NCBI GenBank assembly: GCA_035524895.1
Contig: DATLFI010000047.1
Coordinates: 28 to 64,027, forward strand
Length of the DNA stretch: 64,000 nucleotides
Reading direction: 5' to 3'
DNA from: Thermoanaerobaculia bacterium
GTDB taxonomy: Bacteria; Acidobacteriota; Thermoanaerobaculia; Multivoradales; Multivoraceae
The position numbers and the translations under genes were made by a program. Positions 1-64,000 of this stretch are shown piece after piece. The notes below the pieces were generated by a model that saw only the letters and a program-made list of their open reading frames with translations, searched no databases and was not told the DNA's origin. Each line of letters starts with the position of its first letter. Within the stretch, counting starts at the first letter, position 1.

Positions 1-60
1 CTGCGCGGCTCTGGTAGGGGGCGGCGTGGGGCCGTCTGCGGTGTTGCGCTCGCGAAGCGT

Positions 61-771
61 GTGACCCAGCATCGCCACCGCTCGCGCGCCAACGCCGAGC
101 CGCCGGTAGAGCCGCTGCAGACGGACGACCTGCCCCGCGCACCGCAGATGCATCCGGCCCCACGGCGCTCCCAACGCAGCCCACGGGGGTTCCACCACGG
201 GCTGCTAGCCCTCGGCTTGATGGCGCCCCTCCTCTGGCTGATGACAGGCCACCTGCGCGAGCTGGAACGACACGAGCACGTCGCGGCCCTGCTCGAGGTG
301 GCCGGCTGCGCCGGCGACCAGGGCGTCGGCGCGGACGCCGCCGCGGAGCCTCTGGTCGGAGCGCTGGTAGAAGCGGAACGACGCTTCGGCGTCGATCCCG
401 CCCTGCTGGTTGCGCTGGCGGTGCAGGAGTCCACCTGCCGCGAGCGTGCCGTCGGCCCGAGTGGCAGCCGCGGGCTGCTCCAGCTCAGCCCGACGACCGC
501 GCGCGACGTCGCACGCCGGCACGAGCTCCCCTGGAGCAACGCCGACCGCCTGTTCGAGGCCGAGTACAACGTGCTGGTCGGCGCCGCGCACCTCTCCGAT
601 CTCTACCGCGAGTACGACACCTGGGGCGCCGCGCTCTCGGCCTACAACCTCGGTGAGACCCGCTACCGATCGCTCTCCCGCCGGCGCGGCGGCGACCTCA
701 CCAGCCGCTACGCGCGCACGGTCCTGGAGCGTCGTGCCGAGCTGGAGCGCGCGCGCAAGAACACCCGGTGA
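61..771 (+). CDS. Lytic transglycosylase (SLT-domain) protein
   Basis: ORF translation has an SLT-like core (AVQESTCRERAV...GSRGLLQLSPTTARDV...YNLG) and an N-terminal hydrophobic segment; high GC3. Confidence 0.55.
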   Translation: MTQHRHRSRANAEPPVEPLQTDDLPRAPQMHPAPRRSQRSPRGFHHGLLALGLMAPLLWLMTGHLRELERHEHVAALLEVAGCAGDQGVGADAAAEPLVGALVEAERRFGVDPALLVALAVQESTCRERAVGPSGSRGLLQLSPTTARDVARRHELPWSNADRLFEAEYNVLVGAAHLSDLYREYDTWGAALSAYNLGETRYRSLSRRRGGDLTSRYARTVLERRAELERARKNTR

Positions 772-857
772 CGGCCGCTGTCGCGGTGGACCGTGGTCTG
801 CTCGGGTTGGAAGCCTGATCGCAGTACGCGCAAGCACCGTGGCTCCGAATCTCATCC

Positions 858-1781
858 TCATCGCGTGAGGACCGCCGCGAGCCGGTCGAGGTTCTCGTTC
901 ATGCGCTCCAGGTACGCGTAGCCGTCGGGACCGTCCTGCTCGAGCGGATCGAGCTCGACCCAGGTGGCGCCGGGGAGCTTCGCTCTCAGGGCCGCTGCCG
1001 GCGCAGCGGGCACCAGCACGATGAGCCGCCGCGCGCCTGCGGCACGCCGCAGGTGTTGCAGGTCGTGATCGTCGGGCTCGAGCGGCAGGTCGAACAGGTC
1101 CACCCGCAGCGCGCGCGCCAGGTAGGCGTAACGTCCCGAGACCCCCGCGAGCGCAACCTCCTCGGCGCCCACGCCCTCGCTCAGCTCGGCCACGCGCGCC
1201 ACCAACCGATCGAGCTCCGTTTCGAGCGCGTGGCTGCGGTCCAGGAATCCGGCGGCGCGCTCCGGCGATGCATCCTCCATCGCAGCCAACAGTCGCTGTG
1301 CCTGGGCTGCGACCAGGGCCGGATCCGTCCAGGTCGCCGGGTCGACGCCGGTGTGCGAGTGCTCGCCCTCGGCACCGTGCGAGTGCGTGCGTCCTTCGAT
1401 CTGGATCAGGTCGAGACCCGCGGACAGGTCGACGACACGGCTCTCCGGCAGGCTCGCCGCATCGCGCCACGCCTCGTACGACGCGCCCTGAAGCACGATC
1501 AGAACAGCCTCGCCGAGCGCCACGATCTGCTCCGCGGACGGCTGGAACCCGTGATGGTCGACGTCCGTGGGAACAGCATCGGACAGGCGCACGTCGTCGC
1601 CGCCGATGTTCTGCGCCAGCCACGCCCCCAACGGCGAGGTCGCTGCCACCAGCAGCGGCTCGGCCCGCGGTGGCGCATCGACCTCGGCCGCGGGCCGGTC
1701 GGCCTCGTTGCAGGCCGCGAGGATCAGGGCCGTAACGGCGAGCGCGCCGGTATGTTCTCTGGTGAGCGATCGCTTTCTCAT
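858..1781 (-). CDS. Metal ABC transporter substrate-binding protein (ZnuA/TroA family)
   Basis: Lipoprotein-like N-terminus (LILAAC); His/Glu-rich loop HSHGAEGEHSHTG typical of ZnuA; overall cluster-9 SBP-like architecture. Confidence 0.65.
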   Translation of the reverse strand: MRKRSLTREHTGALAVTALILAACNEADRPAAEVDAPPRAEPLLVAATSPLGAWLAQNIGGDDVRLSDAVPTDVDHHGFQPSAEQIVALGEAVLIVLQGASYEAWRDAASLPESRVVDLSAGLDLIQIEGRTHSHGAEGEHSHTGVDPATWTDPALVAAQAQRLLAAMEDASPERAAGFLDRSHALETELDRLVARVAELSEGVGAEEVALAGVSGRYAYLARALRVDLFDLPLEPDDHDLQHLRRAAGARRLIVLVPAAPAAALRAKLPGATWVELDPLEQDGPDGYAYLERMNENLDRLAAVLTR

Positions 1782-1829
1782 CGAGCCACCCTCCGACCTC
1801 GGATCTTGGCACGTCGCGAAGGGCGGGTC

Positions 1830-2240
1830 TCACGAGATCCGTTTGCGGAGGGTCACCACGAAACGCAGGAGATCCTCTAGATGATTCTCGAGTACGTCCT
1901 GCACGATGTCGAGATCGACTCCGGCGTACTCGTGCACGAGCACGTTCCGGAAACCGACCATCCGCTCGAGCTCGTGTCCGAGCGGCTCCGACAGCCAGTC
2001 GTGCAGCACGAGCAATTCGAAGACCTCGGCGTTGCGTCGTGGCTCGCCCAAACGCTCGTTCGAGACCACGTGTGACGCGGCATCGAGAGCCGCCTGGATC
2101 GCGAGCTGGAGCGTCAGCAACACGAAGCGCTGCTCCTTCAGGTCGCGCCGAAGCGCCTCTGGGCGCCCGAGCTCGCGAAGCTCGCGCACGTAGGTCTCGA
2201 TCTCTGCGAGCTTCTTCGCCAGCAGCTGAGCGTCGGTCAC
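1830..2240 (-). CDS. hepT: HepT-family (DUF86) toxin, nucleotidyltransferase-substrate-binding fold
   Basis: Rx4HxY motif (RNVLVHEY); ~136 aa; 4-bp overlap with the upstream MntA-like gene. Confidence 0.7.
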   Translation of the reverse strand: MTDAQLLAKKLAEIETYVRELRELGRPEALRRDLKEQRFVLLTLQLAIQAALDAASHVVSNERLGEPRRNAEVFELLVLHDWLSEPLGHELERMVGFRNVLVHEYAGVDLDIVQDVLENHLEDLLRFVVTLRKRIS

Positions 2241-2671
2241 CGTACTGCCTGTTCCAGGCCCCGGTAGCGCAGCAACAACGGCAGCACGTCGAAGTACTCG
2301 TTGCGCGCTCGGACTTCGAAACGGATCCGTCGCCCAGGATCGCGGTCGATCAGGAGGACGCCGTCGCGGAGGACTCTGTGGACCAGCTCCGGAGGCGCCC
2401 GATTCAGCACGACCAATTGAACCGTCGCGCGTAGTCGGTGCGAGAGGTCGGACTCGAGGTCCAGCATCAGGTCATCCAGCGTGCCGCGCGGCGCCTGGTC
2501 ACGCAGGATCGCGACGTCGACGTCACTGCCCGCGTGAGACCTCCCCGTCGCGACGCTGCCGAACAGGTAAGCAGCGACGATCCCAGGCACCTCGGAGAGG
2601 GCAACCTGCAGTCGGCTTCGAATCGTCTCGAGGTTCAGATCCCCGGTCTCGTCCGCGGTCTCGACAGACAT
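2237..2671 (-). CDS. mntA: MntA-family minimal nucleotidyltransferase antitoxin
   Basis: GSxxxG...SDxD motif (LFGSVATGRSHAGSDVDVAIL); the downstream HepT gene overlaps by ATGA. The ORF could also start at 2713. Confidence 0.65.
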   Translation of the reverse strand: MSVETADETGDLNLETIRSRLQVALSEVPGIVAAYLFGSVATGRSHAGSDVDVAILRDQAPRGTLDDLMLDLESDLSHRLRATVQLVVLNRAPPELVHRVLRDGVLLIDRDPGRRIRFEVRARNEYFDVLPLLLRYRGLEQAVR

Positions 2672-2770
2672 CCTGTGGATTGTAGCCGCGAAGACCCGGC
2701 AGGCTCGCGGCACCTAAGGCCCGAGACAGGCATCGGGTCCATCGATCACGTACGCTCCGACAGCCCTGCC

Positions 2771-3145
2771 ATGAACCGTCCCACCACTCCCACGCTGCTC
2801 GAGGGCCTGAGCAAGGATCGCCTCGTCGAGCTCGGCCGTCGTTTCGAGGTCGCGTTGTGCGCCGCGGACACCGAGGCCGACCAGATCCGCGCGCTGCAAC
2901 GCGCCTCACGGCTGTCGTTCGCGTCGCTGCTCGAGGTGCTGGGTGGAGACGAGCTGCGCGCCGCCTGCCGGCGCCACGATCTGCCCTTGCAGCGCTCGGA
3001 AACTGGCCGGGTTCAGCGGCCGGAAAGCGACGTCCAGCCACGCGTCGACCAGGCGCTCGGCCAGTTCGGCTGGACGACCACGAAGACCTGGAACAGGGAA
3101 CAGCCAGGAGTGCTTCGGGTCCAAAATGCGGAGTCCGCCCGATGA
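2771..3145 (+). CDS. Hypothetical small protein
   Basis: 124-aa ORF with strong GC3 bias (MNRPTTPTLLEGLSKDRLVELGRRFEVAL...); no recognisable domain. Lies between the MntA start and a lipoprotein gene end. Confidence 0.3.
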   Translation: MNRPTTPTLLEGLSKDRLVELGRRFEVALCAADTEADQIRALQRASRLSFASLLEVLGGDELRAACRRHDLPLQRSETGRVQRPESDVQPRVDQALGQFGWTTTKTWNREQPGVLRVQNAESAR

Positions 3146-3352
3146 AGGCGCTCGCCTCGCTCGTCGGGCTCGACGCGACGATCTTTGCTGCCGGGGCCCT
3201 GGAAGACGAGGATGTCGACGAGACCTGTGCCGTGGTCGACCAGGATTCGCCGTGCGCGCCGGGGCCGAGCGGCCGAACTACGCGTCGACGTCGTGCCCGA
3301 GCTCCAACCAGTTCCGTGACTTCGGGCCGGCTTCCGGTCGAGAGCGAGTTGT

Positions 3353-5257
3353 TCAGTACTCGAAACCCGGCATAGGTGCCGTCAGATCTACCGGCTCGCA
3401 GTCCTGCGTCGCGCCGCTTCCGGCCGCGATCACGCCGACCCAGACCTCCTCGGGAAGGGAGTCGTCGGCGGCCGTCGCTCTCGACACCTCGTAGACGAGG
3501 CGATAGTCGAGCTCACCCGTGCAGGTGGGACCGCCGGTGAAGTAGCCAGCGAGGACCGGTCGCGGCCGCGCCTGGCCCGGCAGCTCGGGGATCTGGTACG
3601 CCTCGCCCCGCATCTGCCCCAGCTGCTCTCGCGCCCGCCCGAGGATCTCCTCGCTCGGCGGCAGGGACACGTCGGTGAACGACAGGGCCAACCGGCGAGC
3701 GTGCGTAGCGAAGGCTTGGAGGGACCCATCGGCGTTGAGCGAGAAGTCCAGGTAAAACCCCGGACCGACCGCGCCTATGCACTCTCCCTCGACGTTCACG
3801 CACAACGGCAACTTGATGCGCCAGGCCTTGCGAAAGCGCAGGTAGCTGTCCTCGTTCCGGCCGAGGTCGACCATCGGAGTCTGGTCGATGTGAACGGACT
3901 GCACCCGCAGGTCCTCGAGCGACTCGACGAGGTCGAAGCAGGGTGGCGCTCCTACCGAGGCAGCTCTCGGGGTCGTAGAGCACGCGAGATCGGCGACGCG
4001 ATCCAACTCCCGGCCCAGGAGCTCCTTCTCCTCCGGCAAGAGGTCTTCCCAGCACTTCTCGAGATGCTCGCCGGCACCGCTTGCCCAAGCAGGCAAGCCG
4101 TCCACCAGGCAACGCAGGCTCTCGGGAACCGGGCTCGCTGCCAAGGGCAGGGGCGGCGTGACACTGCGGACCCACGCCAGGCGCCCCTCGCCGACGGTGA
4201 CCCGGCCCCGCGGCGCGGTGCCCGGAGGCGCCGCGTCGCGCAGCGCCGCGAGGAGGGGCTCCGCATCGAGCGCGAGCCCATCGCTCGCCACGTCGAGGCC
4301 AGGGAGCTGTCTCGGCTGGTCGCCCGGATCGAGGAGCGGTGGCACGAGCCCCCCGGTCGCAGCCACCGAAAAGCTAGAGACTTCACTCGCGGGAACGACG
4401 AACTGCAGGTAGGCGAAGCTGCTGCCGGGGTCCTCGCTCTTCACGGTGACGTCGTAGAGGGGCAGCGCTTGGAGGTCGGGCGCGGGCTCGGCGAGGTCGA
4501 CGTCGCCTTGGGAGATGCAGGCCCCGACGCGCACCGTCGGGAAGCCATAGGACATGGCGTGGGTATAGACATCGGCAAGGGCGCGCCCCTTCACCGTTTC
4601 GTCGATCAGGAGCTCGACCGGGTACACGGTATGGACGTCGCTCGAGCCGCAAACGGGCGTCGAACCCGCGCACAGCACTCTCATCGAGGATCCGAACGGG
4701 CGCGCGGCAGCGCTCTCGGCGCCCAGCCAGAAGGCGAAGGCGTTGGTTCCCTTCTCGGCGTCGGTCGCCGGGTCGTACTCGTGGGCCTGGCCGCGCGGCG
4801 CGTGCCGCATCAACTGACACGAGCACAACCAGGAGTAGCGATGGCGCGAGTGGTCGAGGCGGAGCTCGGCCACAGGAACGACGACCTTCTTCTCGAGACG
4901 GAACTTGCCCGCTTCGCCGTGGCCGAAGTGCACATGGAGGGGGGCCGACTCGATGCCGTGTTGAGGATCACCGTCTTCGGTGGTCCAGTACGACACCTGC
5001 CTCTGCCGAATCGTGGGATCCTCGTGGAGGGCATTTGCGACACCAGCGAGGACGGAGGGCGACTCCTTGGTGGCGGTGTAGAGCGACGCCGCCGTCGCGC
5101 TCGAACTTTCGTCACGCGAGACCGCGTATTCGAAGGCGACAGCGCCAACGGTCGAGATCGTCGAGACTCTCGAGGGCGCGCAAGCAAGCAGCGCCGCGGC
5201 TACGAAGCTCGCGATCGCCAGCAGCGACGCTGCCTGCCTTGAGTGCGACCCGGACAT
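3353..5257 (-). CDS. Hypothetical Cys-rich lipoprotein (third gene of the CHAT operon)
   Basis: Signal/lipobox LLAIASFVAAALLAC; 634 aa with no recognisable domain; begins 11 nt after the upstream lipoprotein gene's stop. Confidence 0.5.
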   Translation of the reverse strand: MSGSHSRQAASLLAIASFVAAALLACAPSRVSTISTVGAVAFEYAVSRDESSSATAASLYTATKESPSVLAGVANALHEDPTIRQRQVSYWTTEDGDPQHGIESAPLHVHFGHGEAGKFRLEKKVVVPVAELRLDHSRHRYSWLCSCQLMRHAPRGQAHEYDPATDAEKGTNAFAFWLGAESAAARPFGSSMRVLCAGSTPVCGSSDVHTVYPVELLIDETVKGRALADVYTHAMSYGFPTVRVGACISQGDVDLAEPAPDLQALPLYDVTVKSEDPGSSFAYLQFVVPASEVSSFSVAATGGLVPPLLDPGDQPRQLPGLDVASDGLALDAEPLLAALRDAAPPGTAPRGRVTVGEGRLAWVRSVTPPLPLAASPVPESLRCLVDGLPAWASGAGEHLEKCWEDLLPEEKELLGRELDRVADLACSTTPRAASVGAPPCFDLVESLEDLRVQSVHIDQTPMVDLGRNEDSYLRFRKAWRIKLPLCVNVEGECIGAVGPGFYLDFSLNADGSLQAFATHARRLALSFTDVSLPPSEEILGRAREQLGQMRGEAYQIPELPGQARPRPVLAGYFTGGPTCTGELDYRLVYEVSRATAADDSLPEEVWVGVIAAGSGATQDCEPVDLTAPMPGFEY

Positions 5258-5268
5258 CGTCGCTGGTC

Positions 5269-6378
5269 TCAACCGCCTAGGAAGAGCGACGGGCAAATCG
5301 GGCCCAACTCATCGCCTCCCTCGCCCACGCAGATCTCGACTTCGCCCCCAGCCGGCACCGTTGTCGGCACGTTGGTGAGATTGAAGTACCAGCGCCCAAC
5401 AGCCAGGTGGCCGAGGGCATGGACCTCGAGTGGCTCGGGCAGGAAGGTGACCCCGCCCGTGCCGTTGATGATGGCGAGCTCGACGCCACCGCTGGCGTCG
5501 GGCTCGATCGTCAAGGTCCGTGCGCCAACGGACGCGTCGCTGGGCTGAAGCAGGACCTTCACGGGCCCCGACACCTGGCCGACGCTGACCGTGGTCAACT
5601 CGGGCATCTCGACGGCACCTTGGCAAGCTCCGCCGCCCACGCTGAGGCCGTACAGAGTCTTCATGCTGGCGTCGTGGGCTTGAACCGACTCCAGTCGGAT
5701 GTCCCCGAAGGGGAGATGGACACGGCTGGCGAGCACGCCCATCCAGGCGTCCTCGTTCCACGTTCCCAACAGACGCTGGTCCAAGGAGTAGGCGCTGCGC
5801 CGGCTCGGGTCGCTGGCGTGAGTCGCGGCGGTCCCGAAATGGGCGGCGACATCGGGGAATCGCACGATGGCGGTCTGTTCGTCCAACTTCGAGTTGGGGG
5901 TGGTCGGAGAGACCGGCTTTGGGAGGACGACCTCGTAACGCGTGATCTTCGTGCGTCCGGGCCCGCTGGTCGGCCCGTACTCGACCAGAGGCACCACCAG
6001 CCGTCCCGGATATCCAGCGACGTTCCCGCGAACGACAGCCAAGCTGGCGAAGTGAGCTGAATAGAAGTGTTCAACATCGTTCATGTAACGGTCGATCCCT
6101 CTTGGGAACTTGGGGCTGCCGGCATCCGTGTAGGCGTCGGTCGTCGCCTTGTTGTAGTCCGCCTTCGGCAGGAGCGCCCAGTAGTCGCCATCTTGGCCTG
6201 CGAGAGCGACCAGACCTTCGAACCGCACCGTCAGCTCGACCGGCCGCGGAGTCGAGGTGTCCTGTGTCCTGGCATCGGGGCTTTGCTGGCACGAGCTCGT
6301 CGCAACGACGACGAGCACCGCGCAGCCTGCGAGCGCCCCATGGAGCGTGAAAGTCTTCCTTCGTTCGATGGTAGTCAC
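5269..6378 (-). CDS. Hypothetical lipoprotein (second gene of the CHAT operon)
   Basis: N-region RRK followed by LHGALAGCAVLVVVATSSC; GTG start overlaps the CHAT gene's TGA (GTGA) and is preceded by GGAGGGAGG; no recognisable domain. The longer ORF start is at 6393. Confidence 0.5.
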   Translation of the reverse strand: MTTIERRKTFTLHGALAGCAVLVVVATSSCQQSPDARTQDTSTPRPVELTVRFEGLVALAGQDGDYWALLPKADYNKATTDAYTDAGSPKFPRGIDRYMNDVEHFYSAHFASLAVVRGNVAGYPGRLVVPLVEYGPTSGPGRTKITRYEVVLPKPVSPTTPNSKLDEQTAIVRFPDVAAHFGTAATHASDPSRRSAYSLDQRLLGTWNEDAWMGVLASRVHLPFGDIRLESVQAHDASMKTLYGLSVGGGACQGAVEMPELTTVSVGQVSGPVKVLLQPSDASVGARTLTIEPDASGGVELAIINGTGGVTFLPEPLEVHALGHLAVGRWYFNLTNVPTTVPAGGEVEICVGEGGDELGPICPSLFLGG

Positions 6379-9305
6379 TGTTCCTCCCTCCACCCTTCAG
6401 ATGTCGTTTCTTCGAACAACCCAAGGTGCCACACGTCTGCGTCCCTGGCGGTTTCAGCCCACCGCTCCTCGAGGGCGCCCCGCAACGCGTCGAAGCTATC
6501 GGCGCCCTCACCGAGTCGCCGATGAAACGCGGCGAAGACCTCCGAAGAGGTTGCATCGTCGAGATCCCCCGGCGACGCGATTACCGTGGCATAGCCCTTC
6601 GCGAGCAGCTCCGCGGCGAGGCTGCCGCCGGCCTCCCAGGCGCTCCCGGCGCCGCGGCACGAGGCCAGTACGGCGAGCTGCCTGGCGTCGGGCCGCGCAT
6701 CGGGCATCGACGCCGCCGGCCACAGCTCGAACGCGCGAGCCTCGCCTGCCGGCGGGCTCAGCACCAGGCTCGGGCCCGGGTCGTACTTGCCGAGCACCGT
6801 GCCGTGCGCCGCGAGGTGGATCACGTCGGGGGCGCCCCATCGCTCGACCACGCCGGCAACGGTCGCCTCCGGACCCACCAGGCTCTCGTGCTCCGCATAG
6901 AGCTCGACGATCGCCGAGGCCTCGCGGCGGGCGTGTTGCAGCCTTGGCAACGCCGCCTGGTCACCGAGCTGCGGGTCGGCGACCACCAGGAGCGTCTCGC
7001 TGCCGCGGGCGCGCTTGTCGCGGTTCGCTGCCATTGCCCTCTCCAGGAGCCAGACCGCCGGTACCACGCTGACCCGACGTCGCTGGTCCCTCACGAGGAG
7101 CGAGTACAGCGCTTCGGGCTCGTCCAATCCGTCGAGCACCAGGTAAACATCGCGATGCGGTGCCACCTGCTCGTCCAGCCAAGCCGCGACTGCATCGTGC
7201 AGCGCCGGCCGCCCCGACTGGTCTGTCTCAGAGACGGACAGGGTCTGGAACTTCTCGCTCGTGCTGCCACGATCGATCCAGAGGTGTGCTTCGGCACTGG
7301 CGCGCTCTTGCCATACCTCCAAGACTGAGGCCGCAGCGTTCTCGCCAAGAGCCGCCGCGTCGGGGTCCCGGGGGATGGCACTTCCCGGTGCCAGCCGCGT
7401 CAGCGGCAGCCGCGCGGCATCGAGCACCGCACCGGCGCGCGCAGGCAATCCAACGCGCAACAGCAGAGCGGATTGACGCTCGGCGAGGAGACGATAGCGG
7501 CCGGCGAGCCCGACTCGCGCCACCGCATCACGGGTCGCTACGAGCCGGCGCGCCCACGACTGCAAGGAGACGTCGAGCAAGCGAATGGCCTCGTCGAGGT
7601 CATCCGCCGCCAAGAGCTGCCCGATGCGTTCGTTCTCCAGGTCGTAGAGGAGCTGCAGGTCTGGCTCGGGCTCCCGCATGACCTGCTCGATCGTGTCGTC
7701 GAGCAGACGCCGGCTCTCGGCCGGCGCCGCGAGCTGCCGTTCGAGCCGAGCGCCGGCCACGTCGATCAGCCGACCGAGCCGCGGACGATTGGGGTGACCC
7801 GCGGGAAGCGCGCTGGCGCTGGCGCGCGCCAGATCGAGATCGGCGCGAGCGAGCTCCGTGTCCCCGCGATCGAGCGCCACATGGACGGCGCCGCTGGCGC
7901 GGAGGAGCCTGACTTGCGGCGGGAGGTCCACGGCGTCTTCGCCGAGGAAGTGACGCGCCTGCTCGGCATAGGGCGAGTCGCGCAGAGCGGCGACCGCCTC
8001 GTCGAGCACACTCTGACGACGCTCGGGCGACTCGATGAGGAGCAGGCCGCGCAGGCCTTCGGCCCGGTAGCGCCAAGCGGGCTCCCAAGCTCCCGCCAGC
8101 TCGTGGTTGCGCGCCTGGAGGCTGCCGAGATACGCGGCCAGGCCGAGCTCCCCGAGCTCGATCATCCGGCGGCGGCTCGCCTCTGCAAGGAGCGTCGCGG
8201 CCTGGAATTCTCCCGCCAACGTCTCGACCAGCGCGGCGATCCAGTCGGCTCGCGCCTCGAGATAGCGCCAATCGCGCGCGCGAGCCAGGTCTCGCACCGA
8301 TCCAGCCCGCATCCGCGCCGCGGAGAAGTCCCGCGAGTAATAGGCGCAGATCGTGCGCTCCAGACCAAACCAAGCAGCGAGCGTCGCGATCGCGGCCGAC
8401 TCGCGCTCGGCGCTCGAAAGCTCGGCGGATTGGCAGTCCAGGCTGAAACGGTCCACCCGCGCACGACGCAAAGAGCCGAGCACGCCCTCCAAGGAAGCGC
8501 CGCGCGCCGCGTGGCGCTCCAGCTCCGCCAGCAGCTCGTCCCAGTAGCGATCGCCCCCCTGGCCGAGAACGACCTTCGCATCCTCGCGCAGGCCCTGCCA
8601 CGCCGCGCTGCCGGGCACCGGCACGGCGGCCTCGGTGTCGCCGAGGAACAGAGCGTGCTCCAGGCGGCTGCGCGCTCGAGCCGCGGGCGCGTCGTGAGCG
8701 AGCTCCCGCTCCTGTTCGTCGAGCCAGGACTCGAGCTCTACCGCCCAGGGGTCGCTGGTGTCTCCGTCAGCAGCCGCCAGCTCCAGAGCGTCTCGGCGCG
8801 CCTCCTGGAACCGACCGAGCAGAGCCAGGCATGTCGCTCGATCGAAGAGCGCCGCCTCGCGCATGTCGCTGACCTCGACGAGCTCGTCGAGCAGCGCGAG
8901 AGCCCGGATCAGATCGAACGGATCGCCGCCGCGCTCCGCATGAGCGGCGTAAGCCACGCTCAGGTTGAGCCGCCCGGCCGGATCGAGCTCGCCCGCAGGT
9001 GCCCCGCGCCGAATCGCTCGGGCAATCGCGTCGGTCGTGCCCAAAGACACCGCGAGTGCGATCTCGTCGGCAGCAGAGAGCCGGCCCCGGGCCAGGACAT
9101 CGGCCAACCGGCCGCGCGTCGTCAGCGCGTCCCGAGCGCAGAAGATCGACGACTGCTCGCGCTCGCAAGGCTCGTGGCCCGTCTGCCCAGCCACACGGAG
9201 GCGCAGTGGACGGTGCTCGGACAGGTACTGCGAAGCGGTCGTCCCGCGCTCGTGGCAGCCGGCAACGCTGAGCCCGGCAACGAGAGCCGCACGGCCAATC
9301 CACAT
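6375..9305 (-). CDS. TPR-repeat / CHAT-domain (caspase-like) lipoprotein
   Basis: C-terminal CHAT signature (VIHLAAHG ... LAVLASCRGAG, His/Cys dyad); long helical TPR-like N-terminal region; start MWIGRAALVAGLSVAGC (alternatively MDTAD at 9356). The ORF portion upstream of 9305 is Arg-rich noise. Confidence 0.65.
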   Translation of the reverse strand: MWIGRAALVAGLSVAGCHERGTTASQYLSEHRPLRLRVAGQTGHEPCEREQSSIFCARDALTTRGRLADVLARGRLSAADEIALAVSLGTTDAIARAIRRGAPAGELDPAGRLNLSVAYAAHAERGGDPFDLIRALALLDELVEVSDMREAALFDRATCLALLGRFQEARRDALELAAADGDTSDPWAVELESWLDEQERELAHDAPAARARSRLEHALFLGDTEAAVPVPGSAAWQGLREDAKVVLGQGGDRYWDELLAELERHAARGASLEGVLGSLRRARVDRFSLDCQSAELSSAERESAAIATLAAWFGLERTICAYYSRDFSAARMRAGSVRDLARARDWRYLEARADWIAALVETLAGEFQAATLLAEASRRRMIELGELGLAAYLGSLQARNHELAGAWEPAWRYRAEGLRGLLLIESPERRQSVLDEAVAALRDSPYAEQARHFLGEDAVDLPPQVRLLRASGAVHVALDRGDTELARADLDLARASASALPAGHPNRPRLGRLIDVAGARLERQLAAPAESRRLLDDTIEQVMREPEPDLQLLYDLENERIGQLLAADDLDEAIRLLDVSLQSWARRLVATRDAVARVGLAGRYRLLAERQSALLLRVGLPARAGAVLDAARLPLTRLAPGSAIPRDPDAAALGENAAASVLEVWQERASAEAHLWIDRGSTSEKFQTLSVSETDQSGRPALHDAVAAWLDEQVAPHRDVYLVLDGLDEPEALYSLLVRDQRRRVSVVPAVWLLERAMAANRDKRARGSETLLVVADPQLGDQAALPRLQHARREASAIVELYAEHESLVGPEATVAGVVERWGAPDVIHLAAHGTVLGKYDPGPSLVLSPPAGEARAFELWPAASMPDARPDARQLAVLASCRGAGSAWEAGGSLAAELLAKGYATVIASPGDLDDATSSEVFAAFHRRLGEGADSFDALRGALEERWAETARDADVWHLGLFEETTSEGWREEQ

Positions 9306-9826
9306 CAAGGTTCTGTTTCGGCGAGCAGCCACCGGGCGGGTGTCGGCGGTATCCATGTGGGAATGGAACTGCGCAGGTGGAGTCGCCCAGCGGCTGCTAC
9401 CGCTCACCTTCTTTGGCAACACACGAGCTGCCGGCGAACCATACCCCGAGAGCCCTTGCCCGTGCTCGCCGACGAGGCGTCGGTCCAGCACGATGGCCCA
9501 GTATCTGGGCCGAGGCGACACTATTTCGGATAACCGGCAATTCCTTGGCGCTCTCAGCGGTGAAGTGCCCACCTGTCCCACGCCGCCAGACTGATTCGCG
9601 CTGGGCTTTGGCACGCGATGGCTGCAGGTCGCGCGCAGATGGCTCGTCGCGATCGTGCTGCGCCAGCCCTTCGAGAGCGCGCGCGGCGGCGTTCGCGAGG
9701 CGGTTGGCCGAGCAGTGGCGGGGGTTGATCGCCGAGGGGCTGGTGCGGCAGTACCGGGGCTAGAGCTTTCGGGAATTGGGACCGCTCCGAGCCGCGACCG
9801 GCGCTCGCGACGCGTCGTTCGTGCCG

Positions 9827-10195
9827 TCAGAGCGCGTGGAGGACGAGCCCGGGATCGATCCTGCGGAGATCGTCGACGTCGCCGCTGACCACCACCGCGT
9901 CCTCCGCGAAGCGCGCGCTGACCGCGACGCTGGCGTCGACGATGTCGCGGGTGCGGCTGATGCCGCAGAGCACGCCTGTAGCCTTGGCAGCGCTCTCGTC
10001 GAGCGGATCGACCTCGGTGCGGTGGTCCGCGACCAGCGCCGCGAGGCGCGCTTGCCGCGCGCCGTCGCGCCACACCTGCGCCAGGACGCCGGCGGGCACG
10101 ATCAGTCTCTCATCACCGCGGCGGATCGTCTCGAGCAACAGGACCATCCGCCGATCGCCGCGCTCGAAGGCGATCAGGGCGCCCGCGTCGAGCAC
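9827..10195 (-). CDS. vapC: PIN-domain toxin (VapC-like)
   Basis: PIN acidic residues (VVLDAGALIAF...IVPAGVLAQVWRDG...TRDIVDASVAVSA...VVSGDVDDL); GTG start overlaps the antitoxin's TAG. Confidence 0.6.
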   Translation of the reverse strand: MLDAGALIAFERGDRRMVLLLETIRRGDERLIVPAGVLAQVWRDGARQARLAALVADHRTEVDPLDESAAKATGVLCGISRTRDIVDASVAVSARFAEDAVVVSGDVDDLRRIDPGLVLHAL

Positions 10196-10425
10196 TACCG
10201 CCCGAGCACGCTGCGCACCCACGAGCGATCCTCCCGGCTGGGCGGTCCGATCTCGCGCCGCAGAGACGCGAGCACTTCGTCGAGACGGTCGGCGCGCAAC
10301 CGGCGCTCGACCGCTTCGCAAACCAGCGAGCTCACCGACTCGGCGCGACCCGCGGTCACCTCGTCGCGAAGCTGATCCGCGAGATCGCTCGGCAGCGACA
10401 CGGTCACCTTCTTGGTGGTCGCCAT
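10195..10425 (-). CDS. vapB: Ribbon-helix-helix antitoxin (VapB/CopG-like)
   Basis: 76 aa, MATTKKVTVSLPSDLADQL RHH-like N-terminus; immediately upstream of and overlapping the PIN gene. Confidence 0.55.
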   Translation of the reverse strand: MATTKKVTVSLPSDLADQLRDEVTAGRAESVSSLVCEAVERRLRADRLDEVLASLRREIGPPSREDRSWVRSVLGR

Positions 10426-10458
10426 ACCAAGGATCTTACCACGGGTATGGCAATCTCT

Positions 10459-11616
10459 TCACGTCACCAGACCGCCCACCCACACCAACCCCGCCCACAC
10501 CGCGACGCCGGTGATCACCACTGCAATCGCGGCGACGATCGCGAGCTCGGCGCCGACCACCGCGGCGGCGGCGCCGCGGGAGGCGCCGATGCGGCGCATC
10601 AGCTCTAGCTCGGGGGCGCGCAGGCGCAGCGACAGGAGCACGACGAGCGCGGCGAAGGCGAGAGTCGAGATCGCGACGGCGGCGAAGTAGGCGTCGAGCG
10701 CGGCCGATACGCGCAGGACGATGTCCAGCACGGAGCGCACGACCTCGAGCGGACGCACGGCCTGGAGCGTCTCTTCGAGAGCGAAGTCGCCGAGGAGCTG
10801 GTCGTGCCGTCGCGCGTCGCGCGGGAAGACGAGGACGGCGGTGACCGGCGCCTCACCGGCGGAGCCGTGGAGGTGGAAGGTGTCGAGGTTGTCGGCGGTG
10901 ATGCGCTGGAACAGGAACACCGCCGCCGAGGCTTCGACGTTCTCGCCCTCGTCGGCTTCGGGGTTGAGCGCCTCGTCGGGGCGGACTTCCTGGTGGCCGT
11001 GCAGGAGGCCGTCGAGCAGCCATGCGGTGCGCACGTCGGCAAAGAGCACGTCGTCGTCGGGCGTGCCCGTGGGCTCGGCGATGCCGACGACCTCGAGCAG
11101 AGTCGGGTATCCCCCGGCGAGGTCGTAGAGGTTCGCGAGGTCGGAGCGCACGGTGTCGCCCGGCTCGAGCTCCAGGCGACGCGCTGCCGCAGACCCGGCG
11201 AGCACCTCGCCGAGGAGCGCGGGCCGGCGGCCGGCGGCAGGCACCAGGTCGCGCTGCTCGAAGTATTCGGGGCTCGTGCCGACCACGGGCACGCCGAACG
11301 CCGAGTGTCGCACGACCAGCGGCACCGCGACGCCGTACTCGGCGAGGCGCGAGCGCTCGTCATAGCGGATCGTGGTTCCGGCACCGCCGCGGAAGTAGAG
11401 CGACGACATCACCAGGTCGAACGGGCTGCCGCGCGCTCCGACCAGGATCGGCGACGACCGGGCTCGCTCGAGTAGCGCGCGCTCGACGACCGCGGCGGCG
11501 GCACGCGTGAAGGCCGGCAGGAACAGCGCGACCGCGAGACCGAGCACCAGCACCGCCGCGCGCCCCGGGGCCGCGGCGAGGGAGCGCCGCGCCAGGAAGA
11601 GCACGTCACGAAGCAC
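10459..11616 (-). CDS. ABC transporter permease, FtsX/MacB-like
   Basis: N-terminal TM helix, large periplasmic segment, C-terminal 3-TM FtsX domain (LRLRAPELELMRRIGAS...); overlaps the upstream ATPase gene by 11 nt. Confidence 0.7.
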   Translation of the reverse strand: MLRDVLFLARRSLAAAPGRAAVLVLGLAVALFLPAFTRAAAAVVERALLERARSSPILVGARGSPFDLVMSSLYFRGGAGTTIRYDERSRLAEYGVAVPLVVRHSAFGVPVVGTSPEYFEQRDLVPAAGRRPALLGEVLAGSAAARRLELEPGDTVRSDLANLYDLAGGYPTLLEVVGIAEPTGTPDDDVLFADVRTAWLLDGLLHGHQEVRPDEALNPEADEGENVEASAAVFLFQRITADNLDTFHLHGSAGEAPVTAVLVFPRDARRHDQLLGDFALEETLQAVRPLEVVRSVLDIVLRVSAALDAYFAAVAISTLAFAALVVLLSLRLRAPELELMRRIGASRGAAAAVVGAELAIVAAIAVVITGVAVWAGLVWVGGLVT

Positions 11617-12355
11617 TGGCCGGCGCCTCCGGGGAGGTTGCGGTCGAGGTTGCGGTCGAGCTCGCGGCCATACCCGAAGCGAAATCCTCCACCGCCACGT
11701 GCTGCTCGAGCCGCTCGAGCACGACCGGGTCGTGGGTCACCACGACCAGGGTGCGCGCGCCCTCGCCGGCGCCGGCGAGACCCAGCAGCAGCTCGAGCAC
11801 GTCGTCGCGGCGCCTCGCGTCGAGACCCGCGGTCGGCTCGTCGGCGAGCAGGAGGGGCGGCTCGGTGATCAACGCGCGCGCCACCGCGACGCGCTGGCGC
11901 TCACCCTGCGACAACGCCCGCGGCCGGCTGCGTCGCTTGTCGAGGAGCTCCAGCCGGTCGAGCAACGCCGCGGCGCGCTCGCGCACCGCCGCCGAAAGCG
12001 ACAACGCCCGGCTCACCCGATAGGGGTAGAGCACGTTCTCCTCGACGTCGAGGTAGTCGACCAGGGGGAAGTCCTGGAACACGAAGCCGACGTGCCGGAT
12101 GCGAAACGCGCGGCGCGACGCGTCGTCGAGGCCGCCCAGGTCGCGGCCCTCGACCACGACCTCTCCCGCCAACGCGCGGCGTACCCCGGCGACCAGGTCG
12201 AGCAGCGTCGACTTGCCGCATCCGGAGGGACCGAAGAACGCGCACCTGCTGCCTCGCGCCACGCGCAGCTCCGGCACCCGCAGCTCGAAGCCCGAGGGAG
12301 CGTAGGAGAAGCGGACGCCGCGGAGCAGGATCGCGGGGTCGGGAGCGCTAGTCAC
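11606..12355 (-). CDS. ABC transporter ATP-binding protein
   Basis: Walker A GPSGCGKST, signature LSQGERQRV, Walker B LLLADEPT. GTG start chosen at 12355; the longer ORF to 12538 would collide with the divergent gene start at 12537. Confidence 0.8.
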   Translation of the reverse strand: MTSAPDPAILLRGVRFSYAPSGFELRVPELRVARGSRCAFFGPSGCGKSTLLDLVAGVRRALAGEVVVEGRDLGGLDDASRRAFRIRHVGFVFQDFPLVDYLDVEENVLYPYRVSRALSLSAAVRERAAALLDRLELLDKRRSRPRALSQGERQRVAVARALITEPPLLLADEPTAGLDARRRDDVLELLLGLAGAGEGARTLVVVTHDPVVLERLEQHVAVEDFASGMAASSTATSTATSPEAPASAS

Positions 12356-12536
12356 GGGCTGCGGCAAAGTAGCACAGCGATCGAAGGCGCCACCGGGGCA
12401 AGTCGCCCGGGGCAACAGCCGAGCGCCAGCGGAGTCGCGGCATTCCGTCGCACCGATCCGCGCCGGCGAGGCCGGCCGCCTCGCACCCTCGGCGGGGGTA
12501 GGATCCCGCTCTACCGTCTTTCGGGGGCTCGGGCCC

Positions 12537-13172
12537 ATGAGCCAGCTACGCTTCTACTTCTCGTTCCGCAGCCCTTACTCGTGGCTCGCGCACCACCGCC
12601 TCGCGCACACCGCAGAGCTGGCGTGGGAAGAGCTCGAGCCGGTGCCGGTCTACCCGCCGGACGAGAAGGCGCTGGCCGCGGTGGCTCCCGGCCGCACCAA
12701 GCTCGGCTACATGCGCGAGGACGTCGAGCGGATCGCCGTGGGCTACGGCCTGGCAATGCGCTGGCCGGAGGGCGCTGATCCCGACTGGAGTCGGCCCCAC
12801 GCCGCGTTCCTCTACGCCCAGGCCGAGGGCCACGGCCAGGTGTTCGCCGGAGAGCTCTACGACGCGCGGTTCCGGCGCGGCGAGGACCTGGGCGATGACG
12901 GCGTGCTGCGCGCCGCGGCCGAGGTATCGGAGCTCGACCCGGAGGCGATCGCCGCTGCCGCCGACGACCCGAAGTGGCGCCAGGCGCTGTGGCCCGGCTT
13001 CGAGCGCATGCGTCACGACAAGGTGTTCGGCGTGCCGACCTTCGTGTTCGGGGACGAGCGCTTCTGGGGCCACGACCGCTTCGACTGGCTGCTGCGCGCG
13101 CTGCGCACCGCGCGCGGCCAGCAGGTCGCCGACCTGCGCGCCGACCCGTTGCGCCCGCCCCAGGGCGACTGA
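12537..13172 (+). CDS. DsbA-like thioredoxin-fold protein (2-hydroxychromene-2-carboxylate isomerase family)
   Basis: N-terminal FYFSFRSPYSW and C-terminal GVPTFVFGDERFWGHDR motifs typical of the HCCA isomerase / DsbA family. Confidence 0.6.
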   Translation: MSQLRFYFSFRSPYSWLAHHRLAHTAELAWEELEPVPVYPPDEKALAAVAPGRTKLGYMREDVERIAVGYGLAMRWPEGADPDWSRPHAAFLYAQAEGHGQVFAGELYDARFRRGEDLGDDGVLRAAAEVSELDPEAIAAAADDPKWRQALWPGFERMRHDKVFGVPTFVFGDERFWGHDRFDWLLRALRTARGQQVADLRADPLRPPQGD

Positions 13173-13200
13173 CACGCGTCGCTCCCCTGCGGACTTCGCG

Positions 13201-14724
13201 ATGCTCCGTCGAATGCCGAGCGCGTCGCAGCTCTTGGTCCGGTCTGCGAGCGCGGCAACTCTCTCGGCGCTGTGGCGGCTCGCGGTCACGTTCGGGACCT
13301 ACCTCGTGCTCCGGCGGTTCATCCCGCCGGCAGAGATGGGTGTGTGGAGCTGGGCCGAGCCGCTGTTCCTGCTGCTTGCCCAGGTCCGCGACCTCGGCGT
13401 GCCGGGCCATGTCGTGCGGCAGCGCGAGCGCGACTACGCGGGGTACCTGCGGTTGCAGGTCGTGTGGGGCGGCGTGTTGGCGCTGCTGCTCTTCGCCGCG
13501 GCGCCGCTGTTGGCGCTGTTGTTCGAGGACCGCGACGCGTCGACGGTGCCGCTGCTCCGCCTGCTGTGCGTGTTCCTGTTCGTGCAGGGTCTGGGCTCGG
13601 TGCCGCTCACCTACTTCGAGGCCGAGCAGCGCATCGAGCGCACCATCCCGGCGGAGCTGCTGCGCAACGCCGTGTTCGCGGCGCTCTCCCTGCTGCTCGC
13701 CTGGCGCGGCTTCGGCGTCTGGAGCATCGTCGTCGCCTACACGGTCGCCGGCGCCGCCTACAGCGCGATGCTGTGGTGGTGGGCGCTGCGTCGCGGTGCC
13801 GGTGACGGTGACGGGAGCGCAGGCGCGACGCTCCGCGTCGCGCGCCACGGGTCAGGCGGCTCGACTCGAATGCTGGCGGCGGCGGCCTGGCCGCTGATGG
13901 TCATGTCGCTGCTCGAGAACGCGGTGCTCCACCTCGACCCGCTCCTGCTGGGTCTGGTCGACGAGGAGGCCACGGCACACGCGTCGCTGACGCTGTTCAG
14001 CCTCTTCTTCTTCTCGCGGCTGATCGCCGACCAGGTCGGTCGCGCGCTCTACCCGGCGCTGGTGGTGGCGCACGCGCAGCCAGCCCAGAGCTTCGAGCTC
14101 TACCGGATCGCGACGCTGTTCCTGGTGACGTTCGTGGTGCCCACCTCGTTCTTCTTCTTCTTCAACGCCCGCGCGGCGGCGCTGGTGCTCGGAGGGCCAG
14201 ACTGGGTGCCGGCAGGCACCTACCTCACGGTCGCGGCGTTCGTGCCGCTGGTGCGCCCGCTCACCATGTTCGGTCGCGAGTACATGCTGGTGGTCCACCG
14301 CGACCGGCTGGTGAACCTCTACAGCCTTCTCAACCTGATCTCGCTCGGCGCTCTCGGGTGGACGCTGGTCCACACCGAGCTGGGCCCGCTCGGCATGGCG
14401 GTCGCGGGCTACTTCCCGCTCGGCGTGCTGGTGCTCGCCTGGGGGTTGCACCGCATCGACTCTTACGCCTGCCGCCGTCTGTTCCGACAGCTCCTTGGGC
14501 TCTATGCGCTCGGTGCTGTCCTCTTCGCACCGGTGGTGCTGCTTCCGGCGGCGTGGACCTGGACGCGGGTCGCGGTCTGCGTCGCGATCGCGACGCTCTA
14601 CGTGGCGCTCGGTCTCGTATGGCACCGCGACGCGTATCGTCGGTTCTGGCGCGGCGAGGCCGCTCGAGACGCCGCCGCAGGGAAGGCCTCCCGGACCGCC
14701 GCGGGATCTCGCTCGACACGATGA
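13201..14724 (+). CDS. Polysaccharide biosynthesis protein / Wzx-like flippase (MOP superfamily)
   Basis: ~507 aa, 12+ predicted TM helices, typical PST-family hydrophobic profile; ATGA overlap with the downstream GT1 gene. Confidence 0.6.
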   Translation: MLRRMPSASQLLVRSASAATLSALWRLAVTFGTYLVLRRFIPPAEMGVWSWAEPLFLLLAQVRDLGVPGHVVRQRERDYAGYLRLQVVWGGVLALLLFAAAPLLALLFEDRDASTVPLLRLLCVFLFVQGLGSVPLTYFEAEQRIERTIPAELLRNAVFAALSLLLAWRGFGVWSIVVAYTVAGAAYSAMLWWWALRRGAGDGDGSAGATLRVARHGSGGSTRMLAAAAWPLMVMSLLENAVLHLDPLLLGLVDEEATAHASLTLFSLFFFSRLIADQVGRALYPALVVAHAQPAQSFELYRIATLFLVTFVVPTSFFFFFNARAAALVLGGPDWVPAGTYLTVAAFVPLVRPLTMFGREYMLVVHRDRLVNLYSLLNLISLGALGWTLVHTELGPLGMAVAGYFPLGVLVLAWGLHRIDSYACRRLFRQLLGLYALGAVLFAPVVLLPAAWTWTRVAVCVAIATLYVALGLVWHRDAYRRFWRGEAARDAAAGKASRTAAGSRSTR

Positions 14725-15980
14725 CCATGCGCCTCGACGCTGCCACCCTCGCCTTCGAAACCCGCTACCAGTGGCGGAAGCTACGGGCGCGCGCGCGGCG
14801 GGTCGACCAGCGCGTGGTCCGTCTCGTACCGGCGGGCGAGCCGCGAGAGCACGCGCTGTTCTCCTACGTGCTCGATCCCCTGCTGGACCGTGCCGCGGCT
14901 CGCGACACCTCGCACACGCATTTCTGGGAGTCGCTGTGCATGGTCGAGACGCTGCTCGAGCTCGGCTGCGCGGTCGATGCGGTGTCGTGGACGAACCGGA
15001 CCCTCGCGCCCCAGCGCGACTACGGCGTGGTGCTCGACGTGCGCACCAACCTGGAGCGCTGGGCGCCACAGCTCGGCGCTGGCACGACGCGGGTCCTGCA
15101 CTGCGACACCGCACACTGGTCGTTCAACAACGCCGCCGAGAGCGCGCGTCTCGACGCGCTCGAGGCGCGCCGCGGCGTCCGGCTTCGGGCCCGCCGGCAG
15201 ATGCCCGAGAGCGGGTCGGATCGTGTCGCCGACGTGCTCTCTTACCTCGGCAACGACTTCACGCGCTCGACGTATCTCGCGAACCACGCGAACCACGCGA
15301 ACCACGCGAACCACGCGAGCTCCGCGAGCCGGCCGCCGATGGTCAGGATTCCGGTCTCGGTCTCCCACACCTACGACTGGCCCGCCGGCAAGGACTTCGA
15401 CCGGGCGCGGCACACGTTCCTGTGGCTCGGCAGCGGCGGTCTGGTGCACAAGGGGCTCGACCTGGTGCTGGAAGCGTTCGCCGAGCTCCCGCACTGCCGC
15501 CTCTTCGTCTGCGGCCCGATCTCGCGCGAGCGCGACTTCGCGCGCTGCTACCGCCGCGAGCTCTACGGCCTGCCAAACGTGAAGACCATCGGTTGGGTCG
15601 ACGTCGCCTCGGAGCGCTTCCGTGCTCTGGCGCGCTGCTGCGGCGCGCTGGTCTATCCCTCGAGCTCCGAAGGCGGCGGCGCGAGCGCGTTGACCTGCAT
15701 GCACGCTGGTCTCCCAGCCGTGCTCACGCACGAGGCGAGCGTCGATCTGACATCCGAGACCGGGGTGCTGTTGCGCGAGGCGACGGTCGAGGCGGTTCGC
15801 GCAGCGGTGGCCGAGATGACCGAGCGCCCGGCACGCGAGCTGGAGAGCATGTCGCGCGCGGCGTGGGAGTGGGCGCGTGCCCACCACTCGCGCGAGGTCT
15901 TCGCCGCGCGCTTTCGCGCCTTCGCCGAGGACCTGATCGCTGGTCGCTATGCGGCGAGCCCCAAGAGGACCGGAGAGTGA
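14721..15980 (+). CDS. Glycosyltransferase family 1 (GT4-like)
   Basis: C-terminal GT-B motif region (LVYPSSSEGGGASALTCMHAGLP); contains an in-frame (ANH)x4 repeat; GTGA overlap with the downstream PIG-L gene. Confidence 0.65.
   Translation: MTMRLDAATLAFETRYQWRKLRARARRVDQRVVRLVPAGEPREHALFSYVLDPLLDRAAARDTSHTHFWESLCMVETLLELGCAVDAVSWTNRTLAPQRDYGVVLDVRTNLERWAPQLGAGTTRVLHCDTAHWSFNNAAESARLDALEARRGVRLRARRQMPESGSDRVADVLSYLGNDFTRSTYLANHANHANHANHASSASRPPMVRIPVSVSHTYDWPAGKDFDRARHTFLWLGSGGLVHKGLDLVLEAFAELPHCRLFVCGPISRERDFARCYRRELYGLPNVKTIGWVDVASERFRALARCCGALVYPSSSEGGGASALTCMHAGLPAVLTHEASVDLTSETGVLLREATVEAVRAAVAEMTERPARELESMSRAAWEWARAHHSREVFAARFRAFAEDLIAGRYAASPKRTGE
15281..15316 (+). repeat. Perfect 9-bp tandem repeat (GAACCACGC x4) inside the GT1 CDS, encoding (ANH)4
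   Basis: Read directly in the sequence: gaaccacgc repeated four times in frame; translation LANHANHANHANHASSAS. Confidence 0.8.
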
Positions 15981-16831
15981 GCCGGGCCCAGCCGCATGGT
16001 GTTGCCGGCGGGACGCGTCAGCGGGACGAACGGCCCATCGACACACTGTTCCTGTCGCCGCACCTCGACGATGCCGTGCTCTCGTGCGGCGGCCAGATCC
16101 ATCGCCGCACCGCCGCCGGCGAGCGCGTGGTGGTGGTGACGGCCTTCGCCGGCGTGCCGGAGGGCTGGCCGACACTCCTTGCCATCGAGCTGCAAGCGCT
16201 GTGGGGGTTGCCGGCCGACCCGCGCGAGGCGATCGCGGTGCGGATCGCCGAGGACGACGCGGCGCTCGCAGCTCTCGGTGCCGAGCCCGAGCGTTGGGGG
16301 CTGATCGACGCGGTGTATCGAGGCAGAGCGACCGCGTCTGGTCTCACGGACGCGAGCTACCCGACGCTGCGCTCTCTCTTCTCGGAACCTCGCGACGACG
16401 AGGACGAGAGAGGCCTCCAGCGGACGATCGCGGACCTGTTGCGCGCCCTGCCGGCCGCTCGTCGTGTCCTCGTTCCGCTGGGGGTCGGGCGGCACGTCGA
16501 CCACGTCCTGGTGCGCCGCGCCGCCGAGGCGGCGTTTCCCGACGACGAGCGCGTTCGCTACTACGAGGAGCTGCCGTACGCGCGGCGATGGCTGGCGGTG
16601 CGCAGGGCGTTGCGTGGCGGCGGGTCACCGGTTCGCAGGTGGGCCCACGAGACGGTGCGTCTGGAGCCGGCGGACCTCGACGCCAAGTGCCGCGCGATTG
16701 CGTGCTACGAATCACAGCTCCGGTCGGCGTTCCGCGACGAGGCGGATCTTCGGCGGCAGGTGAAGGCCGCGTTGCGTCGCGGCGGCGAGCGCGTTTGGCG
16801 GTCGCGGTCGGGCGAAGTGGTGGCCAAGTAG
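15977..16831 (+). CDS. PIG-L/LmbE-family N-acetylglucosaminyl deacetylase
   Basis: LFLSPHLDDAVLSCGG motif (PIG-L His-Asp); GTG start overlaps the GT1 stop (GTGA). Confidence 0.65.
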   Translation: MSRAQPHGVAGGTRQRDERPIDTLFLSPHLDDAVLSCGGQIHRRTAAGERVVVVTAFAGVPEGWPTLLAIELQALWGLPADPREAIAVRIAEDDAALAALGAEPERWGLIDAVYRGRATASGLTDASYPTLRSLFSEPRDDEDERGLQRTIADLLRALPAARRVLVPLGVGRHVDHVLVRRAAEAAFPDDERVRYYEELPYARRWLAVRRALRGGGSPVRRWAHETVRLEPADLDAKCRAIACYESQLRSAFRDEADLRRQVKAALRRGGERVWRSRSGEVVAK

Positions 16832-16852
16832 CGGCGCGGAGCGGTGCGACCC

Positions 16853-17812
16853 CTACGGAGCGAGGGTGGAGGGCCCCCTGCCGCGGAACCACTCCACGGT
16901 GCGGGCAAGACCCTCGTCGAGACCCACCCGCGCCCGCCAGCCGAGCATACGCTCGGTCTCGTCGGCGCCGGCCGCGCGCACGACCTCGGCGGCTCGGTCG
17001 GGCAAGGTGCCGAACGGCGGCTCCTCGCCCGGGGCGAGCAGAGCGTAGAGACGACGCACCACAGCTCCGGTGGACGAGAGCTCGCCGCTGCCGAGGTCGA
17101 GGGTCCGGCCGGCCAGGCGGTCCGCGTTGGCGCCGAGGAGCACGAGACCCTCGGCGACGTCCTCGACGTAGACCCAGTCGACGCGGCGCCGTCCGCTCGC
17201 GAGCTGCACTGGCTGGCCCTCGAGCAGGCGCGTGATCACGTACGGCACCAGTTTGTCCGCGTCCTGGAGGCCGGGGCCGTAGACCATGAACACCCTTGCG
17301 ACCACGGCGCCCAGTCCGTAGAGTTCGGCGAACATGCGCGCGTAACCCGACGCGGCGGCCTTGGCCGCGGCGTAGGGCGAGCACGGGGTTGCTTCGGGCG
17401 AATCCGGCTCTTCCAGCGAGCCGAGCTGCACGAAGCGTCCGCCGCCGGAATCGGCGAGGGCGTCGAGCAGGTATACCGTGCTCGCCAGGTTGGCTTCGAA
17501 GGTGGGCCGCACCAAGGACCTGTCGCGCGAACCGCGCACCACGCTCGCGAGATGGAACACCACGTCGGGAGCCGCGTCGCGCACCACCCGCTCGCACTCC
17601 GGGGCGACCGCAATGTCGGCGTGCAGCCAGTGCTGCCCCGGTATGTCTGTTGCGACCGCTCGCGCGGAGCGCGACACCGCAAAGACCTTGGCGCCCGCGG
17701 CGCCCAGCCGACGACAGAGATGCGCTCCCACGAACCCCGCCGCGCCGGTCACCAGGACCCGCGCGTGTCGTAGCGATGCCGCCGACTGCGACGGTCCGGA
17801 CGAACCCACCAT
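16853..17812 (-). CDS. NAD-dependent epimerase/dehydratase (SDR family)
   Basis: Rossmann motif VLVTGAAGFVGAHL and YAAAK catalytic motif. The true start may be downstream of 17812 (see finding). Confidence 0.75.
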   Translation of the reverse strand: MVGSSGPSQSAASLRHARVLVTGAAGFVGAHLCRRLGAAGAKVFAVSRSARAVATDIPGQHWLHADIAVAPECERVVRDAAPDVVFHLASVVRGSRDRSLVRPTFEANLASTVYLLDALADSGGGRFVQLGSLEEPDSPEATPCSPYAAAKAAASGYARMFAELYGLGAVVARVFMVYGPGLQDADKLVPYVITRLLEGQPVQLASGRRRVDWVYVEDVAEGLVLLGANADRLAGRTLDLGSGELSSTGAVVRRLYALLAPGEEPPFGTLPDRAAEVVRAAGADETERMLGWRARVGLDEGLARTVEWFRGRGPSTLAP

Positions 17813-18746
17813 GAAACCAAGCGTAGTCGGGCTGGTGCTGAACTACAACGGACGCGACGTGACCCTGGAGACACTGCGCTCGTTGCTCGCGCTCGAGTAC
17901 CCGAACTTGCACCTCGTGGTGGTCGACAACGGTTCGACCGACGGCTCGTTCGAGGCGATCCGCGAGGCGTTCCCGCAGGTGGAGCAAGTCCGCGTGCGCG
18001 AGAACCGCGGCATCTCCTGGGGGCTCGACCACGGCATCCAGCACGCGCTCGAGCGCGGCTGCGACTACGTCCTGCTGATGAACAACGACATCGAGGTCGA
18101 TCCGGCGATGCTCGGGGAGCTCGTGGCCGCGGCCGAGGCCGACCCGAGAGCCGGCTGCGCCGGTCCGAAGTCGTACTACTTCGCGGAGCGCCGGCGCCTG
18201 TGGTCCACCGGCGGCATCCTGCGCTGGCGCGGCGACTCGGTGACCCGCGAGCGCGGCGACGGCGAGCTCGACGCGGGGCAGTACGATCGCGACGAGGAGG
18301 TCGACTATGTCAACGGCTGCGCGATGCTGGTGCGCCGCGAGGCGGTCGAGCGGACAGGCTTTTGGGATCCGGTCTACTACCTCGGGGTCGAGGACGCGGA
18401 CTTCTGCGTGCGTATGAAGCGTGAGGGCTTTCGCTGCCTCTACGTGCACCGCGCCCGGCTGTGGCACCGGATCTCGCACTCGATCGGCGTGTACCGTCCG
18501 AGCCGCACCTACCACACGGGGCGCAGCACCGCGATCTTCCTGCGCAAGTACGCCACGCCCTGGCAGTGGACGACGGCGGTGGCGACGTTGCTCGCGGCGA
18601 TCCCGCTCGCGGCGCTGCGCGAGCTGCCGCGCGGCAACCAGGGCGCCGCGTTGCAGAAGCTGCGCGGTTTCGTCGCGGGGCTGCGCGTCGAGCTGCCGGA
18701 GATCCCGCGTAGCTTCGACGAGCTGGTAGCAACCGAGGAGGCATAG
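17811..18746 (+). CDS. Glycosyltransferase family 2
   Basis: LVLNYNG...VVVDNGSTDGS...NNDIEVDP motifs typical of GT2 (DXD region). Confidence 0.75.
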   Translation: MKPSVVGLVLNYNGRDVTLETLRSLLALEYPNLHLVVVDNGSTDGSFEAIREAFPQVEQVRVRENRGISWGLDHGIQHALERGCDYVLLMNNDIEVDPAMLGELVAAAEADPRAGCAGPKSYYFAERRRLWSTGGILRWRGDSVTRERGDGELDAGQYDRDEEVDYVNGCAMLVRREAVERTGFWDPVYYLGVEDADFCVRMKREGFRCLYVHRARLWHRISHSIGVYRPSRTYHTGRSTAIFLRKYATPWQWTTAVATLLAAIPLAALRELPRGNQGAALQKLRGFVAGLRVELPEIPRSFDELVATEEA

Positions 18747-18754
18747 ACCGAGCC

Positions 18755-19711
18755 ATGGGCATCCCGCGTGGCAGCGCTCGCCTGTTGATCGAGGAGGCGA
18801 AGGCGCGCCCGTTCTCGGGCAGCGTGCTCCAGCTCGGCCGGTCCTCGGTCTACTTCGGCTGGCACGACCTCGAGCGCTGGGCCCGCAAGCACGGCTTCGC
18901 CCTGGCCGCCACCGGACCGAAGCCGTCGCACGACCCGCGCCTCGCGGCTCAGGGCTGCATCGCCGACGACACCCTCTTCCACGCGCTGGGCTTCGACGAG
19001 GTGCGCAGCTGCGATCTCGAGGCTTGGGAGGGCGCCGACTATCTATTCGACCTCAACGGCGAGGTCCCAGCGGAGCTGCACGGCCGCTTCGACGCGGTGT
19101 TCGAGACCGGCACCATCGTGCAGGTGTTCGACCTGCCGCGGGTGATGGCCAACCTGCACCGGCTGCTGCGGCCCGGCGGTCGCGTCATCCACTGCGCCGT
19201 GCCATCGAACAACCACATGGACCTCGGGTTCTACATGCTGTGCCCGACGTTTTTCGCCGACTACTACCAGGCCAACGGCTACCGCATCGAGACCCAGCTC
19301 CTGTGCGAGTACTTCTCGTGGTGGCTCGACGGGCGGCTCTATACCGGCCGGTGGCGCGTCTGGGATTATCGTCCTGGCCTGCTGGATCACCTCAGCTACG
19401 GGCGCTACGGCGGCGCGCAGGCGGCGACCTTCCTGGTCGCGTCCAAGCTGGAGGAGAGCACCGGTGGCGTGACGCCGCAGCTCGGTCAGTACCGCAGCGC
19501 GTGGAACTCCTTCCGCGCCGACGGCTCGCAGGGCGCCGCGGCCGCCGTCGAGTCCGCCGACCGAGCCGCGCGCACCCGCGGCTCCGCGTTGGAACGAAGC
19601 CCGGTAGCCCGCGGCACCCACCGGCCGGTGGCGGTCGTCCTCAAGCGCCTCGCAGAGATCGCTCGCCGGCTGCTGCCGCGGGACCTGCCGACGCCGAAGA
19701 TGAGGGTGTGA
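18755..19711 (+). CDS. Putative SAM-dependent methyltransferase-like protein
   Basis: Class-I MTase-like layout (VLQLGRSS...FDAVFETGTIVQVFDL...LRPGGRVIH), but glycine motif I is degenerate. Confidence 0.4.
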   Translation: MGIPRGSARLLIEEAKARPFSGSVLQLGRSSVYFGWHDLERWARKHGFALAATGPKPSHDPRLAAQGCIADDTLFHALGFDEVRSCDLEAWEGADYLFDLNGEVPAELHGRFDAVFETGTIVQVFDLPRVMANLHRLLRPGGRVIHCAVPSNNHMDLGFYMLCPTFFADYYQANGYRIETQLLCEYFSWWLDGRLYTGRWRVWDYRPGLLDHLSYGRYGGAQAATFLVASKLEESTGGVTPQLGQYRSAWNSFRADGSQGAAAAVESADRAARTRGSALERSPVARGTHRPVAVVLKRLAEIARRLLPRDLPTPKMRV

Positions 19712-19735
19712 GGGCCTGAGGCTCCCTCTGTTCCC

Positions 19736-20893
19736 TCAGATCGACCGGCCGAAGTTGTGCGCGAGCAACGCCAGGTCGATGCCGTCGATGATCCCGTCGC
19801 CGTTGACGTCAGCCGCCGGGTCCCAGTTGTCGGCGCCGGGCGTGGCCCCGAACGACGCGACCAGCCGGGCCAGGTCGGCGCTGTCGACGGTACCGCTGTA
19901 GTCGAAGTCACCGTCGAGGAAATCGGTACCGTCAGCGGTGAACAGGATGATCTCGCGATCGAAGACGTTGGGCGGCGTCGCTAGGTCGCGCGCCTGCAGC
20001 CGCACCCGCACGAGCCCCTCCCACGGCACCGGCGGACTGAACGTGAGCACGCCCTGGCGCGAGGTGCCCGTGGCGAACACCCCCGTGTCGACACCGTCGA
20101 CCAGGAGCTTGCTGGCGAACAGGTCGATGCCGCGGCCAAAGTCCCAGATCTCCACCCGCAGCGCGAGATCGTCGTCGACGCGCGCGTCGCCGTAGTTCGG
20201 GCGCAGCAGGCCGGGCACCGGCGGCACGGAGTCGACGCCGGTCAACACGTCGGCGAACGCGCGCGCCATCACGTCGTACCCCGCGGGGTTGGGATGGCCT
20301 ACCGGATCGCCCACGATGTTCCAGTAGTACTTGCCGAACAAACCGCTCAGGCTCGAGAAGACGTGGAAGTTGTCCACCAAACGCCTGCGCACGGTACCGG
20401 CAAGGTTGCGCACCGCCTGGTTGAGCTGCTGGTTGACGATGTTGTCGTGGTCACCCTTGGCGGTGGGCAGGCGCGGGATGACTGTCGCGTGGATCGCCTC
20501 CATGCCGGCGTTCTCGGCCATCAGAGCCATCGTCGAGAGGTTGAAGAGCGTGGTCTCGAGAGAGATGAGGCGCGTGATGTCGTTGCTGCCCTCCATGAGC
20601 AGCAGCACGTCTCCGCCCTCCGCGAGGACGCTCGGAAGTCGCGCCAGCCCTTCGGGAGTTCGCTCGCCGCTCAGGCCCCGGTTGCGCACCAGCGAGCCGT
20701 TCGCCAGCAGGCTCTGCAGCCGGATCGGGTAGCCGGCGTTGGGTCCCTCCGGCACCGAGTCGCCGACGCCTTGGGTGATGCTGTCGCCAAAGGCGACGTA
20801 CACGCTCTGCGCCGAGGCCTCTCCCACGCCGAGAGCTGCCGCGACGAGCGCGGTCGCAGCGAGGAACGCACGGCTGACGGGCGAGCCGCTCAT
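19736..20893 (-). CDS. Secreted SGNH/GDSL hydrolase with C-terminal dockerin-like repeats
   Basis: Signal peptide; GDSITQG block I; two dockerin-type Ca-binding repeats (DYSGTVDSADLARLVASFG, DVNGDGIIDGIDLALLAHNFG). Confidence 0.65.
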   Translation of the reverse strand: MSGSPVSRAFLAATALVAAALGVGEASAQSVYVAFGDSITQGVGDSVPEGPNAGYPIRLQSLLANGSLVRNRGLSGERTPEGLARLPSVLAEGGDVLLLMEGSNDITRLISLETTLFNLSTMALMAENAGMEAIHATVIPRLPTAKGDHDNIVNQQLNQAVRNLAGTVRRRLVDNFHVFSSLSGLFGKYYWNIVGDPVGHPNPAGYDVMARAFADVLTGVDSVPPVPGLLRPNYGDARVDDDLALRVEIWDFGRGIDLFASKLLVDGVDTGVFATGTSRQGVLTFSPPVPWEGLVRVRLQARDLATPPNVFDREIILFTADGTDFLDGDFDYSGTVDSADLARLVASFGATPGADNWDPAADVNGDGIIDGIDLALLAHNFGRSI

Positions 20894-21981
20894 TGCGGCT
20901 CCGGCTCCCAGGCTCGAAACACGCTGGATGGCGTCACGGCTCTACCGGGCGCCTGGCTCTGCCATCCAAAGCGCACGCCGTCGGCGCCCACAGCCACGAT
21001 CACCGGACGCTCCACCTGCCGCGAGGGCACGCCCGCGCTGGCGACCACGCGGCGCCCTGCGACATCGATCTCCGAGACCACCCAGCGCCGCGCCGCGGTC
21101 TCTGACACTTCGAGGTAGCTGAGGATCGGTGTGGCTACGCCGCGGACGAAGCCCGGGTACAGACCGCTCGGCGTGTCGGCCAGGAAGGGGCCGCTCCACG
21201 CACCGTCCCGATACGCGGCGAGCGTGAGGCGGTACTGCACGCCGTCGAAGCGAGACCACGCCAGGATCGCGCCGTCGTGGGTCGCCGCAACCGACGGTGT
21301 GATGTCTGGCCCTTGACTGTCGCCGGCGACCCCCAGCGGCTCGCTCCAACCCTCGCTCGTGTGGACACTCCACATCACCTCGTCGTCGGAGCCGTCGAAG
21401 GCGGTCCACACCAGGAGCCAAGAGCCGTCGGCCAGCTCGGCGCCGCTCAGGCCGGTCTGCGTGCCAGCGCCCGGTGGCGACACCACCACGGGCTGCTCGA
21501 AGCCGTCGCCGGTCCACTCGGCGGCCCATACTGCGAACACCCGGGGGCTGTTGCCCTCGAGCCAGGCCACACCCCCACCCGGCTGACCGGCGAGCAGGCG
21601 GTCGCCGCCGAAGACCACGGGCATGGTGCGCAAAGCACCCGTCTGGCCGGGCGGCGTAGGCAGCTCGCGCTGGCGCTCGGCGTCTCCGGCCAGCAGGGCG
21701 AGTCGCTCGCGCCGATCGAGACCCCTCCGGCTGCCAGCCACCATCCACGCGCCGCCGCTGACCGCCAGATCGTGCGCCACAAAGGACGCATCGGTCTCGA
21801 CCACTTCCGCTCGTCCGGAACCGAGCATCACGCGGGTGGTCTCCCCGCCAGTGACCACGACCACGGCCTCGGCGCCGAAGCCGTGCTGCAAAGGATCCGC
21901 GCCTGCCGCGGGACCTGGGAGGCCGAGCAGGGCAATGGCGACCACCGGGCCGAGTCGCAGCGAGAGGGCAAGGGCAGGCAC
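20890..21981 (-). CDS. Secreted hypothetical protein (possible beta-propeller)
   Basis: Signal peptide MPALALSLRLGPVVAIALLGLPGPAAGA; W/G-rich repeats; 4-bp overlap with the GDSL gene start. Confidence 0.45.
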   Translation of the reverse strand: MPALALSLRLGPVVAIALLGLPGPAAGADPLQHGFGAEAVVVVTGGETTRVMLGSGRAEVVETDASFVAHDLAVSGGAWMVAGSRRGLDRRERLALLAGDAERQRELPTPPGQTGALRTMPVVFGGDRLLAGQPGGGVAWLEGNSPRVFAVWAAEWTGDGFEQPVVVSPPGAGTQTGLSGAELADGSWLLVWTAFDGSDDEVMWSVHTSEGWSEPLGVAGDSQGPDITPSVAATHDGAILAWSRFDGVQYRLTLAAYRDGAWSGPFLADTPSGLYPGFVRGVATPILSYLEVSETAARRWVVSEIDVAGRRVVASAGVPSRQVERPVIVAVGADGVRFGWQSQAPGRAVTPSSVFRAWEPEPQ

Positions 21982-22148
21982 TGGCTTCTTGTTCCAAGGG
22001 GGGACGTGGACAGGAAACAGATGAGAAGAACAGAATCCCCGGACCCCAGCGCGGCCGCACGAACAGCCGATCCGGCATTCTGCAGAGCACCCGACGCGGT
22101 GTCAACGCACCCCGACCGCCGCCGGCAGCGCCGACTATCATCCATGTC

Positions 22149-23645
22149 GTGAAGCCGAAGTACGCCAGCGTACGAGCCGTGCCGGCGATCGCGCTTTGTG
22201 CGGTCCTCTTCGGCTCCTGTGGCACACCGCCCCAACCCCACCGGGGGCCGGTCGTGCTGATCACCGTCGACGCGCTGCGCGCCGACGCAGTGGGTGCGCT
22301 CGGCGGGCCGCCGGGCCTGACACCGCATCTCGACCGGCTCGCGGCGGAATCCGAATGGGCGGAGAGATCGATCGCCGCATCGAGCTGGACCGTGCCCTCG
22401 ATGGCGTCCCTGTTCACGGGGCTCCAACCTTGGAGGCACGGCAACTGGCACGCCGACCGCGCCCGCCTCGCGGAGGAGCTGGTCACTTTGCCGGAGGCGC
22501 TCCAGGCCTCCGGCTACCGCACCTTCGCGTTCCGGTCGAACACCTGGCTGCGGCCACAGTTCGGGTATGCGCAGGGCTTCGAGGTGTTCCAGTCGCTGGG
22601 CCAGGGCAAGCGCGCCGAGGCGAAGCTCGAGTCGCTCACCGGCGAGCCCGACTTCGTTTGGGTCCACGTGCTGCCGCCGCACGCGCCGTACCAGCGCTGG
22701 GCACACCTGCTAGATCGGCTGCCCGCGGGCGCGCCGGCAGAGCTGCCGGAGCGCGTGCGGGCGGCCGAGCTCGAGCGCTACTTCGACCCCGAGGCGACGC
22801 CTGCGCCGGAAGACCTCGCGCGCTTCTGGGCGCTCTACCAGCTCCACGTCGCTCACGCCGACGAGGTGGTGGGCAGGTTGCTCGACGCGCTGCGCCGCAG
22901 CGGTCGCTGGGACGAAGCGATGGTGGTGGTGACCTCCGACCACGGCGAAGAGTTCGCCGAGAATCGGCAGATCGCGCACGGCGGAAGCCTGCACCGCGTG
23001 TTGATCGAGGTGCCGCTGCTGGTCAAGCTGCCCGCGGGAAGCGGGCGCGAGCTGGCGCCGCGCGCGCGCGTGGCCAACCACCGCATCTATGCCACGGTGC
23101 TCGAGCTCTGCGGCCTGGACCCTTATGCGAACGGCGATGGCGTGCTGCCGAGCCTGTTCGAGCCCAGCGACCCGCCGGCGCTCTCCGAGCTCTACTACGG
23201 CAACGGCGTCAACTCCTTCTCGCTGGTGGAGCAGGAGAGGCAGATCGTGGTGACCAGCCGCTTCGCGACCCCGGAGCCCGGGTACTTCGCGGCGCGACGC
23301 CAGGCGCTCGGCCTGCCGGACGGGCTGTCGAACGAGGAGCCCGCCGCTCTCTTCGCGCGGCTGCGCGCCGCCTTCTTGACCTCGCCGCCGCTGCAAGGCG
23401 TCGAAGGATCCGAGCCCATCGTGGCGCTCGCGCGATGGGATGTCGATCGCGAAGGGTCGCCGCCCGAGGAAGCCGAGGCAGCCGCAGCGCCGGGCACGCT
23501 CTTCCGACGCGTCGCGGAGGAGTGGGAGCGCTGGAACGGCGAGGAGGTCGTCCCGGCGTCCTTGGCGCCACCTGCCGAGGTCGAGCTGTCACCCGCGGAG
23601 CGGGAGCAGCTCGAAGCTCTCGGCTACGTGGTGGGCGATCGCTGA
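22149..23645 (+). CDS. Alkaline-phosphatase-superfamily 'sulfatase-like' lipoprotein (Thr at nucleophile position), paralog 1
   Basis: Lipobox LFGSC; LITVDALRAD metal-binding block; SSWTVPSMASLFTG where the canonical C/S-x-P-x-R site has Thr and no Arg; SDHGEEF block; C-terminal LEALGYVVGDR tail. Confidence 0.6.
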   Translation: MKPKYASVRAVPAIALCAVLFGSCGTPPQPHRGPVVLITVDALRADAVGALGGPPGLTPHLDRLAAESEWAERSIAASSWTVPSMASLFTGLQPWRHGNWHADRARLAEELVTLPEALQASGYRTFAFRSNTWLRPQFGYAQGFEVFQSLGQGKRAEAKLESLTGEPDFVWVHVLPPHAPYQRWAHLLDRLPAGAPAELPERVRAAELERYFDPEATPAPEDLARFWALYQLHVAHADEVVGRLLDALRRSGRWDEAMVVVTSDHGEEFAENRQIAHGGSLHRVLIEVPLLVKLPAGSGRELAPRARVANHRIYATVLELCGLDPYANGDGVLPSLFEPSDPPALSELYYGNGVNSFSLVEQERQIVVTSRFATPEPGYFAARRQALGLPDGLSNEEPAALFARLRAAFLTSPPLQGVEGSEPIVALARWDVDREGSPPEEAEAAAAPGTLFRRVAEEWERWNGEEVVPASLAPPAEVELSPAEREQLEALGYVVGDR

Positions 23646-23933
23646 GGCCGCACGGGCCTCGATTGGGTCTCCGCCACGCGGGCACCATGGCTTCTGGCAC
23701 GATGCTTGCTGCCTTGCTGGAGTACTTGGGTGATGCGCTTCGGGCTGTCCTCGCGCACCCTGCGAGAAAGCTGTAGCGCGACGCCAGGAGCGGCGGAGCC
23801 TCCTCCGCGGCATGTGGCCAGTTGAAGGAACATCCCAAGAGATCGGTAAGAAGTCGCCGTGGACGGACAAGGCGTCTGCGGCGCAACGTGTTGGCGCTCG
23901 TGAAGAGCGAGAGTTAGGAAGAGGAGGGGAACC

Positions 23934-25016
23934 ATGAAAAGCGAAGTTCGACATCTTTCCGGGCGCGGCGCGATCCGCGCTGCCACGCTTGGCCTCACGT
24001 TCTTGGTCGGCATCGCGGGCGCCGCCGCGGCACAGCGGCAGGGCGTGGCGCGAGGCCACGACGATTCCCGGGGAGGGCCTCGCATCGGCCAACTCCAGGT
24101 GACCATAGAAGACCTCGACACCGGCACCTGGCTGCAGCCCATCGCGCCCAAGGACGTCGCCGTCATCCGCGTGGGTCAGCGGGTCCGGCTGCGCATGACA
24201 GCTCTTCCCGTCGGCGCAGGAGCAGGTACCCGCTACCCCAGCACCCGGTTCAACCCGAACCAGTCGCGCTACCTGCGCATCGACAAGCTGAATCCCGAGG
24301 TGGGCACGATCCTGGTCACGGGTCTGCAACCGCACGGAGCGACCGGCGCGGTGCCGATCATCTACGAGATCCTCGAGCCGTGGCCCATGGCCGACGAGCT
24401 GCGCAGCGCGCGTATCTACGTCAAGGTCGTCGCGGATGCGCAGCCGCCCACACCGGAGCCGCAGCCGATCGTGCGCGGCAGCGTCGTGTTCTTCCAGGAC
24501 GATGACTTCCGCGGTGGCAGCCAGGAGTTCTGGGAGGGCGTCGACCGGATGGCAGGGACGCAGATCGGCAACGACTCCGTCAGCTCCCTGCGCGTGAGCC
24601 CGGGTTGCAGCGTCCATCTGTACGAGCACGAGTTGTTCCGGGGCCGCGTGACCGTAGTCACCAGCGACACCCGAACCCTGCGTGGAAGCACGGTCGGCAA
24701 CGACACGGTGTCCTCGTTCCGTCTCGACTGCAGCGCGATGGGCGCGGGCCGTGGCGTGACCCTCTTCGCCGACGACAGCTTCCGGGGCTCCTCCGAGAAG
24801 TTCCTCGCGGACGCCAGCGATCTCGGGGACTACCCGAGGATCGGCAACGACCGCGCGTCGTCGGTGCGAGTCGATCCTGGCTGCGAGGCCTGGCTCTTCG
24901 ACGACGCCGGCTTCGGCGGCACCTCGTTGTACGTCACGGGTGACGTGCCCGCGCTGGCCCGCACCACGCTCGGCAACGATCGAGCGTCCTCGTTGCGGGT
25001 GCGCTGCAACAACTGA
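23934..25016 (+). CDS. Secreted beta-gamma-crystallin-repeat protein (Protein S-like)
   Basis: Signal peptide; four ~45-aa repeats with F-x-D-D-x-F-R-G ... IGND-x-x-SS-x-RV-x-PGC Greek-key-like motifs; strong RBS AGGAAGAGGAGGGG upstream. Confidence 0.55.
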   Translation: MKSEVRHLSGRGAIRAATLGLTFLVGIAGAAAAQRQGVARGHDDSRGGPRIGQLQVTIEDLDTGTWLQPIAPKDVAVIRVGQRVRLRMTALPVGAGAGTRYPSTRFNPNQSRYLRIDKLNPEVGTILVTGLQPHGATGAVPIIYEILEPWPMADELRSARIYVKVVADAQPPTPEPQPIVRGSVVFFQDDDFRGGSQEFWEGVDRMAGTQIGNDSVSSLRVSPGCSVHLYEHELFRGRVTVVTSDTRTLRGSTVGNDTVSSFRLDCSAMGAGRGVTLFADDSFRGSSEKFLADASDLGDYPRIGNDRASSVRVDPGCEAWLFDDAGFGGTSLYVTGDVPALARTTLGNDRASSLRVRCNN

Positions 25017-25061
25017 GCGATGGACGAACGGGGGCGGCGGCCACCGCCGCCCCTGTGACTC

Positions 25062-26534
25062 TCAGCGGTCGCCGGCCTCGTCGACGTATCCCAGGGCTCG
25101 CAACGCGCGAAGCTCCTGCTCGCTCTTGGGAGCGACCGGGGCGGTCGCCGCGGGCTCGCGCATCCACTCGACCAGGGACCGCCGGAGGCGGGCCAGCTCT
25201 GGATGATCCGCCGCCGCCAGGTTGCGGGTCTCGAGTGGATCGGCGAGTAGGTCGTAGAGCTCCCAGTTGCGAATCGACTCGGTTCGGCCGCCGCGCGCCG
25301 GACGGTAGATCGCCTTGAAGCGCTCGTCCTGCACGGTGCGGAAGTGACGCCTCCCTCGACCGGCGTCGGCGAAGGCGAGTCGCCCCGCGGCGTCGGCAGG
25401 CGACCCTCCCCCGCGCATCAGCGGCCACAGACTCTCACCCTCCAGCAACGCGCGCACCTCGAGGTCCTCGCCGGGCAGGATCCAGTCGAGCAGGGTCGGG
25501 AAGAGGTCCAATAGCTCGACCGGCGGGGTCACCCTGGCACCGGCCGGCACGCTGGGGCCCAGTATCGCGAGTGGCACGTGCGACGCGGTGTTGTACGGCA
25601 GCGGCCCGTGCTCGAAGAAGAGATCGTGCTCGCCGAGACTCTCACCGTGATCGGCGGTGAACACCACCGCCGCCTGGTCCAGCAGCTCCAGCTCCTCGTC
25701 GAGCAGTACCAAGAGCGCCGCCACGTGCCGATCGACCACCTCGACGTTGGCGTCGTACTGCGCCACGTAGAAGCGCAAGTCGTCGTGCTCGCCGATCGCC
25801 TTGCCCGGCTCGTCGAGGACCGGAGCGACTTTCTGCGGAGCAGAGGCGAAGACCGGGTCTCCTAGAAACTCGTTGTCGACGCCTGCCGGTAGCACGTAGG
25901 GCGCGTGCGGATCCGAGTAGTGGATCCAGGCGAAGAGCCTCTCGGCGCTCGAATGACGGCGCAGCACCTCGAAGGCCGCGTCGTTCACTCGACCGGCCCA
26001 CAGCGCGGCTCGAAACGCCGTGGGGTCGTCGGTGAGACCCTCGCCCCACACCTCGACGTACTCGTCGTAGCCGCGATCCCAGCCGAGCTGGCGTGAGAGG
26101 ACCGGGTTCGATATCACCGCGACCGTGGTGAACCCCCGCTCGCGCAGGACCTCGGGAAGGATCACGATCGACTCCGGCACCGAGAGCGCGGCCTTGTGAG
26201 TGAGCCCGGTCGACTGCGGGTAACGGCCGCTGAACAACGACGCGAAGGAAGCGCCGGTCTTCGGCCACTGGGCGATGGCCCGCTCGAACACCATGCCTCC
26301 GGCCGCCACGGCATCGAGCCTGGGCGTCGTCGCGCGCGGATAACCGTGGAGGCTGGTGTGGTCCGCGCGCAGCGTGTCGACGGTGATCAGGAATAGGTGG
26401 CGCGGGATCTCGGACGCCGAGCCGCCGGCGGCAACGGCAGCCGGCTCGCGCCGCCCCTCGCAGGAAGCGAGGGTGAGAACCAGAACGGCGGCGAGGAACG
26501 GGAGACGCGGGTGGGGTCGTGCGGGCTGAGTCAT
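25062..26534 (-). CDS. Alkaline-phosphatase-superfamily 'sulfatase-like' lipoprotein, paralog 2
   Basis: Lipobox LTLASC; LITVDTLRAD; WPKTGASFASLFSGR (Thr at nucleophile position); TADHGESLGEH; C-terminal LRALGYVDEAGDR tail. Confidence 0.6.
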   Translation of the reverse strand: MTQPARPHPRLPFLAAVLVLTLASCEGRREPAAVAAGGSASEIPRHLFLITVDTLRADHTSLHGYPRATTPRLDAVAAGGMVFERAIAQWPKTGASFASLFSGRYPQSTGLTHKAALSVPESIVILPEVLRERGFTTVAVISNPVLSRQLGWDRGYDEYVEVWGEGLTDDPTAFRAALWAGRVNDAAFEVLRRHSSAERLFAWIHYSDPHAPYVLPAGVDNEFLGDPVFASAPQKVAPVLDEPGKAIGEHDDLRFYVAQYDANVEVVDRHVAALLVLLDEELELLDQAAVVFTADHGESLGEHDLFFEHGPLPYNTASHVPLAILGPSVPAGARVTPPVELLDLFPTLLDWILPGEDLEVRALLEGESLWPLMRGGGSPADAAGRLAFADAGRGRRHFRTVQDERFKAIYRPARGGRTESIRNWELYDLLADPLETRNLAAADHPELARLRRSLVEWMREPAATAPVAPKSEQELRALRALGYVDEAGDR

Positions 26535-26584
26535 CTCGCGAGCGGCGCGGTCCGCGCGAAGGTATCACCGCGGCCACGCCGGGT

Positions 26585-26635
26585 CGCGGGGAGGCCCGCG
26601 CGGAGGCGCGGGGAGGCCCGCACGGAGGCGCGGGG
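26585..26635. repeat. ~22-bp tandem direct repeat (2.2 copies) in a divergent promoter region
   Basis: cgcggggaggcccgcgcggaggcg / cggggaggcccgcacggaggcg / cgggg read directly between the divergent starts at 26534 (-) and 26660 (+). Coordinates are approximate. Confidence 0.6.
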
Positions 26636-26659
26636 TTCTGTCTCGTAACATCTACGCCC

Positions 26660-29011
26660 ATGCCGCGCAGTGTGACGCTGACGCTCCTCGCCGTCGGCCT
26701 GTTCCTGGTGTTGCTTCCGCTCGCCCTCGGGAAGCCCGGTCTGCCGCCGGCGCTCAAGGCGGACGAGGCCGCCTACTACCTGATGGCGGAGAGCCTGGTT
26801 CACGACCGTGACCTGCGATTCGGCACCGAGGACAGCGAGCGCCTCTTCCACGACTTCCATTTCCGGCCAGCCCGCAACGTCATCCTGCTCAGCGACGACG
26901 GCTGGCGCACCGCCCGCTACGGCAAGCCGCTGATCTATCCGCTGCTGGCGGCACCGTGGGTCGCGCTGTTCGGGTCGAACGGCATGGTTTCGTTCAACGC
27001 CCTGCTGTTGGTCGGTCTGGTCCTGCTCGGCACTCGCTATCTGGCGCGCTACAACGAACCGTGGCTGGCGGCGCTCTTCGCGTCGGGGTTCTTCCTGGCG
27101 AGCACGCTCTTCGCCTACGTGTTCTGGCTCCAGCCCGAGATGCTCAACGCCTTCTGCGTGGGTGCCGCGCTCTATCTCGGTCTGCCGATCCACGAAAGCG
27201 ACACGCCCGATTCGCCGCGCCTGGCCGGCGACAACGCGCGTGCGGTGCGCAGCCCGGGGATTCCGCGGCTCGTGCTCTCGGGGGCGTTGCTGGCGATCGC
27301 GATCTACAACAAGCCGATGCTGGTCGTGCTCGCCTTGCCGATCGTCGGCGCGCCCCTGCTGCGCGGACGGCGCCCGCTCGAGCGGTTGCGACCGGCCCTG
27401 GCCTGGGGTGCGGGCTGCACGCTAGCGCTCGGCGCGATGGCGCTGCTCTCGGTGGCCCTGCTGGGCCATCCCACGCCCTACCTCGGGGCACAGGCCCGCC
27501 AGGGTGTGACGCTCTGCGGTCCCGGCGAGATGCCGGCGGGTGTCGTCGCCGCGCGCGCGGAGGTGGAGCGAGCGGGCGAGCCCGAGACCGCGACCGAAAC
27601 CGCAGCCGTAGCCGTAGCCGCGCCGCAGGACCCGGCAGCGGCCGACGCGCCCCCCGAGGCGGTGGAACAGGTCGCGCCGGAGCCGGCGTCGAGCAACAGC
27701 TTCCGTTGGCTGGTGCGGGTTCCCGAGATCCACTGGGGCAAGCTGGTCGAGAACGTCGGCTACTTCCTCTGGGGCCGGCACACCGGCCTGCTGCCCTACT
27801 TTCCGTTCGTCGGCCTCGCGCTCCTGCTCTACCTGCGCTTCTCGCGCACGCTCGAGCGCGGCCTGCTGCTGCTGGCGCTGCTGGCGATCGCCGCTTTCTT
27901 CCTGGTGTTCATCGCCTGGAACTGGCACGGCGGCGGCGGCTTCGTGGGCAATCGCTACTACGTCAACGCCATCCCCGGCTTCCTGTTCCTGGTCACCGCG
28001 ATCCGCCCGGCGTGGCTCGCGACGCTGGGCTTCGCCGCGTCGGGCCTCCTGCTCGGCCCGATGCTGCTGACGCCGTTCGGATCAGGCGTGCCCGAGCCGA
28101 CGCTGCAGTCGCACACGCGCGACTTTCCGCTGCGCAAGCTGCCGCTCGAGCTGTCGCTGCGCAACGTGCCGGGATACCACACCGTCCCGCTGGGCGGGCT
28201 GCGCATCGTCGGGCGGCAGGACCAGTGGCTGCCGCAGGGTCCGAGCCTGTTGGTGGCAGGCGCCGACCGAGTCGAGCTCCTGCTGCTCTCGCTGGAGCCG
28301 CAGCTCGAGGAGACCGTGATCAGCGTCGAGTCGCCTGCCGGCGGGCGCGTGCGCATCGACCTGGGCGGCGACGCGCAGGTGCTCGACATGCAGCCGGGCG
28401 AGACCCGTCAGGTGACCCTCCACCCGGGACGCGCAGGCCGCCGCTACTCGCCGACCAACGTGCTGTGGTGGGTCGCGAAGCTCACGGTGGAGGCCGAAGG
28501 CGGCAAGCTCCTGCCGTGGACGCGCTACTTCCCGCAGTCCGAGTGCTCGCAGTTCGCCTACAACCCGCAGATCGAGGAGACCTTCTACACCGGCGCGGTG
28601 TTGCGGCTGTTGGGACCGCGAGCCTTCCTGGAACGGGATCTCTACGCGGCCCGCTGGGAGGAGGTCGAGCTGCCGGATCGTGTCGCCGCCGGGGAGCGCT
28701 TCGTGGTGCGAGCGCGCGTCATGAACGCGAGCGCGGCCTCCTGGCAGGGCTTCGGCTCGGCGCAGGTCCACCTCACCTACCGTTGGCTCGACAGCAACGG
28801 CGAGCAGGTCGCACCCGAAGGGCTGCGCACCGCTCTGCCGCACGACATCGGTGCCGGCGACAGGGTGGAGGTCGCGATGGACGTCGATGCGCCGAAGCAG
28901 GCCGGGTCCTACACCCTCGAGCTCGAGCCGGTATTGGAGTTCGTCGCGTGGTTCTCGGAGCGCGATCCCGGCGCGGTGCGGCGGATCGCGGTCGAGGTGG
29001 AGGAGCGTTGA
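26660..29011 (+). CDS. Large polytopic membrane protein, GT-C (ArnT/PMT-like) glycosyltransferase candidate
   Basis: N-terminal multi-TM region with a KADEAAYY (DExxY-like) loop motif after TM1, followed by a >400-aa soluble C-terminal domain. Function is inferred only from the motif and topology. Confidence 0.45.
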   Translation: MPRSVTLTLLAVGLFLVLLPLALGKPGLPPALKADEAAYYLMAESLVHDRDLRFGTEDSERLFHDFHFRPARNVILLSDDGWRTARYGKPLIYPLLAAPWVALFGSNGMVSFNALLLVGLVLLGTRYLARYNEPWLAALFASGFFLASTLFAYVFWLQPEMLNAFCVGAALYLGLPIHESDTPDSPRLAGDNARAVRSPGIPRLVLSGALLAIAIYNKPMLVVLALPIVGAPLLRGRRPLERLRPALAWGAGCTLALGAMALLSVALLGHPTPYLGAQARQGVTLCGPGEMPAGVVAARAEVERAGEPETATETAAVAVAAPQDPAAADAPPEAVEQVAPEPASSNSFRWLVRVPEIHWGKLVENVGYFLWGRHTGLLPYFPFVGLALLLYLRFSRTLERGLLLLALLAIAAFFLVFIAWNWHGGGGFVGNRYYVNAIPGFLFLVTAIRPAWLATLGFAASGLLLGPMLLTPFGSGVPEPTLQSHTRDFPLRKLPLELSLRNVPGYHTVPLGGLRIVGRQDQWLPQGPSLLVAGADRVELLLLSLEPQLEETVISVESPAGGRVRIDLGGDAQVLDMQPGETRQVTLHPGRAGRRYSPTNVLWWVAKLTVEAEGGKLLPWTRYFPQSECSQFAYNPQIEETFYTGAVLRLLGPRAFLERDLYAARWEEVELPDRVAAGERFVVRARVMNASAASWQGFGSAQVHLTYRWLDSNGEQVAPEGLRTALPHDIGAGDRVEVAMDVDAPKQAGSYTLELEPVLEFVAWFSERDPGAVRRIAVEVEER

Positions 29012-29027
29012 GAGGCAACGGGTGACC

Positions 29028-29822
29028 ATGAGCCTGCTCCCCCTCGGCCTCAACGGCTACTTCCCGTCGCACGGACGCCAGACCATGTGCTTCCTGTGGA
29101 CGGACGACGCCGCGGGCGGCGTGCCGCTGCTGCTCGACGCCGGCACGGGTCTGGGGCGCTTGCGCGAAGAGCGGGTGCGAGCCTGTCTCGAGGGAGTCGA
29201 GCGACTCGACATCGTCCTCACCCACTACCACCTAGACCACACCGTCGGCCTCACCTACCTGAGCGCGGCGTGGGGGCGCGCGGTGCGTATCCTCGCGCCG
29301 GCGCCGCCGCTGGTCGACTTCCCGCCCGCCGTGGCGCTCGGCCGCCTCGTTGGGCCCCCGCTCTTCCCGCTGACGCTCGATGAGTACCCGACGCCTGTCG
29401 AGCTCTGCTCGTACTCCGATGGCGACGAGCTCTCCGCGCTGCTCGGGCGACCCGTCGCCGTGCGGCGCCAACAGCACCTCGGCGGGTCGGTGGGCCTGAG
29501 GCTCGGGGAGCTCGCCTACGTCACCGACACCGAAGCCGACCCCGCGACCGTAGAGCTCGCGCAGGACGCCCGCCTGCTGCTGCACGAGGTCTGGCTGAGC
29601 GGCGCCGAAGCGGAGCGGAACGCGCGTCAGCTCGCGGGACACTCAGCGGTCACGGCCGTGGCGGAGATCGCCGCGCATGCAGGTGTCGCGGTGCTCGCCC
29701 CGGTGCACCACCATCCACTGCGGGACCCGGCGCGCCTCGATGAGCTCTACGGCGAGCTGCGCGCCGCGGCGGTGGTTCCCGTGGTGCGGCTCGAGGAAGG
29801 CGAAGCGTACGAGCTCGAGTGA
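29028..29822 (+). CDS. MBL-fold metallo-hydrolase
   Basis: THYHLDH (HxHxDH) motif and downstream His/Asp ligands; ~264 aa. Confidence 0.6.
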   Translation: MSLLPLGLNGYFPSHGRQTMCFLWTDDAAGGVPLLLDAGTGLGRLREERVRACLEGVERLDIVLTHYHLDHTVGLTYLSAAWGRAVRILAPAPPLVDFPPAVALGRLVGPPLFPLTLDEYPTPVELCSYSDGDELSALLGRPVAVRRQQHLGGSVGLRLGELAYVTDTEADPATVELAQDARLLLHEVWLSGAEAERNARQLAGHSAVTAVAEIAAHAGVAVLAPVHHHPLRDPARLDELYGELRAAAVVPVVRLEEGEAYELE

Positions 29823-29865
29823 CCGGCGAGCTCGCTCGGTCGCGACCCGCGGCTATCCGCGGCGG

Positions 29866-30630
29866 CTACCAGCGCCTCGACATCGCAGCCACCAGGTCGT
29901 CGGCAGTGCCGATGTCGAGGTACTCGCCCCCGTCGAAACGCACTCCCTCGACCCGGAGCCCGCGCGCGATCGCCGCGCCCAAGACTTCGCCGACGTGGAG
30001 CGGCGCGCGAGGCGCGGCAGCGGCCGCCTTGACCAGCACCTCCGTGAAACGCGGTCGCCAGACGGCGATCGACCAGGTGTAGCGGAGACCGCGCGGCGGC
30101 TGCTTGATCACCAGCTCGCGCACCACGACCGCGCCCGCTTCCTCGCCCGTGTCGTCGATCCCCACCATGTCGGTCTTCTCGCACCGATCGGTCGGAAAGA
30201 GGCCGAGGACGACGTCCGCGGCGCCGGCCTCGAGACGGTCCAGCGTGGCCGAGTACGCGTCGAGCGGCGAGAACAGGATGTCGGGGAAGCCCAGGGCGAC
30301 CACCGATTCGCCCAAGAAGGGCACCGCGCGAGCGAGCGAGTGCACCGGGCTCGGGGTCTCCTCGATCACCACGTACGCGAGGTCGACGCCGCAGTCGAGC
30401 GTGCCGAGAGCGCGCGGCACATCCCACTTGTCGGCGCGCACCACCACGATGGCCCGCTCCACGCCCGCCATCGAGAAGGCGTCGAGCAGGCGGGCCATCA
30501 CCGGCCGCACGGCTGCGCCGTCTCCAGCGCGGTCTCGCGACCCGTCGCGCACCGGCAGCGGGAGGATCTCCTTGCTGCAAGGCAGGGCGCCCAACCGCGT
30601 CGCGCTGCCGGCGGCAGGCACCAACCCCAC
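29866..30630 (-). CDS. Sugar-phosphate nucleotidyltransferase (NTP-transferase family)
   Basis: GLVPAAGSATRLG (GxGxR nucleotide-binding loop) at the N-terminus; GTG start chosen, ORF extends to 30729. Confidence 0.55.
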   Translation of the reverse strand: MGLVPAAGSATRLGALPCSKEILPLPVRDGSRDRAGDGAAVRPVMARLLDAFSMAGVERAIVVVRADKWDVPRALGTLDCGVDLAYVVIEETPSPVHSLARAVPFLGESVVALGFPDILFSPLDAYSATLDRLEAGAADVVLGLFPTDRCEKTDMVGIDDTGEEAGAVVVRELVIKQPPRGLRYTWSIAVWRPRFTEVLVKAAAAAPRAPLHVGEVLGAAIARGLRVEGVRFDGGEYLDIGTADDLVAAMSRRW

Positions 30631-30820
30631 GACGCCGCTGCGTCCAGCCCGTAGGCGCGAGCCCCCGCGGCGCGCGGCCCCACGGGGTCTCGAGCGGCTC
30701 GCCAGGGACGCGGCAGGAGGCTTCGACATGGCGGGTACGATACGCGACGATCGACGGCGCTTCCGACGCGCGCCGGCGTGCTCGCCTCGACGAACCCACG
30801 ATCCCCAGGAACCGCTCGAA

Positions 30821-31357
30821 ATGTTCGGCCACGTCAGACAGGACTACGCGCGACTCGCCGCGTACCGCGGCCGGCACGGCTTGGCCTTCCTGCTCGGCAC
30901 GCTGCTGTTCGACAACGGCTTCCAGGCGGTGCTGCTGTATCGCCTCGCTCGCTGGCTCAAGCGCGCGCGCATTCCGGTGCTGCCGGCCTGCTGCTGGCGC
31001 CTCGCCATCTTCTGCACCGGCGCCGACGTCAACCCCAACGCCCAGCTCGGCCCAGGGCTCGTGATCAGCCACGGCGTCGGGCTGGTGGTCGGCGGCGACG
31101 TGGTGGCGGGTCGCGACCTGCTACTGCACCACGGAGTGACGCTCGGAGCGCCCACACCGGGGCGGATCGCGCAGACGCCGCGCTTTGGTGACGGCGTTTC
31201 GATCGGCGCCGGCACCCTCGTCCTCGGCGCGGTGATGGTCGGCGATGGCGCCTTCCTGGGTGCCGGCGTTCTGGTCGCGCGCGACGTGCCGCCGCGCGCC
31301 AAGGTCACCGTGGCGGCCGCGCCGCAGGTCACCCTCGCGGGCGCCGCCGACCCCTAG
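30821..31357 (+). CDS. Serine O-acetyltransferase-like left-handed beta-helix acyltransferase
   Basis: SAT-like N-terminal helices plus hexapeptide repeats (GVGLVVGGDVVAGRDLLLHHGVTLG...GDGVSIGAGTLVLGAV). Confidence 0.6.
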   Translation: MFGHVRQDYARLAAYRGRHGLAFLLGTLLFDNGFQAVLLYRLARWLKRARIPVLPACCWRLAIFCTGADVNPNAQLGPGLVISHGVGLVVGGDVVAGRDLLLHHGVTLGAPTPGRIAQTPRFGDGVSIGAGTLVLGAVMVGDGAFLGAGVLVARDVPPRAKVTVAAAPQVTLAGAADP

Positions 31358-31390
31358 GTCGCCACGGGCACCCCAGAACCCAGGCGGCGG

Positions 31391-32440
31391 TCAGGCCTGG
31401 CTCGCGCCCTCTCCTTCGTACCCCGGGGTCATGCCGTCGAGCTTGGCGAGCAGCACGATCAGGTCCTCGACGCGCGAGCTGTAGCCCCACTCGTTGTCGT
31501 ACCAGGCGATCACCTTGACCATGCTGCCACCCATCACCTGGGTGAGCAGCGAGTCGAAGATGCTCGAGTGGCTGTTGCCGACGATGTCGCTGGAGACGAT
31601 CGGGTCGATGCCGTACTGGAGGATGCGCCGCATGGGGCCTTCGGCGGCGGCCTTCATGGCGGCGTTGATCTCTTCGATCGTGACGTCGCGCTCCAGCTCC
31701 ACGGTGAGGTCGACCACGCTGCCGTCGGGCACCGGCACGCGAAACGCGAGACCGTCGAGCTTGCCCTCGAGCTCCGGGATCACCTTCCCGATCGCGCGCG
31801 CCGCACCGGTGGACGTCGGAATGATGTTCATCGCGGCATTGCGCGAGCGCCGGAAATCCTCGTGCGGCGTATCGACCAGTCGCTGGTCCGCAGTGTAGGC
31901 GTGCACCGTGGTCAGGAGACCGCGGCGAATGCCGAAGGAGTCGTGCAGCACCTTCGCCAGGGGCGCCGCGCAGTTCGTGGTGCAGCTCGCGTTGCTGATG
32001 ATGCGCGAGCCTTTGTCGACCACGTGGTCGTTGACACCGAGGACCACCGTGCTCTCCAGGTAGTCCTTGGTCGGCACCGTGACCACGACGCGCCTGGCCC
32101 CGGCCTCGAGGTGGTCGTCGAGCTCCGAGAGCTTGCGGAATCGACCGGTGCTCTCGATCACGTAGTCCACCCCGAGCTCCTTCCACGGCAGCTTCGCCGG
32201 CTCCGGCTCCGAGAGCACTTCGAAGGGGTCGCCGTCGATCCACATCCTGCCGTCCTTCAGGAACGCTTCGCCGGGATAGGGCCCGTGCACGGTGTCGTAA
32301 CGGAAGGCGTACACCAGCGCCTCGGGATCGGTGAGGTCGTTGATCGCCGCGACATCGAACAGCTGGCGCGTCTTGGCGCTGCGCATCACCATCCTGCCGA
32401 TGCGGCCGAAACCGTTGATCGCGATCCTGGGAACTGCCAT
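31391..32440 (-). CDS. gap: Glyceraldehyde-3-phosphate dehydrogenase
   Basis: INGFGRIGR NAD-binding motif, ASCTTNC active-site signature, WYDNEWGYS C-terminal motif; start MAVPRIAING. Confidence 0.85.
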   Translation of the reverse strand: MAVPRIAINGFGRIGRMVMRSAKTRQLFDVAAINDLTDPEALVYAFRYDTVHGPYPGEAFLKDGRMWIDGDPFEVLSEPEPAKLPWKELGVDYVIESTGRFRKLSELDDHLEAGARRVVVTVPTKDYLESTVVLGVNDHVVDKGSRIISNASCTTNCAAPLAKVLHDSFGIRRGLLTTVHAYTADQRLVDTPHEDFRRSRNAAMNIIPTSTGAARAIGKVIPELEGKLDGLAFRVPVPDGSVVDLTVELERDVTIEEINAAMKAAAEGPMRRILQYGIDPIVSSDIVGNSHSSIFDSLLTQVMGGSMVKVIAWYDNEWGYSSRVEDLIVLLAKLDGMTPGYEGEGASQA

Positions 32441-32591
32441 GCCACCTCCTGCCCGCACCGTCGTCGGTACCTTCCGAGACGAAGGCCCAGTATAGGCGCG
32501 TCGCTCGGTAGACTCACCGCCCCGGCGAGCGGGATCGCGACGGTGAGTGCCCCGCGAGCGCCCACCCGCTGCTCCGATCGGTGCGAGCACG

Positions 32592-33416
32592 ATGCAACCG
32601 CCGAGCAACCTGCCCGACCCGCACGCCGCCTTCCTGGAGGGCGCTTTGCGCGTGCTGTCCGGCGACGAGCGCCTGGTCGGCGTCGCGGCGGGCGGCTCCT
32701 ACCGCGACGGCGCTATGGACGAGTGGAGCGATCTAGATCTGGTGATCGCTGTCGAGCCGTCGGACTACGAGGCGGTGCTCGCCGCACGCACCGAGATCGC
32801 CGCCTCGATGGGCCCGCTGCTAGCGGCCTTCACCGGCGAGCACGTGGGCGAGCCGCGTCTCCTGATCTGCCTCTATGGCCCGCCGGCGCTTCACGTCGAT
32901 CTCAAGTTCGTGAGCCTCGAGGACGCCGCCGAACGCGTGGAGGATCCTGTAGTGCTGTGGGAGCGCGACGGTCGGCTGAGCGCGACGTTGCGCGCCGGCG
33001 AGGCGTGTTACCCAGAGCCGGACCTGCAGTGGATAGAGGACCGTTTCTGGGTGTGGGTCCACTACGGAGCGACCAAGATCGGTCGTGGCGAGCTCTGGGA
33101 GGCGCTCGACTTCCTCGGCTTCCTGCGCTCCCGCGTGCTCGGACCGCTCGCTCTCCAGACGCGCGGCGCGCGCCCCACGGGTGTACGCCGGCTCGAGCAA
33201 CACGCGCCCGACCTATCTGCGATGCTGCGGCGCACGCTGGCTACTCACGAGAAGAGCTCGTGTTGCCGCGCTCTCGAGACCACCGTCGAGCTCTACCTGC
33301 GCCTGCGCGAGGAGCTCGATCGCGGCGCGCTGGAACGGCGCGACGTCGCGGAGCAGGCGGCGACGCGGTATCTCGCCGAGGTCGCGCGAAGGGGCGCGCC
33401 GAAGCCGGCGCGTTAA
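32592..33416 (+). CDS. Nucleotidyltransferase-domain protein (ANT/Pol-beta-like)
   Basis: GGSYRDGAMDEWSDLDLVI (GS...D.D) nucleotidyltransferase motif; ~274 aa. Confidence 0.45.
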   Translation: MQPPSNLPDPHAAFLEGALRVLSGDERLVGVAAGGSYRDGAMDEWSDLDLVIAVEPSDYEAVLAARTEIAASMGPLLAAFTGEHVGEPRLLICLYGPPALHVDLKFVSLEDAAERVEDPVVLWERDGRLSATLRAGEACYPEPDLQWIEDRFWVWVHYGATKIGRGELWEALDFLGFLRSRVLGPLALQTRGARPTGVRRLEQHAPDLSAMLRRTLATHEKSSCCRALETTVELYLRLREELDRGALERRDVAEQAATRYLAEVARRGAPKPAR

Positions 33417-33492
33417 GCGGCGCGCCATCGCTGCCGCGTTGAGTAGCGCGCCGTAGCCGGCGCGTTTGACCGTTGGTGATGCGCGCCTCGCT

Positions 33493-34444
33493 TCAACGTG
33501 CCGGGTCGAACGTACGGCGCACTCCGAACACCAGAGCCCCCAGCCCCAGCACCAGGGTGCCCGACACCACCGACGCGATCGGCAGTGTGAACGCGAGCAC
33601 GCGACAACCCAGCAGGCCGCAGGCCGCCACCCACGACGGCCAGCGGCGCTCGCCCGGTGCGAGGGTCAACGCCGCGGCGTTCGCGACGCCGTAGGAGGTC
33701 AACACCGCGAACGAGCTGAAGCCGATTGCCGAGCGCACGTCTGCCGTAGCGGCGACCGCGGCGACCACGAGCCCGACGACGATCTCGGCCCGATGCGGCA
33801 CCATGTAGCGCGGATGCACGGCCGCGAGCCAGTGCGGCAGGTCGCGGTTCGCCGCCATCGCGAACGTCGTGCGACTGACCCCGACGATCAGCGACAGCAG
33901 CACCCCCAAGGACGCCACGGTGGCGCCGATCCGCACCGCCGGCGCGAGCGCGGACAGCCGACCGGCCTCGACCGCGGTGGCCAACGGCGCCGGCGAGCTG
34001 GCGAGCGCCTCGGCGCCTGATGCGAGCACCGACCGCCAGCGGTCGAGCGTGGTCCGGCGCCGCGTAACCGGCGAAGGTCATCGCCATCGCGGCGCAGCTC
34101 GCTAGCTTCCCGATCACGAAGCCCCAGCCGGCCAAGCGGCCCCACAACGCGCCGAGGCGCTTGCGTCCGTACACATAGGCCCCGCCCGACTCGGGATGGA
34201 CGGCGGCGAGCTGCGCCGAGGATGCCGCGTTGCAGTAGGCGACGCCGGCTGCGATCAGGAGCCCGAGCAGGAGCCCCGACCCCGCGGCCCGCGCTGCGGG
34301 ACCTATGGCCGCGAACACGCCGGCGCCGATCATCGAGCCGAGCCCGATCACGACCGCGTCGGTGAGACCGAGCCGCCGGGCGAGCCGTGTGGGCTCGGCC
34401 GGCGAGACTGCGGGACCCGATCGCGTTCCCATGACGATCCGCAT
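33493..34444 (-). pseudogene. Amino-acid permease-like transporter disrupted by a frameshift
   Basis: N-terminal permease sequence (AVVIGLGSMIGAGVFAA...GYAAP) runs in the frame from 34444. The C-terminal half (LSLIVGVSRTTFAMAANRDLPHWL...) continues in the frame of ORF 33493..34029. The frames switch near 34030-34060. Confidence 0.45.
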
Positions 34445-34484
34445 TCGGGGCGCCGAAGAACCTCAGGCGCCCGCGGCCCGGGAT

Positions 34485-35915
34485 CTACTGTATGTAGCCC
34501 AGGTCCCGGAGCTGCTGCAGCCGCTCCTCGTCCAGGCTCTCAGCTTCGCCTTCCCCACTGGCGGCGGCGCCCATGCGTCGTTGCCACTCTTCGAGGCGGC
34601 GCAACATCACGGCGGTCTTTTGCGGCTCCGCCGCGGCGAGGTCGTGCTGCTCGAGCGGATCGGCGAGGAGGTGATACAGCTCGACCCGATAGGGCGACGC
34701 TGCGCCGGCAGTGTCGTCGGCTTCGACCTCCGCGTCGTCAGCCGCGTCGGCCACATCGTTCGGCGCCGCGGGGATACGGTGCGCGACCAGGCGATAGCCC
34801 GCCATCGCCATGGCGAGCGCGCCGTCCGGCCGAGCCCAGTCGCTGAACGCCACGTAAGGCGGGCGGCCCTGGCCGCGCAGCCAGGGCACGAGGCTGCTGC
34901 CCTGCATCTCGTTGGGCACCGCGACGCCGGTGAGGTCGAGCAGCGTCGGCGCGAGGTCCGCGGTCTGGACGACGCGCTCCACCGGTTGCGCAGCAAGAGA
35001 GCCGGGCAACCGCATCAGGAACGGCACGCGAGTGGTCGTCGAGTACACGCCCTCGTTGAGTGTCGCGCCGTGCTCGCCGAGCTCCTGGCCGTGGTCGGAG
35101 ATCACCACCACGGTCGCGCGCTCGAGCACGCCCAGCTCGCGCAGCCGGTCGAGGAAAGCACCGAGGGTGTCGTCGATCGCGCGCAGCTCCGCGTCGTACA
35201 GCGCAGCGGCGTAGGCGAGGTCGCCGTTCGCCGGGGCTTCGCCGCCGAGCGAGCTCGTGAGCGAAGCGAGAGCTCGCAGCGTCGGCTCGAAGCCGGCAGT
35301 CGCCGGTGCCGCGTCAGCCGCGACCAGCTCGCGCGCCGACGCGGGCGGCGCGAACGGAGGCAGCGCATCGGAACCGTGCAGGAGCAGGAAGAAGGGCTCG
35401 GCGTCCCCGGCACGATCCTCGAGCCAAGCGGCGGCCTTGGCGGCCGATTCCGCGAAGCCCTTGCCGCGACCATCCTCGTACACCTCGAAGCCCTGGTCGA
35501 AGCCGAACCCCGCAGACAGGTAGCCGCCGTCGACGAACGCCGCGGTCCGCCAGCCCGCGGCGCGCAACAGCTCGGCGAGCGTGTCGACCTCCGCGGGCAG
35601 CGGAGCGCTCTCGGAGAGCTGGCCGTTCCCGGCCGGGTAACGACCGGTCAGGATCGAGCCCTGCGCCGGCACGCCGTCCGGTGAGCTGGCGAACGTCCAC
35701 TCGAAGCGCAGCGACTCGGCGGCGAGCGCGTCGAAGCGCGGGCTGGTCGGCCGCTCGAAGCCGTAGGCCCCGAGCCGGTCGGCGCGCACGGATGACAGGT
35801 CGACCAGCACGATTGGGTGCGGCCCGAGCGCGAAGGGGTCGTCGTCGCCGCCGCAGGCGCTGGAAAGCACTGCGGCCGTGGTCAACAGCGCGAGCAGGGT
35901 GGAACGTGGTCTCAT
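34485..35915 (-). CDS. Alkaline-phosphatase-superfamily 'sulfatase-like' lipoprotein, paralog 3
   Basis: Lipobox VLSSAC; IVLVDLSSVRADRLG; WTFASSP...ILTGRYP (Thr at nucleophile position); ISDHGQELGEH; C-terminal LRDLGYIQ tail. Confidence 0.6.
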   Translation of the reverse strand: MRPRSTLLALLTTAAVLSSACGGDDDPFALGPHPIVLVDLSSVRADRLGAYGFERPTSPRFDALAAESLRFEWTFASSPDGVPAQGSILTGRYPAGNGQLSESAPLPAEVDTLAELLRAAGWRTAAFVDGGYLSAGFGFDQGFEVYEDGRGKGFAESAAKAAAWLEDRAGDAEPFFLLLHGSDALPPFAPPASARELVAADAAPATAGFEPTLRALASLTSSLGGEAPANGDLAYAAALYDAELRAIDDTLGAFLDRLRELGVLERATVVVISDHGQELGEHGATLNEGVYSTTTRVPFLMRLPGSLAAQPVERVVQTADLAPTLLDLTGVAVPNEMQGSSLVPWLRGQGRPPYVAFSDWARPDGALAMAMAGYRLVAHRIPAAPNDVADAADDAEVEADDTAGAASPYRVELYHLLADPLEQHDLAAAEPQKTAVMLRRLEEWQRRMGAAASGEGEAESLDEERLQQLRDLGYIQ

Positions 35916-35922
35916 CGATCGA

Positions 35923-36795
35923 TCACTCTACCGCCTCGAGGCGCAGCATGGCTCGCGCCTCCGCGGGCGACGCGACCTCACGCCCCGCCTCCCGCGCGCA
36001 CCGAGCGAGCGCCTCGATCAGCGCGCCGTTGCCGCTCGCGCGCGAGCCGTCGGGCAGGTAGAAGGTGTCCTCGAGACCGGTGCGCAGCGCGCCGCCCCGC
36101 TCCGCGGCCCGGCGGTGCAACGGCCAGACCTCCTCGCGCCCGATCGCGGTCACCTGCCAGTGCGTGTCCGGCTCCCGGTAGCGCAGCAGCAGCTCGAGCA
36201 GGTCGGGGTCGGCGGGCATGCCGGAGGCGACGCCCATCACGAAGTTGTAGTTCGGCACGTCGACCATGCCGGCGTCGCGGAACAGCGCAATGGAGCGTGC
36301 GATGCCGACGTCGAAGCACTCGAACTCGGGGCGCGTGCCACACTCTGCCATTGCGCGCAGCATCTCCTGGACCTTGTCGACCGGGTTGTCGAAGAGCATC
36401 GGCGGCCAGGCCCAGGACCCGTCGCGGCGGGTCTTGAGGTAGTTGAGACTGCCCGCGTTGCACGCGGCTATCTCCGGACGTACGCGACGCAGGCAGGCGA
36501 TCGGCTCCGACACGTCGCGACCGAAGACGCCGGTGGTCATGTTGACCACGATGCCGGGACACGCCTCGCGAATCGCATCGACGATCGCCGCCGCGACCGC
36601 GGGATCCCAGCTCGCGAGGTGACCCTGGCCTGGCTCCTGACGGCGGAAGTGCACGTGCACGATCGCAGCGCCCGCGTCGTACGCTTCGCGGCTCGACCGC
36701 GCCATCTCCTCGACCGTCACCGGTACGGGGTGCTGGCGCGGGTCGGTGAGCACCCCGGTGACCGCGCAGGTGAGTATGGCCTTCTCGGTAGTCAT
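35923..36795 (-). CDS. BKACE-family (DUF849) beta-keto acid cleavage enzyme, 3-keto-5-aminohexanoate cleavage enzyme-like
   Basis: 290-aa TIM-barrel-like protein starting MTTEKAILTCAVTGV with His/Glu metal ligands (VHVHFR...); the long upstream ORF extension is Arg-rich noise. Confidence 0.65.
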   Translation of the reverse strand: MTTEKAILTCAVTGVLTDPRQHPVPVTVEEMARSSREAYDAGAAIVHVHFRRQEPGQGHLASWDPAVAAAIVDAIREACPGIVVNMTTGVFGRDVSEPIACLRRVRPEIAACNAGSLNYLKTRRDGSWAWPPMLFDNPVDKVQEMLRAMAECGTRPEFECFDVGIARSIALFRDAGMVDVPNYNFVMGVASGMPADPDLLELLLRYREPDTHWQVTAIGREEVWPLHRRAAERGGALRTGLEDTFYLPDGSRASGNGALIEALARCAREAGREVASPAEARAMLRLEAVE

Positions 36796-36821
36796 GTGGG
36801 CTCTTCCATGGACCAAACGAG

Positions 36822-38927
36822 TCACTCTGAACTGGTCCCCCGGCTCGCTTCGATCCAGCCGAGCCGACGCCGGTGCGGCACGTGCTCGCCCGAGCGCACC
36901 GCGATCTCGACCAGCACGCCGTCGAACGGGGCGCGTACGCGCGCCTCGAGCTTCATCGCCTCGAGCACGAAGAGCGACTGCCCGGCGGAAACCGACTCGC
37001 CGGCGACGGCCAGCACCTGGGTGACCTGGCCCGCCATCGGTGCGAGCAGCACCCCGGGGTCGTCCTCGGCCGCAGCGGCCCGTGCCCGGCGGCGCGCCAG
37101 CACGGAGCGGCCGCAGCGTTGGGCGAAGGCCACGGCCGGCGGACGACCAGCAGGCGACCCTTCGACCCAAACCACCGCTGCCTCGCGCTCGCTGTGCGCC
37201 TCGACGCCCCAGCGGACCGCGAGCGAGCACAGCTCGCCGCCGCCCACGGTCTCGAGGGTCGCACTCAGAAGGAGCTCGACCTCGATCGGGAAGGCGGCCG
37301 CGCCAACGGCTTCGCCGCTGCCGAGAGTGACCGCGAAGCACGGGCGACCGCTGGCGAGCGGCTGGATCCGCGCCTCGGCCCTGATGCCGCCCCGCTCGAC
37401 ACCGTCGAGCTCGTAGGGCACGTACGCCGGCAGCGGCACCGCGCTGCTCCACGGTGCGATTCCGCGCGCCCACGCGCCGACGTAGCCCGCCAGAGCGAGC
37501 GCGCACAGCGCGGTGCACCGCGAGTCCTCCTCGGTCGCCTCGCGCCAGTCCTCGACGAACGCCGGCAGCGTCGCGGTGTCCGGCGCGCCAGCCGCCGGCG
37601 ATGCGAAGGCCGGCGAGCGCAGGTAGTCCACGAGGAAATCGCGATTGGTGACCAACCCGCACACCACGGTGCGTTCCAGCGCGTCGATCAGGCGCCGCCG
37701 CGCCTCCTCTCGATCGGCGCCGTGCGCTACGACCTTCGCGACCATCGGGTCGTAGTGCGCGGGAACTTCGACACCGTCGCGCAGCGCGGTCTCCCAGCGC
37801 ACGCCGGAACCCGCCGCCGGCCGGAAGAGCTCGGCGCGCCCCGGCCGCGGTGCGAAACCGTGTGCCGGGTCCTCGGCGTAGAGGCGCGCCTCGATCGCGT
37901 GGCCGCGCGGTACGAGCTCCCGCTGGTCGAAGGGCAAGCGCTCGCCGCGTGCGACGCGGAGTTGCCACTCCACCAGGTCGACCCCGAGCACCTCCTCGGT
38001 CACCGGGTGCTCGACCTGCAGCCGCGTATTGACCTCCAGGAAGTAGACGTCCTCGCCATGCACCAGCATCTCGACCGTGCCCGCGCCGAGGTAGCCGACC
38101 TCGCGCGCGACCGAGAGCGCCGCCTGGTAGAGCCGCTCGCGGAGGGCCGGGGCGAGACCAGGGGCAGGCGCCTCCTCCACCACCTTCTGGTGGCGACGCT
38201 GCGACGAGCAGTCGCGCTCGCCGAGGTGGAGCACCGCGCCGTGCGCGTCGGCGAGCACCTGCACCTCGACGTGGCGCGCGCCGTCGAGCGCTCGCTCGAG
38301 CAGCAGGCGCGCGTCGCCGAATGCGGCAAGCGCCTCGGCCGACGCGGCGGTGATCGCCTCGCGCAGGGCGTCGGGCTCCTCCACCCGACGCATGCCGCGA
38401 CCGCCGCCGCCTGCCGCCGCCTTGACCAGGAGAGGAAACCCGAGACGCGCCGCCTCTTCGCGCGGCTCGACCGCACCAGGAGAGACCTCGATGCCCGGGA
38501 TCACCGGCACGCCGGCCCGGCGCGCGACATCTTTCGCGCGACCCTTGTCGGCGAGCGTTCGCACTGTCTCCGCGCGCGGCCCCACGAACACCAGACCCGC
38601 AGCGACCGTCGCCTCGACCAGCTCGGGGCTCTCCGCCAGGAACCCGTAGCCTGGATGAATCGCCTCCGCGCGCAGCCGCAAAGCGGCCTCGATCACGCGC
38701 TCGACCGATAGGTACGACGAACGCGCGTCCGCCGCTCCGAGCCGGCAGGAAGCCGCCATCGCGTCCAGGTGCGGCGAGCCCTGGTCCGCGTCGCTCCAGA
38801 CACCGAGCGGCACGATGCCGAGCTTCGCGGCAGCGCGCGCGATGCGTATTGCCACCTCGCCGCGGTTGGCTACCAGCACCCGCTCGAACGGGCGCGCCGC
38901 GGGCTCCCGCTCGCCAAGGCTGCTCAC
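36822..38927 (-). CDS. Biotin-dependent acyl-CoA carboxylase alpha subunit (biotin carboxylase + BCCP), methylcrotonyl-CoA carboxylase-like
   Basis: RVLVANRGEVAIRIARAA; ATP-grasp motifs; C-terminal biotinyl-lysine EAMKLE; GTG start overlaps the hydratase stop (GTGA). Confidence 0.8.
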   Translation of the reverse strand: MSSLGEREPAARPFERVLVANRGEVAIRIARAAAKLGIVPLGVWSDADQGSPHLDAMAASCRLGAADARSSYLSVERVIEAALRLRAEAIHPGYGFLAESPELVEATVAAGLVFVGPRAETVRTLADKGRAKDVARRAGVPVIPGIEVSPGAVEPREEAARLGFPLLVKAAAGGGGRGMRRVEEPDALREAITAASAEALAAFGDARLLLERALDGARHVEVQVLADAHGAVLHLGERDCSSQRRHQKVVEEAPAPGLAPALRERLYQAALSVAREVGYLGAGTVEMLVHGEDVYFLEVNTRLQVEHPVTEEVLGVDLVEWQLRVARGERLPFDQRELVPRGHAIEARLYAEDPAHGFAPRPGRAELFRPAAGSGVRWETALRDGVEVPAHYDPMVAKVVAHGADREEARRRLIDALERTVVCGLVTNRDFLVDYLRSPAFASPAAGAPDTATLPAFVEDWREATEEDSRCTALCALALAGYVGAWARGIAPWSSAVPLPAYVPYELDGVERGGIRAEARIQPLASGRPCFAVTLGSGEAVGAAAFPIEVELLLSATLETVGGGELCSLAVRWGVEAHSEREAAVVWVEGSPAGRPPAVAFAQRCGRSVLARRRARAAAAEDDPGVLLAPMAGQVTQVLAVAGESVSAGQSLFVLEAMKLEARVRAPFDGVLVEIAVRSGEHVPHRRRLGWIEASRGTSSE

Positions 38928-39760
38928 TCCTCGGGTCCCGCCCAGCGCGGCGGCCGCCGCTCCAGGAACGCCGCGATGCCCTCGGGCGCTTCGTCGCTGA
39001 TCGCCTCGACGAACGCGACGGCGGCCTGGTCGAGCACCCGCTCGACCGTCGAGCGATCGCCGGCGACGATCTGCTCCAGCAGCGCCTTGGTGCGCGCGAC
39101 CGCTCTCGGCGCGCAGCGCGCGACCTGGGCGACGATCTCCGCGACCCGTGCTTCCAGCGCGCCGTCGTCCGGCACCACCTCGTGCACCAGGCCCGCCGCG
39201 GATGCCTGGCGCGCGTCGAGCACGCTGCCCGTGAGCATCAGCCGTCGCGCCAGCGTGCCACCCACTCGCTCGTAGAGGAACGGCGCGATCTGCGCCGGTA
39301 CCAGGCCCAGCGTCACCTCCGGCGTGCCGAGGCGCGCGTTCTCGGTCGCGACGGCAACATCGCTGATGCACGCCAGACCCATGCCGCCGCCCATCGCCGA
39401 GCCCTCGATCGCCGCGATCACCACCTGAGGCAGCGCACGCAGCTCGAGCAGCAGCGATCCGAACTCTCGGTTGAGCCGCCTCAGGTCGTCCTCGGCGCCG
39501 GTCCGTTCGCGCGACGCGCTCATCCCGCGCACGTCGCCGCCGGCGCTGAAGTTCCCGCCAGCGCCGCGAAGCACGACTACCCGCACCCCGTCCGCGAGCG
39601 GCGCTCCACCCGCCAGTGCGGCCGCGAGCCAGCGCAGCTCGCTCACCACCTCCGCCGAAAGCGCGTTGCGCACCTCGGGGCGGTCGATGGTCACGTGGAG
39701 CGCGATCCCGTCGCGGCGGAGCTGCAACGTCGACAGGTGCTCCGGCAGCGATCCGCTCAT
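38924..39760 (-). CDS. Enoyl-CoA hydratase/isomerase (methylglutaconyl-CoA hydratase-like)
   Basis: Crotonase fold signatures (GAGGNFSAGGDV...AIEGSAMGGGMGLA). Confidence 0.75.
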   Translation of the reverse strand: MSGSLPEHLSTLQLRRDGIALHVTIDRPEVRNALSAEVVSELRWLAAALAGGAPLADGVRVVVLRGAGGNFSAGGDVRGMSASRERTGAEDDLRRLNREFGSLLLELRALPQVVIAAIEGSAMGGGMGLACISDVAVATENARLGTPEVTLGLVPAQIAPFLYERVGGTLARRLMLTGSVLDARQASAAGLVHEVVPDDGALEARVAEIVAQVARCAPRAVARTKALLEQIVAGDRSTVERVLDQAAVAFVEAISDEAPEGIAAFLERRPPRWAGPEE

Positions 39761-39841
39761 CGTCCTGGCTCCCTCGAAACCGGCGTTCCTACCTCCGACC
39801 CCGCATCCCTTCTACCCACCGGCAACCCCCTTCGTCCCCTC

Positions 39842-41470
39842 TCACATCCTCGCCACGCCGAAGGTGTTCCCCCGCAACACTCGCCGCTCCGCCTCGGCGC
39901 AGGTCGCGAGAGTGAAACCCAGGACACGCCGCGTGTCGCGCGGATCGATGATGCCGTCGTCCCACACCCTTGCCGTCGCGTAGAGCGCGGTCGACTCCTG
40001 CTCGAGGCGATCGCGGAGTCCTTGCTTCATGCGCTCGAGGCCGGCGCGCTCGGCCTCGCCGGCCTCGCGACCCTCGCGTCGCCATTTGCCCTCGGTGACC
40101 ATCGCCATCACGCCGGCGGCCTGTTCGCCGCCCATCACCGCGATGCGCGAGCACGGCCACGCGAACACGAAGCGCGGGTCGAAGGAGCGGCCGCACATGC
40201 CGTAGTTGCCGGCGCCGAACGAGGCGCCCAGGATCACCGTGAGCTGCGGCACGGTGGCGTTGGCAACGGCCTGGATCATCTTCGAGCCGTGCTTGACGAT
40301 GCCGCGGCTCTCCGCGTCCTTGCCGACCATGTAGCCGGTGGTGTTCTGCAGGTAGACCAGCGGCGTGCCGGTCTGGCAGCAGAGTTGGATGAACTGTGCC
40401 GCCTTGGTCGCGCCGTCGGCGTCGATCGGGCCGTTGTTGCCGAGCACGCCGCAGCGGTGGCCTTCGATCGCGGCGAAGCCGCACACCGTGTGCGGTCCGT
40501 AGCGTTCCTTGAAGTCGAGGAACTCGGAGCCGTCGACGACGCGCGCCAGCACCTCGCGCACGTCGTAGGGCTCGCGGTAGTCCTCGGGCACCAGCGCCAG
40601 GAGCTCCTCCCCGGGGTAGCGCGAAGGCGGCGCGCCGGCCGTCGTGCCCCAGTCGGCGGGCCGATCCCAGCGCAGGCTCGCCAGGAGCTCGCGTGCCTGC
40701 TCGAGCGCTGACGCGTCGTCCTCGGCGAGGTACTCCGCGAGACCAGTGGTCTGCGCGTGCATCTCCGCGCCGCCGAGCTCCTCGTCGGTCGCATCCTGGC
40801 CGAGCGCCGCCTTCACCAGCGGCGGCCCGGCCAGGAAGATCTTCGCTCTGCCCCTCACCGCGATGACGTAGTCGGAAAGGCCCGGCAGGTAGGCGCCGCC
40901 CGCGGTCGACGAGCCGTGCACCACCGAGATCACCGGGATGCCGGCGGCCGAGAGCCGCGCCAGATTGGCGAACGTGCGGCCGCCCGGCACGAAGATCTCG
41001 GCCTGGTAGTTGAGGTTGGCGCCCGCGCTCTCGACCAGGTGGATCAGCGGCAGCTTGCTGGTGCGCGCGATCTCCTGCGCGCGCAGGCTCTTGGCGAGGC
41101 CGGCCGGCGTCGTCGCGCCGCCCTTGATGCCGCAGTCGTTGGCCAAGACCACCACCCGCACACCCGCGACGAAGCCGATACTCACGATCGAGCCGCCGCC
41201 GGTCGGCCTCTCGTCGCCGTCGTCGTCGTGCATGCCGAGACCCGCGAGCGTCATCAGCTCGACGAACGGCGCGCCCGGATCGAGCAGCCTCGCCAGCCGC
41301 TCGCGCGGCAGGAGCTGGCCGCGTTCGCGCATCTTCGGCGCAGCGAGCGCCGAATGTCGCCGCACGTTCTCCTCCAGCCGCCGCACCTCGGCTAGGCGAG
41401 AGAGCTGCGCTTCGCGGTTGCGCGCGAGCGCGGGTTCGCGCGAGTCGAGGCGGCTCCTGAGCGCTGGCAC
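39842..41470 (-). CDS. Acyl-CoA carboxylase carboxyltransferase (beta) subunit, methylcrotonyl-CoA carboxylase beta-like
   Basis: Two carboxyltransferase domains (IVSIGFVAGVRVVVLANDCGIKGG...; GFAAIEGHRCGVLGNN...TVILGASFGAGNYGMCG); GTG start at AVPALRS. The ORF upstream of 41470 is low-complexity. Confidence 0.8.
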   Translation of the reverse strand: MPALRSRLDSREPALARNREAQLSRLAEVRRLEENVRRHSALAAPKMRERGQLLPRERLARLLDPGAPFVELMTLAGLGMHDDDGDERPTGGGSIVSIGFVAGVRVVVLANDCGIKGGATTPAGLAKSLRAQEIARTSKLPLIHLVESAGANLNYQAEIFVPGGRTFANLARLSAAGIPVISVVHGSSTAGGAYLPGLSDYVIAVRGRAKIFLAGPPLVKAALGQDATDEELGGAEMHAQTTGLAEYLAEDDASALEQARELLASLRWDRPADWGTTAGAPPSRYPGEELLALVPEDYREPYDVREVLARVVDGSEFLDFKERYGPHTVCGFAAIEGHRCGVLGNNGPIDADGATKAAQFIQLCCQTGTPLVYLQNTTGYMVGKDAESRGIVKHGSKMIQAVANATVPQLTVILGASFGAGNYGMCGRSFDPRFVFAWPCSRIAVMGGEQAAGVMAMVTEGKWRREGREAGEAERAGLERMKQGLRDRLEQESTALYATARVWDDGIIDPRDTRRVLGFTLATCAEAERRVLRGNTFGVARM

Positions 41471-41550
41471 AGCGCAGGAGCGTACCAGCGGGGACCGCTC
41501 AGGCCCGACTCGCCGAGGGGTCGAGCAGGGCCAGGCGGAGGCCCGGATAG

Positions 41551-41588
41551 CGTTCGAAGTCCCGATCGAACGTGACGATCTCGAGATC
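41551..41588. promoter_or_regulatory. Two palindromes in the divergent carboxylase/galU intergenic region (candidate operator sites)
   Basis: Read directly: CGTTCGA-agtcccga-TCGAACG (7-bp arms) followed by the perfect 12-bp palindrome GATCTCGAGATC. Confidence 0.4.
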
Positions 41589-41630
41589 ACCGCCTCCGAC
41601 GCGCCGATCCGTTCCGCTATCTTTCCCTTC

Positions 41631-42422
41631 GTGCGCAAAGCGGTGATTCCCGCGGCAGGTCTCGGCACGCGCATGCGTCCCTGGAGCGAGGTGGTGCCGA
41701 AGGAGCTGGTGCCGCTCGGCACCAAGCCGGCGATCCAGTTCGCGGTCGACGAGGCGCTGGGCGCAGGGATCGCGGAGATCGCTGTAGTCGTGAGCCCCGA
41801 CAAGGGGCTGCTGCGCGACTACCTCGACCGCTTCGGCGACCCTTCCGGTCGGGCGCGCTTCACCTACGTGACACAGGAGACGCCGCGAGGCCTGGGCGAT
41901 GCGATCCTCTGCTGCCGCGACTTCGCGGCGGGCGAGCCGTTCGCGGTGCTGCTGCCGGACAACGTGCTGTTGTCGCCGGCCCACGACTTCGGCCGCCTGG
42001 TGCGTGCGTCCGAGCGGAGCGGTCTCGACGCCATCGGCGTGATCGAGGTCACCCACGCCGACTCGGGGCGTTACGGCAACTGCGGCCGCATCGAGTTCCG
42101 CGTGCTGGAGCCGGGGTTGCTGGAGCTCGAACGTCTCTACGACAAGCTGCCGGGCACGCTCCAGGTGCCGCCGGGCGAGACGCTGCTGCGCACCTGCGGC
42201 CGCTACGCCTGCACGCAGAGGCTCCTGGACGAGCTCGCGCAACTACGCGCCACCACCGGCGACCGAGTCGAGCTCGACGAGGTGCCGGCCTACCAGCGCA
42301 TCGTGGCCAGCGGCGGGGCGGTCGGCGTCGTGCTGCCCCCCCCGCTGTTCGATGTCGGCAACCCATCGGGGTACCTCGCCGCCTGCGCGGCGATCCACGA
42401 ACGACACGGAGCCGTCGAGTAG
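41631..42422 (+). CDS. galU: UTP--glucose-1-phosphate uridylyltransferase-like nucleotidyltransferase
   Basis: KAVIPAAGLGTRMRP N-terminal motif; 263 aa from a GTG start. Upstream ORF sequence is antisense to the carboxylase gene. Confidence 0.6.
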   Translation: MRKAVIPAAGLGTRMRPWSEVVPKELVPLGTKPAIQFAVDEALGAGIAEIAVVVSPDKGLLRDYLDRFGDPSGRARFTYVTQETPRGLGDAILCCRDFAAGEPFAVLLPDNVLLSPAHDFGRLVRASERSGLDAIGVIEVTHADSGRYGNCGRIEFRVLEPGLLELERLYDKLPGTLQVPPGETLLRTCGRYACTQRLLDELAQLRATTGDRVELDEVPAYQRIVASGGAVGVVLPPPLFDVGNPSGYLAACAAIHERHGAVE

Positions 42423-42515
42423 CGGCCCCGGGGAGAGGTCGTGCCGGCTCACCGGGCGGCGCGGTCGCCGACACCACGGCGTTCGCTGGCCATGAGGCCG
42501 CGCCGAGGAAAGCAT

Positions 42516-43676
42516 CTACCCCACCACGGCCGCGCCGTCGCTGACGCGGCAGCGAATGGTCACCGGCACTCGCCCGAACCGCGCGGCAAACGCCTCGCGT
42601 TGCGCTCGTTCGACCTGGTCGAGCGCGTCGCGGTGCACCGCCGTCGTGACGCAGCCGCCGAACCCGGCGCCGGTGAGGCGCGCGCCGTAGCAGCCGGGGA
42701 CCGACCAGGCCGTCTCCGCGAGCAGGTCGAGCTCGGGGATGCTGACCTCGTAGAGATCGCGGGACGAGCGATGCGAGGCACGCACCAGCGCGCCGAAGTC
42801 CTCCATCCTTCCCGCTCGCAACGCCACAGCGCCCTCCAGCACACGGTGACATTCCTCCACGACGTGGCGAGCGCGCGACAGCAGTGACGCCGGGAGCACG
42901 GACCCGTGGCGTTCGAGATCGCTCGGCGTCACGTCGCGTAGGGCCGCGATTTCCGGCAGCTGCGCCCGCAGCAGCTCCACGGCGCGCTGGCACTCGGCGC
43001 GCCGATCGTTGAAGCGTGAGCCCACGAGCGAGCGCCGCACTCCGGTATCGGTCACCAGCACTGCGACCTCCTCCGGCACCGGGATCAGCTCGTGCTCGAG
43101 CGAGCGACAGTCGAGCAGCACGACGTGACCGGCGCGGCCGTGGATGGAGGCGAACTGGTCCATCACTCCCGAACCGACGCCGAGCACCTCGTTCTCCACC
43201 CGCCGCCCGAGCCGCGCGCATTCGGCGCCTGGCAGGTCGAACCCGAAGAGCGACTCGAAGGCCAGGAAGAAGGCCACCTCGACGGCGGCCGACGAGCTCA
43301 CACCTGCGCCCATCGGCAAGTCGCCGCCATACACCGCATCGAGCGGTCCCACCTCGAAGCCGGCATCGCGCAGCACCCACGCCACGCCGCGCGGATAGTC
43401 CGCCCAGCGCCGCTGGTCGCTGGCGTGCGGCTTCTCGCCGTCGGGTTCCTCGAAGGGCACGTCGGCGGGGAGATCGAGCGCGCAGAGCCGGCCGGTGGAC
43501 CCGCGCGCCCGCCCCGCCGCCAGCCACACGGCGCGGTCGATCGCCCCGGGCAGCACCCAGCCGTCGTTGTAGTCGACGTGCGCGCCGAGCAGGTTCACCC
43601 GCCCGGGCGCCCGCACGACCACATCCGGCGGGCGGTCGAAGCGATCGCGGAAGGCGGCGGCGATGGAGGACAGCAG
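42516..43676 (-). CDS. galK: Galactokinase (GHMP kinase)
   Basis: RAPGRVNLLGAHVDYNDG galactokinase signature and PMGAGVSSSAA GHMP motif. The start is uncertain: no in-frame ATG/GTG lies between the upstream SDR stop and the signature, so a CTG or near-cognate start is assumed. Confidence 0.65.
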   Translation of the reverse strand: MLSSIAAAFRDRFDRPPDVVVRAPGRVNLLGAHVDYNDGWVLPGAIDRAVWLAAGRARGSTGRLCALDLPADVPFEEPDGEKPHASDQRRWADYPRGVAWVLRDAGFEVGPLDAVYGGDLPMGAGVSSSAAVEVAFFLAFESLFGFDLPGAECARLGRRVENEVLGVGSGVMDQFASIHGRAGHVVLLDCRSLEHELIPVPEEVAVLVTDTGVRRSLVGSRFNDRRAECQRAVELLRAQLPEIAALRDVTPSDLERHGSVLPASLLSRARHVVEECHRVLEGAVALRAGRMEDFGALVRASHRSSRDLYEVSIPELDLLAETAWSVPGCYGARLTGAGFGGCVTTAVHRDALDQVERAQREAFAARFGRVPVTIRCRVSDGAAVVG

Positions 43677-43680
43677 TCGC

Positions 43681-44526
43681 TCACCCCTCCGGATCGTGCA
43701 GATCCGTCCAGTGTCCCTGGTAGTACGCGCCGTCGGCGACGATCGCGGCACCGTTGACGTAGCGCGCCGCCGGCGAGCACAGGAAGAGCACCATCGCGGC
43801 GACTTCCTCGACGCTCCCGAGTCGGTGCGCCGGGATGTCACGTACCGCCTGCGCCTCGTAGTCGTCGCGGTCGGCGTAGGCGAACTCCTCTTCGCGCACA
43901 CCCTGGGTGGCAATGGTGCCGGGGGCGAGCGCGTTGACCGTCACGCCGCGTCTCGCCCAGTGGTAGGCGAGGCTGCGCGTGAGGTTGACCACGCCGGCGC
44001 GCGCCGCGCCGGAGTGCGCGAAGGCCGGCGCGCCGCGGTCGAAGGAGTAGATGTGCACGACATTGACGATGGCGCCGAATCCGCGCTCGGCCATCTTCGG
44101 CCCGAAGCGGCTGCAGAGGTTCCAGGTGCCGTTCAGGTTGAGGTCCACCACGGCGCGCCAGCCGCGGTCGGTGATCTCGGTGGGCCGTGCTGGGAACTGC
44201 CCGCCGGCGTTGTTGATCAGGAAGTCGATGGCGCCGAAGCGTTCGAGCGCCTGGTCGCGCAGTGCGTCGACCTGCACCACGTCCCGCACATCGGTCGGCA
44301 CCGCGAGGCAGGGCGCGCCGAGCGCCTCGATCTCCGCGCGGGTCGGCTCGATGTTCTCCCGCTTGCGGCTCGCGATCACGACGCTGGCACCGAAGCGCGC
44401 GAAAGCGAGTGCGATGCCGCGACCGATGCCGCGCCCGCCGCCAGTGATGAGCGCAACCTTGTCGCGGAACAGCCCATCCGCGAAGACGGCTAGGGGATCG
44501 GCGGATGGCTGGATGGCGTTCGACAC
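43681..44526 (-). CDS. SDR-family oxidoreductase
   Basis: ALITGGGRGIGRGIA cofactor motif and NNAG; ~281 aa. Confidence 0.75.
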   Translation of the reverse strand: MSNAIQPSADPLAVFADGLFRDKVALITGGGRGIGRGIALAFARFGASVVIASRKRENIEPTRAEIEALGAPCLAVPTDVRDVVQVDALRDQALERFGAIDFLINNAGGQFPARPTEITDRGWRAVVDLNLNGTWNLCSRFGPKMAERGFGAIVNVVHIYSFDRGAPAFAHSGAARAGVVNLTRSLAYHWARRGVTVNALAPGTIATQGVREEEFAYADRDDYEAQAVRDIPAHRLGSVEEVAAMVLFLCSPAARYVNGAAIVADGAYYQGHWTDLHDPEG

Positions 44527-44637
44527 GGATTTGGAGGCAACCCCAAGAACCCAGGAGCGGCGCCGATCCTACGGCGGGAAGCCGCGCGAGGCCACCAACT
44601 GTTGTCCGCCAGAACCGCTCAGCGGGGTGCGCCGAGC

Positions 44638-45619
44638 TCACTCCGCGCGCAACGCCTCGATCGGATCGACCCTCGCGGCGCGTCTCGCCGGCACCCAGCA
44701 GGCGAGCGCAGACACCCCGACGAAGAGCGCGGCCATGGCCGCGAGGGTGGTCCAGTCTGCGTCGGCCACGCCGGGGATCGCGGCGCGCAAGCCACGTGGG
44801 AGCGACACCGCCACGACGATCCCCAGCGCGAGGCCCGCGGCGACCGGCAGAGCACCGCTGCGAAACGCCCGGAGCGCGATCGATCGTCGGGGTGCACCCA
44901 GCGCGATCCGGATCCCGGACTCCCGCGCGCGGCTCGCGACGACGTGCCCGACCACGCCGTAGGTACCCACTGCCGCCAGCAGGACGCCGAGCGAAGCGAA
45001 CACACCGAGCACCGCCAGCGTGAAGCGCGGTCGCACCAGCTCGCGATCGAACGCACGCTCGAGCGGCAGCCAGCGACCCAGATCGAGCTGCGGATCGAAG
45101 CCCCCGAGACGCTCCCGCAATGCCCGCTCGATGCCGGCCGGGTCGATTCCGGGAGTCGCGCGCACGACCAGGAAGCTTCCCCACCGCGAGACCTGTCGTT
45201 TCGGCCAAAAGATCTGCGGCTCGATCGGTTGTCCGGGGGTGAGCGCCGGCATGTCGCTCACGACGCCCACGACCTCCGCCTCCCACTCCTGCACTCTCAC
45301 GCGCCGCCCGAGCGCCTCGTCTCCCGGCCAGAGGCGGCGTGCCATCGTCTCGTTGACGATGGCGACCGGTGGCGCGCCAGCGCGGTCGCCATCCTCGAAG
45401 CTCCTCCCCGCGACTCGTCGCATGCCGAGCGCTCCGAGGTACCCAGCGTCGACGTCGAACCACCTCGCGCGCATCGCAGCGCGATCGCCCGTCGCGGCCT
45501 CCCCGCCGGGCAGCTCGATCTCACCGGTTTCGACGCCGCCGAAGAGTGGCCCGGCCGAGCCGAGCCCGACCGTGTCGACGCCGGGGACTGCGGCAGCCTC
45601 GCGCGCCACCAGCTCGTGA
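44638..45619 (-). pseudogene. FtsX/MacB-like ABC permease, C-terminal fragment (N-terminally truncated)
   Basis: Periplasmic MacB-like segment (WFDVDAGYLGALG...PVAIVNETMARRLWPGD) plus a 3-TM FtsX domain. No TM1 or first half is found in any frame, no partner ATPase is present, and the upstream portion of the ORF is Arg-rich noise. Confidence 0.4.
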
Positions 45620-45692
45620 TGCGCGACGACTTCTGTTCCCGTTCGGAACTGGCGGGGTGAAGAAAACAGCGGCACCACGGCCACGGCCCGGG

Positions 45693-46544
45693 CTACGGAA
45701 TCGAGACCAGACAGCTCGAGAGCCGAGGCAGCAGCGCGGTGTAGAACGCCACCTTCGCGCCGTCGTTGTAACCCTCCCGCCAGTCGCGCTTCTGGTCCTT
45801 GTCGTAGCTCGACGGGACGCTGCCCGAGTAGTAGCTGGGCGTGGCGGCGGCGGCGGCCAGGCACTCGCCGGGCAGCGAGTGGTAGTGACGCAACCCTGCG
45901 GCGAACCCGACGGCTTGCTCGGGGTCGTTCTCGTAGCGCGCCTTGCGCTGCAGCCGCTCGAGCTCCACTCCCGCACGGTCGATGGCGCTCGAGACCTTCC
46001 AGCGCGTGTACGCGTTCCAGGTCTGCTCGTGATCCTCGGGCAGGGGCTCTGCCGCGCGACGGTTGTAGCTCTCGGCGCTCCGGGCGCCCTCCTCGGAGTG
46101 GTAGCTCTCCAGCACCGCGCGCAGCGCTCCGTCGACCTTGCCGAAATCGGCCGCCTTGACCGCCGAGCGCTCCAACGGGAACAGGAGCTCGATCCTGCAA
46201 GAGATGTGGCTCGCCAAGGTGAAGGGACCATCCGTCACCTCGACCAGCAGCGGCTCGATCAGCTCGATCAGCATGTCGAGCCGCGCGCGCTTGAGATCGA
46301 CCTTGGTCACGCGCCCCAGCTCGCCCGGCTCGAAACGGTGGGCGCCGGTCGAAAGCAGCCGTCCCGGGAGCACCTCGTTGTTCGTGAACAGGCTGTTGCA
46401 GTTCGACTGCGACGGACGGGACACCAGAACGAAGGTGCCGAGCCACTCCTGGCGCAGCGCGTCGTGGAGCACACTCGCGCCGGCGAACGAGCCGGCCACG
46501 AGGCCCGCGAAGAACAGGGGGGCGACCGCTTTCACGGGCGGCAT
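45693..46544 (-). CDS. Secreted hypothetical protein
   Basis: Signal peptide MPPVKAVAPLFFAGLVAGSFAGASV; 283 aa with no recognisable domain. Confidence 0.4.
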   Translation of the reverse strand: MPPVKAVAPLFFAGLVAGSFAGASVLHDALRQEWLGTFVLVSRPSQSNCNSLFTNNEVLPGRLLSTGAHRFEPGELGRVTKVDLKRARLDMLIELIEPLLVEVTDGPFTLASHISCRIELLFPLERSAVKAADFGKVDGALRAVLESYHSEEGARSAESYNRRAAEPLPEDHEQTWNAYTRWKVSSAIDRAGVELERLQRKARYENDPEQAVGFAAGLRHYHSLPGECLAAAAATPSYYSGSVPSSYDKDQKRDWREGYNDGAKVAFYTALLPRLSSCLVSIP

Positions 46545-46602
46545 TCTGCCATGCGCGCGGAGCCAGCGACCGCGATCGCGCGGGCTGTCGACGCGAGAAT
46601 CG

Positions 46603-47082
46603 CTATCCGCCAGCCTCGTGCATGCCCGCCGAGCAGGCCGCGTCGCCGTCGGCCAGTACCTCGTCGGGACACACCGCGCCGGCCCACAGCGCGCCATCGA
46701 GCGACGCGGCGTTGTCGATCTCGGCGCTCGAGAGGTCTGCTCCGCGCAGGTCGGTGCCGCGAAGCGATGCGCCCGAGAAGTCCACCAGCCGGAGATCCGC
46801 GCCGCGCAGGTCGGCGCGGTCGAGCATCGCTCCCTGAAGACGCGCGCCTATCAGTCGACTGCCCGACAAGTCGGCGTCACGAAGGTCGCAACCCCGCAGG
46901 TCGGCGAACTCGAAGCTGCGGTCTGGCCAGTCGAGATTGCTGCGGGCAGAGGCACAGTCAGCGGAGCTGGAGAAGGCGAGCTCGGAGGCGCCGTCGAGTC
47001 CGCCCGAACCGGTCGCCGGCAGCGAGGGCGAGAGCATCAGGAGCGATGCGATCTGGAGGGTCCAGAAGAGGGATTGGGCCAC
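46603..47082 (-). CDS. Secreted pentapeptide-repeat protein
   Basis: Signal peptide, then tandem A(D/N)LxG pentapeptide repeats (ADLRGCDLRDADLSGSRLIGARLQGAMLDRADLRGADL...). Confidence 0.6.
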   Translation of the reverse strand: MAQSLFWTLQIASLLMLSPSLPATGSGGLDGASELAFSSSADCASARSNLDWPDRSFEFADLRGCDLRDADLSGSRLIGARLQGAMLDRADLRGADLRLVDFSGASLRGTDLRGADLSSAEIDNAASLDGALWAGAVCPDEVLADGDAACSAGMHEAGG

Positions 47083-47304
47083 GGCAGGATCTCCGCTGCT
47101 TCGGGATCGCCTGGCGCGGAACGCGCCTCGACGGCTCCGAATCTTTGACGACCAGCGGGAATGCCGATCGTCTTGGTCTCGTACCGTTCAACGTTCGAGC
47201 CGCCCCCTTGGTTTCTGAGGGTTTCTTCACGAACACAGCCGAACGGCCTCTCTTGCAGAGTTCTCCGCGCTACCTCCGGAACCCCTCGGGCCCCGACCCC
47301 GTCG

Positions 47305-48192
47305 TCACTCGGGGCTCATCGCAGTCTCGGGTTGGCGCAGCAGCACGCCGTCGGCCCAGACGATGTCCTGCTCGGCCCGTTCGGCAGGGAACGCTCCGGA
47401 ACGGTAGACATCTTCGAATCGACCGTCGGCGCCGGCGGACCGCACGAGGAAGCGCGGCAGGGACGGATCGCGAGGTTCGAGCCAGCCCCGCACTTCGAGC
47501 GGCTGGCCCCAACCGTCGACGAGAGGTACGCGCGGTAGGAAAGCGGGCGACAAGAGGCGTTCGAGGTGACGAGGGTCGAGCTCCGGGTAGGCGTTGGGAT
47601 CTACCAGCCGCGGTCCGGTCGCCAGGCCCCGGATCGCCGGCCATCCCAGCGCGCGGTCGGCGAGCAGGAGCGCGGCGTCCATGTCGCGTGTGGTGACGGG
47701 AGCACCGGCCCGAGCTGCCTCGGACCATTCCCACCAGGCGCGTCCGAGGCGTCGGACCGTGACTACGGTCTCTCGCTGTGCGAGCGTCTCGGTGTCGAGC
47801 CGAGCGTCCGTGGCGAGGCCGGCAAGCAGCACCAGGAGAGCCACCTGCAACAGCGATCCGACGGCGGCCAGAAGTAGACCGGGAACGACCCGCCACGACG
47901 ACGCAGCGAGCGCACCGGCAACGCCGGCGGCGAGGCCGGCTACGAGCAGGCCCGCGATCGCGCCCGGCGATTCGACGACTGCCAACATCGGAGCCCAGAA
48001 GATCCAGGGCGCGGCCCAGGGCAAGAGGGCCCGCAGCCGCGCGCGCCGGCGGCGATCCTCACGCTCCTGGCGATTCGGCGAGCCAAAGGAATCTGCGTGC
48101 TCGACGAGCAATTCGAAGCGATGAGCTGCCCACCCGATCAGCCGCCACACGACCACCAGGAGCACACCCACCACCGCAAAGTCGACGATCAT
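47305..48192 (-). CDS. Hypothetical membrane protein
   Basis: Several N-terminal TM helices and a soluble C-terminal domain; no recognisable family. Confidence 0.4.
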   Translation of the reverse strand: MIVDFAVVGVLLVVVWRLIGWAAHRFELLVEHADSFGSPNRQEREDRRRRARLRALLPWAAPWIFWAPMLAVVESPGAIAGLLVAGLAAGVAGALAASSWRVVPGLLLAAVGSLLQVALLVLLAGLATDARLDTETLAQRETVVTVRRLGRAWWEWSEAARAGAPVTTRDMDAALLLADRALGWPAIRGLATGPRLVDPNAYPELDPRHLERLLSPAFLPRVPLVDGWGQPLEVRGWLEPRDPSLPRFLVRSAGADGRFEDVYRSGAFPAERAEQDIVWADGVLLRQPETAMSPE

Positions 48193-48232
48193 CGGCCCGG
48201 CGCCTCCCGCCAGGTCTGCAGGCGCAGCTGCG

Positions 48233-50373
<2,141 letters not shown>

Positions 50374-50377
<4 letters not shown>

Positions 50378-51369
50378 CGATTCTCTCCTTTCGGCTCGAG
50401 CGCTGCGAAGAAGTCGATCAGCAGGTCGTTCACCTCCTGCGGCCGCTCTTGCTGCACCCAGTGCCCGGCACCCGGCAGCAGGTGCAGACCCCGCAGGCCG
50501 GGAACCCAGGGCCTCATCTGCGCTTCGAGCTTGTCCTTCCAGGGGGCGATCACCATGTCCCGCTCGCCGGCGATGAAGAGCGCCGGCTGCTCGACGCGGG
50601 CCTCCGCGAGCTGGGGAGTGGTCTCCCAGTTGCGATGGAAATTGCGGTAGTAGTTGATGCCGCCGCGGAATCCGGTGCACGTGAACTCCTGGACGTAGTA
50701 GTCGAGCTCGTGCGGCAGGAGCCAGGGCGGCGACTCCTTGGGCTGACCGAGACGAGAGATCCAGCCCCCTGCCGCGCGCCTCGGATCGGTCACCGGCGGC
50801 ACCTCGCGCGCGACCCCAGGCGAGGCATACAGCCGTTCGAGGATGCCGCGCGGGTCGGCGTCGAACTCGGCCTCCGCGATGCCCGGCTCCTGGAAGTAGA
50901 GGATGTAGAAGAACCGGTCGCCGAAGTTGAGCTCGAGCGCGTCGATCAGCGAGGTCTCACCCCGACCACGGTACGGCACGCTCAGACCGGCGACCGCACG
51001 TGTCCGCTCCGGGCGGAGCAGCGCAAAGGTCCAGGCCACGATCGCGCCCCAGTCGTGGCCGACCACCACCGCCTGCTCCTGGCCGAAGTGGTCGATCAGA
51101 CCCACGAGATCGTCGCACAGGTGGTGGATGTCGTAGTCGGACACGGCAGGAGGCGCGTCGGTGCCACCGTAGCCGCGCATGTCCGGCGCGACCGCGTGAT
51201 ACCCCGCCTCGGCGAGCGCCGGGAGCTGATGCCGCCACGAGTACCCGAGCTCGGGCCAGCCGTGCACCAGCAGCACCAGCGGGCCTTCGCCCGCCTCCGC
51301 GATGCGCATGGTGAGCCCGTTGTTCTGGATCGCGCGGATCTCGATCCTCGGATTGCCTTTCGCGGACAT
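50374..51369 (-). CDS. Alpha/beta hydrolase, epoxide-hydrolase-like
   Basis: HGWPE oxyanion motif and GHDWGA nucleophile motif; 4-bp overlap with the S9 peptidase start. Confidence 0.75.
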
Positions 51370-51409
51370 CGGGTTCCTCTCCGTTGACCTTGGGCCGTCG
51401 TGGTTGCCT

Positions 51410-52996
51410 TCAGGGACAGGTGGCGAATGCGCCGGTGTCGGCGATCGGCTGGAATGGCTGCCCCTGCGCGCTTTGGTACTCGCGTCGCTCTCCGCTCGCA
51501 GTATCCACGACTTCGAGAACGACCTCCAGATCGGTGAGCCCAGCCGCGAACAGCCAGAAGCGGTCGTGAACCGCGCAAGCGTCGAGCACCTTGACCACGA
51601 GCTCCAGGTTGGCGCGGTCGAAGAACCAGAACGCTCCGGTGTCGGCGGTGATGGTCTCGGCCGCCCCGGCCCCCGAATCCGTGCTCGATCGCCAGGTCGC
51701 GCGAACGCGGAAGCGTTCCTGCGCCAGGCACAGCGACGTCGGGTCCGTGATGCACTCGGAAGGCAGCTCCGGTATCGGTCCATGTCGCGCGAGCCTCGAG
51801 ACATCACCTTCGGCGCTCAGCAGGTAGACCTCCCCCGCGAGGTCCTCGCCGAAACTGAGCAGCCCGCCCTGTCGCAGCTCGAGCTCTGTAGCTGACCAGT
51901 CTCCCTCGCCCTGCCTGCTCGCCGCGAACAGGCGACCGCTGCAGTAGTCCCCGTAGAGGTAACGGCCGTAGAGCTCGGGGATCGCCTTGCCGCGGTACAC
52001 GTACCCTCCGATGACCGAGCAGTTGCCGCCGACATGTAGGTACTCGAGCACTGGAGGCGTCAGGCTCGGGTCGCCGCACGGCGGCACCCCCGCGGGACAC
52101 CCGGCGATGCCGTTGGCGCAGGCTGTGCCCTCCATCATCCGCCAGCCGTAGTTGCGTCCTCCCGCGCTGCCTGCTGGCTCGAAGTCGATCTCCTCTCTCG
52201 CGTCCTGCCCGACGTCGGCGATGTAGAGATCGCCCCCGAGGCGGTCGAACGAGAATCGCCACGGGTTGCGCAGCCCCACTGCCCAGGCTTCGTCGGGAAA
52301 GTCACCCGGACCCAGGAACGGGTTGTCCGCCGGGATCGCGTAGAAAGGCGCCGCGTCGACGCGGCCGTCGAAATCGAGCCGGAGCAGCTTGCCCAGCAGC
52401 GAATCGCGTCGCTGCGCATGACACAGCGGGTCGTTGAACGAGCCGCCGTCGCCCAGGCTGACCCACAGCATGCCGTCCGGGCCGAACTGGAGCTGACCGC
52501 CGTGGTGCCGGTATGGGAAGGGGTGCGGAACCACCAGCAGGAAAGCCTCGCTCTGCGGATCGGCGAGGTTCGGGTCGTGGTTGCTGCGGCGGAAGCGCGA
52601 CACCACGCTGGCGCCGTCGGGCAGACGGCTGTAGAAGACCACGAACCAGCCGTTCTCGTCGTAACGGGGGTGGAACGCCATGCTGAACAGACCCTGCTCG
52701 AGCCCGACCTGCACTCGGTCCGTTAGGTCGAGGAACGGCGTGCCGCTGACCGCGCCGTCCTCGATCAGCAGGATACGGCCCGGCTTCTCCGTCACGAACA
52801 GCCGATCGTCACCGGCGTGTGTGAGGTACGTCGGCGACTCGAGCTTCTCGGCCACCCGCTCGAGGTACAGGTCCACGCAGCGGGCGGGCGAGCCGGTGCC
52901 TGTTGCCAACAGGGGCAGGACCGTCAAGAGGCTCAGGCCACGGGCTACCCAGACTGCCGGGAAGCCTGGCACATCGAATCCGCCGCGCTTGGACAC
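51410..52996 (-). CDS. PQQ-dependent sugar dehydrogenase (soluble aldose dehydrogenase / GSDH family) beta-propeller
   Basis: Signal peptide; NYGWRMMEG-type motif and propeller repeats. Confidence 0.65.
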   Translation of the reverse strand: MSKRGGFDVPGFPAVWVARGLSLLTVLPLLATGTGSPARCVDLYLERVAEKLESPTYLTHAGDDRLFVTEKPGRILLIEDGAVSGTPFLDLTDRVQVGLEQGLFSMAFHPRYDENGWFVVFYSRLPDGASVVSRFRRSNHDPNLADPQSEAFLLVVPHPFPYRHHGGQLQFGPDGMLWVSLGDGGSFNDPLCHAQRRDSLLGKLLRLDFDGRVDAAPFYAIPADNPFLGPGDFPDEAWAVGLRNPWRFSFDRLGGDLYIADVGQDAREEIDFEPAGSAGGRNYGWRMMEGTACANGIAGCPAGVPPCGDPSLTPPVLEYLHVGGNCSVIGGYVYRGKAIPELYGRYLYGDYCSGRLFAASRQGEGDWSATELELRQGGLLSFGEDLAGEVYLLSAEGDVSRLARHGPIPELPSECITDPTSLCLAQERFRVRATWRSSTDSGAGAAETITADTGAFWFFDRANLELVVKVLDACAVHDRFWLFAAGLTDLEVVLEVVDTASGERREYQSAQGQPFQPIADTGAFATCP

Positions 52997-53034
52997 ATCG
53001 CAAGCGTAACGTCACGCGCGCCGATCACGAGCTC

Positions 53035-53271
53035 GTGACCTGGGGGCCGTACCGGTACGAGCGGCACCCGATGTACCCGACGTTCCTGTTGCTCTCCGCC
53101 GGCATGTTCCTGCTCACCGCCCACTGGGTCATCGGTCTCCCTCCGTTCCTGGGCGTGGCGCTGGTCATGGCGTTCCGCACGCCGCGCGAGGAAGCGATGA
53201 TGATCGAGCGCTTCGGTGAGGAGTACAGAAGCTACGCCAACAGCGTCGGACGCTACCTGCCGCGGCCCTGA
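53035..53271 (+). pseudogene. Isoprenylcysteine carboxyl methyltransferase (ICMT/PEMT)-family C-terminal fragment
   Basis: LVTWGPYRYERHPMYPTFLLL...REEAMMIERFGEEYRSYANSVGRYLP is the conserved ICMT C-terminus. The N-terminal TM region is absent; the upstream ORF overlaps the dehydrogenase gene on the other strand. Confidence 0.4.
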
Positions 53272-53336
53272 GGTGGAAACCGGCGTAGAATCTGTGGCGA
53301 AATCCGTCGAACAGCTCGACTCGCGGGGAGGGGTTC

Positions 53337-53588
53337 ATGCGCCTCGACAAGGTGGCTCTCGGCTTGGCCGCCGGCATCCTCTGGGGAGCCGGTATCTTCC
53401 TGCTCACGCTGTGGTGCCACTACCGCGGCGGCGGCAACACTCTGATCCTGCTCAGCCAAGTGTACCTGGGCTACAGCGTGAGCCTCCCAGGAGCCTTCAT
53501 CGGGCTCGTGTGGGGGTTCGTCGACGGCTTCCTGGGCGGCTGGCTGCTGGCCTGGCTGTACAACCGGTTCGCCCGCGACGCCAAGTGA
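53337..53588 (+). CDS. Small hydrophobic membrane protein (2-3 TM), hypothetical
   Basis: 83 aa, strongly hydrophobic, with GGGGAGGGG RBS-like sequence ~8 nt upstream of the ATG. Confidence 0.45.
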   Translation: MRLDKVALGLAAGILWGAGIFLLTLWCHYRGGGNTLILLSQVYLGYSVSLPGAFIGLVWGFVDGFLGGWLLAWLYNRFARDAK

Positions 53589-53658
53589 GGTCGGTTCGGG
53601 CGCCGCGTCTCGCCGAGGTTCGCGAGGCCGGCTCAGGGGACTCGCCAGGTCGACCGAC

Positions 53659-55341
53659 CTAGCGAGAGAACACCACCTCGCCGCCGACCACGGTGGCGAC
53701 CACTTTTGCGTCGTCGATCTCTTCGGGTGAGATCTCGAAGGGGTCGCGGTCGAGCACGACCAGGTCGGCGAGCGTTCCGGGGCGCAGAGCGCCCTTGCGC
53801 TCCTCCTCGAACGAGGCGTAGGCGCCTGACGCGGTGTAGGCGCGCAGCGCCTCCTCCAGCGCGATCCTCTGCTCTGGCACCCAGCCACCAGGGTGCGCGT
53901 GGTCGAGGGTCTGGCGGGTGAGCGCGGCGTAGATGCCTTCGAGCGGGGTCGGCGGCGCGACGAACCAATCGCTGCCGAAGGCGACGCGCGCTCCGGCGTC
54001 GAGCAGCGAGCGGAAGGCGTAGGTGCCCTTCGCGCGTTCGGGTCCGATAACCCTGTCGGCCCATCGTCCATCGTCGATCGCGTGGTACGGCTGCATGCTC
54101 GGGATCACCCCGAGCTCTGCGAAGCGCGGCACTTCCTGGGGACGCAGGTGCTGGGCGTGCTCGACGCGGAAGCGGCGGTCGCGCGCGCCGTTCTTCGCGA
54201 TCGCTGAGGCGAACAGGTCGAGCAGCAGCGCGTTGGCGCGGTCGCCAATGGCATGGACGGTGACGTGAAGGCCCACGGCGTCTGCGCCCTCGATCCACGA
54301 CCGCAGGTCCTTCTCGGTGTTGACCAGCAGCCCGCGGTCGCCGGGGGCGTCGGTGAACGGCTCGAAGAACGCTGCTGTGTGCGAGCCGAGCGAGCCGTCG
54401 ACGAAGCCCTTGAGCAGGCCGGTGCGCAGCCACGCGTCGCCACTCCCGTGCTGCCGCACGTGCGCCGCCAGCCGCTCCCAGGTCGCCAGCGGCACCGCGG
54501 CGTAGACACGCGTGCGGAGGCGGCCCGCGGCCCGTGCTCGCTCGAAGACCTCGAGGTCCTCCCAGGTGCCCATGTGATGCACCGTGGTGACACCCTGCGC
54601 CGCGACGTAGGCCATGGCGGCGTCGAGCGCGCGGTCTTGCAGCTCCGGCGATGGCGTGGGTACCACCCGTGCCACCAGCTCCATGGCGTTGTCCTTGAGC
54701 ACGCCGGTAGGCCGCCCGGCGGCGTCGCGGACGATCGCGCCGCCCTCAGGGTCGGGTGTCGCGCCCGTCACGCCGGCCGCCTCGAGCGCGCGCGTGTTGG
54801 CGAGCGCCATGTGCCCATCGAGCCGGTTCACCCACACCGGATGGTCAGGCGTCACCGAGTCGATCCAGTCGCGCGACGGCAGCTCGCCGCCCCAACGCTC
54901 GTGGTCCCAGTCGCCGCCGCTGATCCAGGTGCCCGCGGGCACGGTGCCCGCAAAAGCGGCGAGGCGCTCGGTGAAGTCGGCGGGCGTCGCAGCGTCCCGG
55001 AGCAGCACCGACGACAGCCGGAAGCCGCCCTCCAGGAAGTGCACGTGCGCGTCGACGAAGCCGGGCGTCACGAGCGCGCCACCGGCATCGATCACCTCGG
55101 TGTCGGGACCGAGCAGCGGGGCGATCTCCGCGGCGCTGCCGACCGCCGCGATGGTGTCGCCGCGGATCGCCACTGCCTCCGCCCACGGACGAGCCGTGTC
55201 GCCGGTCCAGACTCGGGCGTTGGTGACGGCGAGTGTCACGGGGGCGTCACCCGCCGTCGATTGCGTCTTCGGGGTTGGCTGGCAGCCCAGCACGAGCCAG
55301 GGTAGCGTCACAACGAGGGGTACCGCCACGACGATCCTCAT
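53659..55341 (-). CDS. Metal-dependent amidohydrolase (Amidohydro_3 / YtcJ-like) lipoprotein
   Basis: Lipobox LVLGC; TPGFVDAHVHF metal-binding motif; further His and Asp ligands; ATGA overlap with the upstream gene stop. Confidence 0.75.
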   Translation of the reverse strand: MRIVVAVPLVVTLPWLVLGCQPTPKTQSTAGDAPVTLAVTNARVWTGDTARPWAEAVAIRGDTIAAVGSAAEIAPLLGPDTEVIDAGGALVTPGFVDAHVHFLEGGFRLSSVLLRDAATPADFTERLAAFAGTVPAGTWISGGDWDHERWGGELPSRDWIDSVTPDHPVWVNRLDGHMALANTRALEAAGVTGATPDPEGGAIVRDAAGRPTGVLKDNAMELVARVVPTPSPELQDRALDAAMAYVAAQGVTTVHHMGTWEDLEVFERARAAGRLRTRVYAAVPLATWERLAAHVRQHGSGDAWLRTGLLKGFVDGSLGSHTAAFFEPFTDAPGDRGLLVNTEKDLRSWIEGADAVGLHVTVHAIGDRANALLLDLFASAIAKNGARDRRFRVEHAQHLRPQEVPRFAELGVIPSMQPYHAIDDGRWADRVIGPERAKGTYAFRSLLDAGARVAFGSDWFVAPPTPLEGIYAALTRQTLDHAHPGGWVPEQRIALEEALRAYTASGAYASFEEERKGALRPGTLADLVVLDRDPFEISPEEIDDAKVVATVVGGEVVFSR

Positions 55342-57089
55342 CGGAGCCGTCGCCATTCCTTCAGGTCGAAGCTCTTCGGCGCCGTTGCCTCGAGCCGCTT
55401 CAGGATCTTCGGCAGGTACATGGTGTTGTAGCGCAACCGCGATAGGTGGTTGCCGTTCTCGTGGTCGCCGTTCCAGCAGTGCTCGGCGCGGTCGCCGTAG
55501 TCGACCTCGCCGCCGTAGTAGGGGTCCTTGGTCGACTCGAGGAACTCCTCCACCAGGTACACGGCATTGTTGAGGTAGTAGTTGTCCATGTCGCCGCAGT
55601 AGATGTGGAGCTTGCCGGCGAGCTTGGGCCCGAGCGTCTTCCAGTCGCGGCGGAGGATATGCCCGAGGTCGTAGTTCTCGAGCCAGTGGGCGGCGACTGC
55701 CTTGTCGATGACGCCGGTACGTTTGTCCCAGATCGGCTTCGGGTAGCCGTCGTCGCCCACCGGCGAGTACACCGCCTGCCACACGTCCCATTGGTCGCCG
55801 GAGCGGCCGTTCTCGCCGAGCACCAGCTCATAGTGGCCGTACTCGCGCAGCGTGATGTCGACGTGGCCAAGCCAGTTGCGGTGGCCGGGACGCTCGATGA
55901 CCTTGAAGTCGCCCTGGACCCAGTAAGCGTTCTCGTCCTGGTACAGGTCCACCAGAGTGTAGGCGCGGAAGTCGATCGGGTCGGGGCAGGCGACGAAGGC
56001 ACCGTTGTACTCGTCCGGGTAGAAGAGCTGCACCGCCATCGCTTCCCAGCCTCCGGTCGATCCGCCGTACGTGAAGCGCGCCCAGCCCTCGCCGATGCCG
56101 CGGAACTCCTTCTCGATGTGGGGGATCAGCTCGTACTGGATGGCATCGCCGTAGGGTCCGAGGTTCGCAGAGTTGACCGCGTAGGAGTCGTCGTAGAACG
56201 GGTTGGCGTGCTGGATCTCGATCACCAGGAAGCGCGGAAAGTCCGGCGAGATCCACTGCCGATAAAAATCGTACGCCTCTTGCTGCTCGACGCGGTTGTA
56301 GCACTCGACCTGGAAGCGCTCGGAGTACTCGCACAGCAGGTCTTGGTCGGGCGGCTCGGTGCGGAAGCCGCCGAAATCGGCCGGAAAATGCCCGTGGAAC
56401 ACCATCAGCGGGTAGCGCGCCTCGGTGTGGTCGTCGAAGCCCTCGGGCACGAGCACGTGAGCGCCCAAGAACATGTCGCGCCCCCAGAACGTCGAGAGCT
56501 TTTCGCTGCGGATCTTCACGTGGCGCACGTACTTGGTGTCCGCGGGGGTCTCGAGCGGCTGGTTGATCCGGTCGAGCGTGATCTCGACGGTGCCGGTGGC
56601 GCTGGGGTCGACGCGCAGCCGCTGCGGCGTGCTCGACAGATTGCCGGGGGCCACCCGCCAGTTCTGACCCTCGCCGCGGTCGGGCGGAAGCCGGATGGTC
56701 TTGCCGTGCGCCGGGGTGAACGTCTCGTACTCGTGCAGCACCGCCTGCACCCAGTACTCCCCCGGTGGCACCTCGGCGAGACTCGCGATCGGAAAGCCGA
56801 AGACTTCGGCATCGAAGCTGGCGCGTCCGCCGCGCCCGAGCTCCTCCACGTCGACGCCGAAGATCTGGGCGCCGGTGAGCCCCGGCGAGACCTGAAAACG
56901 CGGCTCGGGTTCCTGGCGCTTGGCGAAGATCAGGATCACGCGGCCGTCGCGCGGCCGGTCCGCCAGCGCCTCCGCGACGCCGACGGTGATCTCGAATGCG
57001 GTGGCGGGCAGGGCTCCGCCCGCCAGGAATACCGAGAGGCAGAGGGTCGTGAGGCAAAGGATCGACCGTCGAGTCCTGGGATGGCTCAT
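55338..57089 (-). CDS. Secreted esterase-like alpha/beta-hydrolase-family protein
   Basis: Signal peptide; FTYGGSTGGW resembles the GxSxGG elbow of putative-esterase family proteins; 583 aa. Confidence 0.45.
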   Translation of the reverse strand: MSHPRTRRSILCLTTLCLSVFLAGGALPATAFEITVGVAEALADRPRDGRVILIFAKRQEPEPRFQVSPGLTGAQIFGVDVEELGRGGRASFDAEVFGFPIASLAEVPPGEYWVQAVLHEYETFTPAHGKTIRLPPDRGEGQNWRVAPGNLSSTPQRLRVDPSATGTVEITLDRINQPLETPADTKYVRHVKIRSEKLSTFWGRDMFLGAHVLVPEGFDDHTEARYPLMVFHGHFPADFGGFRTEPPDQDLLCEYSERFQVECYNRVEQQEAYDFYRQWISPDFPRFLVIEIQHANPFYDDSYAVNSANLGPYGDAIQYELIPHIEKEFRGIGEGWARFTYGGSTGGWEAMAVQLFYPDEYNGAFVACPDPIDFRAYTLVDLYQDENAYWVQGDFKVIERPGHRNWLGHVDITLREYGHYELVLGENGRSGDQWDVWQAVYSPVGDDGYPKPIWDKRTGVIDKAVAAHWLENYDLGHILRRDWKTLGPKLAGKLHIYCGDMDNYYLNNAVYLVEEFLESTKDPYYGGEVDYGDRAEHCWNGDHENGNHLSRLRYNTMYLPKILKRLEATAPKSFDLKEWRRLR

Positions 57090-57392
57090 CGGTGTGGGCT
57101 CCCGTGTGTGACCGGCGTTGCGCGGTCACTCTGCCACAGCGATCCTCTGCGGTGACCGTAACAGCACTCCCTGTGTTATGCTGTAACAGCATTTACGCCA
57201 CGACATCCAATCATGAGCCTGAGGTTCGCATCGCGCGCGCTCCGCTCCACGGCACTCCTTGTCGCGTTCGGACTCGGTCTGGCGGTCCTGGCCGTAACGC
57301 CGGCAATCGGCGAGGAGCGGCTCGAGTGACTGTACCGGCGGTGACGCCGGTGTGACCGCCCGGACGCGGAAGGTCTGGAAGAATGCCGTCCG

Positions 57393-59255
57393 ATGGCTGC
57401 CGGACATGTGACCGTTGGGAGCCGGCGCACCCCCCTGGCGCTGGCACAGACCGAGCTCGTGGCTCGCCGGCTCGCGCGCGCAGGCTTCTCGGTGCAGGTG
57501 CTCACCCTGGCGACCGGCGGCGACCGCAGCCTCGGCGGCAGCCTGGCGACCGCCAAGGGCCTGTTCACCGCCGAGCTCGATCGGGCGTTGCTCGCCGGTA
57601 ACGTCGACCTCGCCGTCCACTCGCTCAAGGACTTGCCGCTCGAGCAGGATCCCAGGCTCGAGCTCGCGGCCGTGCCGGCGCGCGAGCACGCCAACGATCT
57701 GCTCGTGTTGCGGCGCGAGGACTCGCGGACGCTCGGCGCTCACCCGCTGACCGCCTTCGCCGACGATGCCGTCCTGGCCGTGGAGGCCGCGGAGGCGTTC
57801 GCCGCCCTCCCCCTCGGCGCGACGATCGGCACGTCGTCGCCACGTCGGCAGAGCGGTGCCCTGGCGCTGCGGCCCGACCTCGTGTGCGTCGGCGTGCGCG
57901 GCTCGGTCGAGCGCCGGCTCGAGCGGCTTCGGAGTGGTGCCGTCGATGCGCTGCTGCTCGCCGAGGCCGGCGTGGTCCGGCTGCTGCGCGAGCATGCCCT
58001 GTCCGTCGACTCCGGTGGTGGCAACGCCTACGCCCCCGGCATCGGGTTGAGCGCCTTCCGCCTCGAGCTCGCGAGCTGGCCAGCGGCGCCAGGTCAGGGC
58101 GCGCTCGCCGTGCAGGTGCTCGCGAACCGCCCCTGGAGCGGCAGCACCAGCATCGAGGCGCTCGACCATCGGCCGTCGCGCCGGTCTGCCGAGCTCGAGC
58201 GGGAGCTGCTGGAGGCAGTGGGCGGCGGTTGTGCTCTCCCCTTCGGTGCCAGCGCCGACGGCTCGTCGATCCACGCTGCGCTCGCCGCCGAGAGCTGGCG
58301 CGCGTTCGCGGGAGTCGGCGCCGCGCCGACCGTCGTGCGGCGCAGCTTCCCGCTCGACGGCTTCGACCCGGGGATCGCCGCCAACGAGCTGCGGGCGGCC
58401 ATCGCGCGGGTCGGAACCTCGACGGTCCCTTCGGTCCCCGCGCTGCGGCTCGACGCCGCCGAGACGCCGCCACGACTGGTCGTGACCTCGACACCGGCCG
58501 CCGCCGCCCGGCTCACCAGCGGCCTCGTGCGCCAGGGTGTCGCGCTTCCAGGCTCCAGCATCGGGAGCACGGGGGTGCCGAGCGCGGTCGCTGCCCTCGA
58601 GGTCACCGTGCGTCGTGCGCTACCTGGCCCGTGGCCGGTCGACCAGATCCTTCTGGGCGAGAGCAGGCAGCGCTGGCCGTGGGTGCTGGTCAGTTCGCCG
58701 GGCGCGGCAGCGGTCCTGGTCGAGCGCGCGGCGACCGAGCCAGTCTGGCTGCGACTGGCCTGGTGCGCTCTCGGCGAGGGCACCGCGCGGGCCCTGCTCG
58801 AGCTCGGCGTCCCCGCCGGGCTGTGCGCTGGCTCGCGCGACGCGTCCGGATTTGCCGACTTCGCGCTGCGCCACCTGGACCCGGAGTCGCCGCTGTTCCT
58901 GCCGCAGTCGGCGCTCGCCTCGCCCGCGCTGGCGGCGCGGCTGCGGACGCGCGGCCGAAGCGTGGTGGCGTGGCCGGCCTACACCGTCGAGCCCCGCACC
59001 GAGCTGAGCTGGCCCGCCGGCTGGGACCCGCCGGCCGCGGTGCTGTTCACGGCTCCCTCGGCCGTGGCGGCCTGGGTCGCCAACGAGCTGCCGTGGCCGA
59101 CCGAATCGTGGGCGATGGGCGATGCAACGCAACGCGAGCTCGAGCGGCTCGGCGCGCCGGCGATCCGCCGGACCGAGGCGCCGGCGCCAGCGCACGACGC
59201 GTCGGCCGAGACGGCAGATGCCGATCGCACGCTCACCGAGAGGTGCGCCCCTTGA
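57393..59255 (+). CDS. hemC: Hydroxymethylbilane synthase fused to uroporphyrinogen-III synthase-like domain (HemC-HemD)
   Basis: N-terminus VGSRRTPLALAQTELV...HSLKDLP (porphobilinogen deaminase) and a ~300-aa C-terminal extension. The HemD-like assignment for the extension is an inference. Confidence 0.7.
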   Translation: MAAGHVTVGSRRTPLALAQTELVARRLARAGFSVQVLTLATGGDRSLGGSLATAKGLFTAELDRALLAGNVDLAVHSLKDLPLEQDPRLELAAVPAREHANDLLVLRREDSRTLGAHPLTAFADDAVLAVEAAEAFAALPLGATIGTSSPRRQSGALALRPDLVCVGVRGSVERRLERLRSGAVDALLLAEAGVVRLLREHALSVDSGGGNAYAPGIGLSAFRLELASWPAAPGQGALAVQVLANRPWSGSTSIEALDHRPSRRSAELERELLEAVGGGCALPFGASADGSSIHAALAAESWRAFAGVGAAPTVVRRSFPLDGFDPGIAANELRAAIARVGTSTVPSVPALRLDAAETPPRLVVTSTPAAAARLTSGLVRQGVALPGSSIGSTGVPSAVAALEVTVRRALPGPWPVDQILLGESRQRWPWVLVSSPGAAAVLVERAATEPVWLRLAWCALGEGTARALLELGVPAGLCAGSRDASGFADFALRHLDPESPLFLPQSALASPALAARLRTRGRSVVAWPAYTVEPRTELSWPAGWDPPAAVLFTAPSAVAAWVANELPWPTESWAMGDATQRELERLGAPAIRRTEAPAPAHDASAETADADRTLTERCAP

Positions 59256-60286
59256 GCGCGATACGCGAGGCGACCAGAACAGCGGCCGTGCTCGCGTACA
59301 CGGAGGACCTGCAGGAGCGTCTGTGCGCCGCGCTCGAGGCGATCGACGGCGCGGCACCTTTTGATCGCAGGGAGCTCCAGCTCCCCCACGGCGGCGCGGC
59401 GCGGCCATGCGTCCTCAGCGACGGACCGGTCGTCGAGCGAGCTGCCGTCCACGTCACCCGTACCCGCGCGCCGCGTCTGCCCTCGGCCGCCACGACGCAC
59501 CGGCCCGAGCTCGCGGGCCGCGGATACCAGGCGGCCTCCATCTCGGTGATCGTGCACCCGCGCAACCCGTACGCGCCGACCGGCCACCTGAACCTCCGGT
59601 ACTTCGAAGCCGATGGCGAGGGCGAGTCGAACCTGGCGTGGTTCGGCGGAGGCTTCGACCTCACGCCGGTCTTCGGTTTCGTCGAGGACGCGGTGGCCTG
59701 GCATCGCGCCGCGCGGGAAGCCTGCCAGCCTTTCGGGCACGACCTCTACGCGCGCTTCAAGCGCCAGTGCGACGAGTACTTCGTGCTCCGCCACCGCGGC
59801 GAGGCGCGCGGAATAGGCGGGATCTTCTTCGACGACCTGCGCTCGCTCGACGCCGGAGGTGAAGACCTCGATCGCTGCTTCGACTTCGCGCGCGGTGTGG
59901 GCGAGACGTTCACTAGTGCCTACCTCGAGATCTTGGAGCGGCGGTGCGACATTCCCTGGGGCGATCGCCAGCGCCAGTTCCAGCTCTACCGTCGCGGTCG
60001 CTACGTCGAGTTCAACCTGCTCCACGACCGCGGCACCCGCTTCGGGCTCGAGGCGGGGAGCTGGGCCGAGTCCCTGCTCGCGTCGCTGCCGCCACTCGCG
60101 GCCTGGCGCTACGACTGGGAGCCGGAGCCGGGAAGCGAGGAGGAGGCGCTCGCCGGGTTCCTGCTGCCGCGGGACTGGGCGAACCTGCCGGCCGACGCCG
60201 AGATCGCCGCGACCTTGGCCACTAGCCCAGCGCACAGCGCCGCGGTGGCGGCTGCGCCGCCGCGCCAGCGGGGGGACTCGCGGTGA
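59252..60286 (+). CDS. hemF: Oxygen-dependent coproporphyrinogen-III oxidase
   Basis: NLRYFE, GIGGIFFDD and RGRYVEFNL motifs. TTG start overlaps the hemC stop (alternative GTG ~59287). Confidence 0.75.
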   Translation: MSAIREATRTAAVLAYTEDLQERLCAALEAIDGAAPFDRRELQLPHGGAARPCVLSDGPVVERAAVHVTRTRAPRLPSAATTHRPELAGRGYQAASISVIVHPRNPYAPTGHLNLRYFEADGEGESNLAWFGGGFDLTPVFGFVEDAVAWHRAAREACQPFGHDLYARFKRQCDEYFVLRHRGEARGIGGIFFDDLRSLDAGGEDLDRCFDFARGVGETFTSAYLEILERRCDIPWGDRQRQFQLYRRGRYVEFNLLHDRGTRFGLEAGSWAESLLASLPPLAAWRYDWEPEPGSEEEALAGFLLPRDWANLPADAEIAATLATSPAHSAAVAAAPPRQRGDSR

Positions 60287-61341
60287 TCGCGCATGCGCCC
60301 CCGGCTCCTCGCGCGGCTTCCGGCGCCGGCGTGCTTGCGATCAACCTCGGGACGCCCGATGCGCCCGAGCCGCGCGCCATCCGTCGCTACCTGCGGCAGT
60401 TCTTGAGCGACCCGCGCGTGGTCGAGCTGCCGCGCTGGCGGTGGTGGCCGGTGCTCTACGGCATCGTGCTGCCGCTTCGCCCGCGGCGCGTCGCCAAGCT
60501 GTACCGCACCGTGTGGACCGCGGAAGGCTCGCCGCTGCTCGCGATCTCCCGCCGGCAGGCTCGCGGGCTCGCCGACCGGCTCGCGACGAGCAGCGGCGAG
60601 GCCGTGCAAGTAGAGCTGGGCATGCGCTACGGCAATCCCTCGATCGGCAGCGCGCTGCGCGCGCTCCAGGCTCGAGGCTGCGAGCGGATCCTCGCGTTTC
60701 CCTTGTTCCCGCAGTACGCCGCGGCTACCACCGCGTCGGCGCTCGACGAGGTCGCCCGCGAGCTCCGGAGCTTCCGGCGCTGGCCTCACTTGCGCGCGAT
60801 CGCCGGCTACCACGACCACGCCGGCTACCTCGACGCGCTCGCCGCGTCGATCGTGGAGACCTGGCGGGACGGCGGTCCGCCCGAACGACTGGTGTGCTCG
60901 TACCACGGCATCCCCGAGCGCTACTACCGGCACGGCGACCCGTACCCCGACCAGTGCCACGACACCACCCGCCGCCTGGCTACGCGGCTGCCGCTCGAGA
61001 CAACGAAGATCTTGACCACGTTCCAGTCCCAGTTCGGCCGCGAGCGGTGGGTGGCTCCCGCCACCGATGCGACGCTCCAGACGCTGGCACGCGAGGGGGT
61101 GCGCCATGTCGGCGTGGTGTGCCCCGGCTTCTCGGCCGACTGCCTCGAAACGCTGGAGGAGATCGACGGTCAGAACCGCGAGCTCTTCCTGCACGCGGGT
61201 GGCGAGACCTTCCGCTTCGTCCCATGCCTCAACGACCGCGACGACCACCTGGACGCGCTCGCCGACATCGCGCGGCGCGACCTCGCCGGCTGGCTCGACG
61301 AGCTCCGGGAGGCCCCCCTACGCCAATGGGCAGGAGCGTGA
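60283..61341 (+). CDS. hemH: Ferrochelatase
   Basis: GVLAINLGTPDAP N-terminus and typical ferrochelatase length; GTG start overlaps the hemF stop (GTGA). Confidence 0.8.
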   Translation: MIAHAPPAPRAASGAGVLAINLGTPDAPEPRAIRRYLRQFLSDPRVVELPRWRWWPVLYGIVLPLRPRRVAKLYRTVWTAEGSPLLAISRRQARGLADRLATSSGEAVQVELGMRYGNPSIGSALRALQARGCERILAFPLFPQYAAATTASALDEVARELRSFRRWPHLRAIAGYHDHAGYLDALAASIVETWRDGGPPERLVCSYHGIPERYYRHGDPYPDQCHDTTRRLATRLPLETTKILTTFQSQFGRERWVAPATDATLQTLAREGVRHVGVVCPGFSADCLETLEEIDGQNRELFLHAGGETFRFVPCLNDRDDHLDALADIARRDLAGWLDELREAPLRQWAGA

Positions 61342-62669
61342 CCGTGAGCTGGCGGGACGCCATCCCACGCCTTGGTATCGCCGGCACGAGCTGGCGCGAC
61401 GTCGACACCTCGGTGCTCGCGAAGCTCGGTGGCTTGGTCCGCGACGAGGGTTGGCTGGCGTCCGCCCGCCGGGACATCGAGGTAGCCGAGCTGTGTCCAG
61501 TGGCGACCTGCAACCGCGTGGAGCTCGCATTCCTGACCCATCCCGGCGACGACCACGCGCGCCCTCTGCAGTCGATCCGCGAGGCGCTGCGGGAGGCGAG
61601 CGGCGGCGCTACGCCAGAGCTTCGGCTGCGCGCCGGCGATGCGGCGCTCGAACATCTGGTCGAGGTGGCGGCAGGCCTCGACTCCGCTATGCCGGGAGAA
61701 CGAGAGATCCGCGGCCAGTTGCGGTGTGCGGTGCGGGGCGCGCGCAACGCCGGGCTCGCCGGCGCGGGGCTCGAGCGCATGATCCACGAGGCCTTGCGCA
61801 TCGCGGCGCGGGTCCACGAGGAGACCGGCCTCGGCGGCGGTCGTGCCTCCCTTGCGGAGCTGGCGGTGCAACGGGTGCTGGCTCGACTGCGCGCCACGCC
61901 GGGAGCGGTGCTCCTGGTCGGCGTGTCGCCCATGACGCGTCGCGCCGCTGCACGGCTGGGCCGCGAACGGGTGGAGCTCGTGGTCGCCAACCGCACGGCC
62001 TCGCGCGCCGCGGAGCTGGCGGCGCTCCACGGTGGCGGCGCGGTCGCGCTCGACGCCCTGCGTTCCGCAACGCCCCGCGTCGAAGCGGTGATCACGGCGA
62101 CGGGTGCTCCCGAACCGGTGCTCGACCGCAACACGCTCGAACGGCTCGCTCACGGCAGCCCGAGCGGCAGACCGCCGATCCTGGTCGATCTCGCCGTGCC
62201 TCCCGACGCCGACCCCGAGACGGCGCGCGCCGCGGGAATCGAGCTGGTAGGCCTCGACGACCTGGTCCGCGAAGCAGAGCGCACCCGCGAGCGGCGCTCT
62301 GACCAGATCGCGGAGTCCCGCGCCGCCGTCGCGCGCCAGCTCGCGCGGCTGCGCCAGGAGCGCGCCGAGCGGGCCCTCTCGCCGGTCCTGCGCGACCTCG
62401 GCACGCGCTACCGTGACACGGCGCGCCGCGGCGTCGAGCTCTTGCTCGAGCGTGACCTGAGCAACATCGCCTTACAGCCAGCGGAGCGCGAAGCGTTGCT
62501 CGAGTGGGCCGACGCCCTCGCCCGAAGGCTGGCCCACCTCCCCACCGCCGGGCTGCGCGCACTGTCGTCGCGCTGCGGCCACGACGCGGTCGAGGTGTTC
62601 CTCGCCGCCGGCGACCCCAAGCTCCTCGACACGCTCGCGGAGTCGGGCGAGAGCCCGGAGCCTACGTGA
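61338..62669 (+). CDS. hemA: Glutamyl-tRNA reductase
   Basis: CNRVELAF and AAGLDSAMPGEREIRGQL motifs; GTG start overlaps the hemH stop. Confidence 0.8.
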   Translation: MTVSWRDAIPRLGIAGTSWRDVDTSVLAKLGGLVRDEGWLASARRDIEVAELCPVATCNRVELAFLTHPGDDHARPLQSIREALREASGGATPELRLRAGDAALEHLVEVAAGLDSAMPGEREIRGQLRCAVRGARNAGLAGAGLERMIHEALRIAARVHEETGLGGGRASLAELAVQRVLARLRATPGAVLLVGVSPMTRRAAARLGRERVELVVANRTASRAAELAALHGGGAVALDALRSATPRVEAVITATGAPEPVLDRNTLERLAHGSPSGRPPILVDLAVPPDADPETARAAGIELVGLDDLVREAERTRERRSDQIAESRAAVARQLARLRQERAERALSPVLRDLGTRYRDTARRGVELLLERDLSNIALQPAEREALLEWADALARRLAHLPTAGLRALSSRCGHDAVEVFLAAGDPKLLDTLAESGESPEPT

Positions 62670-63757
62670 CCCCCACCACCGCCAAGACTGCGGCCGCAAC
62701 CCCGCTGCTCCTGCGCGCGTTGCGCCTCGAGCAGGTGCCGCGCCGTCCGGTGTGGCTGATGCGCCAGGCCGGTCGCTGCCTTCCCGAGTACCGCAGCATG
62801 CGCGAGCGGCACTCCTTCGAAGAGCTGTCGCGAACGCCCGAGCTCGCTGCCGAGGTCACTCTGCTGCCGCTGCGGCGCTTTGCTTTCGACGCCGCGATCG
62901 TGTTCGCCGACATCGTCAGCCCGCTGCCGGCGCTCGGGCTGCAGGTGCGCTTCGACCCGGGACCGGTCTTCGAGCAGCCGCTGCGCACGGCGGCCGCCAT
63001 CGCCGCTTTGCCCGACCCCGACCGCGTACCGCTGGAAGAGATCGCACCCGAGGTCACCGCCGCGCTCTCGCTGGTGCGCTCGGATCTGCCGCGGCACATC
63101 GCACTGCTCGGCTTCGGCGGGGCGCCGCTCACCCTCGCGGCCTACCTCGTCCAGGGCCGCGGCAGCAGCTCCGGGTTTCCGGCCCTGCGCGCGCTGGCCC
63201 GCGCGGACCCTCGCTCGTTCCACCTGCTGATGGACAAGCTGTCTCGCCTGGTGGCGAGGTACCTGGTGGCGCAACACCGCGCCGGCGCCGACGTGGTGCA
63301 GGTGTTCGACTCCTGGGCTGGCCTGTTCTCGCGCCGCGACTGGCAGGAGCTGGTGCGACCGCACCTGGTGCAGATGCTCGAGGAGGTCGGGCGTGCCGGG
63401 GTGCCTAGGATCCTGTTCCTGCACGCCGCGCCGCACCTCGTCGACACCTTCGCTCGCCTGCCCTGCGAGGCGCTCGGCGTCGACTGGCGCACCGACCTCG
63501 AGCTGCTGCGCGTCGACTACCCCGAGCTCCCGCTGCAGGGAAATCTCGACCCAGCCATCCTGGTCGCCGGGCCCGCTGCCACCGCCGCCGCCACCAGCAA
63601 CCTGCTACGCCAGGTGCCGCGCCGCGGCCACATCGTCAACCTCGGGCACGGAGTGCTCCCAGACTCGCCGCTCGAGAGCATCGACGCTCTGCTCGAGGTC
63701 GTCCACGCCGAAGCGGCGCCGGCGCGCCGGGCCGTTCCCGCCACTATCTCGCCGTGA
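62666..63757 (+). CDS. hemE: Uroporphyrinogen decarboxylase
   Basis: PVWLMRQAGR N-terminal signature; GTG start overlaps the hemA stop. Confidence 0.85.
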   Translation: MTPTTAKTAAATPLLLRALRLEQVPRRPVWLMRQAGRCLPEYRSMRERHSFEELSRTPELAAEVTLLPLRRFAFDAAIVFADIVSPLPALGLQVRFDPGPVFEQPLRTAAAIAALPDPDRVPLEEIAPEVTAALSLVRSDLPRHIALLGFGGAPLTLAAYLVQGRGSSSGFPALRALARADPRSFHLLMDKLSRLVARYLVAQHRAGADVVQVFDSWAGLFSRRDWQELVRPHLVQMLEEVGRAGVPRILFLHAAPHLVDTFARLPCEALGVDWRTDLELLRVDYPELPLQGNLDPAILVAGPAATAAATSNLLRQVPRRGHIVNLGHGVLPDSPLESIDALLEVVHAEAAPARRAVPATISP

Positions 63758-64000
63758 ACGCGGCGCACCGCCTGGTGGTGGTGGGCGGCGGCATTTCCGG
63801 TCTCGGCGCCGCCTGGGCCGCGCGCGAGCAGCTCGGAGAAAGGCTCGAGGTCGTAGTGCTCGAGGCATCCGAGCACCCGGGCGGGAAGGCGCAGAGCTCG
63901 GTCGAAGACGGCTTCCTGCTCGAGAGCGGGCCGCACGGCTTCCTCGATCCCGACCCGGCGCTGCGCTCGTTGGCCGCCGCGACGGGCATCGAGCACGAGC
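63754..64000 (+). CDS. hemY: Protoporphyrinogen oxidase (FAD-dependent), 5' partial at the window end
   Basis: VVVGGGISGLGAA dinucleotide-binding motif; GTG overlaps the hemE stop; the CDS runs off the window. Confidence 0.55.
   Translation, partial: MNAAHRLVVVGGGISGLGAAWAAREQLGERLEVVVLEASEHPGGKAQSSVEDGFLLESGPHGFLDPDPALRSLAAATGIEHE

Follow-up and report, generated by a model that had tools for sequence, protein, structure and literature searches.

A conserved CHAT-protein operon in Acidobacteriota with two partners of undescribed families and likeness to the periplasmic part of DdvA

What does a caspase-like protein with a lipoprotein signal do in one operon with two further putatively exported proteins, and does this arrangement recur outside the contig on which it was noticed? 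The question is raised by three minus-strand genes, here called A, B and C, in a stretch of 64,000 nucleotides (the window) whose contig is named Thermoanaerobaculia (Acidobacteriota) at NCBI. The myxococcal origin suggested in the initial annotation is wrong. The genes, taken from open reading frames and their translations, and the junction between the first two, read directly from the sequence, are as follows.

Gene A, positions 6375 to 9305 including the stop (coding 6378 to 9305; stop 6375 to 6377), minus strand: 976 amino acids.
Gene B, positions 5269 to 6378 including the stop (coding 5272 to 6378), minus strand: 369 amino acids, GTG start.
Gene C, positions 3353 to 5257 including the stop (coding 3356 to 5257), minus strand: 634 amino acids.
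Translational coupling of A and B, positions 6375 to 6387, minus strand: GGAGG at 6383 to 6387, GTG start at 6376 to 6378 and the overlapping TGA of A at 6375 to 6377.

The public annotation of this contig has the same three proteins, and codon-position GC is coding-like in all three genes (GC3 0.80 to 0.84, GC2 about 0.5). The TGA of A and the GTG of B form a GTGA overlap behind the GGAGG, and C starts 11 nt after the stop of B, which bears out the coupled three-gene operon described earlier; a promoter and terminator scan of the operon gave no signal above shuffles. Each of the three N-termini carries a signal peptide or lipobox as read by eye, and signal peptides or lipoboxes are also present on the A-, B- and C-family proteins of other triads. 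By the lipobox pattern used, [LVI][ASTVI][GAS]C closing a signal peptide, A and C fit and B is atypical, again by eye. The N-terminus of A reads MWIGRAALVAGLSVAG up to the lipobox Cys, that is, a 16-residue signal peptide and then the Cys.

The features of A on which its assignment depends are these.

CHAT (caspase-like) domain of A, positions 6447 to 7079, minus strand: Pfam limits; aligns with the CHAT segment 834 to 980 of DdvA.
Catalytic residues of A, minus strand: His834, codon 6804 to 6806, and Cys883, codon 6657 to 6659; invariant alignment columns.
Signal peptide of A with lipobox V-A-G-C (Cys17), positions 9255 to 9305, minus strand: sequence reading.

The match of A to CHAT (PF12770), a domain of the caspase-hemoglobinase fold, is well above the Pfam cut-off (E 1.6e-19; 70.9 bits, where 24 would suffice), and His834 (HLAAHG) and Cys883 (LASCRG) stand in columns that are invariant among five A-family members, so that the CHAT domain with an intact His/Cys dyad proposed from the first reading is upheld. 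Both positions fall inside the stretch that the family profile aligns to DdvA 834 to 980. Moreover, A aligns over its full length with a family of proteins of about 1000 residues composed of a membrane anchor, a helical scaffold and a CHAT domain with the dyad intact, and at the position of the A signal the members of this family show either a lipobox or an N-terminal stretch of strong hydrophobicity. The TPR-like region claimed for A stands at the level of the family, whose profile matches consensus TPR proteins, but not for A by itself, which is sub-threshold (TPR_16, E 0.0077). A word-index search had returned four distant CHAT matches only and made A appear a near-orphan, a view that was later overturned.

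The closest characterised relative of this family is not among the systems with which it had been compared. The A-family profile A2, which includes A, matches Myxococcus xanthus DdvA (PDB 8rot, 8rot_B) at E 3.5e-28 in two separate stretches, the scaffold (99 to 313) and the CHAT domain (834 to 980), while A alone is too divergent to be matched to DdvA by phmmer. As judged at the level of the family profile, A is homologous to the periplasmic part of DdvA, and the earlier comparison with Craspase, CBASS-associated and HetF-type proteases is less apt than this one, which had been missed. To our knowledge, DdvA is the only periplasmic TPR-CHAT protein studied so far. It is a transmembrane anti-sigma factor encoded in the ddvS-ddvA operon (PDB 8rot/8rw5), together with MXAN_7287 and a gene for a 'C25-type peptidase', and it regulates a defence regulon of CBASS and CRISPR-Cas and has been proposed to sense a periplasmic phage protein; its protease activity and its triggering signal are unproven (PMC11506125). 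The likeness extends to a domain of about 900 residues, predicted to be extracytoplasmic in A, with helical scaffold or TPR followed by CHAT, to the canonical His/Cys dyad, and to motifs common to DdvA and the A family (FNRA/LWNRS and GWaEEAR/GWRSEAR). Where DdvA has a zinc anti-sigma domain and a transmembrane helix, A begins with a lipoprotein signal. The zinc anti-sigma motif (HxxxCxxC) is absent from A and from its upstream reading frame, and it is present in four relatives (L012, L013, L029, L033). Relatives also have a conserved juxtamembrane motif, ExRLTGGF. A further difference from DdvA is that no ECF sigma factor, CBASS or CRISPR-Cas adjoins the operon, the upstream neighbour of A being VapBC and not an ECF sigma gene. 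Zinc anti-sigma motifs or sigma-like ORFs were found in related loci and none at this operon.

The operon is real and conserved. Every C-family locus with enough flank keeps the order A-family, B-family, C-family, which makes eight loci beyond the window (L063, L064, L065, L068, L069, L072, L074, L075), where HMM E-values lie between 1e-61 and 1e-150 for the A-family gene, between 6e-9 and 1e-127 for the B-family gene and between 1e-118 and 1e-188 for the C-family gene; the top B values belong to genes used to build the B HMM, and the independent middle genes of L074 and L075 score 2.8e-29 and 6.1e-9. Two further loci (L067 and L073) have a B-family gene directly upstream of a C-family gene at a contig end. 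The co-occurrence on which the initial annotation had staked its proposal is therefore found elsewhere, with the dyad conserved and with B and C belonging to no housekeeping family, and its description of an operon for a putatively exported CHAT protease and two co-conserved partners of unknown family holds. Other A-family loci keep a B-like gene and have, as third gene, a peptidase of the S8, C11, C39-like or M64-like kind; a peptidase-family match was obtained for 10 of 47 downstream ORFs scanned at 22 A-family loci. The DdvA-like loci of Myxococcota follow the same downstream-peptidase pattern, and the small lipoproteins 3' of their DdvA-like genes gave no match to HMMs of B, of C or of d1, the B-like proteins of other A-family loci. 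The literature yielded no paper that links CHAT to Acidobacteria or to a subtilase operon. The protease scaffold is of a known kind and the triad, like the families of B and C, is undescribed; since a DdvA-type scaffold had already been described, the term 'novel' was right for the triad and the two families and not for the scaffold.

In agreement with the first reading, neither B nor C has a recognisable domain by Pfam, NCBIfam or PADLOC. The signal of B ends in VVVATSS before Cys30, with T-S-S-C as an atypical lipobox (by eye), and a Pro/Thr-rich tether follows the Cys. An HMM of seven middle genes from C-family triads, built without B, matches B over residues 19 to 343 (E 6.7e-20, 67.6 bits; best decoy 0.56), and BLASTP of B finds the middle genes of L063 and L068 (2e-10 and 1.6e-9). 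The same HMM also matches d1 genes of other A-family loci (2e-5 to 3e-4), and the middle genes match the d1 HMM at 2e-11 to 4e-9. These profile matches indicate that B is a member of a predicted beta-rich B/d1 family encoded directly 3' of an A-family gene at many loci, with HMM support for 20 or more of them. A word-index search that returned B itself only had made it look like an orphan, until the middle-gene HMM overturned this.

B could be linked to d1 only through the middle genes of the C-family triads, which are closer to it. The first d1 HMMs, built from more distant A-family genome loci, miss B (about 1 bit), hhalign of the first d1 alignment against B covers the first strand only (E 0.026), and a block-chain test of B against d1 scores 79.5 with a decoy maximum of 74. 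A PDB sequence search with the d1 family gave no match. We also considered that the small protein beside CHAT and S8 proteases might be a bacterial gasdermin, an idea rejected with PADLOC blank for B, C and d1 and with the proteins predicted to be exported.

The conserved part of C, from which its family was recognised, is the following.

N-terminal domain of C, about residues 92 to 326, positions 4280 to 4984, minus strand: region matched by all 18 homologues; alignment.

The N-terminus of C is of the lipoprotein type, AAALLA before Cys26 with lipobox L-L-A-C (by eye), and the protein contains 14 Cys residues. C itself has no match in Pfam (even at E 10, DUF6345 included), in NCBIfam or in PADLOC, and searches of PDB sequences with C and with the C-family profile found none. 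An exhaustive search of the whole library recovered 18 distant homologues (E 7e-12 to 1e-3), overturning a word-index search that had returned only C itself and left it an orphan. The domain contains the motifs FGHG (His113), WLCSCQLMRH (Cys147, His152) and RVLCAGS (Arg193, Cys196), followed by Asp229 and Cys247; Cys147, His152, Arg193, Cys196, Asp229 and Cys247 are invariant in the family alignment, and 2 of the 18 homologues have Glu in place of the GHG histidine. Eight of the 18 match DUF6345 (PF19872) over the GHG to SC region, most or all of them below the gathering score of 26.9 bits (five viewed in detail score 16 to 22 bits, and the best E among the others is 3.6e-6). The alignment thus points to C as a member of a DUF6345-related family that occurs almost only as the third gene of the A-B-C triad; DUF6345 itself appears in the literature in one proteome list only.

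Clan CD cysteine peptidases, among them families C25, C11 and C14, show a strand ending in His-Gly and then a hydrophobic strand ending in Ser/Ala-Cys, and the motif order of the C family fits this pattern. In this respect the family resembles gingipain (C25) and clostripain (C11), although C itself has no profile match to them; one C relative matches Peptidase_C25 at E 0.23, and in L004 the gene position of C is occupied by a C11 peptidase (clan CD, clostripain). The possibility that C is a second CHAT domain was rejected, as neither BLASTP of C against A nor hhalign of the two families gave a significant match; the hhalign overlap is 16 columns on the catalytic His strand only (E 0.048, not significant). 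The place of C in the slot of the S8, C11, C39-like or M64-like peptidases, together with its Gly-His-Gly and Ser-Cys motif pair, suggests that it is probably a cysteine peptidase.

Our preferred reading, to which we give a probability of about one half, is that the operon encodes a sigma-less, lipid-anchored envelope protease module of the DdvA type, with B as a bound partner or substrate and C as a putative clan-CD-like cysteine peptidase. In other TPR-CHAT proteases a bound partner maintains the inactive state: securin for separase, Csx30 for Craspase and, for DdvA, its own linker. The logic proposed for A and B is that of these systems, in which a resting TPR-CHAT protease cleaves a specific partner; however, separase and Craspase (Csx29 with Csx30) are cytoplasmic, monomeric and controlled by RNA or the cell cycle, whereas A is predicted to be exported, and the operon has no homologue of Cas7-11, Csx30 or securin. 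By this analogy A would probably be kept inactive in the envelope until a trigger lets it cut a partner bound to it. B, being co-translated, is the best candidate for that partner, whether as ligand, inhibitor or substrate, and C may be activated by A or may act on A. Lacking an attached sigma factor, the module would then act by envelope proteolysis and not through transcription. The roles of B and C are inferences, since structure predictions of both gave no usable model (single-sequence pLDDT 35.8 for B and 33.8 for C). Moreover, at other A-family loci 11 d1 proteins lack a signal peptide while the A protein beside them is anchored in the membrane, which a simple bound-partner model does not readily accommodate.

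Among the alternatives, the one that survives best, though we consider it unlikely, is that the operon serves maturation of secreted proteases or nutrient acquisition with no signalling or conflict role. In that case A would mature, or control the quality of, an exported zymogen encoded next to it (C here; S8, C11 or other peptidases elsewhere), and B would be a chaperone, adaptor or pro-peptide-like inhibitor. Such a role would suit a third gene whose exported peptidase product changes family between loci, the extra protease genes near the triad of L072, the predicted export of every part and the lack of a match to any known defence family. It is at odds with the highly specific, switch-like behaviour of characterised TPR-CHAT proteases and with the anti-sigma domains and sigma factors to which relatives have this module fused or linked, and the module of M. 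xanthus controls a defence regulon (PMC11506125). The DdvA regulon argues for sensing rather than digestion.

That regulon, and the proposal that DdvA senses a phage protein (PMC11506125), also speak for a second alternative, a stand-alone anti-phage or abortive-infection system lying in a defence island, in which A would respond to a periplasmic phage component and damage to the envelope by C would follow. The flanks of the operon bear on it as well.

HepT and MntA-type nucleotidyltransferase pair, positions 1830 to 2713 (HepT 1830 to 2240; MntA 2237 to 2713), minus strand: Pfam HepT-like 6.5e-28, Polbeta 1.4e-18.
VapBC-like pair, positions 9827 to 10425 (PIN 9827 to 10321; 76-residue ORF 10195 to 10425), minus strand: Pfam PIN 5.1e-5; RHH antitoxin by eye only.

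The two toxin-antitoxin modules noted at the outset, of type II, are indeed there, HepT, the MntA nucleotidyltransferase and PIN by Pfam and the VapB-like 76-residue ORF by eye. A local GC dip to 0.65, an integrase or toxin-like gene near some related loci and a HicB-like antitoxin ORF upstream of one of them point the same way. Nevertheless, toxin-antitoxin modules are common in any accessory region, many related loci have neighbours of a metabolic type (purF, bshC, lpxD, bamA), and PADLOC-DB 2.0, searched up to E 1 with A, B, C and three d1 proteins, gave no match. We hold this reading to be quite improbable, and the 'defence island' layout, which had been drawn from the toxin-antitoxin flanks alone, is not sustained.

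It is also conceivable, though we regard it as more doubtful again, that A is the sensor of an ECF sigma/anti-sigma pathway whose other two members are encoded elsewhere. Relatives give this some substance, with a separate zf-HC2 and TPR gene just upstream of the A-family gene in L017 and L029 and a sigma-like ORF adjoining the triad in L073. ECF54 sigma factors are reported with carboxypeptidase, subtilase and CHAT proteins in their neighbourhoods, an account given at the Pfam-domain level only and with no mention of the B/d1 family (PMC8999054), and related A-family loci likewise join CHAT with Peptidase_S8 and sigma-like or zf-HC2 genes. The window differs from these neighbourhoods in that no sigma factor was found in it and C, the third gene, does not encode a subtilase. 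Against a split pathway, tblastn of the relatives' sigma-like and anti-sigma-like ORFs on the 64-kb window reached E 0.079 at best, which is not significant, and most C-family triads have no sigma gene nearby. Last, the contact-dependent or interbacterial toxin-delivery system that the initial annotation had put forward is very improbable, for it has nothing in its favour except that the proteins are predicted to be exported and two are of unknown family, whereas secretion-system, Rhs, polymorphic-toxin and immunity genes are absent from positions 1 to 12.8 kb of the window and from about 30 related loci, and lipoprotein anchors favour retention in the cell's own envelope.

The sigma-less envelope protease module thus remains our preferred account of this operon, and it may be part of something larger. 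We would tentatively suggest, as a possibility with the odds against it, that an A-family protein, its B-family partner and an interchangeable exported peptidase form a widespread and undescribed extracytoplasmic switch, known from 20 or more loci, mostly of Acidobacteriota. Its transcription-coupled version would be the DdvA-type anti-sigma factors, the B family would be the missing ligand or substrate that sets off CHAT, and the window would hold the sigma-free form, with the C family as a new cysteine-peptidase output.

For DdvA it is still in question what triggers it, what it cleaves and what the two genes downstream of ddvA do (PMC11506125). Across the window and about 30 related loci, the scaffold-CHAT protein is almost always accompanied by one particular family, that of B, the third gene is commonly a peptidase of variable family, and the anti-sigma domain is an optional add-on. 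This makes the B-family proteins and the neighbouring peptidase candidates for the partner that CHAT binds or cuts. The analysis shows that DdvA-like anti-sigma factors occur in Acidobacteriota too, and it newly defines two families of putatively exported proteins. If the roles proposed here are right, bacteria would possess an envelope-located caspase-like cascade.

In this study, we show that the CHAT protein A is encoded together with a middle gene product, B, and a third gene product, C, by coupled minus-strand genes, whose products are identical to the public gene calls of the same contig. The genes and the neighboring toxin-antitoxin features are as follows:

3356-5257, minus strand: gene C, ORF of 634 aa
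5272-6378, minus strand: gene B, ORF of 369 aa with a GTG start
6378-9305, minus strand: gene A, ORF of 976 aa
Flanking operon: HepT, MntA-type nucleotidyltransferase and PIN protein, identified by Pfam
Overlapping the PIN gene: 76-aa ORF resembling a PIN antitoxin by appearance

As the initial annotation had described, the A stop (TGA) and the B start (GTG) overlap in GTGA, and 11 nt separate the B stop from the C start; the GGAGG lies 4 nt upstream of the GTG. A scan of the operon found no promoter-like or terminator-like sites breaking up A-B-C, and GC at the three codon positions (A, 0.79/0.53/0.82; B, 0.66/0.50/0.81; C, 0.70/0.52/0.84) is typical of coding sequence in a 70% GC genome. Export signals, read by eye, are present on all three proteins; the claim that all are lipoproteins fits A and C, whose N-termini read as a signal peptide and a lipobox (VAG|C and LLA|C, respectively), while the putative lipobox of B (TSS|C) is atypical. 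Gene B lies in a GC dip: window positions 5501-6500 have 0.647 and the flanking sequence has 0.70-0.74, which together with the two toxin-antitoxin modules fits an accessory region. A 183-aa ORF of the public record (2943-3494, plus strand), possibly a spurious call, shares about 140 nt with the 3' end of gene C, and a 542-codon ORF at 205-1833 on the minus strand (codon-position GC 0.86/0.69/0.61) is not coding-like in that frame.

The A-B-C triad is, by sequence comparison, a conserved module. The three families strictly occur together and in a fixed order, and the window genes are translationally coupled. At eight loci besides the window (L063, L064, L065, L068, L069, L072, L074 and L075), a gene of the A family (E 1e-61 to 1e-150) is always followed by a gene of 323-361 aa and then by a C-family gene, giving nine distinct triad loci with the window. 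Two further loci, L067 and L073, are cut by a contig end and still contain the middle gene; the sole exception, L071, is a short contig with a response regulator upstream and a C-family protein bearing an additional adhesin-like N-terminus. Each of the three window proteins is about 24-33% identical to its counterparts in the other triads, indicating that the module is old or fast-evolving. At L063 (1313-5623), the A-family and B-family ORFs form one 1437-codon frame with no stop between them, through either a true gene fusion or a mistake in the assembly; the B part retains a Met and a lipoprotein signal of its own. Genes for Trypsin_2 and Peptidase_C11 lie 3-6 kb downstream of the complete triad at L072 (12798-15826), so that the module has additional exported proteases in its vicinity.

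The CHAT domain of A was confirmed (Pfam, E 1.6e-19). With A as query, a word-index search gave just four distant relatives, each about 1000 aa long. A aligns with these from end to end and the catalytic His and Cys do not vary, so that the dyad noted in the initial annotation is conserved. Scanning GTDB species genomes with a three-sequence A-family profile yielded 56 loci, the majority in Acidobacteriota (Thermoanaerobaculia, Vicinamibacteria and Blastocatellia) and a minority in Cyanobacteriota, Gemmatimonadota and Chloroflexi; Myxococcota gave partial matches to the CHAT part only. A hydrophobic N-terminal segment or lipobox was clear in 17 of the 19 members checked. A family profile that includes A matched PDB 8rot/8rw5 (991-aa "CHAT domain-containing protein", E 3.5e-28) in two separate stretches, the scaffold (99-313) and CHAT (834-980), although A as a single query was too divergent to match. 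These entries are the Myxococcus xanthus anti-sigma factor DdvA, which spans the membrane once and has a dimeric scaffold/TPR-CHAT periplasmic part of about 900 residues; its CHAT dyad adopts a resting state, and its signal and substrate are unknown (PMC11506125). Sequence similarity thus shows A to be a homolog of the periplasmic part of DdvA with the dyad intact.

DdvS/DdvA is the closest known system and shares scaffold, predicted location and operon layout with the window module. However, A is predicted to be anchored as a lipoprotein and lacks the cytoplasmic zinc anti-sigma domain (ZAS) and transmembrane helix of DdvA; moreover, the window operon has no sigma factor, tblastn found no ECF sigma homolog in the window, and no CBASS or CRISPR-Cas adjoins the operon, unlike DdvS/DdvA. 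Since two defining features, the zinc anti-sigma domain with its transmembrane helix and the adjacent sigma factor gene, are missing, A should not be filed as a DdvA-like anti-sigma factor and is instead a sigma-less relative. Elsewhere in the family, HxxxCxxC and a transmembrane segment precede the TPR-CHAT part in the ORFs of L012, L013, L029 and L033, sigma-like ORFs lie upstream at L010, L013 and L033, and two loci have a separate gene just upstream of the A-family gene:

L017, 6497-7384: zf-HC2+TPR gene
L029, 6608-7537: zf-HC2+TPR gene

The only groups named for DdvA-like anti-sigma factors are Myxococcota and Comamonas (PMC11506125), and the zinc motifs and zf-HC2+TPR genes in Acidobacteriota show that such factors extend beyond them. 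A conserved juxtamembrane motif, R-x-h-E-x-R-[LI]-[TS]-G-G-F-x-Y-x-P, lies about 20-60 aa past the membrane anchor in 11 of the 24 members examined (L002, L008, L010, L012, L013, L017, L019, L020, L021, L029 and L035). DdvA has RTLEARVTY at about 109-117, within the linker of its proposed CHAT self-cleavage, and A has the motif only weakly (RPLRLRVAG).

Neither B nor C matched Pfam, NCBIfam or PADLOC, in keeping with the earlier statement that they have no recognizable domain. In most full-length A-family loci, a protein of 250-330 aa without a Pfam match, here called d1, is encoded directly downstream on the same strand, and iterative HMMs joined 11 of these into one set. B shares their motif order. 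B was not significant against the d1 HMM or by hhalign, and its block-chain score (79.5) exceeded all 1040 decoys (maximum 74). With B left out, seven middle genes were combined into an HMM, which matched B over nearly its full length (E 6.7e-20; best decoy 0.56) and the d1 proteins of L008, L012, L013 and L019 (2e-5 to 3e-4). In the reverse direction, the d1 HMM matched middle genes at 2e-11 to 4e-9. The independent middle genes of L073, L074 and L075 matched the middle-gene HMM at 1e-31 to 6e-9. These matches place B, as judged by homology, in a conserved family of partners to DdvA-like CHAT proteins, overturning an early word-index impression of B as an orphan. Eleven d1 proteins (L002, L004, L006, L007, L008, L011, L012, L013, L019, L020 and L021) start at the conserved first strand with no Sec/Tat signal, adjoin a membrane-anchored CHAT partner and fit none of the readings proposed below well; those of L029 and L033 have Tat-like lipoprotein signals. 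In Myxococcota, a DdvA-like gene is directly followed by a gene for a 160-240 aa lipoprotein (L028, L041, L043, L044, L046, L049 and L051). These lipoproteins form at least two groups and do not resemble the B/d1 family by HMM, so that the slot for a partner persists with another occupant.

C likewise seemed an orphan by word index until an exhaustive HMMER search found 18 distant homologs (E 7e-12 to 1e-3) of 550-840 aa, sharing an N-terminal domain and mostly having a hydrophobic signal-like N-terminus by eye. Their motifs are hhFY-GHG..s-W and RYLWm-SC-VMAHGP; Cys147 and His152 are invariant, and the GHG His is Glu in two homologs. This order, strand-His-Gly followed by strand-Ser/Ala-Cys, is the pattern of clan CD peptidases (caspase, gingipain, clostripain). 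Profile searches support it weakly: Pfam DUF6345 matches 8 of the 18 relatives, mostly or entirely below threshold, exactly over the GHG...SC region; one relative matches Peptidase_C25 (E 0.23), hhalign against CHAT gave a single, non-significant match at the catalytic His strand (E 0.048, 16 columns), and the family has no PDB match. None of the 56 A-family genome loci has a C-family gene. Behind d1, these loci often encode a peptidase, whose family varies (Peptidase_S8 at L005/L006, L008 and L019; Peptidase_C11 at L004; C39-like at L012; M64-like at L017), with matches in 10 of 47 downstream ORFs, and C occupies this slot. Myxococcota DdvA-like loci have the same habit (trypsin-like + FHA, S8, C39), the last ddv gene encodes a "putative C25-type peptidase" (PMC11506125), and a review notes CHAT and subtilase genes in the neighborhood of ECF54 sigma factors (PMC8999054).

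We assume, with a probability of about 0.5 for the joint reading and by analogy, that A is a resting envelope protease which, upon a trigger, would bind and cleave a partner, much as in separase-securin and Craspase-Csx30 and in the proposed DdvA self-cleavage. B, being co-translated with A, would be the likeliest partner, and C, a putative cysteine peptidase, may be activated by A or act on A, the output being envelope proteolysis and not sigma-factor release. Maturation of secreted proteases for nutrition is a possible, clearly less probable role. A stand-alone defense system is unlikely: the defense setting of the initial annotation finds support in the toxin-antitoxin flanks and the DdvA precedent and in nothing else, and PADLOC was negative. 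Slightly more doubtful still is a split pathway with its sigma factor encoded elsewhere. Contact-dependent toxin delivery, also raised initially, is very improbable, as no evidence for it was found.

With regard to novelty, the A scaffold is already known from DdvA, described in the only paper on a periplasmic TPR-CHAT protein in the literature searched (PMC11506125), and the module is not categorically new; the B/d1 and C families, of which that literature makes no mention, are undescribed. The triad offers a specific clue, open to testing, to the targets of DdvA-type CHAT domains.
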